The notes under the pieces: model-generated
The model's input: the letters and a program-made list of their open reading frames with translations, nothing else
Told to the model about the DNA's origin: nothing
The model's database searches: none
Shown here: piece by piece, positions 1 through 39,720 of the stretch
How the letters are laid out: each line of letters begins with the position of its first letter
Position numbering within the stretch: the first letter of the stretch is position 1
Made by a program: the position numbers and the translations under genes
Virus record (IMG/VR): IMGVR_UViG_2706794676_000012
DNA length: 39,720 nt
Strand: one strand, 5' to 3'
Origin: a virus
Taxonomy: Duplodnaviria; Heunggongvirae; Uroviricota; Caudoviricetes

Positions 1-8101: not shown

Positions 8102-9173
8102 GTGATTTCTCCTACCGTCAGCAGCTCACTGTCTCCCGCCTGAACTGACGTCAGCGGACTGCGCACTTCAAAATCCTCCAGATTTTTCACCCCTGCCACC
8201 GCCCGCCAGAAAGACGACGGCAGAACCAGACCGCCGGGCCGGGATTCGTTATACAACAGGTCGGTCAGCGCCTGTTTTACGGCCGCCTGATTCTCCGGTG
8301 TTTTCGGGATGATCCTGATGCTGAAGGGCACCGGCTTATTGGTCAGTTTAAACACGGTCACCGTCGGCCCCAGAGGCTGTCCGACAGGCTGGCCGGTCGC
8401 NNNNNNNNNNNNNNNNNNNNNNNNNNNNNNNNNNNNNNNNNNNNNNNNNNNNNNNNNNNNNNNNNNNNNNNNNNNNNNNNNNNNNNNNNNNNNNNNNNNN
8501 NNNNNNNNNNNNNNNNNNNNNNNNNNNNNNNNNNNNNNNNNNNNNNNNNNNNNNNNNNNNNNNNNNNNNNNNNNNNNNNNNNNNNNNNNNNNNNNNNNNN
8601 NNNNNNNNNNNNNNNNNNNNNNNNNNNNNNNNNNNNNNNNNNNNNNNNNNCATCCGCACCACCGGTGATCCCCGTTCCGGTCACCGTGGCCGTCTGGTTG
8701 ATCCCCGCCTGCGGTGTGATAAATGTCAGTTTTGTCCCTGCCGGGGCATTCCCCGCACGACCGGCACTTTCGGCTTCCACACTGACATTCAGCGTACCGG
8801 CCTTACCGGTCAGGGAGGTGGTGATACGGTAAACCACGCCATCACTTCGCTGGAGAAGCACACCTTCCTTGATCCCCGCATCCGTGGTCAGCATCAGCTG
8901 AACCGGCCCGTCCCCCCGAGAGGCAGGCTTACGCATGACGCCCCAGAATGCACAGTGTTTCAGCAGTTCGGCTTCATCGGCTTCGGTCGGGATGATCTGA
9001 CGCGCAATCCAGGCCAGATGCTCATGCTCCTGAGCAGATAACCCTGCCTGAGCGTAAGCAATGGCATTCAGGGTGGTTTCATTCACACCCGGCTGCGAGC
9101 CGGGCAGGCGCTGGCTGATATCCTGCTGTGTCTGCGTGATTAACTGTGCCAGCGGTAAAGGCTGATAAGGCAT
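8092..9173 (-). CDS. Baseplate J-like protein (Mu gp47-like), interrupted by N-run 8401-8650
   Basis: N-terminal part (8651-9173) and C-terminal part (8092-8400) are in different frames on either side of the N-run; combined length ~360 aa fits a baseplate J-like protein. Confidence 0.65.
8401..8650. other. N-run / assembly gap (250 nt)
   Basis: Run of n; reading frame is not preserved across it. Confidence 1.
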
Positions 9174-9610
9174 TACTCCCCCTTAAGATCAGCATAAAAA
9201 ATCATGGGCCTCACTGAACCATCAGGCAGGGTTATGCGCACCGAAAGCGCCAGCCGCGCGTGTCCCACACGTTCTGCATGACAGACCACGGATGACGCCA
9301 CGCCATCCTGACTGAGCCAGCCCAGCGCCTCATCCGCGTAAGCACGGGCACGGCTTATCACCGAGGCCAGCGTTTTTTCCCGGCTGAGAAGCCACAGACG
9401 GGAGCCAATGGGGCGCGGGCGAAAACTGTCTCCCCACCATCCCCGGCGGTCGCGCGTACCGTCAGGGATTTCATCCGATGCCAGCGCCCGGCGGTCAGTA
9501 AACAGCGAAATCAGAACGGCCGTCAGCAGACTGTCATCCGTCAGCAAGTCGGCACCGTTCAGTTGCAGCGAACCGCACCCCTGATCCCATACAATTGCAA
9601 TATCAGCCAT
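9173..9610 (-). CDS. Baseplate protein (Mu gp46-like)
   Basis: 145 aa from ATG 9610 (MADIAIVWDQ...), overlapping the upstream gene stop; the longer ORF-track start at 9754 would overlap gp45 by 150 nt. Confidence 0.7.
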   Translation of the reverse strand: MADIAIVWDQGCGSLQLNGADLLTDDSLLTAVLISLFTDRRALASDEIPDGTRDRRGWWGDSFRPRPIGSRLWLLSREKTLASVISRARAYADEALGWLSQDGVASSVVCHAERVGHARLALSVRITLPDGSVRPMIFYADLKGE

Positions 9611-10217
9611 TCTCCGGCGCTCCTGTCTTACTGCCTTTGCCGTTATCCTGATGCACATGGCCGGAATAGGTGATCCCGGCAATAACGGCATCAGACATCG
9701 TGAACAGCCCGTCTGATTTACCTGTACCATCAAGCACGAAATTACCCTTAACATGCAGGTTTTTATCCACCGTCACATTGCCCGTAAAGGTGGCCTCCGG
9801 CGTATCCACCCGCATCCCCTCATCGGCGTAAATCTCCAGCATTTTGCATGTCACAATAATGCGACCATCCTTTGTTAACCGTATCCGGTGCCCCTCATGG
9901 TGATACACCCCCGTATCTCCGGCTGTGAGTCCGGTCGGGCGGCTGCGCCGGTCTTCCACCACAAGCACCACAGTCTGATCCCGCTGTCCGCCCAGACAGG
10001 CAAAAAAGGTTTCCGCACCCGGCAGGGGAACGCTGATCTGCCCGTACTGCTGGGGACGCTCCACATCATCAAAGGTTTCGCCGTCCATGCCGGTGAGCTG
10101 CACATTCTGCATTTTCAGTTCGTCATGTGTGCCGGTCAGAACGCCCCGGCCAAACAACAGGCGAATACCGCGCGTTACCGGGGCAATCAGGCGGCTGAAC
10201 ACTTCATCATTCATCAA
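9603..10217 (-). CDS. Baseplate assembly/spike protein (Mu gp45-like)
   Basis: 204 aa; position between P-like and gp46-like genes. Confidence 0.7.
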   Translation of the reverse strand: MMNDEVFSRLIAPVTRGIRLLFGRGVLTGTHDELKMQNVQLTGMDGETFDDVERPQQYGQISVPLPGAETFFACLGGQRDQTVVLVVEDRRSRPTGLTAGDTGVYHHEGHRIRLTKDGRIIVTCKMLEIYADEGMRVDTPEATFTGNVTVDKNLHVKGNFVLDGTGKSDGLFTMSDAVIAGITYSGHVHQDNGKGSKTGAPENG

Positions 10218-11226
10218 AGCTGATCCCCTGTTTTTTCATCTGCTGGCGAATAAAGGCATCAACATCGTCACCGGAACCACCCCGGCCCTTACTGTCCGGC
10301 TCTGCCGGAACGATAAAGCCGTCACGCGGTGCCAGTACCAGCCGGGTGACTTCCCCGTTATGTTCATCAAGTAAAAACTCCACCTGACAGACCAGCAGTT
10401 CAGTCTGTTCTATACCGAAACGCAGGGCTGAAACACCGGTCAGCAGATTGACATCCCATAACCGGCCATCATCCCGGAACCAGCCACGCACGGTGGCAGA
10501 AAACCGTTCTGAACGGGCAATCGCACGGCGCATTTCACGCAGGGCACGCTGCCGTGCACCGGTGGTGTCTGTCTGTTGATCGGCGAGGATGATTTTCGAC
10601 CGGTAGCGGCCGATCTGCTCATCACTGATGACGCCCACAGGTGCTGCCAGACGGGCGGCGGATTCGCTGTCTCCCCGTTTGCCACCACCGCGCCCGTGTC
10701 CCCGGACACGGTATTCGCTGTATCGTCCTCGCCAGTCCGTGTTGTAATCGGCATCAAGCAGGTTATCTCCCAGCACCAGTCTGTCCGTCTGCTGGCTTCC
10801 TGCCTGGGTGAACACCAGATCGCCGTCAGCATTACTGGTCACCAGCACCCCGCGATGCCGGGCAGCACGGGTCAGCGCATCCGCCACGGTTTCTGAGTTT
10901 TCCAGCGTAAAAGAGCTGAAGGGGCGTGCAGCCGTGTCGTCGTTAACCTGCCAGCGCACGGCTATCCCGAAGGGCGCACATAAATCTGCGGCAATCTGTG
11001 CCAGCGTCCGGTTGCGCCACTGGCTGCCGGGATGGATGGCGGCACAGTCCACCAGGTCGCCGGTTTTATCCCGACCGCTGATGCTGATCTGATGACGGGT
11101 TGCACTGATCCGCTGACTGACCTGATCCAGCCAGCCACTGATGACCGTCTGCCCGTTAATTCTGAGCGTCAGGGACTGACCGGTTCGCAGGGCTGAGGGG
11201 ATGCGCTCACCGGGCAGCATCAGCCC
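10207..11226 (-). CDS. Tail protein P-like (late control D / baseplate hub family); 5' end lost in N-run
   Basis: C-terminal ~340 aa readable; start lies in the N-run 11227-11494. Confidence 0.6.
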   Translation of the reverse strand, partial: GLMLPGERIPSALRTGQSLTLRINGQTVISGWLDQVSQRISATRHQISISGRDKTGDLVDCAAIHPGSQWRNRTLAQIAADLCAPFGIAVRWQVNDDTAARPFSSFTLENSETVADALTRAARHRGVLVTSNADGDLVFTQAGSQQTDRLVLGDNLLDADYNTDWRGRYSEYRVRGHGRGGGKRGDSESAARLAAPVGVISDEQIGRYRSKIILADQQTDTTGARQRALREMRRAIARSERFSATVRGWFRDDGRLWDVNLLTGVSALRFGIEQTELLVCQVEFLLDEHNGEVTRLVLAPRDGFIVPAEPDSKGRGGSGDDVDAFIRQQMKKQGISFDE

Positions 11227-11494
11227 NNNNNNNNNNNNNNNNNNNNNNNNNNNNNNNNNNNNNNNNNNNNNNNNNNNNNNNNNNNNNNNNNNNNNNNNNN
11301 NNNNNNNNNNNNNNNNNNNNNNNNNNNNNNNNNNNNNNNNNNNNNNNNNNNNNNNNNNNNNNNNNNNNNNNNNNNNNNNNNNNNNNNNNNNNNNNNNNNN
11401 NNNNNNNNNNNNNNNNNNNNNNNNNNNNNNNNNNNNNNNNNNNNNNNNNNNNNNNNNNNNNNNNNNNNNNNNNNNNNNNNNNNNNNNNNNNNNN
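11227..11494. other. N-run / assembly gap (268 nt)
   Basis: Run of n covering the N/P gene junction. Confidence 1.
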
Positions 11495-12732
11495 GTGACC
11501 AGTGCCGGTTCGGTGGTGCGAACCATGACCTGAAAAGCACCGGGAAGATGCACGCTCCGTGTGGTTAAATCTTCTGTCAGCGCAAGCCCTGCATCACGTA
11601 ATGCAAGGGCAGTCCCGGTATAGCCCTGTGCGGACAGATCCAGCACCTGTTGTTCCATGGCATCGCTCAAATCCCGGTTGATACGCTGCACATCAGCAGA
11701 ACTTTCCAGCCAGGCCAGTCCGCCCGAACGGTCAGTATCCTGAACGTGCGTCGTATTCTGCCGGATGACCTGATCCAGCAGTTTTCCGAGCGTCTGTGCC
11801 TGCGACACCAGGGTTGCACTCTGCATCACGCTCCGCAGCAGACGGATATTTTTCTGTGCCGCAGGCGTCAGGCCAATCAGGCGCTGTGGATCATCCTGTT
11901 CGCTGAGGGTGTAACGCAGGGAGGAAAGTGTGCGGTACAGCTGCGGCATGGCCTGCTCTGCCATGCTGTCACGGTTTGTGGTCAGGCTGCCGGACGGCGT
12001 TCCGGCTTTTCCGGTCAGAGACAGGGAAGGATCGCCGGGCAGCCCGGTCAGCACGGCAAACATTCCGGCCAGCGATTCAGCCATGCGACGGGGCGCATTA
12101 ATCAGGGCGGCGGCATTGCCTTTCAGGGCAGTAAAACTGGCCGTAAAGGCACTGATATCCTGCACAATCCCCATCCCCGAAACGGCATTCTCCAGTGCAT
12201 CAATCTTATCGCTGATGGTGTCGGTCATGGCCTGTACATCATGCAGACCGTCTGAAATCACCGTCCAGCCGTCTGAAAGCGTGTTAAACAGCTGATTCAT
12301 TGCTGAGCCGCTTTTCTGCTCCAGCGCAGCTGCCGTATCTTCTGCCACCGCAGGGGCGGTATCGTCACTGGCGGGGATCACGTTGATCGTGAACTCAACC
12401 GTTCCCTGCTCGCTGGCGTTATAACGGCTTTCAAAGCTGTTTATCAGCACGTTTAACGTGCCGTAATCCGGGTGCATCAGTTCACCGGCACCGGGTGCAC
12501 GCAGCGCATCACGCAGGCGGCTTCGCTGTGTCTGAAGATCGTCTCCGGTCACCAGAACCGTGAATGTGAACTCCGGGAGTTTTGGCCCCAGATCATCCGC
12601 ACCGCCGCTTTCACGCAGTGGGTATTCACGGCGCACAATGTTACGTCCGCCCCGTTCCCGCTGCTCCTGATAAACCAGGAACGGTACGCCACGAAAGGAG
12701 CCACGCCCCGGCGTGTCAGTAGAGGCCATAGT
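11495..12732 (-). CDS. DNA circularization protein N-like; 3' end lost in N-run
   Basis: ATG at 12732 (MASTDTPGRGSFRGVPFLVYQEQRE...) downstream of the tape measure gene; order and size match Mu N. Confidence 0.65.
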
Positions 12733-12743
12733 TCCCTCCGTTC

Positions 12744-12993
12744 NNNNNNNNNNNNNNNNNNNNNNNNNNNNNNNNNNNNNNNNNNNNNNNNNNNNNNNNN
12801 NNNNNNNNNNNNNNNNNNNNNNNNNNNNNNNNNNNNNNNNNNNNNNNNNNNNNNNNNNNNNNNNNNNNNNNNNNNNNNNNNNNNNNNNNNNNNNNNNNNN
12901 NNNNNNNNNNNNNNNNNNNNNNNNNNNNNNNNNNNNNNNNNNNNNNNNNNNNNNNNNNNNNNNNNNNNNNNNNNNNNNNNNNNNNNNNNNNNN
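12744..12993. other. N-run / assembly gap (250 nt)
   Basis: Run of n covering the 3' end of the tape measure gene. Confidence 1.
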
Positions 12994-14757
12994 GGCAAGG
13001 GAACCCACGGCACCGGCTTTATCGGCTGCACTGGCGCTGCTGTCCAGCAGTACAGGAGCCGCCATGGCACCGGCCCACAGGGCACCACCACCCAGCCGAC
13101 CGGCACCACGGAACAGCCCGGCAAAACGCCCCAGCCCCATGCGGTTTCCGGCCGCCGTTAGCAGACCACCGGCACGGCTCATCATACGACCGAAGAAGCC
13201 CTGTTTACCGGCACTCTCCGCCAGTTGCTCACCGGCAGTCACGACGGTCGTGACACCCCGTCCACGTCCGGGGCCGCGTTTTTTACGGCCGCGCACGGTT
13301 TTGCCGTCACCGCTGACCACCACATCCCCGCCACCTGAGGCCAGGCCACCCGCAGGCCAATTGGTGACCAGCACGGGCTGAACGGCAGCCGGATTTACCC
13401 CGGTAAGGAAATTCAGGAACCGGCCAGCGCGTCCGGGCTGCGTTCCCGGTACAGTGGTCTGCGGTTTGCGGAAGGGCGACGTCAGCACGGAGGTCATCGC
13501 CATGCCATAGCGTAAGGGGGTTGCGCCGAGACGTAATGCCCCCGTCCCCGCAAACCTGAGCACCTTCAGCGCACGGGAGGCGAGATACATATACATCAGG
13601 TACTTTGCGGCGGTCTGCGCACCCTGACCAATGCGATCCAGCGCATCGCCATAACCGGCGTCGCGCAGTGCCTGAAGCGTTTCCCTGACTTTCTGAATGA
13701 CCCGGTAAAAGCCGGTCGCAGCGTCTCTGGCATACTCAAATCCCTGATTCAGGGCTGAGGCCGTCTGTGTGGCCAGCTTATCCTGTAAGCCGCTTTTCTG
13801 TGCCGCATCAGCATAATCCAGAAAGCCTTTCAGGCTCTTTTTCAGGCTGTCAAACGGTCCCTTTGCCATCACCTCGCGGGCAAATCCGTCCCAGACATCG
13901 CCCATCATGGACGTCATTCCCGTCCAGGAATTCATGGCGTTTTTCTGGGCACCTTTTGCCTGTTCGGCCATCACCTGAAATAACAGGCGAATGCTGTCCG
14001 GTCCCAGTTTTCCTTTCTCGCCTTTCTCACGGATGATCTTCTGGTTTACACCCAGCTTATCGGCCAGCAACTGGTAAACGTTAATCCCGTATCCGGTCAG
14101 AATATTGGCGTCCGCTGCCTGGATACTCTGGCGGGCAAACATCTGTTTGAGTTGCAGGGACGCACCCTGTGCATCTGACAGTGACCAGCCGTGATAGCCG
14201 CCCTGATCCTGAAGCATGGTAATAAAGCGACGGGCTTCCCTGTCACTCATACCGAACCCGCGACTGGAGGCGTATTCCTGCATAACCCCCGCCAGCCCCC
14301 AGGTGGTGTCTTTGGCGTTCTGTACCGCCCAGGCTTTCACTGCTTCCGTTTTTGCCGTATCGCCATGATTAATGGCGTTGAGACGCAGAATATAGTTCTC
14401 CATCTCTGCGGCCGGGCGGATAAAGGCTTTATTAAACCCGTAGACCGCAGCCCCTCCCGCCAGCATCCCGTAAAGGTTGCTTATCCGCCCGATGGTGCCG
14501 GTAATGCTGCCCTGAAGGCGGTCAAAATCTGACGTCACCGTGCGGATACTGCCACGAACACCGGCAAGCGTTCGCTGCATACGGGAGCCGACAAGTTCTG
14601 TCTCCTGACCGGCACGACGTGCTGCATTTCCAAGACCACCCAGCCCCGTCCTGCCGGAACGGGAGAATGCCCCCAGCTCCTGTGACCACTGGCGGGATTT
14701 GGCAGAAATATTGCCGAGTAAATCGACAATCAGGGAGGCTTTCAGGTTTTTTGCCAT
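12994..14757 (-). CDS. Tail tape measure protein; 3' end lost in N-run
   Basis: Starts MAKNLKASLIVDLLGNISAKSRQW...; long Ala/Gly-rich helical protein between chaperone and N-like gene. The 1516-aa ORF in the track is an artefact of N translated as X. Confidence 0.75.
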
Positions 14758-14760
14758 GGG

Positions 14761-15127
14761 TTACTGCTTCGTTCTGAGAATTTTTTCGGTCTGTCGGCAG
14801 TGCCGGTAAAGCTGCGATAAGGGGAGGTTAAGCGCCCACTCCGGGCCGCTTTTTGTCACCATCCCCAGCACAATTGCGGCTTCTTCAATCTGATCCCGGC
14901 ACTGCATCTGGTCGCCCCCGTTCAGCGACCAGCTTTCCGGCCATCGCGGAATCAAGCAGGCTTACTGCCGCCATCAGTCGGGAGAGATCGCGCTCGCTGA
15001 GCTGTCCTATCTGACGCGGAGACAATGGCCCCTCAATCTGGCCGACAGCGGCAATCTGACGGCGCAGCAGCGCAATGCCGCGCAGTGCCGGTGAGGCCAC
15101 AAGAACCGGACCGTTTCGGGTTTCCAT
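14761..15127 (-). CDS. Tail assembly chaperone (Mu gp41-like), encoded as two overlapping ORFs
   Basis: ORFs 14885..15127 and 14761..14955 overlap by 71 nt with the downstream one in the +1 frame; sits between tube and tape measure genes; combined ~120 aa. Confidence 0.5.
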
Positions 15128-15171
15128 AAGACGCTCGGCCTCGCTCTCCGCATCAATGCTGTCTTTTGCCG

Positions 15172-15735
15172 TCAGTTCGCGGAAGGTGACGCGGTATTCA
15201 CGGGATTCCCCGAANNNNNNNNNNNNNNNNNNNNNNNNNNNNNNNNNNNNNNNNNNNNNNNNNNNNNNNNNNNNNNNNNNNNNNNNNNNNNNNNNNNNNN
15301 NNNNNNNNNNNNNNNNNNNNNNNNNNNNNNNNNNNNNNNNNNNNNNNNNNNNNNNNNNNNNNNNNNNNNNNNNNNNNNNNNNNNNNNNNNNNNNNNNNNN
15401 NNNNNNNNNNNNNNNNNNNNNNNNNNNNNNNNNNNNNNNNNNNNNNNNNNNNNNNNNNNNNNNNTCATGTGGACTTCACCGGTATCGGCCACGAACTCAA
15501 TCGTGACCGCAGTCCAGGTGTTGATTTCATCGGCAGCCGGTGAACCTTCTCCGCCCGCCGGGAATTTACAGTCCAGCGTCGCCTCACGGGGTTTCTCGCG
15601 ATAGCCGTAAACTTTCGCGCCTTTCACCACTTCACGCTCAAAGCCGGACGGGGAGAACGTGGCCCCCTCAAGGGTGTCGTACTCCTGCCCGTTCACACGG
15701 ATGGTGGCCGTGCCCTGATACTGTTTTCCGCTCAT
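15172..15735 (-). CDS. Tail tube protein (Mu M-like), interrupted by N-run 15215-15464
   Basis: Immediately downstream of the sheath gene; start MSGKQYQGTATIRVNGQEYDTLEG... Confidence 0.65.
   Translation of the reverse strand: MSGKQYQGTATIRVNGQEYDTLEGATFSPSGFEREVVKGAKVYGYREKPREATLDCKFPAGGEGSPAADEINTWTAVTIEFVADTGEVHMXXXXXXXXXXXXXXXXXXXXXXXXXXXXXXXXXXXXXXXXXXXXXXXXXXXXXXXXXXXXXXXXXXXXXXXXXXXXXXXXXXXXSGNPVNTASPSAN
15215..15464. other. N-run / assembly gap (250 nt)
   Basis: Run of n inside the tube gene. Confidence 1.
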
Positions 15736-15743
15736 GCCTTACC

Positions 15744-17246
15744 TCACAAAATGAAACGGATCTGCGCGGCCATGAAGCGGAACTGGTTAACCAGATCCGG
15801 TGTACACATCACATCCAGACGGTTACGGTCTTTTGTGTTGCGCTCCACGAGCAGATTCTTTTTAAAGGTGTCCAGATTTTCGACCAGTCCCAGATCCACC
15901 CATTCTTCCCCCAGCGAAATTAACTGAAGTTTCATGATCTCCGGTGTCACGATATTCTGACCGGCACGAACGGGCGTCCCGTCATCAGCCAGTTTATGGC
16001 GCGGAAAACGCTGCGTGATAAAGGTGCGCAGGGAATAACGCAGATATGACAGGGTGTAGATGGTTTCCACATCCAGATAGCTGGGATCGATTTCGCCGTA
16101 TGCATTCTGACGGTACATCGTCACCTGACGTTCAATCTGCACCACATCCGCGGCCGCGACGGTCACCGTGGACATGCCGGTATAAAGCAGGCTGTTTCGC
16201 TCTTCCCGCGTCAGACGATCCGGTGCTTCAGGTGCCATACGGGCAGGCAGCGCCAGTGTCTGTAATGGTCGGGCCGGATCCGTTGACAGGGAGGGCGCAC
16301 AGACCGCACAAATGGAGGCAGCCCAGACATAATCCGGCTCTGGTGCTTTAGGAATAGAAGTGCAGGTAAACAGGAAGTCATTACGGGATTCACCAAAACT
16401 GGTTGCCGTACCGAAGGTGCCGGTATGCGCCATCCAGACCATACCGTCCGACATTTTTACCGGTCCCCAGCGTTTCAGCAGTTCATCCGCCAGAATTTTG
16501 AGATTTGCCGCATCCTTATAGGGCATGACGATGTAGTTGTACTGACGATTCCCCATCCCTGAGACGCTACGGGTGATATCGGGGTTTGTTGCCTTCTGTG
16601 TTGGCGCGACGAGCTCCAGCGTAAGACCGGCCGGTGTAGTTTCACCGTCATAATAGTTCACCCGTAAATCATGAGCTGAGCATTCACCGATAAAGCGGGC
16701 GTTAACCCCCATGCTGCCTTTAAGTCCTTCAGCATTATCACCACTGACTTCAGCTGCGATAGCAGTGAATGGCGCATCAGTGTCAGCGTTAATGACCTTA
16801 GCCAGCTCTTCCACAAGCTCTTTACCTTTTTTCCCCTTACTGACGGGCAGGAGGTAACGGCGACCGCCGATGTAAACACTTAACACCCCGTCTGCCAATG
16901 CTGTTCCAATGATATTCATCACGCATGCCCTGGACTGACCTGTTCCAGCCCCCTGTGCAATGGCATATAACTCTGTGTCAGGGTTAATGGCGATAAATTC
17001 CTCTACCATCAGTGCAATCATGGAACCTCGCCCCCAGAGTTCTCTTGCTTGTGAAGCTCGGGTAATACGTACTGGTACATCAAGCTGACCGCGCCCCTGA
17101 ATGGTAGTGTCTTTCATTGCAGCCTGACCAAACAACAGTACCGCCTGACGCTGTGGTGGAGTGCCGGTCACGGCCATTGAATTATTGATTTCAATCTGTA
17201 CCAGCGGAATGCGATTGTTATCGCCGATATAATCAAAGTTAATCAT
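15744..17246 (-). CDS. Contractile tail sheath protein (Mu L-like)
   Basis: 500 aa; size and position match Mu L. Confidence 0.8.
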   Translation of the reverse strand: MINFDYIGDNNRIPLVQIEINNSMAVTGTPPQRQAVLLFGQAAMKDTTIQGRGQLDVPVRITRASQARELWGRGSMIALMVEEFIAINPDTELYAIAQGAGTGQSRACVMNIIGTALADGVLSVYIGGRRYLLPVSKGKKGKELVEELAKVINADTDAPFTAIAAEVSGDNAEGLKGSMGVNARFIGECSAHDLRVNYYDGETTPAGLTLELVAPTQKATNPDITRSVSGMGNRQYNYIVMPYKDAANLKILADELLKRWGPVKMSDGMVWMAHTGTFGTATSFGESRNDFLFTCTSIPKAPEPDYVWAASICAVCAPSLSTDPARPLQTLALPARMAPEAPDRLTREERNSLLYTGMSTVTVAAADVVQIERQVTMYRQNAYGEIDPSYLDVETIYTLSYLRYSLRTFITQRFPRHKLADDGTPVRAGQNIVTPEIMKLQLISLGEEWVDLGLVENLDTFKKNLLVERNTKDRNRLDVMCTPDLVNQFRFMAAQIRFIL

Positions 17247-17524
17247 CAGGACGTCCCCTTATCTGATGCTGCGGTTTTTTCAGCCACCGCCGCAGTTTTT
17301 TCTGCTACCGCTCCCGCTGGTTTTGCCGCCGCGCCGGTATTAGCAGTTGTGGCAGCCGGGGCAGGCTCCGCCGTTTTATCCACCACAATGACGTCGCCAT
17401 CATTAAGACGGCGGCACCAGAACGGAGTGAAGGGTTTCTCTTCCCCGTCCTGAGAGAGCGGAGTCATCGTGTCGGGATCGCGGATCAGGCATCCCGGCGC
17501 AGGTTTAATAAAAATGGTTGTCAT
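17246..17524 (-). CDS. Small virion protein (Mu gp38-like)
   Basis: 92 aa with Ala-rich repeat AVAEKTAAVAEKTAA; position upstream of the sheath gene. Confidence 0.55.
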   Translation of the reverse strand: MTTIFIKPAPGCLIRDPDTMTPLSQDGEEKPFTPFWCRRLNDGDVIVVDKTAEPAPAATTANTGAAAKPAGAVAEKTAAVAEKTAASDKGTS

Positions 17525-17527
17525 CTG

Positions 17528-18091
17528 TTATTCCTCTGACAGTCCGGCGTTTTCACCGGCGGCAGTTGCACCAGGCAGACGGATGTGTGCCTTAAATTCC
17601 GGCGTGCCTTCCGGTTCGGTAAAGGTTTCGTAATGGCGCAGGAAATCATCCAGCGAGCTGATATCCGTCAGCGGGTCGATCATTTCCTCGCATGAGAAAT
17701 ACAGGGCGTACATCACGGCACCGCTGCCTGCCTGCGTTTCGGTGTAACCGTTGACCGCCTTTTCAAAGTAAAGCGGTGAGGTTTTTTCTGCTCTGAAGCC
17801 GTCCAGCACGGTAATCAGGCGGGCCACAATCTGATAAAGCCCGGGACGGCTGACCTCACGGCCATTGAGCATGTCGCCGATGACGTAGAACACCCAGTGA
17901 CTGACCAGACGCCCACGGGTACGCCCTTCACCGGCACCCAGCCAGGCAACATAGATAGCCGGGGCGTTAATCAGCATGGTGCGCAGTACGCTGTCGCTCC
18001 AGTCGCCGGGATGTGTGTCAACAGACACCAGTTCATTCCCGAAATACTCACGGATACGGGCGATGTACGCCTGCTCGGTTTCCGTAATCAT
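17528..18091 (-). CDS. Head-tail joining / tail completion protein (Mu gp37-like)
   Basis: 187 aa; position in the head-to-tail connector block. Confidence 0.55.
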   Translation of the reverse strand: MITETEQAYIARIREYFGNELVSVDTHPGDWSDSVLRTMLINAPAIYVAWLGAGEGRTRGRLVSHWVFYVIGDMLNGREVSRPGLYQIVARLITVLDGFRAEKTSPLYFEKAVNGYTETQAGSGAVMYALYFSCEEMIDPLTDISSLDDFLRHYETFTEPEGTPEFKAHIRLPGATAAGENAGLSEE

Positions 18092-18507
18092 ATAAAGCCC
18101 TTCTGGTTGCGCCCGAACACCGCCGCATCAGACTGCACCTGCGGTAAATCCCCGGATTCAGGGGCCGCACCGTCTGTATCCACGCCGACCGGCACGTTAC
18201 CGTTCATGACATCTTTCAGCCAGGCCAGCGCCTCACGGTAACGGTCACGCGCCTGATCGGATGCCCGCTGATCGCACAGGTAATAAAAGGCAATCGTGCA
18301 GCAATGCTGAACAAGGACCGCCGGAACCACCGCCAGCGGCAGCGTGTAACGGGAAGACAGATAGCTGTCGATAAGGGCAGACGCGTCCGTCAGTGCCCGG
18401 TTCAGCTTGCGCGTGTCCGGTTCATCCGAACGGGGCACGGCCAGTAATGGCCTGAGCAAATCCTCGCGGTAACGTGCCCGCATATCGGTTTCGGTGGCGT
18501 AATTCAT
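18088..18507 (-). CDS. Head-tail connector protein (Mu gp36-like)
   Basis: 139 aa; overlaps neighbouring genes by 4 nt. Confidence 0.55.
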   Translation of the reverse strand: MNYATETDMRARYREDLLRPLLAVPRSDEPDTRKLNRALTDASALIDSYLSSRYTLPLAVVPAVLVQHCCTIAFYYLCDQRASDQARDRYREALAWLKDVMNGNVPVGVDTDGAAPESGDLPQVQSDAAVFGRNQKGFI

Positions 18508-18863
18508 GCGCGCGCCTTTTTCGCCTGTCTGGCGTTATTGCCGGTCTTTTTCCGGGGAGCATCCTGTACGGTTTCGGCTTCGGCTAAATCTGCACCGGTC
18601 TCTGCATGAACCACACCCGCCACGGCTCCCGCATCATCACCAGGCGTCTGTAGTATTCGTACAGTGAGGCATGGCTCCGCTTCCAGTCGGGCAAGCTGCT
18701 CCGGGGTGACGTCAACCTGCTGGCGTCCCCGCATGAACAGGAACCCCGCACGACGAAAATGCGTACGACTGCAACGCACTTCTGCCAGTACCGTGACAGG
18801 ACTGTCACCACTGACCTGAAGGCCTGAATCATCTGTTGCTGCCACAGTGTGATGTTCATTCAT
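18504..18863 (-). CDS. Hypothetical virion protein (Mu gp35-like)
   Basis: 119 aa directly downstream of the major head gene; basic C-terminal tail. Confidence 0.5.
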   Translation of the reverse strand: MNEHHTVAATDDSGLQVSGDSPVTVLAEVRCSRTHFRRAGFLFMRGRQQVDVTPEQLARLEAEPCLTVRILQTPGDDAGAVAGVVHAETGADLAEAETVQDAPRKKTGNNARQAKKARA

Positions 18864-18906
18864 ATTTGCCCTCCGCAGGGGCCGGGCCGTAAGCCCGGCT
18901 CACCGT

Positions 18907-19854
18907 TTACAGATAATCCGCGACAACCAGCTCCAGCTTGCCCTTCATCTCGTTAGAGACTGTGGCGTTACCGTCTGCGAACAGCTCGCGCTCCAGCAGC
19001 TGCACCGCCTGTTTTTCCAGCGAGGTGGGGACAACAATATGGGTGGGTTTGATGCCGAGTTTGCGGCCACCGTCAGCCTTAAAGTCACGCATGGCTGACC
19101 AGCCGTGCCACAGCGCATCCAGCGTCAGCGGTGACTGCATCATGTAGGCCATCTGCCAGAAGCCGTAGCCCACATTGCGACGGGCGGAAGCACCGAACAC
19201 AAACTCGTTATCAGTAAACGCACGGCCTTCATCGACTTTTGTCTGGGCAACCAGTTCGGCTTTGCGGCGATCCTGATAAATCAGCGGTTTTACCGCGCGG
19301 GAGCAGTCAAGCAGATACCAGGCCGGGCCGCTGTAATCCGCCTGTGCACCGACAGAGCCGGTTTTTGCCACAAACATATTGCTGACCATCTGTGCATCAC
19401 CGGAGCCATCCACTTTGGGGTAAACAGGGTGTTCGGTATCAAAGAAGTTCTGGCCGTCATAGCAGGCCGCATTCAGACCATCACGCAGTGCAGCAAAGAC
19501 CAGTTCATCCGGTTGTGCCGCAGCGGCACGACCCATTTCCTGGAATAACGGGGAGTAGATGCCGAGATTGTCGTCTTCAAAGTCATCGCGGCTAATGGCA
19601 ACGGTGCCTTCAAAGGTTTTGTTCACGATGGCGTAGCCATAGGCTTTCATCTTCTCGATGACGCGGGAGCCGATCCACTCACGGAACTGCGGGAACTGCC
19701 CCAGCCAGCCGTAGGTGTTGGATTTCGAGGTGGACGGCACGGTCATCGCAATTTTCTGGTACTGCGACGGAGCCATGGACATCCCGGCCTGAAAATCAGA
19801 ACGGTAGCCCGTCATCAGGGCGGTGATCATCGCCGGTGTAATCGGGGTAGGCAT
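18907..19854 (-). CDS. Major head subunit (Mu T-like)
   Basis: 315 aa; position after the protease/scaffold gene. Confidence 0.8.
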   Translation of the reverse strand: MPTPITPAMITALMTGYRSDFQAGMSMAPSQYQKIAMTVPSTSKSNTYGWLGQFPQFREWIGSRVIEKMKAYGYAIVNKTFEGTVAISRDDFEDDNLGIYSPLFQEMGRAAAAQPDELVFAALRDGLNAACYDGQNFFDTEHPVYPKVDGSGDAQMVSNMFVAKTGSVGAQADYSGPAWYLLDCSRAVKPLIYQDRRKAELVAQTKVDEGRAFTDNEFVFGASARRNVGYGFWQMAYMMQSPLTLDALWHGWSAMRDFKADGGRKLGIKPTHIVVPTSLEKQAVQLLERELFADGNATVSNEMKGKLELVVADYL

Positions 19855-20987
19855 TATTGCATTTCCTCTTTCATTTTCAGGAACTCGGCTTCGGTTTTAC
19901 CCAACAGACGTGCGGCGGCGATATCTTCAGCCGACAGCACAGCGGTGGCGGTCTTTTTATCCGGCACGGTTACGGTGTCGGTCTGAAGAGTGGTCAGAGC
20001 CGCAACCGGCTGGCGGGCGTCAAGCTGTGCAGAAAGTGCCGCGACGCCAATCTGTTGTCCGAGTCCTTCCATGTATCCGCGTTCGCTTTTGAAAATGCGT
20101 CCTTCGGACTCGGCCTTATCCAGCAACTGCTCCAGCGTGGTGCTGCCGTGTTGTGCCGACAGCGCGGCATATTCGGTACGCAGGGCGTTATACGTCTCAA
20201 CGGGCACATATTTCGTCAGATCAATAGTGCCGCCAGTTGGTGTGCCTTTTGCGGTTTCCAGTTCTGCCGACAGGCTGGCAACCTGCGTTTTCAGGGTGTC
20301 GTGCGCATCCGCACGGGTTTTGATCCCGGTAAGGGCAGACAGCGCCGCCGTGCCCAGTTCCGGTGTAAATTCGTCACCGTCAGCCACGGTCAGACCGAGC
20401 GCCGTCAGCAACTGGCGTAATTGCTCATTCATGGGGGATTGCTCCTGAGAAGGGGAAACGACATAGAGATCATCAGCACTGAGTGCCGCGACAGGGTTCA
20501 TACCCGTAATACCCGGATCATTCGTCAGGGAAGCCATGCGCAACAGGTAGGGTTCCCCGGTGTCAGCGAAATAATGCATATATGCAGACAGATAGGCATA
20601 TTCACGGTCATCAATATGTTTTTGTGCCTGTGGTGTCCATTCAGGTTTAATGAAAATCCCCTGACCCTCACGCCATTCGATGTTTTCCGGCTTAACCCAT
20701 CCTGCAGCAATAGCCTTGAATCCGTTTTTCTGCGCATTCACGGAGTGATGGTCATAATCAATCAGTAACGGCTGATGCAGGGCGGAAAGCCCGGCTTTCA
20801 TCCGGTTACAGGCGGATTCGTTAATCAGCCAGCCTTCAGTCGGTTTTTCCGGGCGACCGTCACGGGCCTTTACCCGACCGGCTGGCAGTAACTGACACCA
20901 TCCGTCGCCGGATGCAGTCAGCGAAGCTGAAAGCACGGCTAAACCGGAGGGGCGATTTGCGTCTTTTGGGTGATTTTCTGTCTTCAT
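19854..20987 (-). CDS. Head maturation protease / scaffold (Mu I-like)
   Basis: 377 aa; Ala-rich helical C-terminal scaffold-like region. Confidence 0.75.
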   Translation of the reverse strand: MKTENHPKDANRPSGLAVLSASLTASGDGWCQLLPAGRVKARDGRPEKPTEGWLINESACNRMKAGLSALHQPLLIDYDHHSVNAQKNGFKAIAAGWVKPENIEWREGQGIFIKPEWTPQAQKHIDDREYAYLSAYMHYFADTGEPYLLRMASLTNDPGITGMNPVAALSADDLYVVSPSQEQSPMNEQLRQLLTALGLTVADGDEFTPELGTAALSALTGIKTRADAHDTLKTQVASLSAELETAKGTPTGGTIDLTKYVPVETYNALRTEYAALSAQHGSTTLEQLLDKAESEGRIFKSERGYMEGLGQQIGVAALSAQLDARQPVAALTTLQTDTVTVPDKKTATAVLSAEDIAAARLLGKTEAEFLKMKEEMQ

Positions 20988-21164
20988 ACCGGCAGCATAA
21001 GCCGGGTATTTTTGGGGCTGGTTTTGCGGGACTTCAGAAAGTGCTGACAGGGGGGGAATGAGAAAGGCGCTTCACGCAGATTTTAAAGCCCGTTAAATAC
21101 AGGTTAGAAAATCACGACACGCGCCTGAAGGGGGTAAGGTAATACGTTTGCATACCTTAAACCA

Positions 21165-21638
21165 TTACGGCGTTTCTGTGGCCTTTTTAAAGCGTTTTCT
21201 GATTTCGTCCATGATCTCCTGTTCTGCCACCTGATCAAAGCCCATATACGGACGTGCGCCAATGGCCGCCGGTCCCGGTGGCATACCAGGCAGGCCACCC
21301 CACTGATGAATGGCTGCATAAGGTTCATTTGATCCAATCAGCGCCCAGGTATCGCCATAATCCGTGGTCAGGCGGCGGGCCAGATCGCCGTTCAGCGTCA
21401 GGATTTTGCCGGGCGTGTATCCCTTACGGGTACGCCACTCACGGTAAGGATCTGACCAGTCATGCCAGCGTTCACCATCCGGCTCTTTTTCCTGCTCAAA
21501 CGCCATTTCTGACGATGACAGAAGACTCGCCGCCACACTGCGGGCCAGGTCTTTTCCGCCGCCCACAAACTGAAGCCGGGCAAACACTCGCTGGAGACGC
21601 GTAACGTCAACAACGACAGCTGCATCAATGGATGACAT
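21165..21638 (-). CDS. Virion morphogenesis protein (Mu G-like)
   Basis: 157 aa; position after the F-like gene. Confidence 0.7.
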   Translation of the reverse strand: MSSIDAAVVVDVTRLQRVFARLQFVGGGKDLARSVAASLLSSSEMAFEQEKEPDGERWHDWSDPYREWRTRKGYTPGKILTLNGDLARRLTTDYGDTWALIGSNEPYAAIHQWGGLPGMPPGPAAIGARPYMGFDQVAEQEIMDEIRKRFKKATETP

Positions 21639-21678
21639 ATTGCCTCCGCATAAAGGATGAATATAAAATAAACAGGCG

Positions 21679-21758
21679 GTCAGTGTACGCTTAACTGGTA
21701 AAGTCGGTGCCTGCCTCCGGGTGGATCATGTATGCGGGTTCGACCCCCGCCACTGACC
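21679..21758 (+). ncRNA. tRNA-like element (acceptor stem + D-arm + canonical T-arm; no anticodon stem, no encoded CCA)
   Basis: GTCAGTG (21679-21685) pairs perfectly with CACTGAC (21751-21757); T-arm GCGGG-TTCGACC-CCCGC (21734-21750) has the canonical T-loop; D-arm-like GCTT-AACTGGTA-AAGT. Located in the F-G intergenic region. Confidence 0.3.
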
Positions 21759-21759
21759 G

Positions 21760-23091
21760 TTAATCAATTTGTCCTTCCAGCACCTCAAGCATTCCGCCCC
21801 GGATATCCGATTTCAGCTTATCCATATTGATAACCCGGTAAGCATTCACAATCACATCCAGTTTGTCGGGCTGACGTTTCAGACTGTACGGTGCATTAAC
21901 GGCAATCTGCACACTGCCATCCTGATTTTCCACGATATACATCAGATTGTTGTGCCGTTTGTCCCACAGTACCGCTTTTGGCCTTGCCAGCATTGCCGGT
22001 AAGCGCCCGAAGTCCTCCGGCGTCAGAGCGATGCCGTCATTCTGATGTTTCACACTGTCCGCATGGAGCACATTTTTACCGCTCATCGCCAGCAGGCGGG
22101 CCGGTGGCGTTCCCGTCCGGCTTTCCACTGCCTGCGCAATGCTTTCAGTCATAAAGCCCAGCGTGCGGATATCGTTACCACCTCGCCGGGTCTGCATGAT
22201 GTTTTTTGCCCAGATGCGGAACGCCAGCTGCCGCTCCGGGCTGTTGTTCATCTCCTGAACCACCATTTCCCGTAACGCCGGGCTTTTCACCTCGATCAGT
22301 TTGCGGATCAGCGCCTGGTCTGTGCCGAACGCTGCCGAGCCGGGGTTATATGACCAGCCCACATCCGGTGTCATGGTTCTGGCGCCATCTGAATATGTGG
22401 TCACCGGCATTTCTCTGACTTCTCCGGTCTGTTTATCCACGCCAGCCTCAACATTGCGGGTGGAGAGATGATCCTCACCGGATGAAACGGATAACCCCAT
22501 TGCATCCAGACGGGCCTGAGACAATGGCCGCACACGGCAGCGGCAGTTCCAGCCATTGGGCGGGTAGTGTGTTTTCCAGAACGGATCGTCATAGCGGAAT
22601 ACCAGACCGTTAAGGGCGGAATGCGACGGGCGGGTACGGCTGTCCATGACCGCCACATACTGCCAGAACGGATGCGTGTCCGTGTTGTTCATCATCTGCG
22701 TGTAACGCCCGGCATTGTAAGCCACACGGGTGTTCACGTTGTAAATCAGCGCCAGACGACGGGGACTGCCCTGCTGCACTTCTTCCGCGTTACCGTCGCT
22801 GTCCACCACAATCTGCTTTCCCCACCATCCCAGCTTTTGCAGGCGTGGCGTCAGTGTGCGGATAAATTCTTTCTGTGAAATCCCCTCATCAATGGCCCGC
22901 TGCACTTCGGCCTGTAATGTGGTTACCACATCCAGCCGTGCCGTTTTTGCTGCCGTGAATGAGCGGGCATGAACATCCGCGTCTGTTTCGAACCAGTTCC
23001 AGCTGATATGCGCCCCTTTGGCGCGGAAGTATGCCACCGTCTCTTTTGAGGGAAGCGTGGCGGCATAACCTAAATCAATCCCCTGAGCCAT
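21760..23091 (-). CDS. Minor head / head morphogenesis protein (Mu F-like)
   Basis: 443 aa; position after the portal gene. Confidence 0.75.
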   Translation of the reverse strand: MAQGIDLGYAATLPSKETVAYFRAKGAHISWNWFETDADVHARSFTAAKTARLDVVTTLQAEVQRAIDEGISQKEFIRTLTPRLQKLGWWGKQIVVDSDGNAEEVQQGSPRRLALIYNVNTRVAYNAGRYTQMMNNTDTHPFWQYVAVMDSRTRPSHSALNGLVFRYDDPFWKTHYPPNGWNCRCRVRPLSQARLDAMGLSVSSGEDHLSTRNVEAGVDKQTGEVREMPVTTYSDGARTMTPDVGWSYNPGSAAFGTDQALIRKLIEVKSPALREMVVQEMNNSPERQLAFRIWAKNIMQTRRGGNDIRTLGFMTESIAQAVESRTGTPPARLLAMSGKNVLHADSVKHQNDGIALTPEDFGRLPAMLARPKAVLWDKRHNNLMYIVENQDGSVQIAVNAPYSLKRQPDKLDVIVNAYRVINMDKLKSDIRGGMLEVLEGQID

Positions 23092-24664
23092 CCAGCATCC
23101 CCTTCATTTCCGCAGCAAACATGGCATCACTGAGCAGCGTCATCAGGCGGGAATCATCCATTTCACGGTAAAGGGCAGGCAGGTCTGCCAGTGCCTCCGC
23201 CAGCCCCCGCGTTCTGATGACATCAATGACCGGCTCCAGCACCGGATCGATGGCCTCCTGTAAGCGGCGGGCAGGCACCGCGTCCCCCATGTCGTCCAGT
23301 TCATCACGCGGCGTGTTTTTCGCTTCCGGCAGTCGGGCTGAAAGCGCCGTCTGTTCTGTCTTTTCCTGTTTTTCCGGTAGCGTTTCCCTGTCAGGCATGG
23401 CCGGTTCATTACTGCTCTGACGGACACGGAATATGGCTTCACCGGGCGTGGGCTGTGGAATACCGGTCTGATCCCGTACCCAGGGATCAGGAATATCCAT
23501 CCCCGCACTGAGTTGCATCACCGCACTGGCTATTTTGGTGATATCCCCCGGTTCTTTGGTCTGGAAACAGATACGCGGCAGGCGACGGATATCAATGGCG
23601 TGGGCGGTGTTCAGGGCATACAGCGGATACACCAGATCGCGGTTCAGGGTTGCAGCCAGCTGGCGTAAATCAGAATCCCTGATTTCCCGGCGCACCTCGT
23701 TATGCACCTCACCCAGCGAGCGCGCGCCTTTGTCTCCGGCTTCTGTGGTCAGCGTGCCGCCGAGTATTGCTTTGGAGATGGAACGCTCACCCCACGAAAT
23801 CATGGTTTCAAACGGATCGGCCTGACCGTTCGCTGCCGCCTGAAACTCCAGCGACATCCCGGCCGGGATGATCCCGCCTGTACGTCGCCCGATATCCATC
23901 ACCGCCCGCATCAGGGCACTTTTCTGCTCCGGTGTTGCCCCGGACGGGTATTTCCCGACCTTCATTGGCAGGCCGTACACCTCCAGAAATTCCGCCAGAT
24001 CGCGCACGGAATAGTTTTTGAAAATGAACGGCCAGATAAGCGTTCTGACAAGCCCCGTCGCACCACCGTAGCCGGTGCGTGAACGCGACTGATGCACTAT
24101 CCAGCCAAAGGGCTGAAACGCCACCCCGGCATGGCTGCCGTCACGCAGCCGCAGTTCGCTCAAATCATCCGGGTTAAGGCAGAAATGCCCGCTGTCACGC
24201 CAGCGGATGGCGCGGATGATGTGCATTTTACCGAGCATCCCGTGCTCAATTTCCATGCAGGAATAGCCCTTCAGGATGGCATCCGTGGCGTCAAACAGCA
24301 TGGCATCAAACCAGTCTGCGGAATGCAGATATTCGTCGAGCATTTCCGCGTCCTTTTTCTCATTCGCGCTGGCGTTCGGTGGCGGCTCAATACTCCATGG
24401 CACCCCCTGAATGGCAAGACGTCGCTTGCCCAGCTCCGCAAAAAGGTGGGTGTCCTTTTCTTCAATATCAGCGGCCAGATCGGACTGGGCAATCAGATCG
24501 CCACGTTCAGCCCCGCGAAGGCACTGCGCCGCCCGGTTCGGGGTGATACCCGAAGCCGGATGTTCAATATAACGGCTGGCAATCTGCGGAATATCCAGCG
24601 CGGCACTCTGCATCTCCGGGTCAAAGGAGAAAGGTTTTCCGTCAGTATCAATGATGCGTCCCAC
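23075..24664 (-). CDS. Portal protein (Mu gp29-like)
   Basis: 529 aa; directly after the terminase large subunit. Confidence 0.8.
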   Translation of the reverse strand: MGRIIDTDGKPFSFDPEMQSAALDIPQIASRYIEHPASGITPNRAAQCLRGAERGDLIAQSDLAADIEEKDTHLFAELGKRRLAIQGVPWSIEPPPNASANEKKDAEMLDEYLHSADWFDAMLFDATDAILKGYSCMEIEHGMLGKMHIIRAIRWRDSGHFCLNPDDLSELRLRDGSHAGVAFQPFGWIVHQSRSRTGYGGATGLVRTLIWPFIFKNYSVRDLAEFLEVYGLPMKVGKYPSGATPEQKSALMRAVMDIGRRTGGIIPAGMSLEFQAAANGQADPFETMISWGERSISKAILGGTLTTEAGDKGARSLGEVHNEVRREIRDSDLRQLAATLNRDLVYPLYALNTAHAIDIRRLPRICFQTKEPGDITKIASAVMQLSAGMDIPDPWVRDQTGIPQPTPGEAIFRVRQSSNEPAMPDRETLPEKQEKTEQTALSARLPEAKNTPRDELDDMGDAVPARRLQEAIDPVLEPVIDVIRTRGLAEALADLPALYREMDDSRLMTLLSDAMFAAEMKGMLDGSGD

Positions 24665-26331
24665 TACCAGCCCCCCCGATCAAATTCATGATATGCCTCA
24701 TCGTCATCACGATAACCGCCCTCCATTGCCCGCGACCGCTCCTGTAGCGCCTGACAGGCTGATTCATCCAGGATGAAGCCCTCCATGTATGACGCCCGGT
24801 TTGCCATACAGAGCGCCACGGCAAAATCACCATGGCGGCGGGCGTTCGCAGCCGTTGCGTTCTGGTCCTTCGTGCGCCCCTTGTCGATTTGCGGGATACC
24901 ATTCACTACCTTCACATGGCGCAAATCATCAAGCGTGGTCTGATGGCGGGCGACGAGGATATTCTGATCTTCAAACTCGGCTTTCAGTTTTGGCATCCAC
25001 TCGCCGTACCACTTCGGCGACAACATCACGCAGTCGATGATGTCCGGGCCAAAGGCCAGCAGTGCGGCCTCTGCCAGATAGCCGCCGTTACCGGTGGCGT
25101 CGAACGCCGCACCGACCAGCGCCGGAACGCGGGTCAGGATGTACATCATCACCTGTTCCTGCTGGGCATACGGCAGGTTGCGCAGCTCCACGCGAAACAC
25201 CTCGCGCTTTGCCAGGGATTCGGTGATTTCCAGCAGCACAAAGCAGGACAGGTCACCGGTGCGGGCAAAGTCTTCCCCGAAGCTGAAGCGGGAACGGGGA
25301 TTTAATTTCTCTAAAAGCGGTTTTAAATGTTCTTCACACCAGGTTAAAACTTCCGATTCACGCAGCCATGCGGCACGGCTGATGAAGTTGTCCGGGGCTT
25401 CAAACGTCAGAATCGGGATGTCGCGGATCATCGCCATTTCAATAAGCGCGTGGGGGATATAGGCACCGCCGGATTTTTTCGGGATACAGCCGTATTCCTC
25501 GTCGGCATCCTCACGGGTCGGGGCGTTTTTGTAGAGATCATCACGCCATTTCTGCTCGCTTTCCGGTGACCATTCCTGATCGGTGACGTAACAGATACGA
25601 CGGTACAGCCCGTCCGCAATGGCATCATCCAGGGTTATGCGGTGGACGCTGTAATCCTTGCGCCCCTCGCGGGCTTCCTGAATGTACTGATTAAACAGAT
25701 TATCGACGCCGTTATGCGTGGAGATAATACGCACGCGCGCGCCCCACATAGTGAGCGCCATTGCCGCCTTGAGAAGCTCATCCAGTGACTCGTGGAACGC
25801 GGCTTCATCAATCACCACATCCCCCTGAAGGCCGCGCAGGTTTGACGGACGGGAAGACAATGCCTGAATTTTGAATCCACTGTTCGGAAAGCGGATCATG
25901 TAGGTCAAAATTTCTTCTTTTTTATCCCGATCCCAGAATGTCTGCTCATACACATCAGCATCTGCCAGCTGGTTAAAGGCACGGGAGAACAGCGCGCAGG
26001 CAGAAATATATTCCAGCGCCATCTCCTGCTTTGATCCCACATAAAACACATTGCGGCCACCACGACGCTTCGGTTTTGCAGCAGTAATGACGTTACGCCC
26101 GGCTTCCGCCCAGGTAAGACCGGTGCGGCGGGATTTCTCCGCGATGCAGACCTGACTTTCATCTGCAAACCAGCGGGCCTGATAATCCAGAAACACCGGC
26201 ATATCACCGGGCAAATCAAGGCTGTCCGGCACATCCACGCCCAGCAGGGCTTTTTCACCTGACAGATCAATTTTGCGGGGAGGCGTCATTTGCATCAGTG
26301 AAGGCGACGTTTCTCTGGCTTTGTTCATCAT
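24664..26331 (-). CDS. Terminase large subunit (Mu gp28-like)
   Basis: 555 aa; ATPase-like segment ...GDVVIDEAAFHES...; position before the portal. Confidence 0.8.
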   Translation of the reverse strand: MMNKARETSPSLMQMTPPRKIDLSGEKALLGVDVPDSLDLPGDMPVFLDYQARWFADESQVCIAEKSRRTGLTWAEAGRNVITAAKPKRRGGRNVFYVGSKQEMALEYISACALFSRAFNQLADADVYEQTFWDRDKKEEILTYMIRFPNSGFKIQALSSRPSNLRGLQGDVVIDEAAFHESLDELLKAAMALTMWGARVRIISTHNGVDNLFNQYIQEAREGRKDYSVHRITLDDAIADGLYRRICYVTDQEWSPESEQKWRDDLYKNAPTREDADEEYGCIPKKSGGAYIPHALIEMAMIRDIPILTFEAPDNFISRAAWLRESEVLTWCEEHLKPLLEKLNPRSRFSFGEDFARTGDLSCFVLLEITESLAKREVFRVELRNLPYAQQEQVMMYILTRVPALVGAAFDATGNGGYLAEAALLAFGPDIIDCVMLSPKWYGEWMPKLKAEFEDQNILVARHQTTLDDLRHVKVVNGIPQIDKGRTKDQNATAANARRHGDFAVALCMANRASYMEGFILDESACQALQERSRAMEGGYRDDDEAYHEFDRGGW

Positions 26332-26576
26332 GCTTTACCTGTCAGAATGCTTTTGATTCGGGACTCAAGCTCTTCAGTCATCACGTCCACGCCGCTCAAC
26401 TCATCAGTGGCAGCCTCTGCCAGCAGCGAATGCAGTTGTTCCAGGGATATTTCCCCGGCAATGCTGAGTTCAGTCAACTCACGACATACCTTTATGGTTT
26501 CAGGAGGTAACTGTGTTGCAAGACTGAATGCTTTCTGATGGGCACTGCTCATCAGTGAGCGGTTATCTGTTGCCAT
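26328..26576 (-). CDS. Small protein (82 aa), paralog of 26587..26916
   Basis: C-terminus DELSGVDVMTEELESRIKSILTGKA closely matches the C-terminus of the upstream neighbour. Confidence 0.55.
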   Translation of the reverse strand: MATDNRSLMSSAHQKAFSLATQLPPETIKVCRELTELSIAGEISLEQLHSLLAEAATDELSGVDVMTEELESRIKSILTGKA

Positions 26577-26586
26577 GATTCACCTC

Positions 26587-26916
26587 CTACGCCTTACCCA
26601 GCAGCATCTGCCTGATACGGAATTCGATCTGCTCGCTCATGCCATCCACGCCGCGCAACTCATCGGTGACCGCATTCGCCATCTCTTCAGCAAATGCGGC
26701 CCGGATTTCTTTTTCACGCTTAATGCTGCGCTCGGCGGCACTTTCTGCACGCTGTGCCGACAGGAGGATGTCCTTAATAAGGCGCATATCCACATCGCTG
26801 TCGCTGTTCAGGGATTCGGTGGCGGCACGCAGACGGCGGTACATCAGGGCACGGGACATCTCCAGAATCAGTGCCGTGGTTTCACCGGTCGGCTTATCCC
26901 CCAGTTCGGCCATCAT
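26587..26916 (-). CDS. Small protein (109 aa), paralog of 26328..26576
   Basis: C-terminus DELRGVDGMSEQIEFRIRQMLLGKA; tandem duplicate upstream of the terminase large subunit. Confidence 0.55.
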   Translation of the reverse strand: MMAELGDKPTGETTALILEMSRALMYRRLRAATESLNSDSDVDMRLIKDILLSAQRAESAAERSIKREKEIRAAFAEEMANAVTDELRGVDGMSEQIEFRIRQMLLGKA

Positions 26917-27473
26917 GGCTTTTGTCTGCTCGCGTAAATCACGCAGNNNNNNNNNNNNNNNNNNNNNNNNNNNNNNNNNNNNNNNNNNNNNNNNNNNNNN
27001 NNNNNNNNNNNNNNNNNNNNNNNNNNNNNNNNNNNNNNNNNNNNNNNNNNNNNNNNNNNNNNNNNNNNNNNNNNNNNNNNNNNNNNNNNNNNNNNNNNNN
27101 NNNNNNNNNNNNNNNNNNNNNNNNNNNNNNNNNNNNNNNNNNNNNNNNNNNNNNNNNNNNNNNNNNNNNNNNNNNNNNNNNNNNNNNNNNNNNNNNNNNN
27201 NNNNNNCACACCCGGAACGGTGGCGCGGCCTTCCGCCACATCCTGACCCCGGCCGGTCAGTTCAGCGATGAAATAACCGTTAACAAGCGTGCGCTTACGC
27301 ACCAGTCCCTGCTCGGCAAGCCAGGCAATGTGGGTATGAACGGTGTCGCGGGACACGCGGTGACCGTAATCATCCAGGCAGTCCTGAAGCACGGATTCGC
27401 CCAGTTCGCCGTTGTAATCCGCCAGCGACCGCAGAATGACAAGACGCTGATCTTCAGTAATGAAATCACTCAT
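26913..27473 (-). CDS. Winged-helix DNA-binding protein (candidate terminase small subunit), interrupted by N-run
   Basis: N-terminal MSDFITEDQRLVILRSLADYNGELGESVLQDCLDDYGHRVSRDTVHTHIAWLAEQGLV; position upstream of the terminase block. Confidence 0.45.
   Translation of the reverse strand: MSDFITEDQRLVILRSLADYNGELGESVLQDCLDDYGHRVSRDTVHTHIAWLAEQGLVRKRTLVNGYFIAELTGRGQDVAEGRATVPGVXXXXXXXXXXXXXXXXXXXXXXXXXXXXXXXXXXXXXXXXXXXXXXXXXXXXXXXXXXXXXXXXXXXXXXXXXXXXXXXXXXXXXXXCVIYASRQKP
26947..27206. other. N-run / assembly gap (260 nt)
   Basis: Run of n. Confidence 1.
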
Positions 27474-27777
27474 TGTGTTTTTTCCTTACAGCCTGCTCCA
27501 GCAGCAGTTCGTTCTGATGGGAGACGGATTTCAGGGTGGCATTGGTGGCCTTAAGCTCACCGCGCAGGGTGGTGATTTCGATATTGAGTCTGTTCACCTC
27601 CTGCTGCGTGGGCAGGCCGGAAATCCGGCTCTCCACCCGCTCAACCCGGTCGGAGAGTTTTTCAAAGGCCTCGCGGGGGACAAAGGTTTTGCGCATCAGC
27701 GCCATGAAGATCCCCCCGGCTGTGGCCGTTGCCGACAGGATCGGCACGACATAATCTTTAACGATGCTGACCCACAT
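27466..27777 (-). CDS. Single-pass membrane protein with coiled coil (Mu gp25-like, candidate releasin)
   Basis: 103 aa; N-terminal hydrophobic helix VVPILSATATAGGIFMALM followed by a heptad-rich region; sits in the lysis gene block. Confidence 0.5.
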   Translation of the reverse strand: MWVSIVKDYVVPILSATATAGGIFMALMRKTFVPREAFEKLSDRVERVESRISGLPTQQEVNRLNIEITTLRGELKATNATLKSVSHQNELLLEQAVRKKHNE

Positions 27778-27985
27778 GACCGGCCTCCATGATGTTCTGG
27801 CAGTTCACACAACGGATGGCATCCGGCACGGCAACCAGACGGGCAGCCGGAATGTCACCCCCGCAGTCCGCGCATACACGCCTGCCCGGTGTCTCCGCCA
27901 CCCGGCGCTTACGTGTCAGCCGGTCACAAAGGGCGCGTTCTGTTGCACGCTCCATGACTGCCTGAGCACAATCTGAATCATCCAT
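27758..27985 (-). CDS. TraR/DksA-family C4 zinc-finger protein
   Basis: CADCGGDIPAARLVAVPDAIRCVNCQ; ATG at 27985 preceded by AAGGA gives 75 aa. Confidence 0.7.
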   Translation of the reverse strand: MDDSDCAQAVMERATERALCDRLTRKRRVAETPGRRVCADCGGDIPAARLVAVPDAIRCVNCQNIMEAGHVGQHR

Positions 27986-27995
27986 ACCTTTTTCC

Positions 27996-28367
27996 TTACT
28001 TCGTCTTTCCTGCCGGAACAGCAGTCGTTCCGGCCATATCAGTAAATTCATGCTGTCGCTGTGTCTCCAGACGGCGGATGCTGGCCTTGTCCACGTTGCA
28101 GTTTTTAATCACCGCCAGCAGTTGCAGGTTGTAAGTGACCGATGCACCAAACGTGAACGGCTGCGGCGCGGGAGGGACCAGGCAGTCAGCCAGCCATTCA
28201 GCGGGGATCGGCACCGGCTTCACCGGCACGTATTTCACAGACGGCCCGCCGCACCCGGTCAGCCACATCATCAGGCACAGGCACAGCGGCAGCAGGCACC
28301 GTTGCCAGTGACCGGCGGACAATGCTCTGCTGTTCCTCGCTGTGCTGCATGTTCTGCTGTTTTTCAT
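27996..28367 (-). CDS. Outer-membrane spanin lipoprotein (o-spanin, Rz1-like); start uncertain
   Basis: Lipobox LTGC after a hydrophobic stretch, proline-rich mature region; overlaps the i-spanin gene out of frame. Confidence 0.5.
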   Translation of the reverse strand: MKNSRTCSTARNSRALSAGHWQRCLLPLCLCLMMWLTGCGGPSVKYVPVKPVPIPAEWLADCLVPPAPQPFTFGASVTYNLQLLAVIKNCNVDKASIRRLETQRQHEFTDMAGTTAVPAGKTK

Positions 28368-28548
28368 TCGTGGCCGCCTTGCTGATTTGTGAAATGAGTT
28401 GCAGGGTGCGTTGCTGGTTTGCCAGCACCAGACGGGCTTCGTCCCGTTCACGCACAAGCACATGATTATTGTCCTCAAGGCGCTGCGTCTTCTGGTGCAT
28501 TCCCCATACCACGGCAGCCAGCACGCTCATCACCCCCAGCGCCGCCAT
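28198..28548 (-). CDS. Inner-membrane spanin (i-spanin, Rz-like)
   Basis: From ATG 28548 (SD GGAGG): N-terminal TM MAALGVMSVLAAVVWG then a charged helical region; the ORF-track start at 28719 overlaps the endolysin. Confidence 0.55.
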   Translation of the reverse strand: MAALGVMSVLAAVVWGMHQKTQRLEDNNHVLVRERDEARLVLANQQRTLQLISQISKAATNEKQQNMQHSEEQQSIVRRSLATVPAAAVPVPDDVADRVRRAVCEIRAGEAGADPR

Positions 28549-28660
28549 ACAGCCTCCGGCAATCAGGGCCGGTAAGGGATTGTTCACCGCAGACACAGCA
28601 CACCCCGCAGCAGCACAACGGCACACAGCAGCGCAATCATGAGCGGTCGCCAGAAGCGGT

Positions 28661-29161
28661 TCAGACTTTCGGCAAATCGTAACGACATAACCATTCATCC
28701 GCCGAACGGCGGGCCTCAAGACCGGGGAGTTTTACCCCCTTTGAATAAATCCAGCGGATATACTGCTTACAGGACGCGGGCATCTGCCCGGCATTGATAA
28801 GGCGCAGGAGCGTGGAGTTGCGAAAGTTCGTTTCACCGGCCCAGAAAATCCAGGAGGCCAGCGCCACCGTCTGACCACGGGTAAGCGGCACCTGAACATG
28901 ACGATCGATAGCCGCAAAGGCCCATTTCATGTCCTTTTCCAGCAGCTCCAGACACTCTTCATCAGTTTTTGTCATCCCCGGTTTCACATCCGGGCCGGTA
29001 TGGCCGTAACAGATGGTGGGGGTGCCGGTGGGATCAATGTACGTGGTGTTTTCTTTCCCTTCCCAGTAGCCGGTGTAGTGCGTGGCAATGGTGAACGTCC
29101 CGGCTCCGGCCAGAACAAGGGCAATCAGCTTTTTACGCAGGGGTGCGGGGAGTTTTGGCAT
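28661..29161 (-). CDS. Endolysin (phage lysozyme), likely signal-anchor-release type
   Basis: 166 aa; N-terminal hydrophobic segment LIALVLAGAGTFTIAT; first late gene after C. Confidence 0.75.
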   Translation of the reverse strand: MPKLPAPLRKKLIALVLAGAGTFTIATHYTGYWEGKENTTYIDPTGTPTICYGHTGPDVKPGMTKTDEECLELLEKDMKWAFAAIDRHVQVPLTRGQTVALASWIFWAGETNFRNSTLLRLINAGQMPASCKQYIRWIYSKGVKLPGLEARRSADEWLCRYDLPKV

Positions 29162-29166
29162 TGTTA

Positions 29167-29196
29167 CGCTGTCTCATGGTGTTCTCTGAGTCAGCG
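29167..29196. promoter_or_regulatory. Dyad symmetry in C-lys intergenic region (candidate late promoter control site)
   Basis: CGCTGTCTCA (29167-29176) and TGAGTCAGCG (29187-29196) are inverted repeats (9/10) with a 10-bp spacer. Confidence 0.3.
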
Positions 29197-29232
29197 TAAC
29201 CGTGAGGAAAAGGGGGCAGGATTTGCGGAATA

Positions 29233-29655
29233 TCAGAAAAGCCGTGGCTGCGTGCGTTCCTGATGCAGGCGACGCTGGTTGCGGATAACGGAGTAAATCT
29301 GCGTCTCTGACATCTGGTAGTGGCGGCGCAGGGTTTCAATTTTTTCGCCCTGGCTCCAGCGGGAAAAAATTTCATTATTGCGCAGTTCGGTGAAAAGGGA
29401 TTCACCGACCGGGAGATAATAACCACGCCCGCCCATGTACCCGGCCTGTGCGGCTGCAACCTTACGGGCAAGCATTCCCGCCTGAGCAGGTTCAATCCCC
29501 TGACGGTGCAGTTCAGCACTGATCACATCAACCAGGTCCCGCAGCGTGCCGGGCCAGTTCTTTTTCAGCTCATCATCAGGAATATCATCCAGACGGTCAA
29601 TCAGCGCGTGCAGCTGTTCGCTGTCACCAAACATGCTCATCTGTGTTTCAGCCAT
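29233..29655 (-). CDS. Mor/C-family transcription activator (most likely late activator C)
   Basis: 140 aa (size of Mu C) with C-terminal helix-turn-helix-like ...MSETQIYSVIRNQRRL; lies just downstream of an early-operon terminator and upstream of lys. Confidence 0.7.
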   Translation of the reverse strand: MAETQMSMFGDSEQLHALIDRLDDIPDDELKKNWPGTLRDLVDVISAELHRQGIEPAQAGMLARKVAAAQAGYMGGRGYYLPVGESLFTELRNNEIFSRWSQGEKIETLRRHYQMSETQIYSVIRNQRRLHQERTQPRLF

Positions 29656-29690
29656 ACCCGCCTCCGGTCATCATTACACAGGGCAAGTTT

Positions 29691-29720
29691 AAAATAAAAA
29701 TCCCGCGCTGTGGCGGGATT
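29691..29720 (-). terminator. Rho-independent terminator ending the early operon, overlapping the C promoter region
   Basis: Minus-strand reading: TCCCGC-CACAGC-GCGGGA stem-loop followed by TTTTTATTTT; C start codon 36 nt downstream. Confidence 0.65.
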
Positions 29721-29737
29721 TGGGGTTAACGGGGGAA

Positions 29738-29988
29738 TNNNNNNNNNNNNNNNNNNNNNNNNNNNNNNNNNNNNNNNNNNNNNNNNNNNNNNNNNNNNNN
29801 NNNNNNNNNNNNNNNNNNNNNNNNNNNNNNNNNNNNNNNNNNNNNNNNNNNNNNNNNNNNNNNNNNNNNNNNNNNNNNNNNNNNNNNNNNNNNNNNNNNN
29901 NNNNNNNNNNNNNNNNNNNNNNNNNNNNNNNNNNNNNNNNNNNNNNNNNNNNNNNNNNNNNNNNNNNNNNNNNNNNNNNNNNNNNNNN
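29738..29988. other. N-run / assembly gap (251 nt)
   Basis: Run of n; probably hides the 3' part of gemA and possibly a mor-like gene. Confidence 1.
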
Positions 29989-30226
29989 TGGCGCGAATTT
30001 TGGCGGTCACCGTACCCGGTTTTAAGGCCCGGTTAACCGGCTTCTGACGCACTTTAAAACCGCGTTTTTTGAAAACATCCAGCACGCGGGATAACTCACC
30101 GGGTGACATATCACGGCAACTGGATTTGCCGGTGGCTGCCAGCAGCGCGGATGTATAGGTATCATGGTCAAGCTGTAGATCGCGTTTTGCGACATGTATT
30201 AAGGTAATCAGGGAAGCGCGATTCAT
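29989..30226 (-). CDS. GemA-like (Mu gp16-like) protein, N-terminal part; remainder in N-run
   Basis: MNRASLITLIHVAKRDLQLDHDTYTSALLAATGKSSCRDMSPGELSRVLDVFKKRGF; position just upstream of the Mor/C-family activator. Confidence 0.6.
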
Positions 30227-30240
30227 TATCGTGGCTCCAT

Positions 30241-30268
30241 AAAAAATGGGCGGTGTTACCGCACCGCC
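30241..30268 (-). terminator. Rho-independent terminator (minus strand) immediately upstream of gemA
   Basis: Minus-strand reading: GGCGGTG-CGGTAA-CACCGCC stem-loop followed by ATTTTTT. Confidence 0.55.
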
Positions 30269-30296
30269 ATGTCAATTAACATAAAAGGAAAAATCT

Positions 30297-30536
30297 ATGT
30301 CAGATATAAAAAATGCACTTGATGTTGCCGCATTCACAATGGCTGGAAATCTTATGGTAACCCTGTTCGATAAGGGGCTGATTTCCCGTGAGGAGGCAAT
30401 ACATATTATCAATCTCGCTCAAAAAAACTCTACCCCGGAAAATGCAGAAGATATCCAGGATGGCTCATATATTAATACCGACTGGCATTTCGACAATCTC
30501 CGGGCCTGTATGGGGATTACCGCTGAAAAAGATTAA
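30297..30536 (+). CDS. Hypothetical protein (79 aa), antisense-oriented gene inside the early region
   Basis: ATG at 30297 preceded by AAGGA; AT-rich; hydrophobic N-terminal segment; convergent with the early operon; no ORF on the opposite strand here. Confidence 0.5.
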   Translation: MSDIKNALDVAAFTMAGNLMVTLFDKGLISREEAIHIINLAQKNSTPENAEDIQDGSYINTDWHFDNLRACMGITAEKD

Positions 30537-30813
30537 AAATTTTTGCATAATGTTCAGATGTAAGAATTGCTGAACCATCAACACCGAGCCTACGGCGAAC
30601 GTATTCCTCGCGGGCTATTTTATTATCCAGAGATACAGCATCCTTAATCAGGTTAATCTCCCGCTCCATTATCAAAAGGGCTTCTCTGGCTGCAAGATTT
30701 TCTTTTATCGCATATTCGATAATGTCCCGCATACGTTCAAGCATGCCGATTTTAGCCAGTTCTTCGTCGATAGATTTAGGCGCAAATTTGATTTCTTTTT
30801 CCATATTATTCAT
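30517..30813 (-). CDS. Hypothetical helical protein (98 aa), translationally coupled to the upstream zinc-ribbon ORF
   Basis: ATG 30813 overlaps the zinc-ribbon stop (GATGAATAATATGG); AT-rich. Confidence 0.55.
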   Translation of the reverse strand: MNNMEKEIKFAPKSIDEELAKIGMLERMRDIIEYAIKENLAAREALLIMEREINLIKDAVSLDNKIAREEYVRRRLGVDGSAILTSEHYAKIFNLFQR

Positions 30814-30949
30814 CCTCACAATTTATACATGCAGTGTCGTCGCCCATATCGCAGTGGTTACATTTTATCTCACCACAATGTGGGCACTCTTTCAGATACT
30901 CCGGGTCCTCATTTCCACAGGTGGGACATTCAACAATTTGCTCATCCAT
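30806..30949 (-). CDS. Small zinc-ribbon protein (47 aa), not in ORF track
   Basis: MDEQIVECPTCGNEDPEYLKECPHCGEIKCNHCDMGDDTACINCEDE with four CxxC pairs; start overlaps the stop of the upstream gene. Confidence 0.5.
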   Translation of the reverse strand: MDEQIVECPTCGNEDPEYLKECPHCGEIKCNHCDMGDDTACINCEDE

Positions 30950-31274
30950 TATGTATCCCCTGTAATTCCGGCAAGGCCGAAAGATGGCACCAGTGCGTCA
31001 CCTGTCCGTCCTCATCTTCAAGGCAGGCTCCGGTTTCTTCATCAATAAAAAAGCCTTCATACCCCATATGGCCGATGCGCAGTTCCTGTTGGTCACCATA
31101 CTGAACAATCAGCACGACAGCCTCCATATCAGGCGGAAATGCGTCATCCAGTGAATGCCAGGGATAACCGCGCAAATCCCCGAAATAAACGCCGGTCAGC
31201 GTTCCGCCACAGAGCGGCATTCCGGCGGCACACACAAGAGGTTCATCTGATTCAACAAATAAGGTCGTTATCAT
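30942..31274 (-). CDS. Hypothetical protein (110 aa)
   Basis: Overlapping start/stop with neighbours (operon); acidic C-terminal half. Confidence 0.5.
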   Translation of the reverse strand: MITTLFVESDEPLVCAAGMPLCGGTLTGVYFGDLRGYPWHSLDDAFPPDMEAVVLIVQYGDQQELRIGHMGYEGFFIDEETGACLEDEDGQVTHWCHLSALPELQGIHNG

Positions 31275-31822
31275 GGCGTTAACTCCCGTAATACAGCGTC
31301 CTCGGCAGTCCGGCGACGGTAATAAACTGCGTGAGCAGAATGTTCAGATATTCCAAACTTTTCGCCAATTTCCCGGAATGACAGACGGCGTGGGTAATCG
31401 GAATCACGCAGCTCACGTATAAGACGTACATCATCATCAGATATGCGCGTGCCGGGGCGTAACTCTCCGCACTTTGTTAATCCAGCACCAATCATTCCTG
31501 CCCGACATCTGACAGAATCTTTATTACGTCCGAGATATTCTCCCATTTGCTGGCAGGTCATTGTTCTGGCATTTTTTCGAATAAACTTATCTTCATCAGG
31601 TGTAAATCTTGGGTGTTTATATTTCAGTAACTCCGGGTATGAACTGCGCAATACACCAGTCCGGTTATATACAGCCCAGACAGTTCTTTTTATTCTGGCA
31701 GCAATATCCTTAACCGGGGTGGATGAATAAAGCGCAATCAGCAGCGCATCTTCTTCAGGTGTCCACGGACGGACATGAGCGGGGGCGCGACCTTTTAGTC
31801 CCATGGGTTGTAATTTCATCAT
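31271..31822 (-). CDS. Putative DNA-binding protein with two SANT/Myb-like W-x-EED/F-x-PDED repeats
   Basis: WTPEEDALLIALY and FTPDEDKFIRKN repeats plus C-terminal helix-turn-helix-like LSFREIGEKFGISEHSAHAVYYRRR. Confidence 0.5.
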   Translation of the reverse strand: MMKLQPMGLKGRAPAHVRPWTPEEDALLIALYSSTPVKDIAARIKRTVWAVYNRTGVLRSSYPELLKYKHPRFTPDEDKFIRKNARTMTCQQMGEYLGRNKDSVRCRAGMIGAGLTKCGELRPGTRISDDDVRLIRELRDSDYPRRLSFREIGEKFGISEHSAHAVYYRRRTAEDAVLRELTP

Positions 31823-31825
31823 GCA

Positions 31826-32341
31826 TCACCCCCTGACTCGCTTTTCAGCAGCATAAAACTCATCAGACAGTATTTCGGTCATTTTCTGTTTTGCGGGTTT
31901 TACGCCGCACTGAAGGTAAATCACATCGTCAACGCAGAACCACTTCACAGGGCCAAACAGGATTGCCGAGAAATCAATACCCAACCAGAACAACAGCGCA
32001 TCGGTTCTGGCATACGTGACGGGCGAATATTCACGCCACAGACTGTTCAGTTCATCAGAGGCAACACGCAGGGTTTTAGGGATACGTGATGTGCGCGGTG
32101 TGCAGCTCCAGCCATTCGACGCAGTCGGTTTTCGCCATAAGTCGCGATGAAAAGGATATTTGTCCTCCGTAAAACGCAGTCCCTTAAAGTAAAATCCACT
32201 GATACCGGATACAAATACCGACCGGCACGCAACATTCAGCACGGCCTCAAGGCGTTTTGCCTCATCCTTAACTTTCTGGCAGTCCTGCTGGTATTTTTGC
32301 CACGCAGCCAGCGCGGAAGGGTTTGATGTTTTAAAGAACAT
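31826..32341 (-). CDS. Hypothetical early protein (171 aa)
   Basis: ORF in early operon; no recognisable motif. Confidence 0.5.
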   Translation of the reverse strand: MFFKTSNPSALAAWQKYQQDCQKVKDEAKRLEAVLNVACRSVFVSGISGFYFKGLRFTEDKYPFHRDLWRKPTASNGWSCTPRTSRIPKTLRVASDELNSLWREYSPVTYARTDALLFWLGIDFSAILFGPVKWFCVDDVIYLQCGVKPAKQKMTEILSDEFYAAEKRVRG

Positions 32342-32874
32342 TACGCCACCTCCGCAGATATCCCGGCAGGCGCTGCTGTCCGGTCAACAATCAGGTAGCG
32401 CAGAACATGTTCAGTGATATTCCAGCCGCTTAAACCGCAGATAATGACGCCCAGGCGTATGTCGATATACGCCATCACAAACTGGGGCACGCCTTCTTTC
32501 ATGGCCTGCTCATCAACTTCAGCCACCACATAAACGGTTTCACAGGTCAGAACGCCCTGAGCAAATTCCCACGCCATCGACGGAATATCATGCCCCTCAA
32601 TCCATGGCAGGGATTTTCTGAAGCCGCACCACTGAACATCATCAGCCGCAGATTCCTGGCTGCATTTGCGACGAACCGGCTGCACCGGGCGGGGACGCGG
32701 AATATCATAAAAACCGTTACATTCCGTCAGCACGCCTGCATCAACCGCATCACGCAGAAAATAAACCATGGAGGATGGCGGCATATTCATTTTTTCAGCC
32801 AGTACACCGCAGGTCAGGCGGCCATAAATACACAGCCAGTTTTTAACCCCTTCAAGCACTTTTGCATCAATCAT
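32341..32874 (-). CDS. Hypothetical early protein (177 aa), possible N-terminal winged helix
   Basis: ATG at 32874 after a 145-bp AT-rich intergenic region downstream of gam. Confidence 0.5.
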   Translation of the reverse strand: MIDAKVLEGVKNWLCIYGRLTCGVLAEKMNMPPSSMVYFLRDAVDAGVLTECNGFYDIPRPRPVQPVRRKCSQESAADDVQWCGFRKSLPWIEGHDIPSMAWEFAQGVLTCETVYVVAEVDEQAMKEGVPQFVMAYIDIRLGVIICGLSGWNITEHVLRYLIVDRTAAPAGISAEVA

Positions 32875-33019
32875 GATTTATTTCCCCACCACATTATTAA
32901 TGACGATATAAACGTATTTCATATTTCTTAACCCTTATTTTCTGTTTTCAGGCGCAAGCAGTCCCCTGACGCGAGCGCCATAATTAAAATGAAGTGATAT
33001 TTAATTGATTAATGCGGTG

Positions 33020-33550
33020 TTATTTATTCAGTCCGGCGTCCTGTTCAAAAGGCTCGACATAAAAACTTTCAGCGCCTTTATTCACCTTGATACCGGCAAT
33101 GCCTTTCACAGCATCCGGCTCCGCCAGGACGGCTTCCTTGTTCACTTCCTCTTTCGTGCGGATGAAACGCTCAAGCCCCATACGGCGCAGCATTTCAATC
33201 ACACCTTCCACATCACGGCTGACGCTGCATGATGGCGTTCCCAGCCGCCATGACACCGTTCCGGTGGTCAGATTGGCTGTTTTGGTTTTGCCGCCGTTCG
33301 TCAGCTCATCACGGTTGGTTTTGCACCAGTCCTGAATCCCTTTAAAAAGCACTTTGATTTGCTTTTTAAGATTTTCAATCTGCGGCGTATAACGGGCGGT
33401 GATTTCTGCCACTTCGTCATTCATCGCCGTTTCCAGGCGCAGCGCCTCTCGCTGAATATCTCCCAGGGTGCGGATATCACGGCTGACTTCTTCCCGGGTC
33501 TGCGGTGCCGCCTCGGCTGCGGCCTTTAATTTTGTAACGCGTTTAGCCAT
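33020..33550 (-). CDS. gam: Gam host-nuclease inhibitor (DNA end-binding protein)
   Basis: 176 aa with ...DIQREALRLETAMNDEVAEITARY...DWCKTNRDELTNGGKTKTANLTTGTVSWRL...FIRTKEEVNKEAVLAEP..., which I recognise as Mu Gam from memory. Confidence 0.9.
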   Translation of the reverse strand: MAKRVTKLKAAAEAAPQTREEVSRDIRTLGDIQREALRLETAMNDEVAEITARYTPQIENLKKQIKVLFKGIQDWCKTNRDELTNGGKTKTANLTTGTVSWRLGTPSCSVSRDVEGVIEMLRRMGLERFIRTKEEVNKEAVLAEPDAVKGIAGIKVNKGAESFYVEPFEQDAGLNK

Positions 33551-33561
33551 TTTGTTTTTCC

Positions 33562-33855
33562 TTATTGCAGTGTGCCTGATGCTTTATGCACGCGGTGGCG
33601 TTTAATGATGGCATCCGCTCCAAAAGACTGTGCAGATGCCTGAAATTCCGCTGAGAGAAACTGAATAATTGCAGGACTGTGATACTGGAGAATACTTGCA
33701 TAAACGTCACAGAGTGACGTCGGCCTGTTATCCGTATCACGTTCTGTTTTCACATCCACTCCAATCTTTTCATGCACTTCAACACAGTCATTGCCTGCCA
33801 ACTTTTCGTCATGCGAAACATGATTAAATTCAAAAATAACGCGTACTTTGCTCAT
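33562..33855 (-). CDS. Hypothetical protein (97 aa), tandem paralog of 33860..34132
   Basis: Starts MSKVRVIFEF...; ATG 33855 with SD AGGGG. The longer ORF-track start at 33882 overlaps the neighbour. Confidence 0.55.
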   Translation of the reverse strand: MSKVRVIFEFNHVSHDEKLAGNDCVEVHEKIGVDVKTERDTDNRPTSLCDVYASILQYHSPAIIQFLSAEFQASAQSFGADAIIKRHRVHKASGTLQ

Positions 33856-33859
33856 GGAA

Positions 33860-34132
33860 TTACCCCTGTTGATTAAATTCATTACCGTTAATAACCCCGG
33901 AAGCCATGCCTCTGTCTTTCATGAATGCACTGGCTTTCATTGCCACAAACTCTGCGAAGTTTCTGCTTTCTGCCAGCATAACCACCCCAAAAATCATGGC
34001 GGGTCCATTATCTTTCTTCTTTATTCCGGTTGAACGTATATCCAGACTTACCCCTCTGTGCGTGCTGCCATCAGAGTTTTTGCAGATAACATCTTCCTTG
34101 TATTCGAAAATAATGCGTACGACTTTACTCAT
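33860..34132 (-). CDS. Hypothetical protein (90 aa), tandem paralog
   Basis: Starts MSKVVRIIFEYKEDV...; shares N-terminal and internal motifs with the downstream paralog. Confidence 0.55.
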   Translation of the reverse strand: MSKVVRIIFEYKEDVICKNSDGSTHRGVSLDIRSTGIKKKDNGPAMIFGVVMLAESRNFAEFVAMKASAFMKDRGMASGVINGNEFNQQG

Positions 34133-34410
34133 CCTCTGGTCCTCGTTCTGTTTGGATAACTGACCCGGCGTCTAACCTCACGGCAGAACCGAATCATGGC
34201 ATTAAAGGCTTCTTCCTCCGTCACCGCTTCCGGTATCCCCGGAACCAGTAACTGCTCCTGTTCATCACGTCCATGACGCGCCATAACCTCAATCACATGC
34301 CGTACCGTGGCAGGCTTTCCGGCAACTATCGGCAATGCACCTTCCGGCAGGACGTAACCAAACTCAATAAGACCACTCGACCACGCCCATGCAATGAGAT
34401 TTTTTTTCAC
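34129..34410 (-). CDS. Hypothetical early protein (93 aa)
   Basis: ORF in early operon with 4-nt overlaps. Confidence 0.5.
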   Translation of the reverse strand: MKKNLIAWAWSSGLIEFGYVLPEGALPIVAGKPATVRHVIEVMARHGRDEQEQLLVPGIPEAVTEEEAFNAMIRFCREVRRRVSYPNRTRTRG

Positions 34411-34411
34411 C

Positions 34412-34666
34412 TCACACCTCCCAGTAAACCGTGCAGCCGCTGATGCGGGTGGCCTTCACACGGCGGCGCAGGCCGTTGGTCTGTATGGTGATTTCAATTT
34501 CACCGGTTCCCTGCACGTTGCCTACCGGCGGCGTGGTTTTCAGTGCAAAACGTTGCGGATAGCGCTTACTGCGTTCCAGTACCGCACCGGCAAGTTCGGT
34601 CAGACGGCGCGCGCTGTTCAGGGAGTCGAATAAATTCATTTTGTTACCGCAGGATTGCATATTCAT
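34412..34666 (-). CDS. Hypothetical early protein (~84 aa; start uncertain)
   Basis: Best start ATG 34666 preceded by GAGGTG. Confidence 0.45.
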   Translation of the reverse strand: MNMQSCGNKMNLFDSLNSARRLTELAGAVLERSKRYPQRFALKTTPPVGNVQGTGEIEITIQTNGLRRRVKATRISGCTVYWEV

Positions 34667-34678
34667 ATAACACCTCAT

Positions 34679-34906
34679 TTAGCTGACTTGTTTCGCACCA
34701 ACAGAACGGCATATTCCGCTGTAAACTTCTGTCGCACCTTCGCGATCAAGTCCGGCAGATATCACCATTCGTGTGCGGTCATTAAATTCAAAAAGTAAAT
34801 CGCCACATTCTTTATTTTCGGCCAGTGAAATCACCTTCACGTTATCGAAATTAACCAGGTAAAAGCGTCCGTAAATATCAGGAATATTAAATACCGCCAT
34901 AATCAC
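34679..34906 (-). CDS. Kil-like small protein (by position and size)
   Basis: 75 aa immediately downstream of B, as for Mu kil (74 aa); assignment is positional only. Confidence 0.4.
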   Translation of the reverse strand: MIMAVFNIPDIYGRFYLVNFDNVKVISLAENKECGDLLFEFNDRTRMVISAGLDREGATEVYSGICRSVGAKQVS

Positions 34907-35844
34907 ACCTGTGAGAGTAATTCAGGGTTGGTATAAACCTCTTTAAAGGCCGCATTAATATGTTTTTCTGTCAGCGCCGCGCCTTCACCGCTGGCGGTGA
35001 GCCACGCCTGGTTAAGCGTATGTGTCAGAACGCGTAACGCTCCCGGCTTTTCAGCGATAGCCTGCATGACGGCCAGCTCGGCCTCACCACTGATCCCCCA
35101 CGCCATGGCAATGGCCAGCACATCCGCCTTTTTGGCCTTGCGAAGTTGTTTTGTACGGGCAAGACGGCTGAACAGGCGCGATAAATCATCAAAGGCGCGG
35201 CGTCCACCTTTAAACAATCCGCGCGGGTTACCAATAAGCACCATCCCGATCCCCGTGGCGTCCTGAATTGCCCGGAGTTGCTCCAGACCGTCAATACCAA
35301 GATGATCCGCCTCATCCACAATCACCAGTCCACGCGTTCCCATCAGGCGACGGCGGATGGCGCGGGATAATGCCCCTTTGTTCGCGCGGGTGTAATCAAT
35401 CCCCAGCGCATCGGCCAGCTCCAGCAGACACTCCGTGACGCTGGAGTGCGCGGGTGACAGGGTGATCATCCAGGTGTTTGGTTGCTCCTGGCAGTAATTA
35501 CGGGCAGTGGCCGTTTTACCCACACCCGGTACGCCCACAATAACGTTAATACAGCCCATCAGGCGAACCGCCTGAAACAGTGCGCGCAGCTCCTGGACTG
35601 TCTGAGTTTCCACAAACTGCGGCGGTTCCGGCAGTGCGCTTTGTTTATTCCAGTTCTCATACCAGGAGCGCAGGGAAGCAGCCACAGCAGCGTTATCGCC
35701 TTTATATTTTCCCTTACGGAAAGCCGATAATGTGCCGTCGGAAATTCCCGCCTCTCTGGCGATGGCATACTGCGTCAGTACGCCGCCATCAATAAGTTCA
35801 TCAATGGTCTTGATTACATCGTTAATATCGGTCATATTATTCAC
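34903..35844 (-). CDS. B: Transposition ATPase B (MuB-like AAA+ target DNA activator)
   Basis: 313 aa; Walker A GVPGVGKT; N-terminal helix-turn-helix; directly downstream of the transposase. Confidence 0.9.
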   Translation of the reverse strand: MNNMTDINDVIKTIDELIDGGVLTQYAIAREAGISDGTLSAFRKGKYKGDNAAVAASLRSWYENWNKQSALPEPPQFVETQTVQELRALFQAVRLMGCINVIVGVPGVGKTATARNYCQEQPNTWMITLSPAHSSVTECLLELADALGIDYTRANKGALSRAIRRRLMGTRGLVIVDEADHLGIDGLEQLRAIQDATGIGMVLIGNPRGLFKGGRRAFDDLSRLFSRLARTKQLRKAKKADVLAIAMAWGISGEAELAVMQAIAEKPGALRVLTHTLNQAWLTASGEGAALTEKHINAAFKEVYTNPELLSQV

Positions 35845-35917
35845 CTCGCTTGAGACAGCATTCTCCGAGACTGAAACCTCAAATAACCTGAGTCACCCCT
35901 CGGGTTATTTTTTTATT

Positions 35918-39720: not shown

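Follow-up and report, generated by a model that had tools for sequence, protein, structure and literature searches.

Several non-decoding tRNA mimics are known, including the Y RNAs, tmRNA, viral tRNA-like structures and a pseudo-tRNA of B. cereus. Prophages also encode short antisense RNAs that oppose a phage operon, such as lambda OOP and P22 sar, which are simple stem-loops acting by pairing. In the YrlA-type Y RNAs, the tRNA-like module is modified and, in one species, is cleaved by RNase P and given a CCA (PMC4201824). The tRNA-Other of B. cereus is island-linked and works outside translation, and has been proposed to be the tRNA-like module of a regulatory RNA (PMC3399842). No non-decoding tRNA-mimic family is described as conserved cargo of transposable (Mu-like) phages. 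Full-text literature searches returned no description of the element reported here, and Rfam 15 holds no dedicated family for it, giving only a marginal tRNA match.

The window analysed here (the whole stretch of DNA, 39,720 nt) is a complete Mu-like prophage. It carries a transposase, an adjoining AAA-family ATPase, Gam, Mor, com/mom and an invertible tail-fibre segment, and an identical copy of the prophage sits within an SgrR-family gene of an E. coli chromosome. An earlier note on this DNA had placed a tRNA-like element between head genes F and G and read it as a decayed tRNA, a tRNA-mimic RNA or a recombination site. The placement was borne out, as Pfam identified the two neighbouring genes as F-like and G-like (Table 1); the G-like protein is 54.6% identical to Mu G. 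The element fills the F-G spacer and is oriented opposite to the late operon. F and G are minus-strand genes, so that the element runs antisense to each of them.

Other roles for the locus were considered and set aside. The idea that F is a MuF polymorphic toxin against which the RNA confers immunity was rejected, since Pfam reported Phage_Mu_F and MuF_C and no toxin domain. A strong gyrase site at the F-G spacer was rejected because Mu has that site between G and I, and a block matching the Mu gyrase site was found in the G-I spacer of the window. Annotations of the prophage neighbourhood listed no obvious tRNA-binding protein.

Fold of the element and its departures from a tRNA

Table 1. Coordinates of the element, its predicted promoter and the neighbouring genes in the window
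Feature	Position	Strand	Description
G-like virion morphogenesis gene	21165-21638	-	Pfam Phage_tail_S, E = 1.2e-33; neighbour only
Sigma-70-like site	21640-21669	+	TTGCCT-18-TAAAAT
Predicted -35 hexamer	21640-21645	+	TTGCCT; consensus scan
Predicted -10 hexamer	21664-21669	+	TAAAAT; 9 nt upstream of tRNA position 1
Predicted tRNA-shaped RNA	21675-21761	+	Closing-helix base to base; 11 pairs including two G-T
Predicted transcription start	~21676	+	
Closing helix, 5' strand	21677-21685	+	CGGTCAGTG; tRNA positions 1-7 = 21679-21685
Core acceptor-like stem	21679-21685 with 21751-21757	+	GTCAGTG paired with CACTGAC
U8, A9, extra C, then D arm	21686-21704	+	
D arm	21689-21704	+	GCTT 21689-21692; loop AACTGGTA 21693-21700; AAGT 21701-21704
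Irregular hairpin replacing the anticodon arm, then linker	21705-21733	+	4-nt linker GTAT
Central hairpin, outer extension	21707-21709 with 21727-21729	+	GTG paired with CAT
Central hairpin, inner part	21711-21724	+	CTGCC 21711-21715; loop TCCG; GGTGG 21720-21724
T arm	21734-21750	+	GCGGG 21734-21738; loop TTCGACC 21739-21745; CCCGC 21746-21750
Closing helix, 3' strand	21751-21759	+	CACTGACCG
F-like head morphogenesis gene	21760-23091	-	Pfam Phage_Mu_F, E = 4.8e-30, and MuF_C; neighbour only
F stop codon	21760-21762	-	Directly after the 3' strand of the element

The earlier note had described a perfect 7-bp acceptor-like stem enclosing a D-arm-like hairpin and a canonical T arm. Both arms read as described (Table 1), and the pairing of the stem is present, but the helix is longer than the seven pairs proposed: nine pairs are Watson-Crick (21677-21685 with 21751-21759) and 11 are formed when two G-T pairs are counted. 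The statement that no anticodon stem can be formed holds in so far as the 7-nt anticodon loop is missing; a hairpin does form at that place. The 12-nt region assigned to a long variable arm fell away, as only the 4-nt linker precedes the T arm. The observation that no CCA is encoded stands, since GTTAATC comes after C21758; E. coli tRNA genes encode CCA.

These departures from a tRNA were observed throughout the family. In every member the stretch between the D and T arms is a single irregular helix of 17-34 nt, with sequences that are unrelated between members, starting 1-2 nt past the D arm and stopping 4 nt short of the T arm. Its loops comprise 3-14 nt (for example UUCG, UCCG, GUAA, GUAC and CAU) and are often tetraloops. 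A conserved 7-nt anticodon loop was found in none of the members, and the central region does not form the 5-bp stem and 7-nt loop with U33 and an anticodon that make up an anticodon arm. The helix divides the family into three classes, namely A (the window), B-short and B-long. A possible anti-Shine-Dalgarno role of the CCUCC in the window hairpin was rejected because the motif is unconserved, reading CCUUC in L009 and L019.

The acceptor end differs from that of a tRNA as well. Positions -1:73 and -2:74 were paired in 19-20 of the 24 aligned homologues, with G-C, U-A, A-U and C-G exchanges, and most members have a closing helix of 9-11 bp, rising to 12-15 bp in L075, L096, L102 and L104. The discriminator base is C, U or A and is paired, and the members show neither a single-stranded discriminator nor an encoded 3' CCA. 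An extra nucleotide follows A9 ahead of the D stem. Pair 3:70 is C-G or U-A, and G3:U70 is absent.

The element is at the edge of what tRNA finders accept. The covariance-model search that the note had proposed gave a match to the Rfam tRNA family (RF00005) in a permissive scan of 21550-21900, with 31.0 bits, just over the gathering threshold of 29, on the plus strand and at exactly 21679-21758. The E-value was 9.4e-5 for this 351-nt region, which scales arithmetically to ~0.01 for the whole window. The acceptor, D and T arms align to the model, whose anticodon arm is left out of the match. The only other match in the permissive scan of the element region was a weak, chance-level one to STnc480, and Rfam at gathering thresholds reported nothing for the whole window. 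Among the relatives, RF00005 scores were 34.2 bits for L070, 31.8 for L103, 26.9 for L075 and 24.5 for L087, and the class B and satellite copies gave no RF00005 report at E <= 1. Our own covariance model, R1, scored the window element at 92.4 bits.

ARAGORN, which had also been suggested, called neither a tRNA nor a tmRNA in the window and 11 related loci, yet it did pick up the genuine tRNA-Val of L099, one of the pattern hits. RefSeq annotation (PGAP, which uses tRNAscan-SE) labels the equivalent position on the same strand as 'tRNA-OTHER' in many E. coli genomes, and a copy differing only by G57A in the T loop carries no RefSeq annotation. The 'tRNA-Tyr' that PGAP reports in the satellites is an artefact, in which the GUA lies within the palindrome CAGCCUGUACAGGCUG, with a 6-bp stem and a 4-nt loop.

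Conservation and distribution in Mu-like phages and satellite-like islands

Family members were gathered by pattern scans of viral, genome and metagenome collections and from loci encoding relatives of the G protein. Approximately 30 distinct family sequences were collected, all retaining the scaffold. The covariation alignment comprised 24 distinct homologues, and the alignment of the tRNA core to the covariance model comprised 33 distinct sequences.

Within the 24 homologues, 89.5% of the cells at tRNA-type pairs were paired, and two-sided changes were identified in 11 of the 19 pairs. The covariation score was 0.364, compared with 0.182 ± 0.015 in shuffles, and none of 500 shuffles reached the observed value. 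As the homologues share descent, these shuffle statistics overstate independence. The count of double changes and a control in which the pairing partners were slid do not depend on the independence of the sequences, and sliding the partners by 1-3 columns lowered the score to 0.118 or less. The exchanges involve the T stem (pair 50:64 from C-G to U-A in eight members, 51:63 from G-C to A-U in two), the D stem (13:22 from U-A to C-G in three members) and the acceptor stem, where pairs 2:71 to 5:68 exchange freely. RNAalifold independently recovered the closing stem and the T arm.

The tRNA core, consisting of U8, A14, G18-G19, A21 and the T-loop UUCGA, is kept in the 33 distinct sequences, with the T-loop variants A58C and G57A in circulation. 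Both the scaffold and the covariation hold between phages that share only 57-72% identity in the flanking coding DNA. Conservation in related prophages, a check raised by the earlier note, was thus found in the form of a fold kept in ~30 distinct relatives with compensatory changes. This confirms that the element is a real structured element and no chance match. The pairs read on the plus strand included 27 G-U against two A-C, and this excess of G-U points to selection on the plus-strand RNA and not on the late mRNA or the DNA.

The distribution of the element was followed with a 601-bp region spanning it, which is present in 231 of 5426 complete E. coli genomes (~4%), many of them Shiga-toxin-producing strains. 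Prophages of E. coli, Citrobacter braakii and Edwardsiella anguillarum carry the element between F-like and G-like genes, and their G proteins are 61-74% identical to that of the window. The same position is occupied in the more distant Mu-like phages L102, L103 and L105, and across the member phages the G proteins diverge to ~60% identity or less. In another Mu-like phage a copy adjoins DUF2971 and DUF2199 genes.

The element is missing in L064, where F and G abut, and in the Shewanella phage MuM16-1, which has a 9-nt F-G spacer. Phage Mu lacks it too, as a 4-nt overlap between its F and G leaves no room. A GenBank search of characterised phages located the element only in Mu-like insertions within two Stx phage records; Mu, D108, SfMu and the Yersinia Mu-like phages gave G matches but no DNA match to the 601-bp query. 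The SfMu paper reports that this phage has no tRNA genes, which is consistent with the absence of the element from the Mu/D108/SfMu branch (PMC4406740). Given this pattern of presence and absence at the F-G junction, the element behaves as an insertion of ~110 bp in one Mu-like branch.

The closest relative outside the Mu-like phages is an island copy, H42, with 84.9% identity to the window copy over 71 nt. The ~8-kb island is integrated at the ileX tRNA gene, with its integrase adjoining ileX. The integrase is followed by Ash and Icd-like proteins, a DUF4222 protein, a RepA helicase, SSB and PerC, then by a homologue of Mor that shares 44% identity with the prophage protein, iterons and, at the cargo end of the island, two tandem tRNA-like genes that adjoin the chromosomal nfeF. 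Relatives of this island in metagenomes (L081, L084, L088 and L090) contain two or three copies. Each phage carries one class of the element; the islands carry two to three tandem copies of different classes, and these satellite arrays adjoin chromosomal genes (nfeF or dinD-like) and not a toxin gene.

The island was found in 14 of the 5426 E. coli genomes. At least three of these 14 also have the Mu-like prophage among the matches listed, which against the baseline of 231 in 5426 gives a binomial p of ~0.02 that is confounded by strain relatedness. This co-occurrence hints at a helper-satellite relation and is only a lead. The presence of the element both in phages and in multi-class satellite arrays suggests a selectable function.

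Predicted expression and proposed role

A promoter-like site was predicted upstream of the element (Table 1). Its -35 hexamer overlaps the minus-strand ribosome-binding site of G (GGAGGCAA), and conservation of the -35 is weak evidence on its own because this ribosome-binding site could explain it. Nearly all stand-alone members have a -10 hexamer of the pattern TAnnnT (TAAAAT, TACAAT, TATACT, TACTAT or TATATT), placed 8-14 nt ahead of position 1. Across 12 lineages, the longer the closing helix, the farther the -10 lies from position 1 (r = 0.80, permutation p = 0.0017). When the start is predicted at the seventh base past the -10 hexamer, its mean offset from the base of the helix is 0.8 nt in the same 12 lineages. 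This model suggests that the primary transcript has no leader and that its 5' end is paired from the outset; as it would begin where the closing helix begins, stand-alone copies would have no need for removal of a 5' leader.

At the other end, no intrinsic terminator was found downstream of the element, and the 3' end would therefore need trimming back to the helix, or Rho. In the tandem arrays, a promoter-like site is present only at the first copy. The later copies have stems of 7-8 bp and U-rich spacers and no promoter, and by their sequence would need tRNA-type processing.

We propose that the element is a stand-alone, non-decoding tRNA-mimic RNA gene with its own promoter, carried as accessory cargo (a 'moron') and binding one or more tRNA-recognising proteins; for this reading as a whole we consider the chances to be about even. 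We are much more confident that the element is an expressed structured RNA gene than we are of the protein-binding mechanism. According to the proposal, promoter and RNA together would constitute an accessory insertion of ~110 bp between F and G of Mu-like phages of the type of Sp18, for which E. coli O157 Sakai is a lysogen. The sigma-70-type promoter would drive the RNA against the late operon, and since the gene faces that operon, expression would be expected mainly in the lysogen, where late transcription is off. The product would be a small stable RNA in which the closing helix is stacked on the T arm, together with the D arm and the nucleotides locking the elbow and core. It would present the tRNA core and elbow to proteins that recognise the tRNA shape, as a binder, inhibitor or decoy, outside translation.

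Structural mimicry is the likeliest mode of action given that selection is on the tRNA fold and that there is no single-stranded seed. The acceptor sequence drifts with compensation, and stable tetraloops cap the variable helix. Unless it bound much more tightly, a decoy would face competition from the very large cellular pool of tRNA. Among the readings in the earlier note, the tRNA-mimic RNA is the one favoured by the retained tRNA core, the covarying stems, the G-U pairs on the plus strand and the promoter-like site upstream.

A broader reading, which we offer tentatively and regard as rather unlikely, is that the tRNA-shaped RNAs of Mu-like phages and Mor-carrying islands form one family used for attack or defence where mobile elements and hosts are in conflict. 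Such an RNA might, for example, bind with high affinity and inhibit an immune or toxin protein that recognises tRNA, or serve a satellite against its helper. The three structural classes would then be variants of specificity, of which a phage carries one and the satellite arrays all three.

The main rival to protein binding is antisense action, which we judge to be unlikely. The RNA would regulate the junction of the F-G late mRNA, acting in cis when made by the prophage and in trans when made by a satellite, with pairing that triggers cleavage or blocks G expression, as lambda OOP does on cII, and with the fold serving only for stability. The full complementarity of the RNA to the late F-G mRNA could permit such pairing, and the gene both opposes the late operon and exactly occupies the F-G spacer. 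The satellites hold one copy of each phage class, and H42 and the window copy have a long stretch of the T-arm region in common, so that satellite RNAs could pair with the late mRNA of a helper. However, these shared stretches are buried in stable helices, and the copies in L096, L104, L106 and the satellites oppose no local gene. Antisense action also leaves the invariant tertiary nucleotides of the loops and the compensatory changes in every stem unexplained.

An unusual functional tRNA or aminoacyl acceptor appears quite improbable. It would be cut by RNase P, trimmed at the 3' end, given CCA and aminoacylated, and the charged RNA would serve translation or non-ribosomal aminoacyl transfer. 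[quoted passage not shown] Set against this, no member has the 7-nt anticodon loop, the discriminator is variable and paired, and the helix of 9-15 bp covaries at -1:73 and -2:74, with neither G3:U70 nor an encoded CCA.

It is more improbable still that the minus-strand transcript is the functional one, as a processing, stability or translational-coupling signal of the late mRNA between F and G. The element does lie within the late operon, where 30 nt separate it from the G ribosome-binding site downstream, and its minus strand folds stably (-29.3 kcal/mol, z = -1.95). The count of 27 against two argues against it, since each G-U pair of the plus strand is an A-C mismatch on the minus strand. 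The T-loop and D-loop motifs are correct on the plus strand only, and the satellite copies lie outside any operon so oriented.

We give very little credence to a decaying pseudogene, that is, a one-time phage tRNA, now functionless, whose anticodon arm has been lost. The rejection by ARAGORN, the marginal Rfam scores and the T-loop variants A58C and G57A are what decay might leave. But the decayed-tRNA reading of the earlier note does not accord with a scaffold that all of the ~30 distinct members retain and an anticodon loop that all of them lack, or with covariation of the scaffold persisting at the flanking divergence given above. The central hairpin has been swapped for different helices that always fold well, the -10 box is kept, and copies have been duplicated into satellite arrays.

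Integrases often target tRNA-like sequences, and an inverted repeat flanks the element, yet a DNA-level site, whether an attachment or recombination target as at tRNA 3' ends or a protein-binding palindrome, is just as doubtful as a pseudogene: F, element and G are uninterrupted in 227 of 232 matching E. coli records, which cover >=80% of the query in one place, the related island is integrated at ileX, beside which its integrase lies, no islands inserted at the 3' half of the element with a flanking direct repeat were seen, and the strand-asymmetric G-U pairing points to selection at the RNA level.

Comparison with known systems

The element was compared with the RNA families that it most resembles. 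The tRNA-like domain of tmRNA shares the mimicry of acceptor and T arm without an anticodon; the element differs from tmRNA in having no G3:U70, no mRNA-like part and no pseudoknots. Membership was rejected on the absence of ARAGORN calls and on the C-G or U-A identity of pair 3:70, and the Rfam tmRNA scores in relatives were at chance level (17.6 and 15.1 bits against a gathering threshold of 47). Lambda OOP and P22 sar share the orientation against the operon, whereas the element has a tRNA fold with a covarying four-way junction. A type III toxin-antitoxin RNA was rejected because the phage copies are single and the arrays adjoin chromosomal genes and not a toxin endoribonuclease. Membership among attB sites in tRNA genes was likewise rejected, on the uninterrupted records and the island integrase beside ileX.

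The tRNA-Other of B. cereus is part of longer transcripts and, as a one-time site of integration, lies at the border of an island (PMC3399842). The window element, compared with it by description only, is internal phage cargo, is predicted to be leaderless and belongs to a different organism; with both organism and architecture differing, membership was rejected.

The YrlA-type Y RNAs share with the element a non-decoding mimic of the T arm, the D arm and an acceptor-like stem, and they are phage-borne too (PMC4201824; bioRxiv 10.1101/312249). In YrlA the ends of the RNA form the Ro60-binding stem and the gene lies beside rsr, whereas here the ends close the acceptor-like helix. The identical prophage and its flanks have 67 annotated features, none of them a Ro60/TROVE gene, and the element was not placed among the YrlA or Y RNAs, as it has neither a Ro60 gene nor a Ro-binding stem.

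The results describe a well-supported and widespread RNA family that is distributed across phages and satellite-like islands, and its concept of tRNA mimicry has precedents. If the broader reading of a role in conflicts is true, the element would represent an RNA-only accessory function exerted through tRNA mimicry. It merits its own covariance model, so that annotation stops labelling it as a tRNA ('tRNA-OTHER' and, wrongly, 'tRNA-Tyr'). With a canonical tRNA (RF00005) it shares the 7-bp acceptor core, the D arm with G18-G19, the T arm with UUCGA, U8 and A14, and the short variable linker. It differs from a canonical tRNA in the variable-length helix that takes the place of the anticodon arm, the CCA-less end, the closing helix of 9-15 bp and the extra nucleotide after A9.

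Prophage context and detection of the tRNA-like element

The window carries an entire Mu-like prophage of ∼38.5 kb, which lies in reverse orientation at about 600–39200. An identical prophage copy in E. coli interrupts a gene for an SgrR-family regulator, with queC and cof on either side. The features described here are listed in the table.

Features noted in the window and in related loci
Feature	Location	Remarks
Island class A copy (window-type central helix), RefSeq "tRNA-Tyr"	L002 3997-4078	Counterparts in a further 13 E. coli genomes
G57A copy	L109 337-466	E. coli 95JB1; T-loop variants also in L008-type copies
tRNA-like gene away from the F-G spacer	L096 11859-14313	One Mu-like lineage; also L104, L106
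Two divergent tRNA-like copies	L075 117-200 and 751-836	Same orientation; short metagenome contig
Spacer between G-like and I-like genes	Window 20988-21164	∼27-nt block CGnGATTTTnnAACCnGTATTTAACGG also in the phage Mu G-I spacer
∼8 kb island at ileX	L002 1-4300 / L094 2500-10700	E. coli JNEC-KY179
Five GTGAAA-containing repeats, ∼10 nt spacing	L002 3731-3808	Between island mor and tRNA-like array

When the whole window was compared with Rfam at gathering thresholds, no match was returned; in a scan of a 351-nt region, the tRNA-like element between the F-like and G-like genes scored 31.0 bits against a gathering score of 29. The element was missed in the former run because the speed filters drop it. 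Two T-loop variants were found in circulation, namely G57A (TTCAACC) and A58C (TTCGCCC), the latter being a polymorphism common to the class A copies of phages and satellites. The G57A copy matches the window copy at all other positions and was left unannotated by the RefSeq pipeline PGAP, which demonstrates that automated detection of the element is marginal. The tRNA-Tyr isotype assigned to the island class A copies was rejected as an artefact, since the GUA falls inside a palindrome that forms a 6-bp stem capped by a loop of 4 nt.

Other placements and copies

In the L096-type lineage, the tRNA-like gene is located downstream of the head genes, flanked by DUF2971 and DUF2199 genes, which are typical accessory genes, and its closing helix extends to ∼15 bp. 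The two copies on the metagenome contig, ∼550 nt apart, each have their own TATACT box and a closing helix of 12–14 bp.

The ileX island

The ileX island encodes an integrase, Ash, Icd-like proteins, a DUF4222 protein, a RepA helicase, SSB, PerC and a Mor homologue that is 44% identical to the prophage Mor; it lacks structural genes. A count across 5426 E. coli genomes found it in 14, at least three of which also contain the Mu-like prophage. The island looks like a phage satellite, and it may exploit Mu-like helpers. Its GTGAAA repeats likely constitute an iteron-type replication origin.

A candidate gyrase site

The phage Mu record places a gyrase cut site within the G-I spacer. The block shared with the window is therefore probably the homologue of the central strong gyrase site of Mu.

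What the first reader, a model, noticed from the sequence alone, without database searches (positions are those of the whole stretch)
30241..30950. AT-rich cargo module in the early region: convergent 79-aa gene, internal terminator, and a zinc-ribbon peptide coupled to a 98-aa protein
This stretch has much lower GC than the phage core. On the minus strand a 47-aa four-CxxC zinc-ribbon ORF (30806-30949, missing from the ORF track) is translationally coupled through ATGA-type overlaps to the upstream 110-aa ORF and the downstream 98-aa helical protein. The operon is then followed by ~250 bp containing only a plus-strand 79-aa gene with its own SD, and by a minus-strand intrinsic terminator (30241-30268) just before gemA. 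The layout suggests a horizontally acquired module, possibly anti-defense, toxin-antitoxin or host takeover; none of the proteins is recognisable to me.
Basis: inference. Interest (0 to 1): 0.65.

Follow-up and report, generated by a model that had tools for sequence, protein, structure and literature searches.

The report
Mu gp13–gp14–gp15 early-region segment
This AT-rich stretch is not newly acquired cargo: it is the E. coli Mu-like prophage's version of phage Mu's long-catalogued but still uncharacterised early genes gp13, gp14 and the oppositely oriented gp15, bracketed by two one-way transcription terminators just upstream of gemA.

Summary
The interpretation changes. The 47-aa four-CxxC ORF is the homologue of phage Mu gp13 (88% identity over the ribbon). 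The '98-aa' protein is Mu gp14, and it more likely starts at ATG 30804, giving 95 aa. The plus-strand 79-aa gene is a divergent member of the Mu gp15 family. It has the same position, orientation and about 70-nt spacing from gemA as in Mu, D108 and SfMu. So the layout is ancestral to Mu-type phages and is not an acquisition by this prophage. The surrounding region is mosaic, however, and low GC is shared with Mu.

New anatomy found here:
- The hairpin before gemA is conserved across lineages.
- A second terminator-like hairpin, for the gp15 transcript, lies inside gp14's codons. It is kept by compensatory changes in all seven subtypes.
- gp14 and gp15 always travel together, whereas gp13 also occurs without gp14.

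No sequence, profile or fold search gave a function. My best reading is that these are accessory early proteins plus a separately transcribed convergent gene, with attenuated read-through into gemA. The genes are catalogued but uncharacterised, so interest is modest.

The parts
30942..31274 (-). 110-aa acidic early ORF (phrog_6925), absent from Mu. Its stop overlaps the gp13 start by 8 nt (ATGGATGA).
   Evidence: phrog_6925, E 2e-51; only a weak sub-threshold DUF551 hit; pN/pS 0.12-0.21; present in many E. coli Mu-like prophages.
30806..30949 (-). gp13 homologue: a 47-aa, very acidic protein with four CxxC motifs (probably two Zn sites). SD GGGGA lies 6 nt upstream.
   Evidence: phrog_5584 E 3e-26; 88% identity to Mu gp13 over residues 7-47; Cys and the KCNHCDMGDDTAC motif are invariant; pI 4.05; not called by PGAP.
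30517..30804 (-). gp14 homologue, most likely 95 aa from ATG 30804 (alternative in-frame starts at 30813 ATG and 30819 GTG). Predicted four-helix protein.
   Evidence: phrog_6075 E 6e-44; 47-55% identity to Mu and D108 gp14; GAGGA 8 nt upstream of 30804; AF2 model pLDDT 86; only 18 representative clusters in 1.84 billion proteins.
30297..30536 (+). gp15-family gene (79 aa), convergent with and overlapping gp14 by 20 nt. It has a conserved N-terminal helix-loop-helix of about 45 aa and a variable acidic tail.
   Evidence: phrog_32893 E 1e-45. Cross-hits: D108 gp15 5e-7 and Mu gp15 6e-4; the L064 variant bridges phrog_38610 and phrog_32893. pN/pS 0.27 in its own frame against 0.6-1.6 in the others. 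Annotated by PGAP. AF2 pLDDT 82-88 for residues 11-40.
30587..30626 (+). Terminator-like hairpin (30587-30616) plus T-rich tail (30617-30626) on the gp15-sense strand, embedded in gp14 codons (D-N-K-I-A-R-E-E-Y-V-R-R-R-L). Candidate terminator of the gp15 transcript.
   Evidence: The equivalent hairpin plus T-run is found in Mu, D108, SfMu-type, L061 and L064. 88.5% of cells are paired against 40-58% for slid controls, with 5 compensated pairs. The window's own copy is weakened by one synonymous G>A (-11.2 against -17.2 kcal/mol).
30241..30268 (-). Early-strand intrinsic-terminator-like hairpin GGCGGTG-CGGTAA-CACCGCC followed by U6, 3 nt before the gemA SD (GGAG 30238-30235; gemA ATG 30226).
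   Evidence: The stem is conserved and the loop variable in 17 of 21 distinct gemA-upstream sequences, with one compensated pair in JE86. It lies inside the feature annotated 'semi-early promoter' in Mu record AF083977.
30227..30296 (.). 70-nt divergent intergenic region between the gemA ATG and the gp15 ATG.
   Evidence: Spacing of 69-71 nt is kept in all gp15 subtypes and in one DUF2513 type. No convincing sigma-70 promoter was found on either strand.

Best explanation
**Identity (shown).** The stretch is the promoter-distal end of the semi-essential early (SEE) region of an E. coli Mu-like prophage. It holds the homologues of Mu gp13 (Zn-ribbon peptide), gp14 (small helical protein) and the oppositely oriented gp15, directly upstream of gemA.

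**Anatomy (shown).**
- gp13 and gp14 are tightly packed cistrons of the long early operon on the minus strand.
- gp15 is a real, separately oriented protein gene with its own SD.
- A conserved hairpin plus U-run sits at the end of the early-sense unit, just before gemA.
- A second hairpin plus U-run, in the gp15 sense, is embedded in gp14's coding sequence.

**Mechanism (inferred).**
- Early transcripts are partly terminated, or attenuated, before gemA. gemA and the Mor/C-type activator would then depend on read-through or on a separate promoter, as annotated for Mu.
- gp15 is made from its own transcript, which is fully antisense to the 3' end of the early transcript. Its expression should therefore be anticorrelated with early lytic transcription, which suggests a lysogeny-phase gene.
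- gp13 and gp14 are non-essential accessory early proteins that act on host targets. gp13's extreme conservation and acidity suggest a small Zn-stabilised binder or inhibitor of a conserved host protein.

Their biochemical function is not established by anything found here.
For: **Homology and synteny**
- PHROG matches.
- blastn to Mu, D108 and SfMu.
- Mu annotations, including Mup15 on the opposite strand.
- Gene maps of about 70 loci.
- gp15 family links.
- The 69-71-nt gemA-gp15 spacing.

**Coding evidence**
- pN/pS 0.2-0.4 in own frames.
- SD sequences.

**Terminators**
- Scans and folds.
- Conservation of the gemA-proximal hairpin.
- Covariation of the gp14-embedded hairpin.

**Linkage**
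- gp14 was always found with gp13 upstream and a gp15-family gene downstream.
- gp13 lacks gp14 in 21 of 49 IMG/VR loci.

**Literature**
- The SEE region encodes small proteins of unknown function (PMC8705779).
- gem is reported to be expressed in lysogens (PMC3820752, citing Paolozzi and Ghelardini 1992).
Against: - No promoter for gp15 could be identified (and manual inspection).
- The window's own copy of the gp14-embedded hairpin is weakened and was not picked up by the scanner.
- The U-tract after the gemA-proximal hairpin is short in Mu and D108, so termination there may be weak or absent.
- The stem of that hairpin hardly varies: one compensated pair only. Structure is therefore not proven against a protein-binding palindrome.
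- The current GenBank Mu record replaces gp15 with a forward-strand ORF, Mu_54. Within-Mu-type substitutions are too few (5) to decide between them.
- Several natural gp15 variants are frameshifted or truncated after about residue 45.
- There are no expression data and no functional hits of any kind.
Confidence: 0.6

Rival explanations
1. The stretch is a horizontally acquired cargo module whose proteins are anti-defence factors or a toxin-antitoxin or abortive-infection pair. Examples would be acidic gp13 or gp15 acting as inhibitors or DNA mimics, or gp14/gp15 forming a convergent toxin-antidote pair.
For: - Low GC.
- A mosaic, cassette-like region with alternative convergent pairs at the same site: gp14/gp15 or a 107-109-aa protein with DUF2513.
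- gp13, gp15 and the 110-aa protein are strongly acidic.
- gp15 evolves very fast, at about 20-28% identity between subtypes whose gp13 is 88% identical.
Against: - The order and orientation match Mu itself, so this prophage did not acquire the module.
- No PADLOC, Pfam or NCBIfam hit. The Lar restriction-alleviation models score far below threshold (E 0.2-0.43).
- No fold match.
- gp13 occurs without gp14 in 21 of 49 loci.
- A convergent pair on separate transcripts is not the usual toxin-antitoxin layout.
Confidence: 0.2
2. The plus-strand 79-aa ORF is not a protein gene. The interval is a regulatory spacer, perhaps producing an antisense or non-coding RNA. Alternatively the true gene is on the early strand, as in the updated Mu record (Mu_54).
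For: - AF083977 now annotates Mu_54 on the early strand and drops gp15.
- No recognisable promoter for the 79-aa gene.
- Frameshifted or truncated natural variants exist.
- The within-Mu-type comparison is uninformative.
Against: - Its own frame has the lowest pN/pS of six frames (0.27, from 27-29 substitutions).
- The N-terminal motif is conserved in six or seven highly diverged subtypes, linked by profile hits.
- It has a good SD.
- RefSeq Mu and PGAP both call it.
- The window has no early-strand ATG ORF of 40 aa or more across this interval.
- A dedicated downstream terminator is conserved.
Confidence: 0.1
3. The conserved inverted repeat GGCGGTG-N6-CACCGCC before gemA is not a terminator. 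It is a DNA operator or promoter element of the divergent gemA/gp15 control region, the 'semi-early promoter' of Mu, bound by a conserved phage or host protein.
For: - It lies inside the Mu feature annotated as semi-early promoter.
- The stem sequence is almost invariant while the loop varies, as expected for a palindromic binding site with a free spacer.
- The U-run is weak in Mu and D108.
- The fixed 69-71-nt divergent spacing suggests a structured control region.
Against: - A T-rich run always follows it on the early strand.
- In the window it is a textbook terminator: a 7-bp GC stem plus U6.
- JE86 keeps pairing through a T-A to C-G change.
- The two readings do not exclude each other.
Confidence: 0.2

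Closest known systems
Phage Mu gp13 (E14), gp14 (E15) and gp15 (Mup15) of the semi-essential early region; PHROGs 5584, 6075 and 8747/32893/38610
   Same: Same gene order gp13-gp14-<gp15-gemA and the same orientations. There is a 1-nt gp13/gp14 junction, a 3'-overlapping gp14/gp15 pair, about 70 nt between the gp15 and gemA starts, and the same hairpin before gemA. Identities to Mu are gp13 88% and gp14 49%; gp15 matches at motif level.
   Different: gp13 lacks Mu's 13-residue N-terminal extension, because it follows a 110-aa gene here instead of gp12. Two extra genes (183 aa Myb/SANT-like and 110 aa) are inserted between gp12 and gp13. gp15 belongs to a different subtype (21% identity to Mu's). 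The U-run of the gemA-proximal hairpin is much stronger than in Mu.
Convergent-transcription and antisense arrangements in temperate phages (my recollection, not tested here: coliphage 186 pR/pL face-to-face promoters, P22 sar/ant, lambda oop/cII)
   Same: Two transcription units face each other and overlap, so activity of one should interfere with the other. This suits lysis/lysogeny-phase-specific expression.
   Different: No promoters or transcripts are mapped here. The overlap covers a whole protein gene plus the 3' end of another. Each unit appears to end at a one-way terminator, one of them written into the partner's codons.
Lar (Rac prophage) and other small Zn-ribbon phage proteins
   Same: Small, Cys-rich, early-expressed prophage proteins with CxxC pairs.
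   Different: There is no significant similarity (PF14354 E 0.43, TIGR03655 E 0.2, both far below threshold). gp13 has four CxxC pairs and a distinctive KCNHCDMGDDTAC motif.
Prophage 'morons' (my recollection, not tested here: independently transcribed genes flanked by their own signals)
   Same: gp15 is a small gene in the opposite orientation, with its own SD and terminator, at a site where alternative genes (DUF2513) occur in relatives.
   Different: No promoter was identified. The gene's position is ancestral and conserved across Mu-type phages rather than sporadic.

Membership tests
Mu gp13 family (phrog_5584) | Significant sequence similarity to Mu gp13, including the four CxxC pairs and the KCNHCDMGDDTAC motif | tested here: met
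   phrog_5584 E 3.1e-26; 88% identity over residues 7-47; invariant columns.
Mu gp13 family (phrog_5584) | Position in the early operon immediately upstream of gp14 and downstream of gp12 | tested here: inconclusive
   It is upstream of gp14 as in Mu (1-nt gap), but it is preceded by the 110-aa gene, not by gp12. Position is not strictly defining, because 21 of 49 gp13 loci lack gp14.
Mu gp13 family (phrog_5584) | Zinc binding | not testable with these tools
   Inferred only from eight invariant Cys residues in CxxC pairs.
Mu gp14 family (phrog_6075) | Full-length sequence similarity to Mu/D108 gp14 | tested here: met
   phrog_6075 E 5.8e-44; 47-55% identity in the alignment; tblastn E 7e-27 to Mu.
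Mu gp15 family (Mup15; phrogs 8747, 32893, 38610) | Sequence relatedness to Mu gp15 | tested here: met
   Pairwise identity is weak (21%). Profile links: Mu gp15 to phrog_32893 E 5.9e-4; D108 gp15 to phrog_32893 E 5.4e-7; L064 variant hits phrog_38610 at 4.8e-15 and phrog_32893 at 5.9e-14; shared N-terminal motif.
Mu gp15 family (Mup15; phrogs 8747, 32893, 38610) | Opposite orientation between gp14 and gemA, 3' overlap with gp14, about 70 nt from the gemA start | tested here: met
   spacing 70-71 nt in the window, Mu and D108; 69 nt in L061.
Rho-independent terminator (gemA-proximal, minus strand) | GC-rich stem-loop immediately followed by a U-run on the transcribed strand | tested here: met
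   7 pairs (6 GC), 6-nt loop, tail CATTTTTTAT; fold z-score -2.1.
Rho-independent terminator (gemA-proximal, minus strand) | Actual termination of transcripts at this site | not testable with these tools
   No transcript data are available. The U-run is weaker in Mu and D108.
Rho-independent terminator (gp15-sense, inside gp14) | Stem-loop plus U-run downstream of the gp15 stop, conserved with compensatory changes | tested here: met
   88.5% paired, 5 compensated pairs, 2/500 shuffles. The window's copy is imperfect (-11.2 kcal/mol).
Toxin-antitoxin or known anti-phage defence systems (PADLOC) | Match of any component to a known toxin, antitoxin or defence protein model | tested here: not met
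   No PADLOC hit at E<=1 for nine proteins; no Pfam or NCBIfam toxin/antitoxin domains.
Lar restriction-alleviation family (PF14354 / TIGR03655) | Score above the curated threshold | tested here: not met
   11.3 bits against a 28.6 cutoff; 12 bits against a 39.6 cutoff.
DUF551 (for the 110-aa ORF) | Score above the Pfam gathering threshold | tested here: not met
   14.6 bits against 22, E 0.062. Its own family is phrog_6925.

The most novel reading that the evidence does not exclude
The gp14/gp15 pair is a self-contained convergent cassette. Each transcript ends at a one-way terminator, and one of these is written into the partner's codons. The cassette would act as a phase switch. gp15, a fast-evolving protein with a conserved 45-aa helical core, would be made only when early lytic transcription is off. 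In the lysogen it would then serve as an exclusion or defence factor, or as a regulator of the adjacent gem promoter. The ultra-conserved Zn-ribbon gp13 would be a small inhibitor of a conserved host protein. The alternative cassette at the same site (a 107-109-aa protein with DUF2513) would be a functional analogue.
Probability: 0.2. Interest if true: 0.55.

Novelty: already known. Interest (0 to 1): 0.3.

Why it matters
The finding itself is ordinary. It re-identifies Mu gp13-15, which have been listed as ORFs for decades and sit in PHROGs and RefSeq with no known function.

Three points have modest value:
- They bear on a live annotation conflict in the model phage Mu. RefSeq has Mup15 on the reverse strand, while the updated GenBank record has Mu_54 on the forward strand. 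The comparative evidence here favours the reverse-strand gene.
- They define a conserved two-terminator, convergent architecture at the entry to gemA-mor. This could explain how early read-through into the regulators of middle and late transcription is metered.
- They show that gp14/gp15 move as a unit, whereas gp13 is an independent, widely spread Zn-ribbon gene.

Each point can be tested directly with standard Mu genetics.

Tried and rejected
**Function searches that gave nothing**
- Pfam, NCBIfam and PADLOC.
- PHROGs: all matching families are 'unknown function'.
- PDB sequence and profile searches.
- Rfam over 29990-31300: no match.

**Homologue searches**
- The large protein searches returned only 8-10 close clusters each.
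- The exhaustive profile search for gp14 returned 18 representative clusters with no fusions.

**Hypotheses rejected or left open**
- gp15 as a truncated relative of the DUF2513 proteins that replace it in some prophages: rejected (hhalign probability 2.8%).
- A sigma-70 promoter for gp15, or for gemA, in the 70-nt intergenic region or the 5' end of gemA: only a 9/12 match inside gemA, no better than shuffles.
- Deciding Mu_54 against gp15 within the Mu subtype by substitution pattern: only 5 differences, so uninformative.

**Literature**
- Searches for gp13/14/15, their accession numbers, anti-defence work on Mu and Mu antisense transcription found nothing specific.
- The paper cited for Mu's semi-early promoter (PMID 9454718) is not held.
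Full report
**1. What is there**

The window is a Mu-like prophage of Escherichia coli. The stretch 30100-31900 is 100% identical to E. coli strain 600029. The early operon runs on the minus strand: gam, gp11 (32341-32874), gp12 (31826-32341), then the region in question, then gemA (29726-30226, partly N-masked) and a Mor/C-type activator (29233-29655).

- The stretch 30241-30950 is 41.5% GC against 53.5% for the window, within the lowest 3.7% of 710-bp windows.
- The 47-aa ORF (30806-30949, minus strand) has four CxxC pairs.
- A 110-aa ORF precedes it, with an 8-nt ATGGATGA overlap.
- A helical protein gene follows it.
- A 79-aa gene lies on the plus strand (30297-30536), with AAGGA 7 nt upstream of its ATG.
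- A 7-bp GC-rich hairpin plus T6 run lies on the minus strand (30268-30241) and ends 3 nt before the gemA SD.

Two corrections apply.
- The downstream protein most likely starts at ATG 30804, giving 95 aa. That start has GAGGA 8 nt upstream, lies 1 nt after the gp13 stop, and is the start used in Mu, by PGAP and in all homologues. ATG 30813 abuts the SD.
- The 79-aa gene overlaps the 3' end of that gene by 20 nt.

PGAP does not call the 47-aa ORF in the identical RefSeq genome. The 'missing from the ORF track' remark is therefore an annotation gap and not evidence against the gene.

**2. Identity**

- The 47-aa protein belongs to phrog_5584 (E 3e-26) and is 88% identical to Mu gp13 (E14) over the ribbon.
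- The 95/98-aa protein belongs to phrog_6075 (E 6e-44) and is 47-55% identical to Mu and D108 gp14 (E15).
- RefSeq Mu (NC_000929) annotates gp15 (Mup15, 88 aa) on the opposite strand between gp14 and gemA.
- The window's 79-aa protein shares gp15's N-terminal motif (xDVAxFxxAGNLMxxLxxKGxIxxEEAxxII). It is linked to gp15 by profile hits: D108 gp15 to phrog_32893 at 5e-7, and Mu gp15 to phrog_32893 at 6e-4. A variant in locus L064 hits the D108-type family at 5e-15 and the window-type family at 6e-14.
- A further subtype is present in SfMu-type phages.
- In all of them the reverse gene starts 69-71 nt from the gemA ATG and overlaps the 3' end of gp14.
- Mu's own gp13-15 segment is also lower in GC (45.5-47.5%) than its flanks (52-55%).

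The layout is therefore ancestral to Mu-type phages and not an acquisition by this prophage.

**3. Are the ORFs real genes?**

I compared the window with relatives at 88-98% nucleotide identity. Each ORF shows purifying selection in its own frame: gp13 0.27-0.31, gp14 0.28-0.42, the 110-aa ORF 0.12-0.21. For the 79-aa gene the value is 0.27 from 27-29 substitutions, against 0.6-1.6 in the other frames.

The updated GenBank Mu record (AF083977) replaces gp15 with a forward-strand 55-aa ORF, Mu_54. Within the Mu subtype there are only five substitutions, which cannot decide between the two. However, the window has no comparable forward-strand ORF, and the cross-subtype conservation is in the reverse frame.

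Caveat: several natural gp15 variants are frameshifted or truncated after about residue 45. So only the N-terminal helix-loop-helix (AF2 pLDDT 82-88) looks constrained.

**4. Distribution and linkage**

- The three families are narrow. The indexed protein search returned 8-10 clusters at 90% identity for each. An exhaustive profile search of 1.84 billion proteins returned 18 representative clusters for gp14, all stand-alone proteins of about 100 aa.
- Of 5,426 complete E. coli genomes, 51 match the 710 bp and 14 carry the whole window-type cassette. In contrast, 232 match the flanking genes.
- In every locus with gp14 there is a gp13 upstream and a gp15-family reverse gene downstream. In some Mu-type loci a 107-aa gene lies between gp13 and gp14. 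One locus (L052) has a partial deletion of gp15.
- gp13 is more widely spread: 49 IMG/VR loci and one Thauera genome. It lacks gp14 in 21 of the 49.
- Where gp14 is absent, gp13 is followed by a different 107-109-aa protein paired with a reverse DUF2513 gene, or directly by gemA. In non-Mu phages it is followed by unrelated early genes such as exonuclease-like proteins.
- In one type the ribbon is fused in frame to an N-terminal domain of about 190 aa (phrog_6418).

The 'zinc-ribbon peptide coupled to a 98-aa protein' is thus not an obligate pair. The tight unit is gp14/gp15.

The interval between gp12 and gemA is a mosaic of small cassettes. This agrees with the description of the SEE region as poorly conserved and coding for small proteins of unknown function (PMC8705779; PMC3820752).

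Across lineages gp13 stays at about 88% identity, while gp14 drops to about 50% and gp15 to about 20-28%.

**5. The two terminators**

*Hairpin before gemA.*
- The hairpin GGCGGTG-N6-CACCGCC is found in 17 of 21 distinct gemA-upstream sequences. The stem is conserved, the loop is variable, and a T-rich tail always follows on the early strand.
- JE86 keeps pairing through a T-A to C-G change.
- The hairpin is absent where no reverse gene exists, and in one DUF2513 type with a 31-nt spacer.
- The U-run is strong in the window type (U6) and weaker in Mu and D108.
- In Mu the hairpin lies inside the feature annotated 'semi-early promoter'. I could not read the cited paper.

*Hairpin inside gp14.*
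- On the gp15-sense strand, 24-50 nt past the gp15 stop and inside gp14's codons, every subtype has a 9-14-bp hairpin followed by a T-rich run. It is strong in Mu, D108, SfMu-type, L061 and L064.
- The run is supplied by the invariant gp14 N-K codons (AAT AAA).
- On a codon-registered alignment of eight sequences, 88.5% of cells pair against 40-58% when the partner is slid. Five pairs carry changes on both sides, against 1.3±1.0 in shuffles (2 of 500 reach it).
- This holds even though the encoded peptide differs between subtypes (AREEYVRRRL, AHNNIVCREL, ARDAFIRRRL, ARENIIRREL, ARDALVRHKL).
- The window's own copy carries one synonymous G>A that weakens the stem: -11.2 against -17.2 kcal/mol in the commonest variant.
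- In the gp14 sense no U-run follows, so the element is one-way.
- The DUF2513 cassette has an analogous hairpin inside its partner gene.

**6. How it most likely works**

*Shown:* identity, synteny, coding status, tight cistron packing, the two conserved hairpin-plus-T-run elements, and their strand specificity.

*Inferred:*
- The long early transcript is attenuated just before gemA. gemA and the Mor/C-type activator therefore rely on read-through or on their own promoter. A semi-early promoter is annotated there in Mu, and PMC3820752 cites constitutive gem expression in lysogens.
- gp15 is transcribed separately, antisense to the 3' end of the early transcript, and terminated inside gp14. 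Its expression should be anticorrelated with lytic early transcription.
- gp13 and gp14 are accessory early proteins. gp13 is 47 aa, pI about 4, with eight invariant Cys residues, and is probably a Zn-stabilised binder of a conserved target.

I could not find a promoter for gp15. This is the weakest link.

No search gave a biochemical function:
- Pfam, NCBIfam, PADLOC and PDB sequence or profile searches.
- Rfam.
- The literature.

**7. Comparison with known systems and verdict**

Membership in the Mu gp13, gp14 and gp15 families is met by sequence and by position. Membership in Lar, DUF551, toxin-antitoxin or defence families was tested and not met. The arrangement works like convergent or antisense units known from other temperate phages, and gp15 looks moron-like, but neither likeness is demonstrated.

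The genes are catalogued in RefSeq and PHROGs, and in Mu since its first sequence, but they are uncharacterised. I therefore rate the finding as already known and of modest interest (0.3).

The useful by-products are:
- comparative support for the reverse-strand gp15 in Mu;
- the codon-embedded terminator;
- the conserved attenuator-like hairpin at the entry to gemA.

Noticed in passing
window 29698-29721 (-): A strong intrinsic-terminator-like hairpin (9 pairs, AAATCCCGCC-ACAGCG-CGGGATTT, followed by TTATTTT) lies between the gemA stop and the Mor/C-type gene. With the hairpin before gemA, early transcription would meet two successive terminators before reaching the activator.
   Followed up: no
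window 28661-29655 (-): There is only one Mor/C-family activator (29233-29655). It is closer to Mu C (40% identity) than to Mu Mor (28%), and the lysozyme gene (28661-29161) follows it directly. Mu's gp18-20 and second activator are absent, which suggests a shortened regulatory cascade.
   Followed up: partly
window 30942-31822 (-): Two genes absent from Mu are inserted between gp12 and gp13. One is a 183-aa Myb/SANT-like HTH protein (phrog_323, 'D5-like transcriptional regulator'). The other is a very acidic 110-aa protein (phrog_6925, sub-threshold DUF551). They are joined by an ATGA overlap and are common in E. coli Mu-like prophages.
   Followed up: partly
Mu records: NC_000929 7896-8162 (complement) vs AF083977 7960-8127: RefSeq Mu annotates gp15 on the reverse strand. 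The updated GenBank record instead annotates a forward-strand ORF, Mu_54, and a 'semi-early promoter' at 8151-8217. Cross-subtype conservation favours the reverse-strand gene, but within-Mu-type data (5 substitutions) are uninformative.
   Followed up: partly
L037 2368-3126; also L038-L040: In some Mu-like prophages the gp13 Zn ribbon is fused in frame to an N-terminal domain of about 190 aa with no known function (phrog_6418, related to phrog_2510). This fusion replaces gp12.
   Followed up: partly
window 30804-30819 and equivalent sites in L001, L002, L037, L041, L060, L068: The gp13 3' end and next-gene 5' end ('...NCEGE*' overlapping 'MKVN(N/R/K)M...') is conserved even where the downstream gene differs (gp14, the 107-109-aa protein, or an exonuclease-like gene). 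It looks like a recombination joint for cassette exchange.
   Followed up: no
L006 990-1400; L037-L040, L055-L063: At the gp15 position some prophages carry a reverse-oriented DUF2513 protein (136-138 aa, phrog_585). It is paired convergently with a 107-109-aa protein (phrog_1988) and has its own hairpin inside that partner. hhalign shows no relation to gp15.
   Followed up: partly
L066-L074 (IMG/VR), L025 (Thauera propionica NZ_NOIH01000022): gp13-like Zn-ribbon peptides (60-77% identity) occur among small early genes of phages with no detectable Mu gam, gemA or mor. They sit next to DnaQ-like or other exonuclease-like genes.
   Followed up: partly
P0013, P0016-P0018; L065 (reverse ORF upstream of gemA): Natural gp15 variants have a frameshifted or truncated C-terminal half. 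The alternative frame equals window ORF 30388-30573. This suggests that only the N-terminal 45 residues or so are constrained, or that these copies are decaying.
   Followed up: no
window 8401-8650, 11227-11494, 12744-12993, 15215-15464, 26947-27206, 29739-29988: There are six runs of N, each 250-268 nt. One removes the middle of gemA. They produce the spurious low-GC dips in the composition profile.
   Followed up: no

Follow-up and report, generated by a model that had tools for sequence, protein, structure and literature searches.

Why does a Mu-like prophage carry, side by side in its early operon, two small genes that begin almost identically and have little else in common, and what might their products do? 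The pair, here called A and B, lies on the minus strand, as does the whole early operon, of a 39,720-nt stretch of viral DNA (IMG/VR record IMGVR_UViG_2706794676_000012; the window below). An initial annotation saw in it rapidly diverged tandem paralogs of a kind expected at counter-defense loci, pointing to the neighboring gam gene. The reading that we prefer, with a probability of about one half and by analogy with the Mu protein Gnarl2, is that the two genes encode Gnarl2-type accessory proteins that diverged long ago and act on the synthesis of envelope polysaccharides in the host.

Gene calls and the early operon

Both open reading frames are present and adjacent as initially described, at 33562-34132 and 90 and 97 aa long. 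The features of the locus, in gene order, are the following:

35918-38005, minus strand: MuA transposase
34903-35844, minus strand: MuB ATPase
34679-34906, minus strand: 75-aa gene
34412-34678, minus strand: Kil-like gene, 88 aa
34129-34410, minus strand: 93-aa gene, upstream neighbor of A, phrog_1518
33860-34132, minus strand: gene A, 90 aa, starting MSKVVRIIFEY
34103-34132, minus strand: ten-codon start of A (MSKVVRIIFE), with the N-terminal strand motif seen across the family
33856-33866, minus strand: A-B junction, with the TAA stop of A (33860-33862) preceded by GGGG on direct reading of the sequence
33562-33855, minus strand: gene B, 97 aa, starting MSKVRVIFEF
33826-33855, minus strand: first 10 codons of B (MSKVRVIFEF), an 89% DNA match to their counterpart in A
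33020-33550, minus strand: gam, encoding a Mu-type Gam (PF07352, E 5.5e-42; phrog_491)

With MuA, MuB and the Kil-like gene upstream, in the order MuA, MuB, 75 aa, Kil-like, 93 aa, A, B, Gam, A and B are genes of the early (Pe) operon of a Mu-like transposable prophage of E. coli. The TGA stop of the 93-aa gene overlaps the ATG of A as ATGA, the GGGG within the last codons of A forms the Shine-Dalgarno sequence of B, and only 4 nt separate the stop of A from the ATG of B, a spacing from which translational coupling of A and B is probable. Gam, whose position just downstream had been correctly noted, begins 11 nt after the B stop; Mu-type Gam is a Ku-like protein that protects DNA ends. The AT-richness attributed to the pair is mild but real, at about 42% GC across A and B versus 50-55% in the flanks.

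An alternative start of B at 33882 is possible and would give a reading of 106 aa; we chose the 97-aa start because homologs are called at 97 aa and because a GGGG ribosome-binding site precedes the ATG at 33855. Inside B, a second frame (33543-33740, minus strand) stays open beyond the gam start, and several database proteins of 103 aa (P0052, P0061 and P0063) are versions of B frameshifted into this frame, which may be sequencing errors or pseudogenes. For the 93-aa gene, whose group phrog_1518 bears the PHROGs label 'host nuclease inhibitor', there was no match in Pfam, NCBIfam or PADLOC. Promoter-like and terminator-like sites between 32800 and 36000 were no commoner than in shuffled sequence, and an Rfam search of the window found nothing.

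Similarity of A, B and Mu E6

Aligned directly, A and B are 22% identical across 76 aa (BLASTP, E 6e-4), and their score is significant against 5000 shuffles (p = 0.0002, z = 6.1). This pairwise similarity is significant only because of the N-terminal strand, in which 8 of 9 residues are shared: without the first 11-12 residues the shuffle test becomes marginal (p = 0.04, z = 2.2), and with the strand removed neither A against B nor A against E6 alone reaches significance. At the DNA level the two genes are 89% identical in the first 10 codons and 27-48% identical elsewhere, which bears out the earlier description of a common start on otherwise diverged proteins. Comparison of the A and B family profiles (hhalign) gave a probability of 82-85% with an E-value of about 1e-5, over the N-terminal 45 columns.

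A wider family connects them. We gathered 178 Mu-like loci with Gam, A, and B as queries and searched all of their ORFs by iterative HMM starting from B. The first recruit was an 89-aa 'MAKVIFEFN' family (phrog_2230; E 3e-4, nearly full length), followed by variants from Kluyvera and other enterobacteria (E 6e-9), then by Mu E6/gp7 (E 3e-6, full length), and last by A (E 8.8e-4, 74 of 89 columns); the search converged with zero unrelated ORFs recruited. Mu E6 also matches phrog_2230 directly (E 0.009), and since neither A nor B yields a BLASTP alignment with Mu E6, it is profiles alone that connect them. In hhalign comparisons, B matches the enlarged family with 98.8% probability (E 1.2e-16; still 97.8% when its N-terminal strand is left out), and Mu E6 matches the family built without it with 97.3% (E 1.9e-11; 67-83% with the strand removed). 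A is the weakest link and leans heavily on the N-terminal strand: it matches with 95.4% (E 1.8e-8, 73-77 columns) whether or not B is included, and with 78% (E 1.9e-5, 59 columns) once that strand is removed. Besides the strand, the landmarks of the family are a Gly-Pro that precedes the helix and a Gly that follows it, and A and B carry both glycine sites. In the existing classification A is phrog_4107 (E 1.7e-54) and B is phrog_2230 (E 1.8e-38), PHROGs splits the family into three groups (these two and phrog_10252), and no Pfam model covers it.

Homology to the Mu E6/Gnarl2 family thus emerges for both proteins from hhalign and from the iterative search, and both genes have the setting typical of the family, among the early genes of a Mu-type transposable phage from B/kil to gam. 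B very probably belongs to this family, and A probably does so too, as a divergent member. Judged by their profiles, A and B are true paralogs, as initially proposed, but very distant ones whose divergence is ancient.

Extending the search with HMMER and the family profile to 1.84 billion representative proteins gave 39 matches at E <= 1e-3, one of which is an artefact: the top match (P0145, 710 aa) contains 13 short repeats resembling profile columns 35-55 and was rejected as low-complexity. The matches that were looked up belong to Salmonella, Citrobacter, Enterobacter, Kluyvera, Serratia, and Edwardsiella; with the E. coli members added, they all fall within Enterobacterales, and every named one is 'hypothetical'. 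Word-based searches with A or B returned only E. coli 'hypothetical proteins', and in tblastn of both against 50,697 phage records the only hits were two Stx-phage records that contain a Mu-like phage insertion. This is a small family of proteins of about 85-100 aa, found only in Mu-like phages of Enterobacterales.

Structure prediction suggests the same layout for both proteins, a long beta-hairpin followed by a long helix. The AF2 model of A (pLDDT 81) has strands at residues 6-18 and 24-35 and a helix at 44-73; that of B (pLDDT 78) has strands at 4-20 and 24-39, making a hairpin at 4-39, and then helices at 48-92. Both were built from one mixed family alignment, and their common fold is supportive rather than independent evidence; as modeled, A and B have the size (about 80-100 aa) and the N-terminal strand, hairpin, and long helix of the family. 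A hydrophobic-moment check supported strand 2 in all four proteins considered (A, B, phrog_2230, and Mu E6) and the helix clearly only in phrog_2230 and Mu E6, the signal being weak in A and B. No significant structural neighbors of the two models were found, comparison with PDB sequence profiles, PADLOC, NCBIfam, and Pfam matched no known inhibitor or defense protein, and homology to a housekeeping phage protein was found for neither. The two differ in charge: A is basic (pI 9.25, charge +2.6), whereas B (pI 6.3, charge -2) is mildly acidic, most other family members also being acidic, and this contrast could favor a heterodimer. A terminal histidine (..KH, ..RH, or ..CH) is seen in most of the family, Mu E6/Gnarl2 included, whereas A has QQG at its end (33860-33865) and B has TLQ (33562-33567).

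Distribution, selection and allele reshuffling

The pair is found in 232 of 5426 complete E. coli genomes, intact (coverage >= 80%) in 226 of them, and in the IMG/VR contigs of its lineage except for an A-less variant and contigs cut at their ends. Copy number varies by lineage: Mu proper and the Salmonella, Serratia, and Kluyvera lineages have a single family member, lying 754, 328, or 17 nt from gam or without a Mu-type Gam beside it, the last being the case for the Salmonella members. Adjacency to gam is therefore specific to the A+B lineage and not conserved across the family, which itself is absent from many Gam-bearing Mu-like phages (22 loci rows, about 20 distinct loci). In sister phages, E6-type and phrog_2230-type genes share one slot behind the same upstream flank.

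Selection on the pair is purifying on balance and looser than on the neighboring genes: dN/dS (Nei-Gojobori) is 0.29 for A and 0.35 for B, compared with 0.22 for the 75-aa gene, 0.18 for gam, 0.13 for the 93-aa gene, 0.09 for the kil-like gene, and 0.07 for MuB. Replacements in A are concentrated in the hairpin tip (codons 16-30) and behind the helix, in the C-terminal tail (codons 71-85), while its helix core has dN/dS of 0.05-0.2; only the windows at codons 21-30 and 76-85 reach a dN/dS of 1 or more, and all of these windows contain few changes. The first ten codons of B are nearly invariant even at synonymous sites (pS 0.016 versus 0.2-0.4 elsewhere), and this frozen segment spans B alleles that are otherwise just 57% identical. 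It could reflect either a constraint at the DNA or RNA level or a recurrent recombination boundary.

The alleles of the two genes assort independently. Contigs L034-L042 with L050-L075 pair a B of 56-59% identity with an A of 79-96%, and the reverse holds in GCA_902846645.1 (L186, 4001-4571), where A is 57% and B 93% identical. In the A-less lineage (L040, 3796-4188; and L110, IMGVR_UViG_2654587996_000001), a B-type gene lies directly behind the 93-aa gene, and the junction falls exactly at the 5' segment that A and B have in common, which suggests that copies are lost or gained by recombination between the starts of the two genes. A 67-aa E. coli database protein (P0030) consists of residues 1-49 of A and the last 18 of B, joined at a shared 'FG', and reads as a deletion chimera of the two.

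These observations change the history first proposed for the pair. B is closer to the single-copy Salmonella and Serratia proteins and to phrog_2230 than to A, and the split between A and B is as deep as the family itself, any two of its branches being equally far apart. Given this deep split, the closer single-copy relatives of B, the purifying selection, and the independent reassortment, recombination that stacked two old alleles is no less likely an origin than duplication in place. We rejected a recent tandem duplication under diversifying selection, since the copies are not closest to one another within the family and have gene-wide dN/dS values of 0.29 and 0.35. What had been called rapid divergence is old, and what had been called duplication and divergence looks more like a pair of independent cassettes.

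Candidate functions and known systems

One member of the family, its founder, has been studied experimentally. Mup07 (Mu E6/gp7; NP_050611.1, NC_000929 4784-5047) is orf63, named gnarl2 (Silas et al., Nat Commun 2025, PMC12373910; bioRxiv 10.1101/2023.04.06.535777), and the published sequence is identical to that of the Mu E6 used here. It emerged from a counter-defense screen, and on its own it shortens O-antigen, seen as downshifted bands on LPS gels, in the wild E. coli strains ECOR1 and ECOR22 and raises T5 infection of wild E. coli 10^5-10^6-fold (PMC12373910). No clear partner emerged from affinity purification with mass spectrometry (AP-MS); the authors propose that small proteins of this kind interfere with O-antigen enzymes of the host, with superinfection exclusion or the prevention of re-adsorption to debris as possible roles (PMC12373910). 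The A, B, and phrog_2230 types are absent from the gene list of that screen (PMC12373910).

Carried over to the present pair, this would give the following picture. A and B would be made together with the transposase, Kil, and Gam on infection or induction, as their operon position suggests. Each would be a non-enzymatic protein of about 90 aa with a predicted long beta-hairpin packed on a long helix, and, if like Gnarl2, would bind and disturb a host factor for making or attaching O-antigen or LPS, so that a disturbed O-antigen or LPS assembly during lytic growth or induction would change the cell surface. The phage might benefit through the exclusion of superinfecting phages and through less wasteful adsorption of progeny to cell debris, and two unlike copies with independent allele exchange would probably extend the coverage to more host variants or targets. 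A and B are probably modifiers of the host surface rather than nuclease inhibitors. Function may not carry over from Gnarl2, however, because sequence identity is at most about 20%, and an effect on the O-antigen in particular is a tentative assignment, to which we would give somewhat less than even odds.

Two of the alternatives concern whether A and B are what they appear to be. It is very improbable that they are chance ORFs or decaying, functionless remnants: their annotation is just 'hypothetical protein', and frameshifted and fused variants exist in databases, but the 226 genomes with intact copies, dN/dS values well below 1, and tightly coupled gene junctions all speak for genuine, maintained genes, and on these grounds we rejected spurious ORFs; the AF2 models are also confident. 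A subtler possibility is that A is not a whole-gene paralog of B and shares with it only a 5' module of about 30 nt spread by recombination, the bodies having separate origins. The concentration of nucleotide identity in the first 10 codons, the loss of A-B significance without the strand, the almost frozen 5' segment of B, and the junction at that same segment in L040 would all fit such a history. It is nevertheless unlikely in our view: A without its strand still matches the enlarged family profile (59 columns, 78%, E 1.9e-5), A and B are of one length class with the same predicted order of hairpin and helix, and the glycine landmarks on either side of the helix are conserved in both.

The other two alternatives accept the genes and differ on the function. 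A and B might be intracellular counter-defense inhibitors (anti-RecBCD, anti-restriction, or similar) working alongside Gam, which their early position directly upstream of gam, their small, variable, non-enzymatic character, and the 'host nuclease inhibitor' label of the upstream 93-aa neighbor would all suit. The adjacency is not conserved, however (754 nt in Mu, 328 nt in others, no Mu-type Gam beside the Salmonella members), and led us to reject A and B as a functional unit with Gam; they have no likeness to a known inhibitor in Pfam, NCBIfam, PADLOC, or PDB, and the one tested relative acts on O-antigen (PMC12373910). We thus regard direct inhibition of this kind as having a small chance of being right. 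The initial proposal of a counter-defense locus survives in part: the stretch is variable and accessory and Gnarl2 came from a counter-defense screen, but the link to gam and the inhibition of RecBCD or restriction are unsupported. Alternatively, the pair might serve phage biology or another form of host takeover (transposition or replication, cell division, the nucleoid), leaving the envelope unaffected. The semi-essential early region of Mu carries a mixed set of genes, kil, gam, and gemA among them, which makes such a role conceivable, as does the AP-MS result without a clear Gnarl2 partner (PMC12373910). The family is narrow, variable, and missing from many Gam-bearing Mu-like phages, which argues against a core phage role, and its sole recorded phenotype is O-antigen alteration (PMC12373910), so that we hold this reading, too, to be improbable.

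Through this analysis, three PHROGs of 'unknown function' (phrog_4107, phrog_2230, and phrog_10252) and two hypothetical genes become tied to one family with a single experimentally characterized member, Gnarl2. About 4% of complete E. coli genomes, including many from Shiga-toxin-producing strains, carry the pair, and an anonymous gene pair turns into a testable question: is the O-antigen of pathogenic E. coli altered on prophage induction? A true O-antigen effect would matter for serotyping, for host range in phage therapy, and for how prophages reshape the cell surface, and the natural series of very different alleles could help to find the target of Gnarl2. More speculatively, and with a low probability, the basic A and the acidic B might form a matched pair, either a heterodimer or two effectors on different steps or variants of O-antigen synthesis, whose swapping alleles might track host O-antigen diversity (O157, O111, O26, O103, and others). 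If so, the locus would record a phage-host arms race over surface polysaccharide synthesis, in which Mu-like prophages, once induced, would alter the antigen that defines the serotype of Shiga-toxin-producing E. coli.

Among known systems, Mu Gam (PF07352) and other phage nuclease or restriction inhibitors share with A and B an operon and early timing, but no similarity in sequence or fold. Gnarl1 and Gnarl3, which are small, stand-alone, non-enzymatic accessory proteins that change LPS, with Gnarl3 binding GalU (PMC12373910), offer a possible functional analogy; the likeness is one of phenotype alone, and their described sources are different phages (a Klebsiella phage and Escherichia phage Mangalitsa). 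B belongs to phrog_2230, the PHROG of the 89-aa 'MAKVIFEFN' proteins from Mu-like prophages of E. coli and Salmonella, strongly by hhalign even without the N-terminal strand, and such genes replace E6 in sister phages. The hairpin of B exceeds theirs by 8 residues, its C-terminal tail is different, and those genes are single rather than paired. Mu E6/Gnarl2 itself differs from A and B in sequence (identity of about 15-20% to either, not significant pairwise), in arrangement (one copy 754 nt from gam with two genes between, where here two copies abut gam), and in its terminal histidine in place of the QQG of A and the TLQ of B, and the O-antigen phenotype is known for Mup07 alone. What it has in common with them is its size class (87 aa, against 90 for A and 97 for B), an N-terminal M-x-K-V-x-I-x-E strand, the order of strand, strand, and helix, and a genomic place between B/kil and gam, within a Mu-type transposable phage's early operon.
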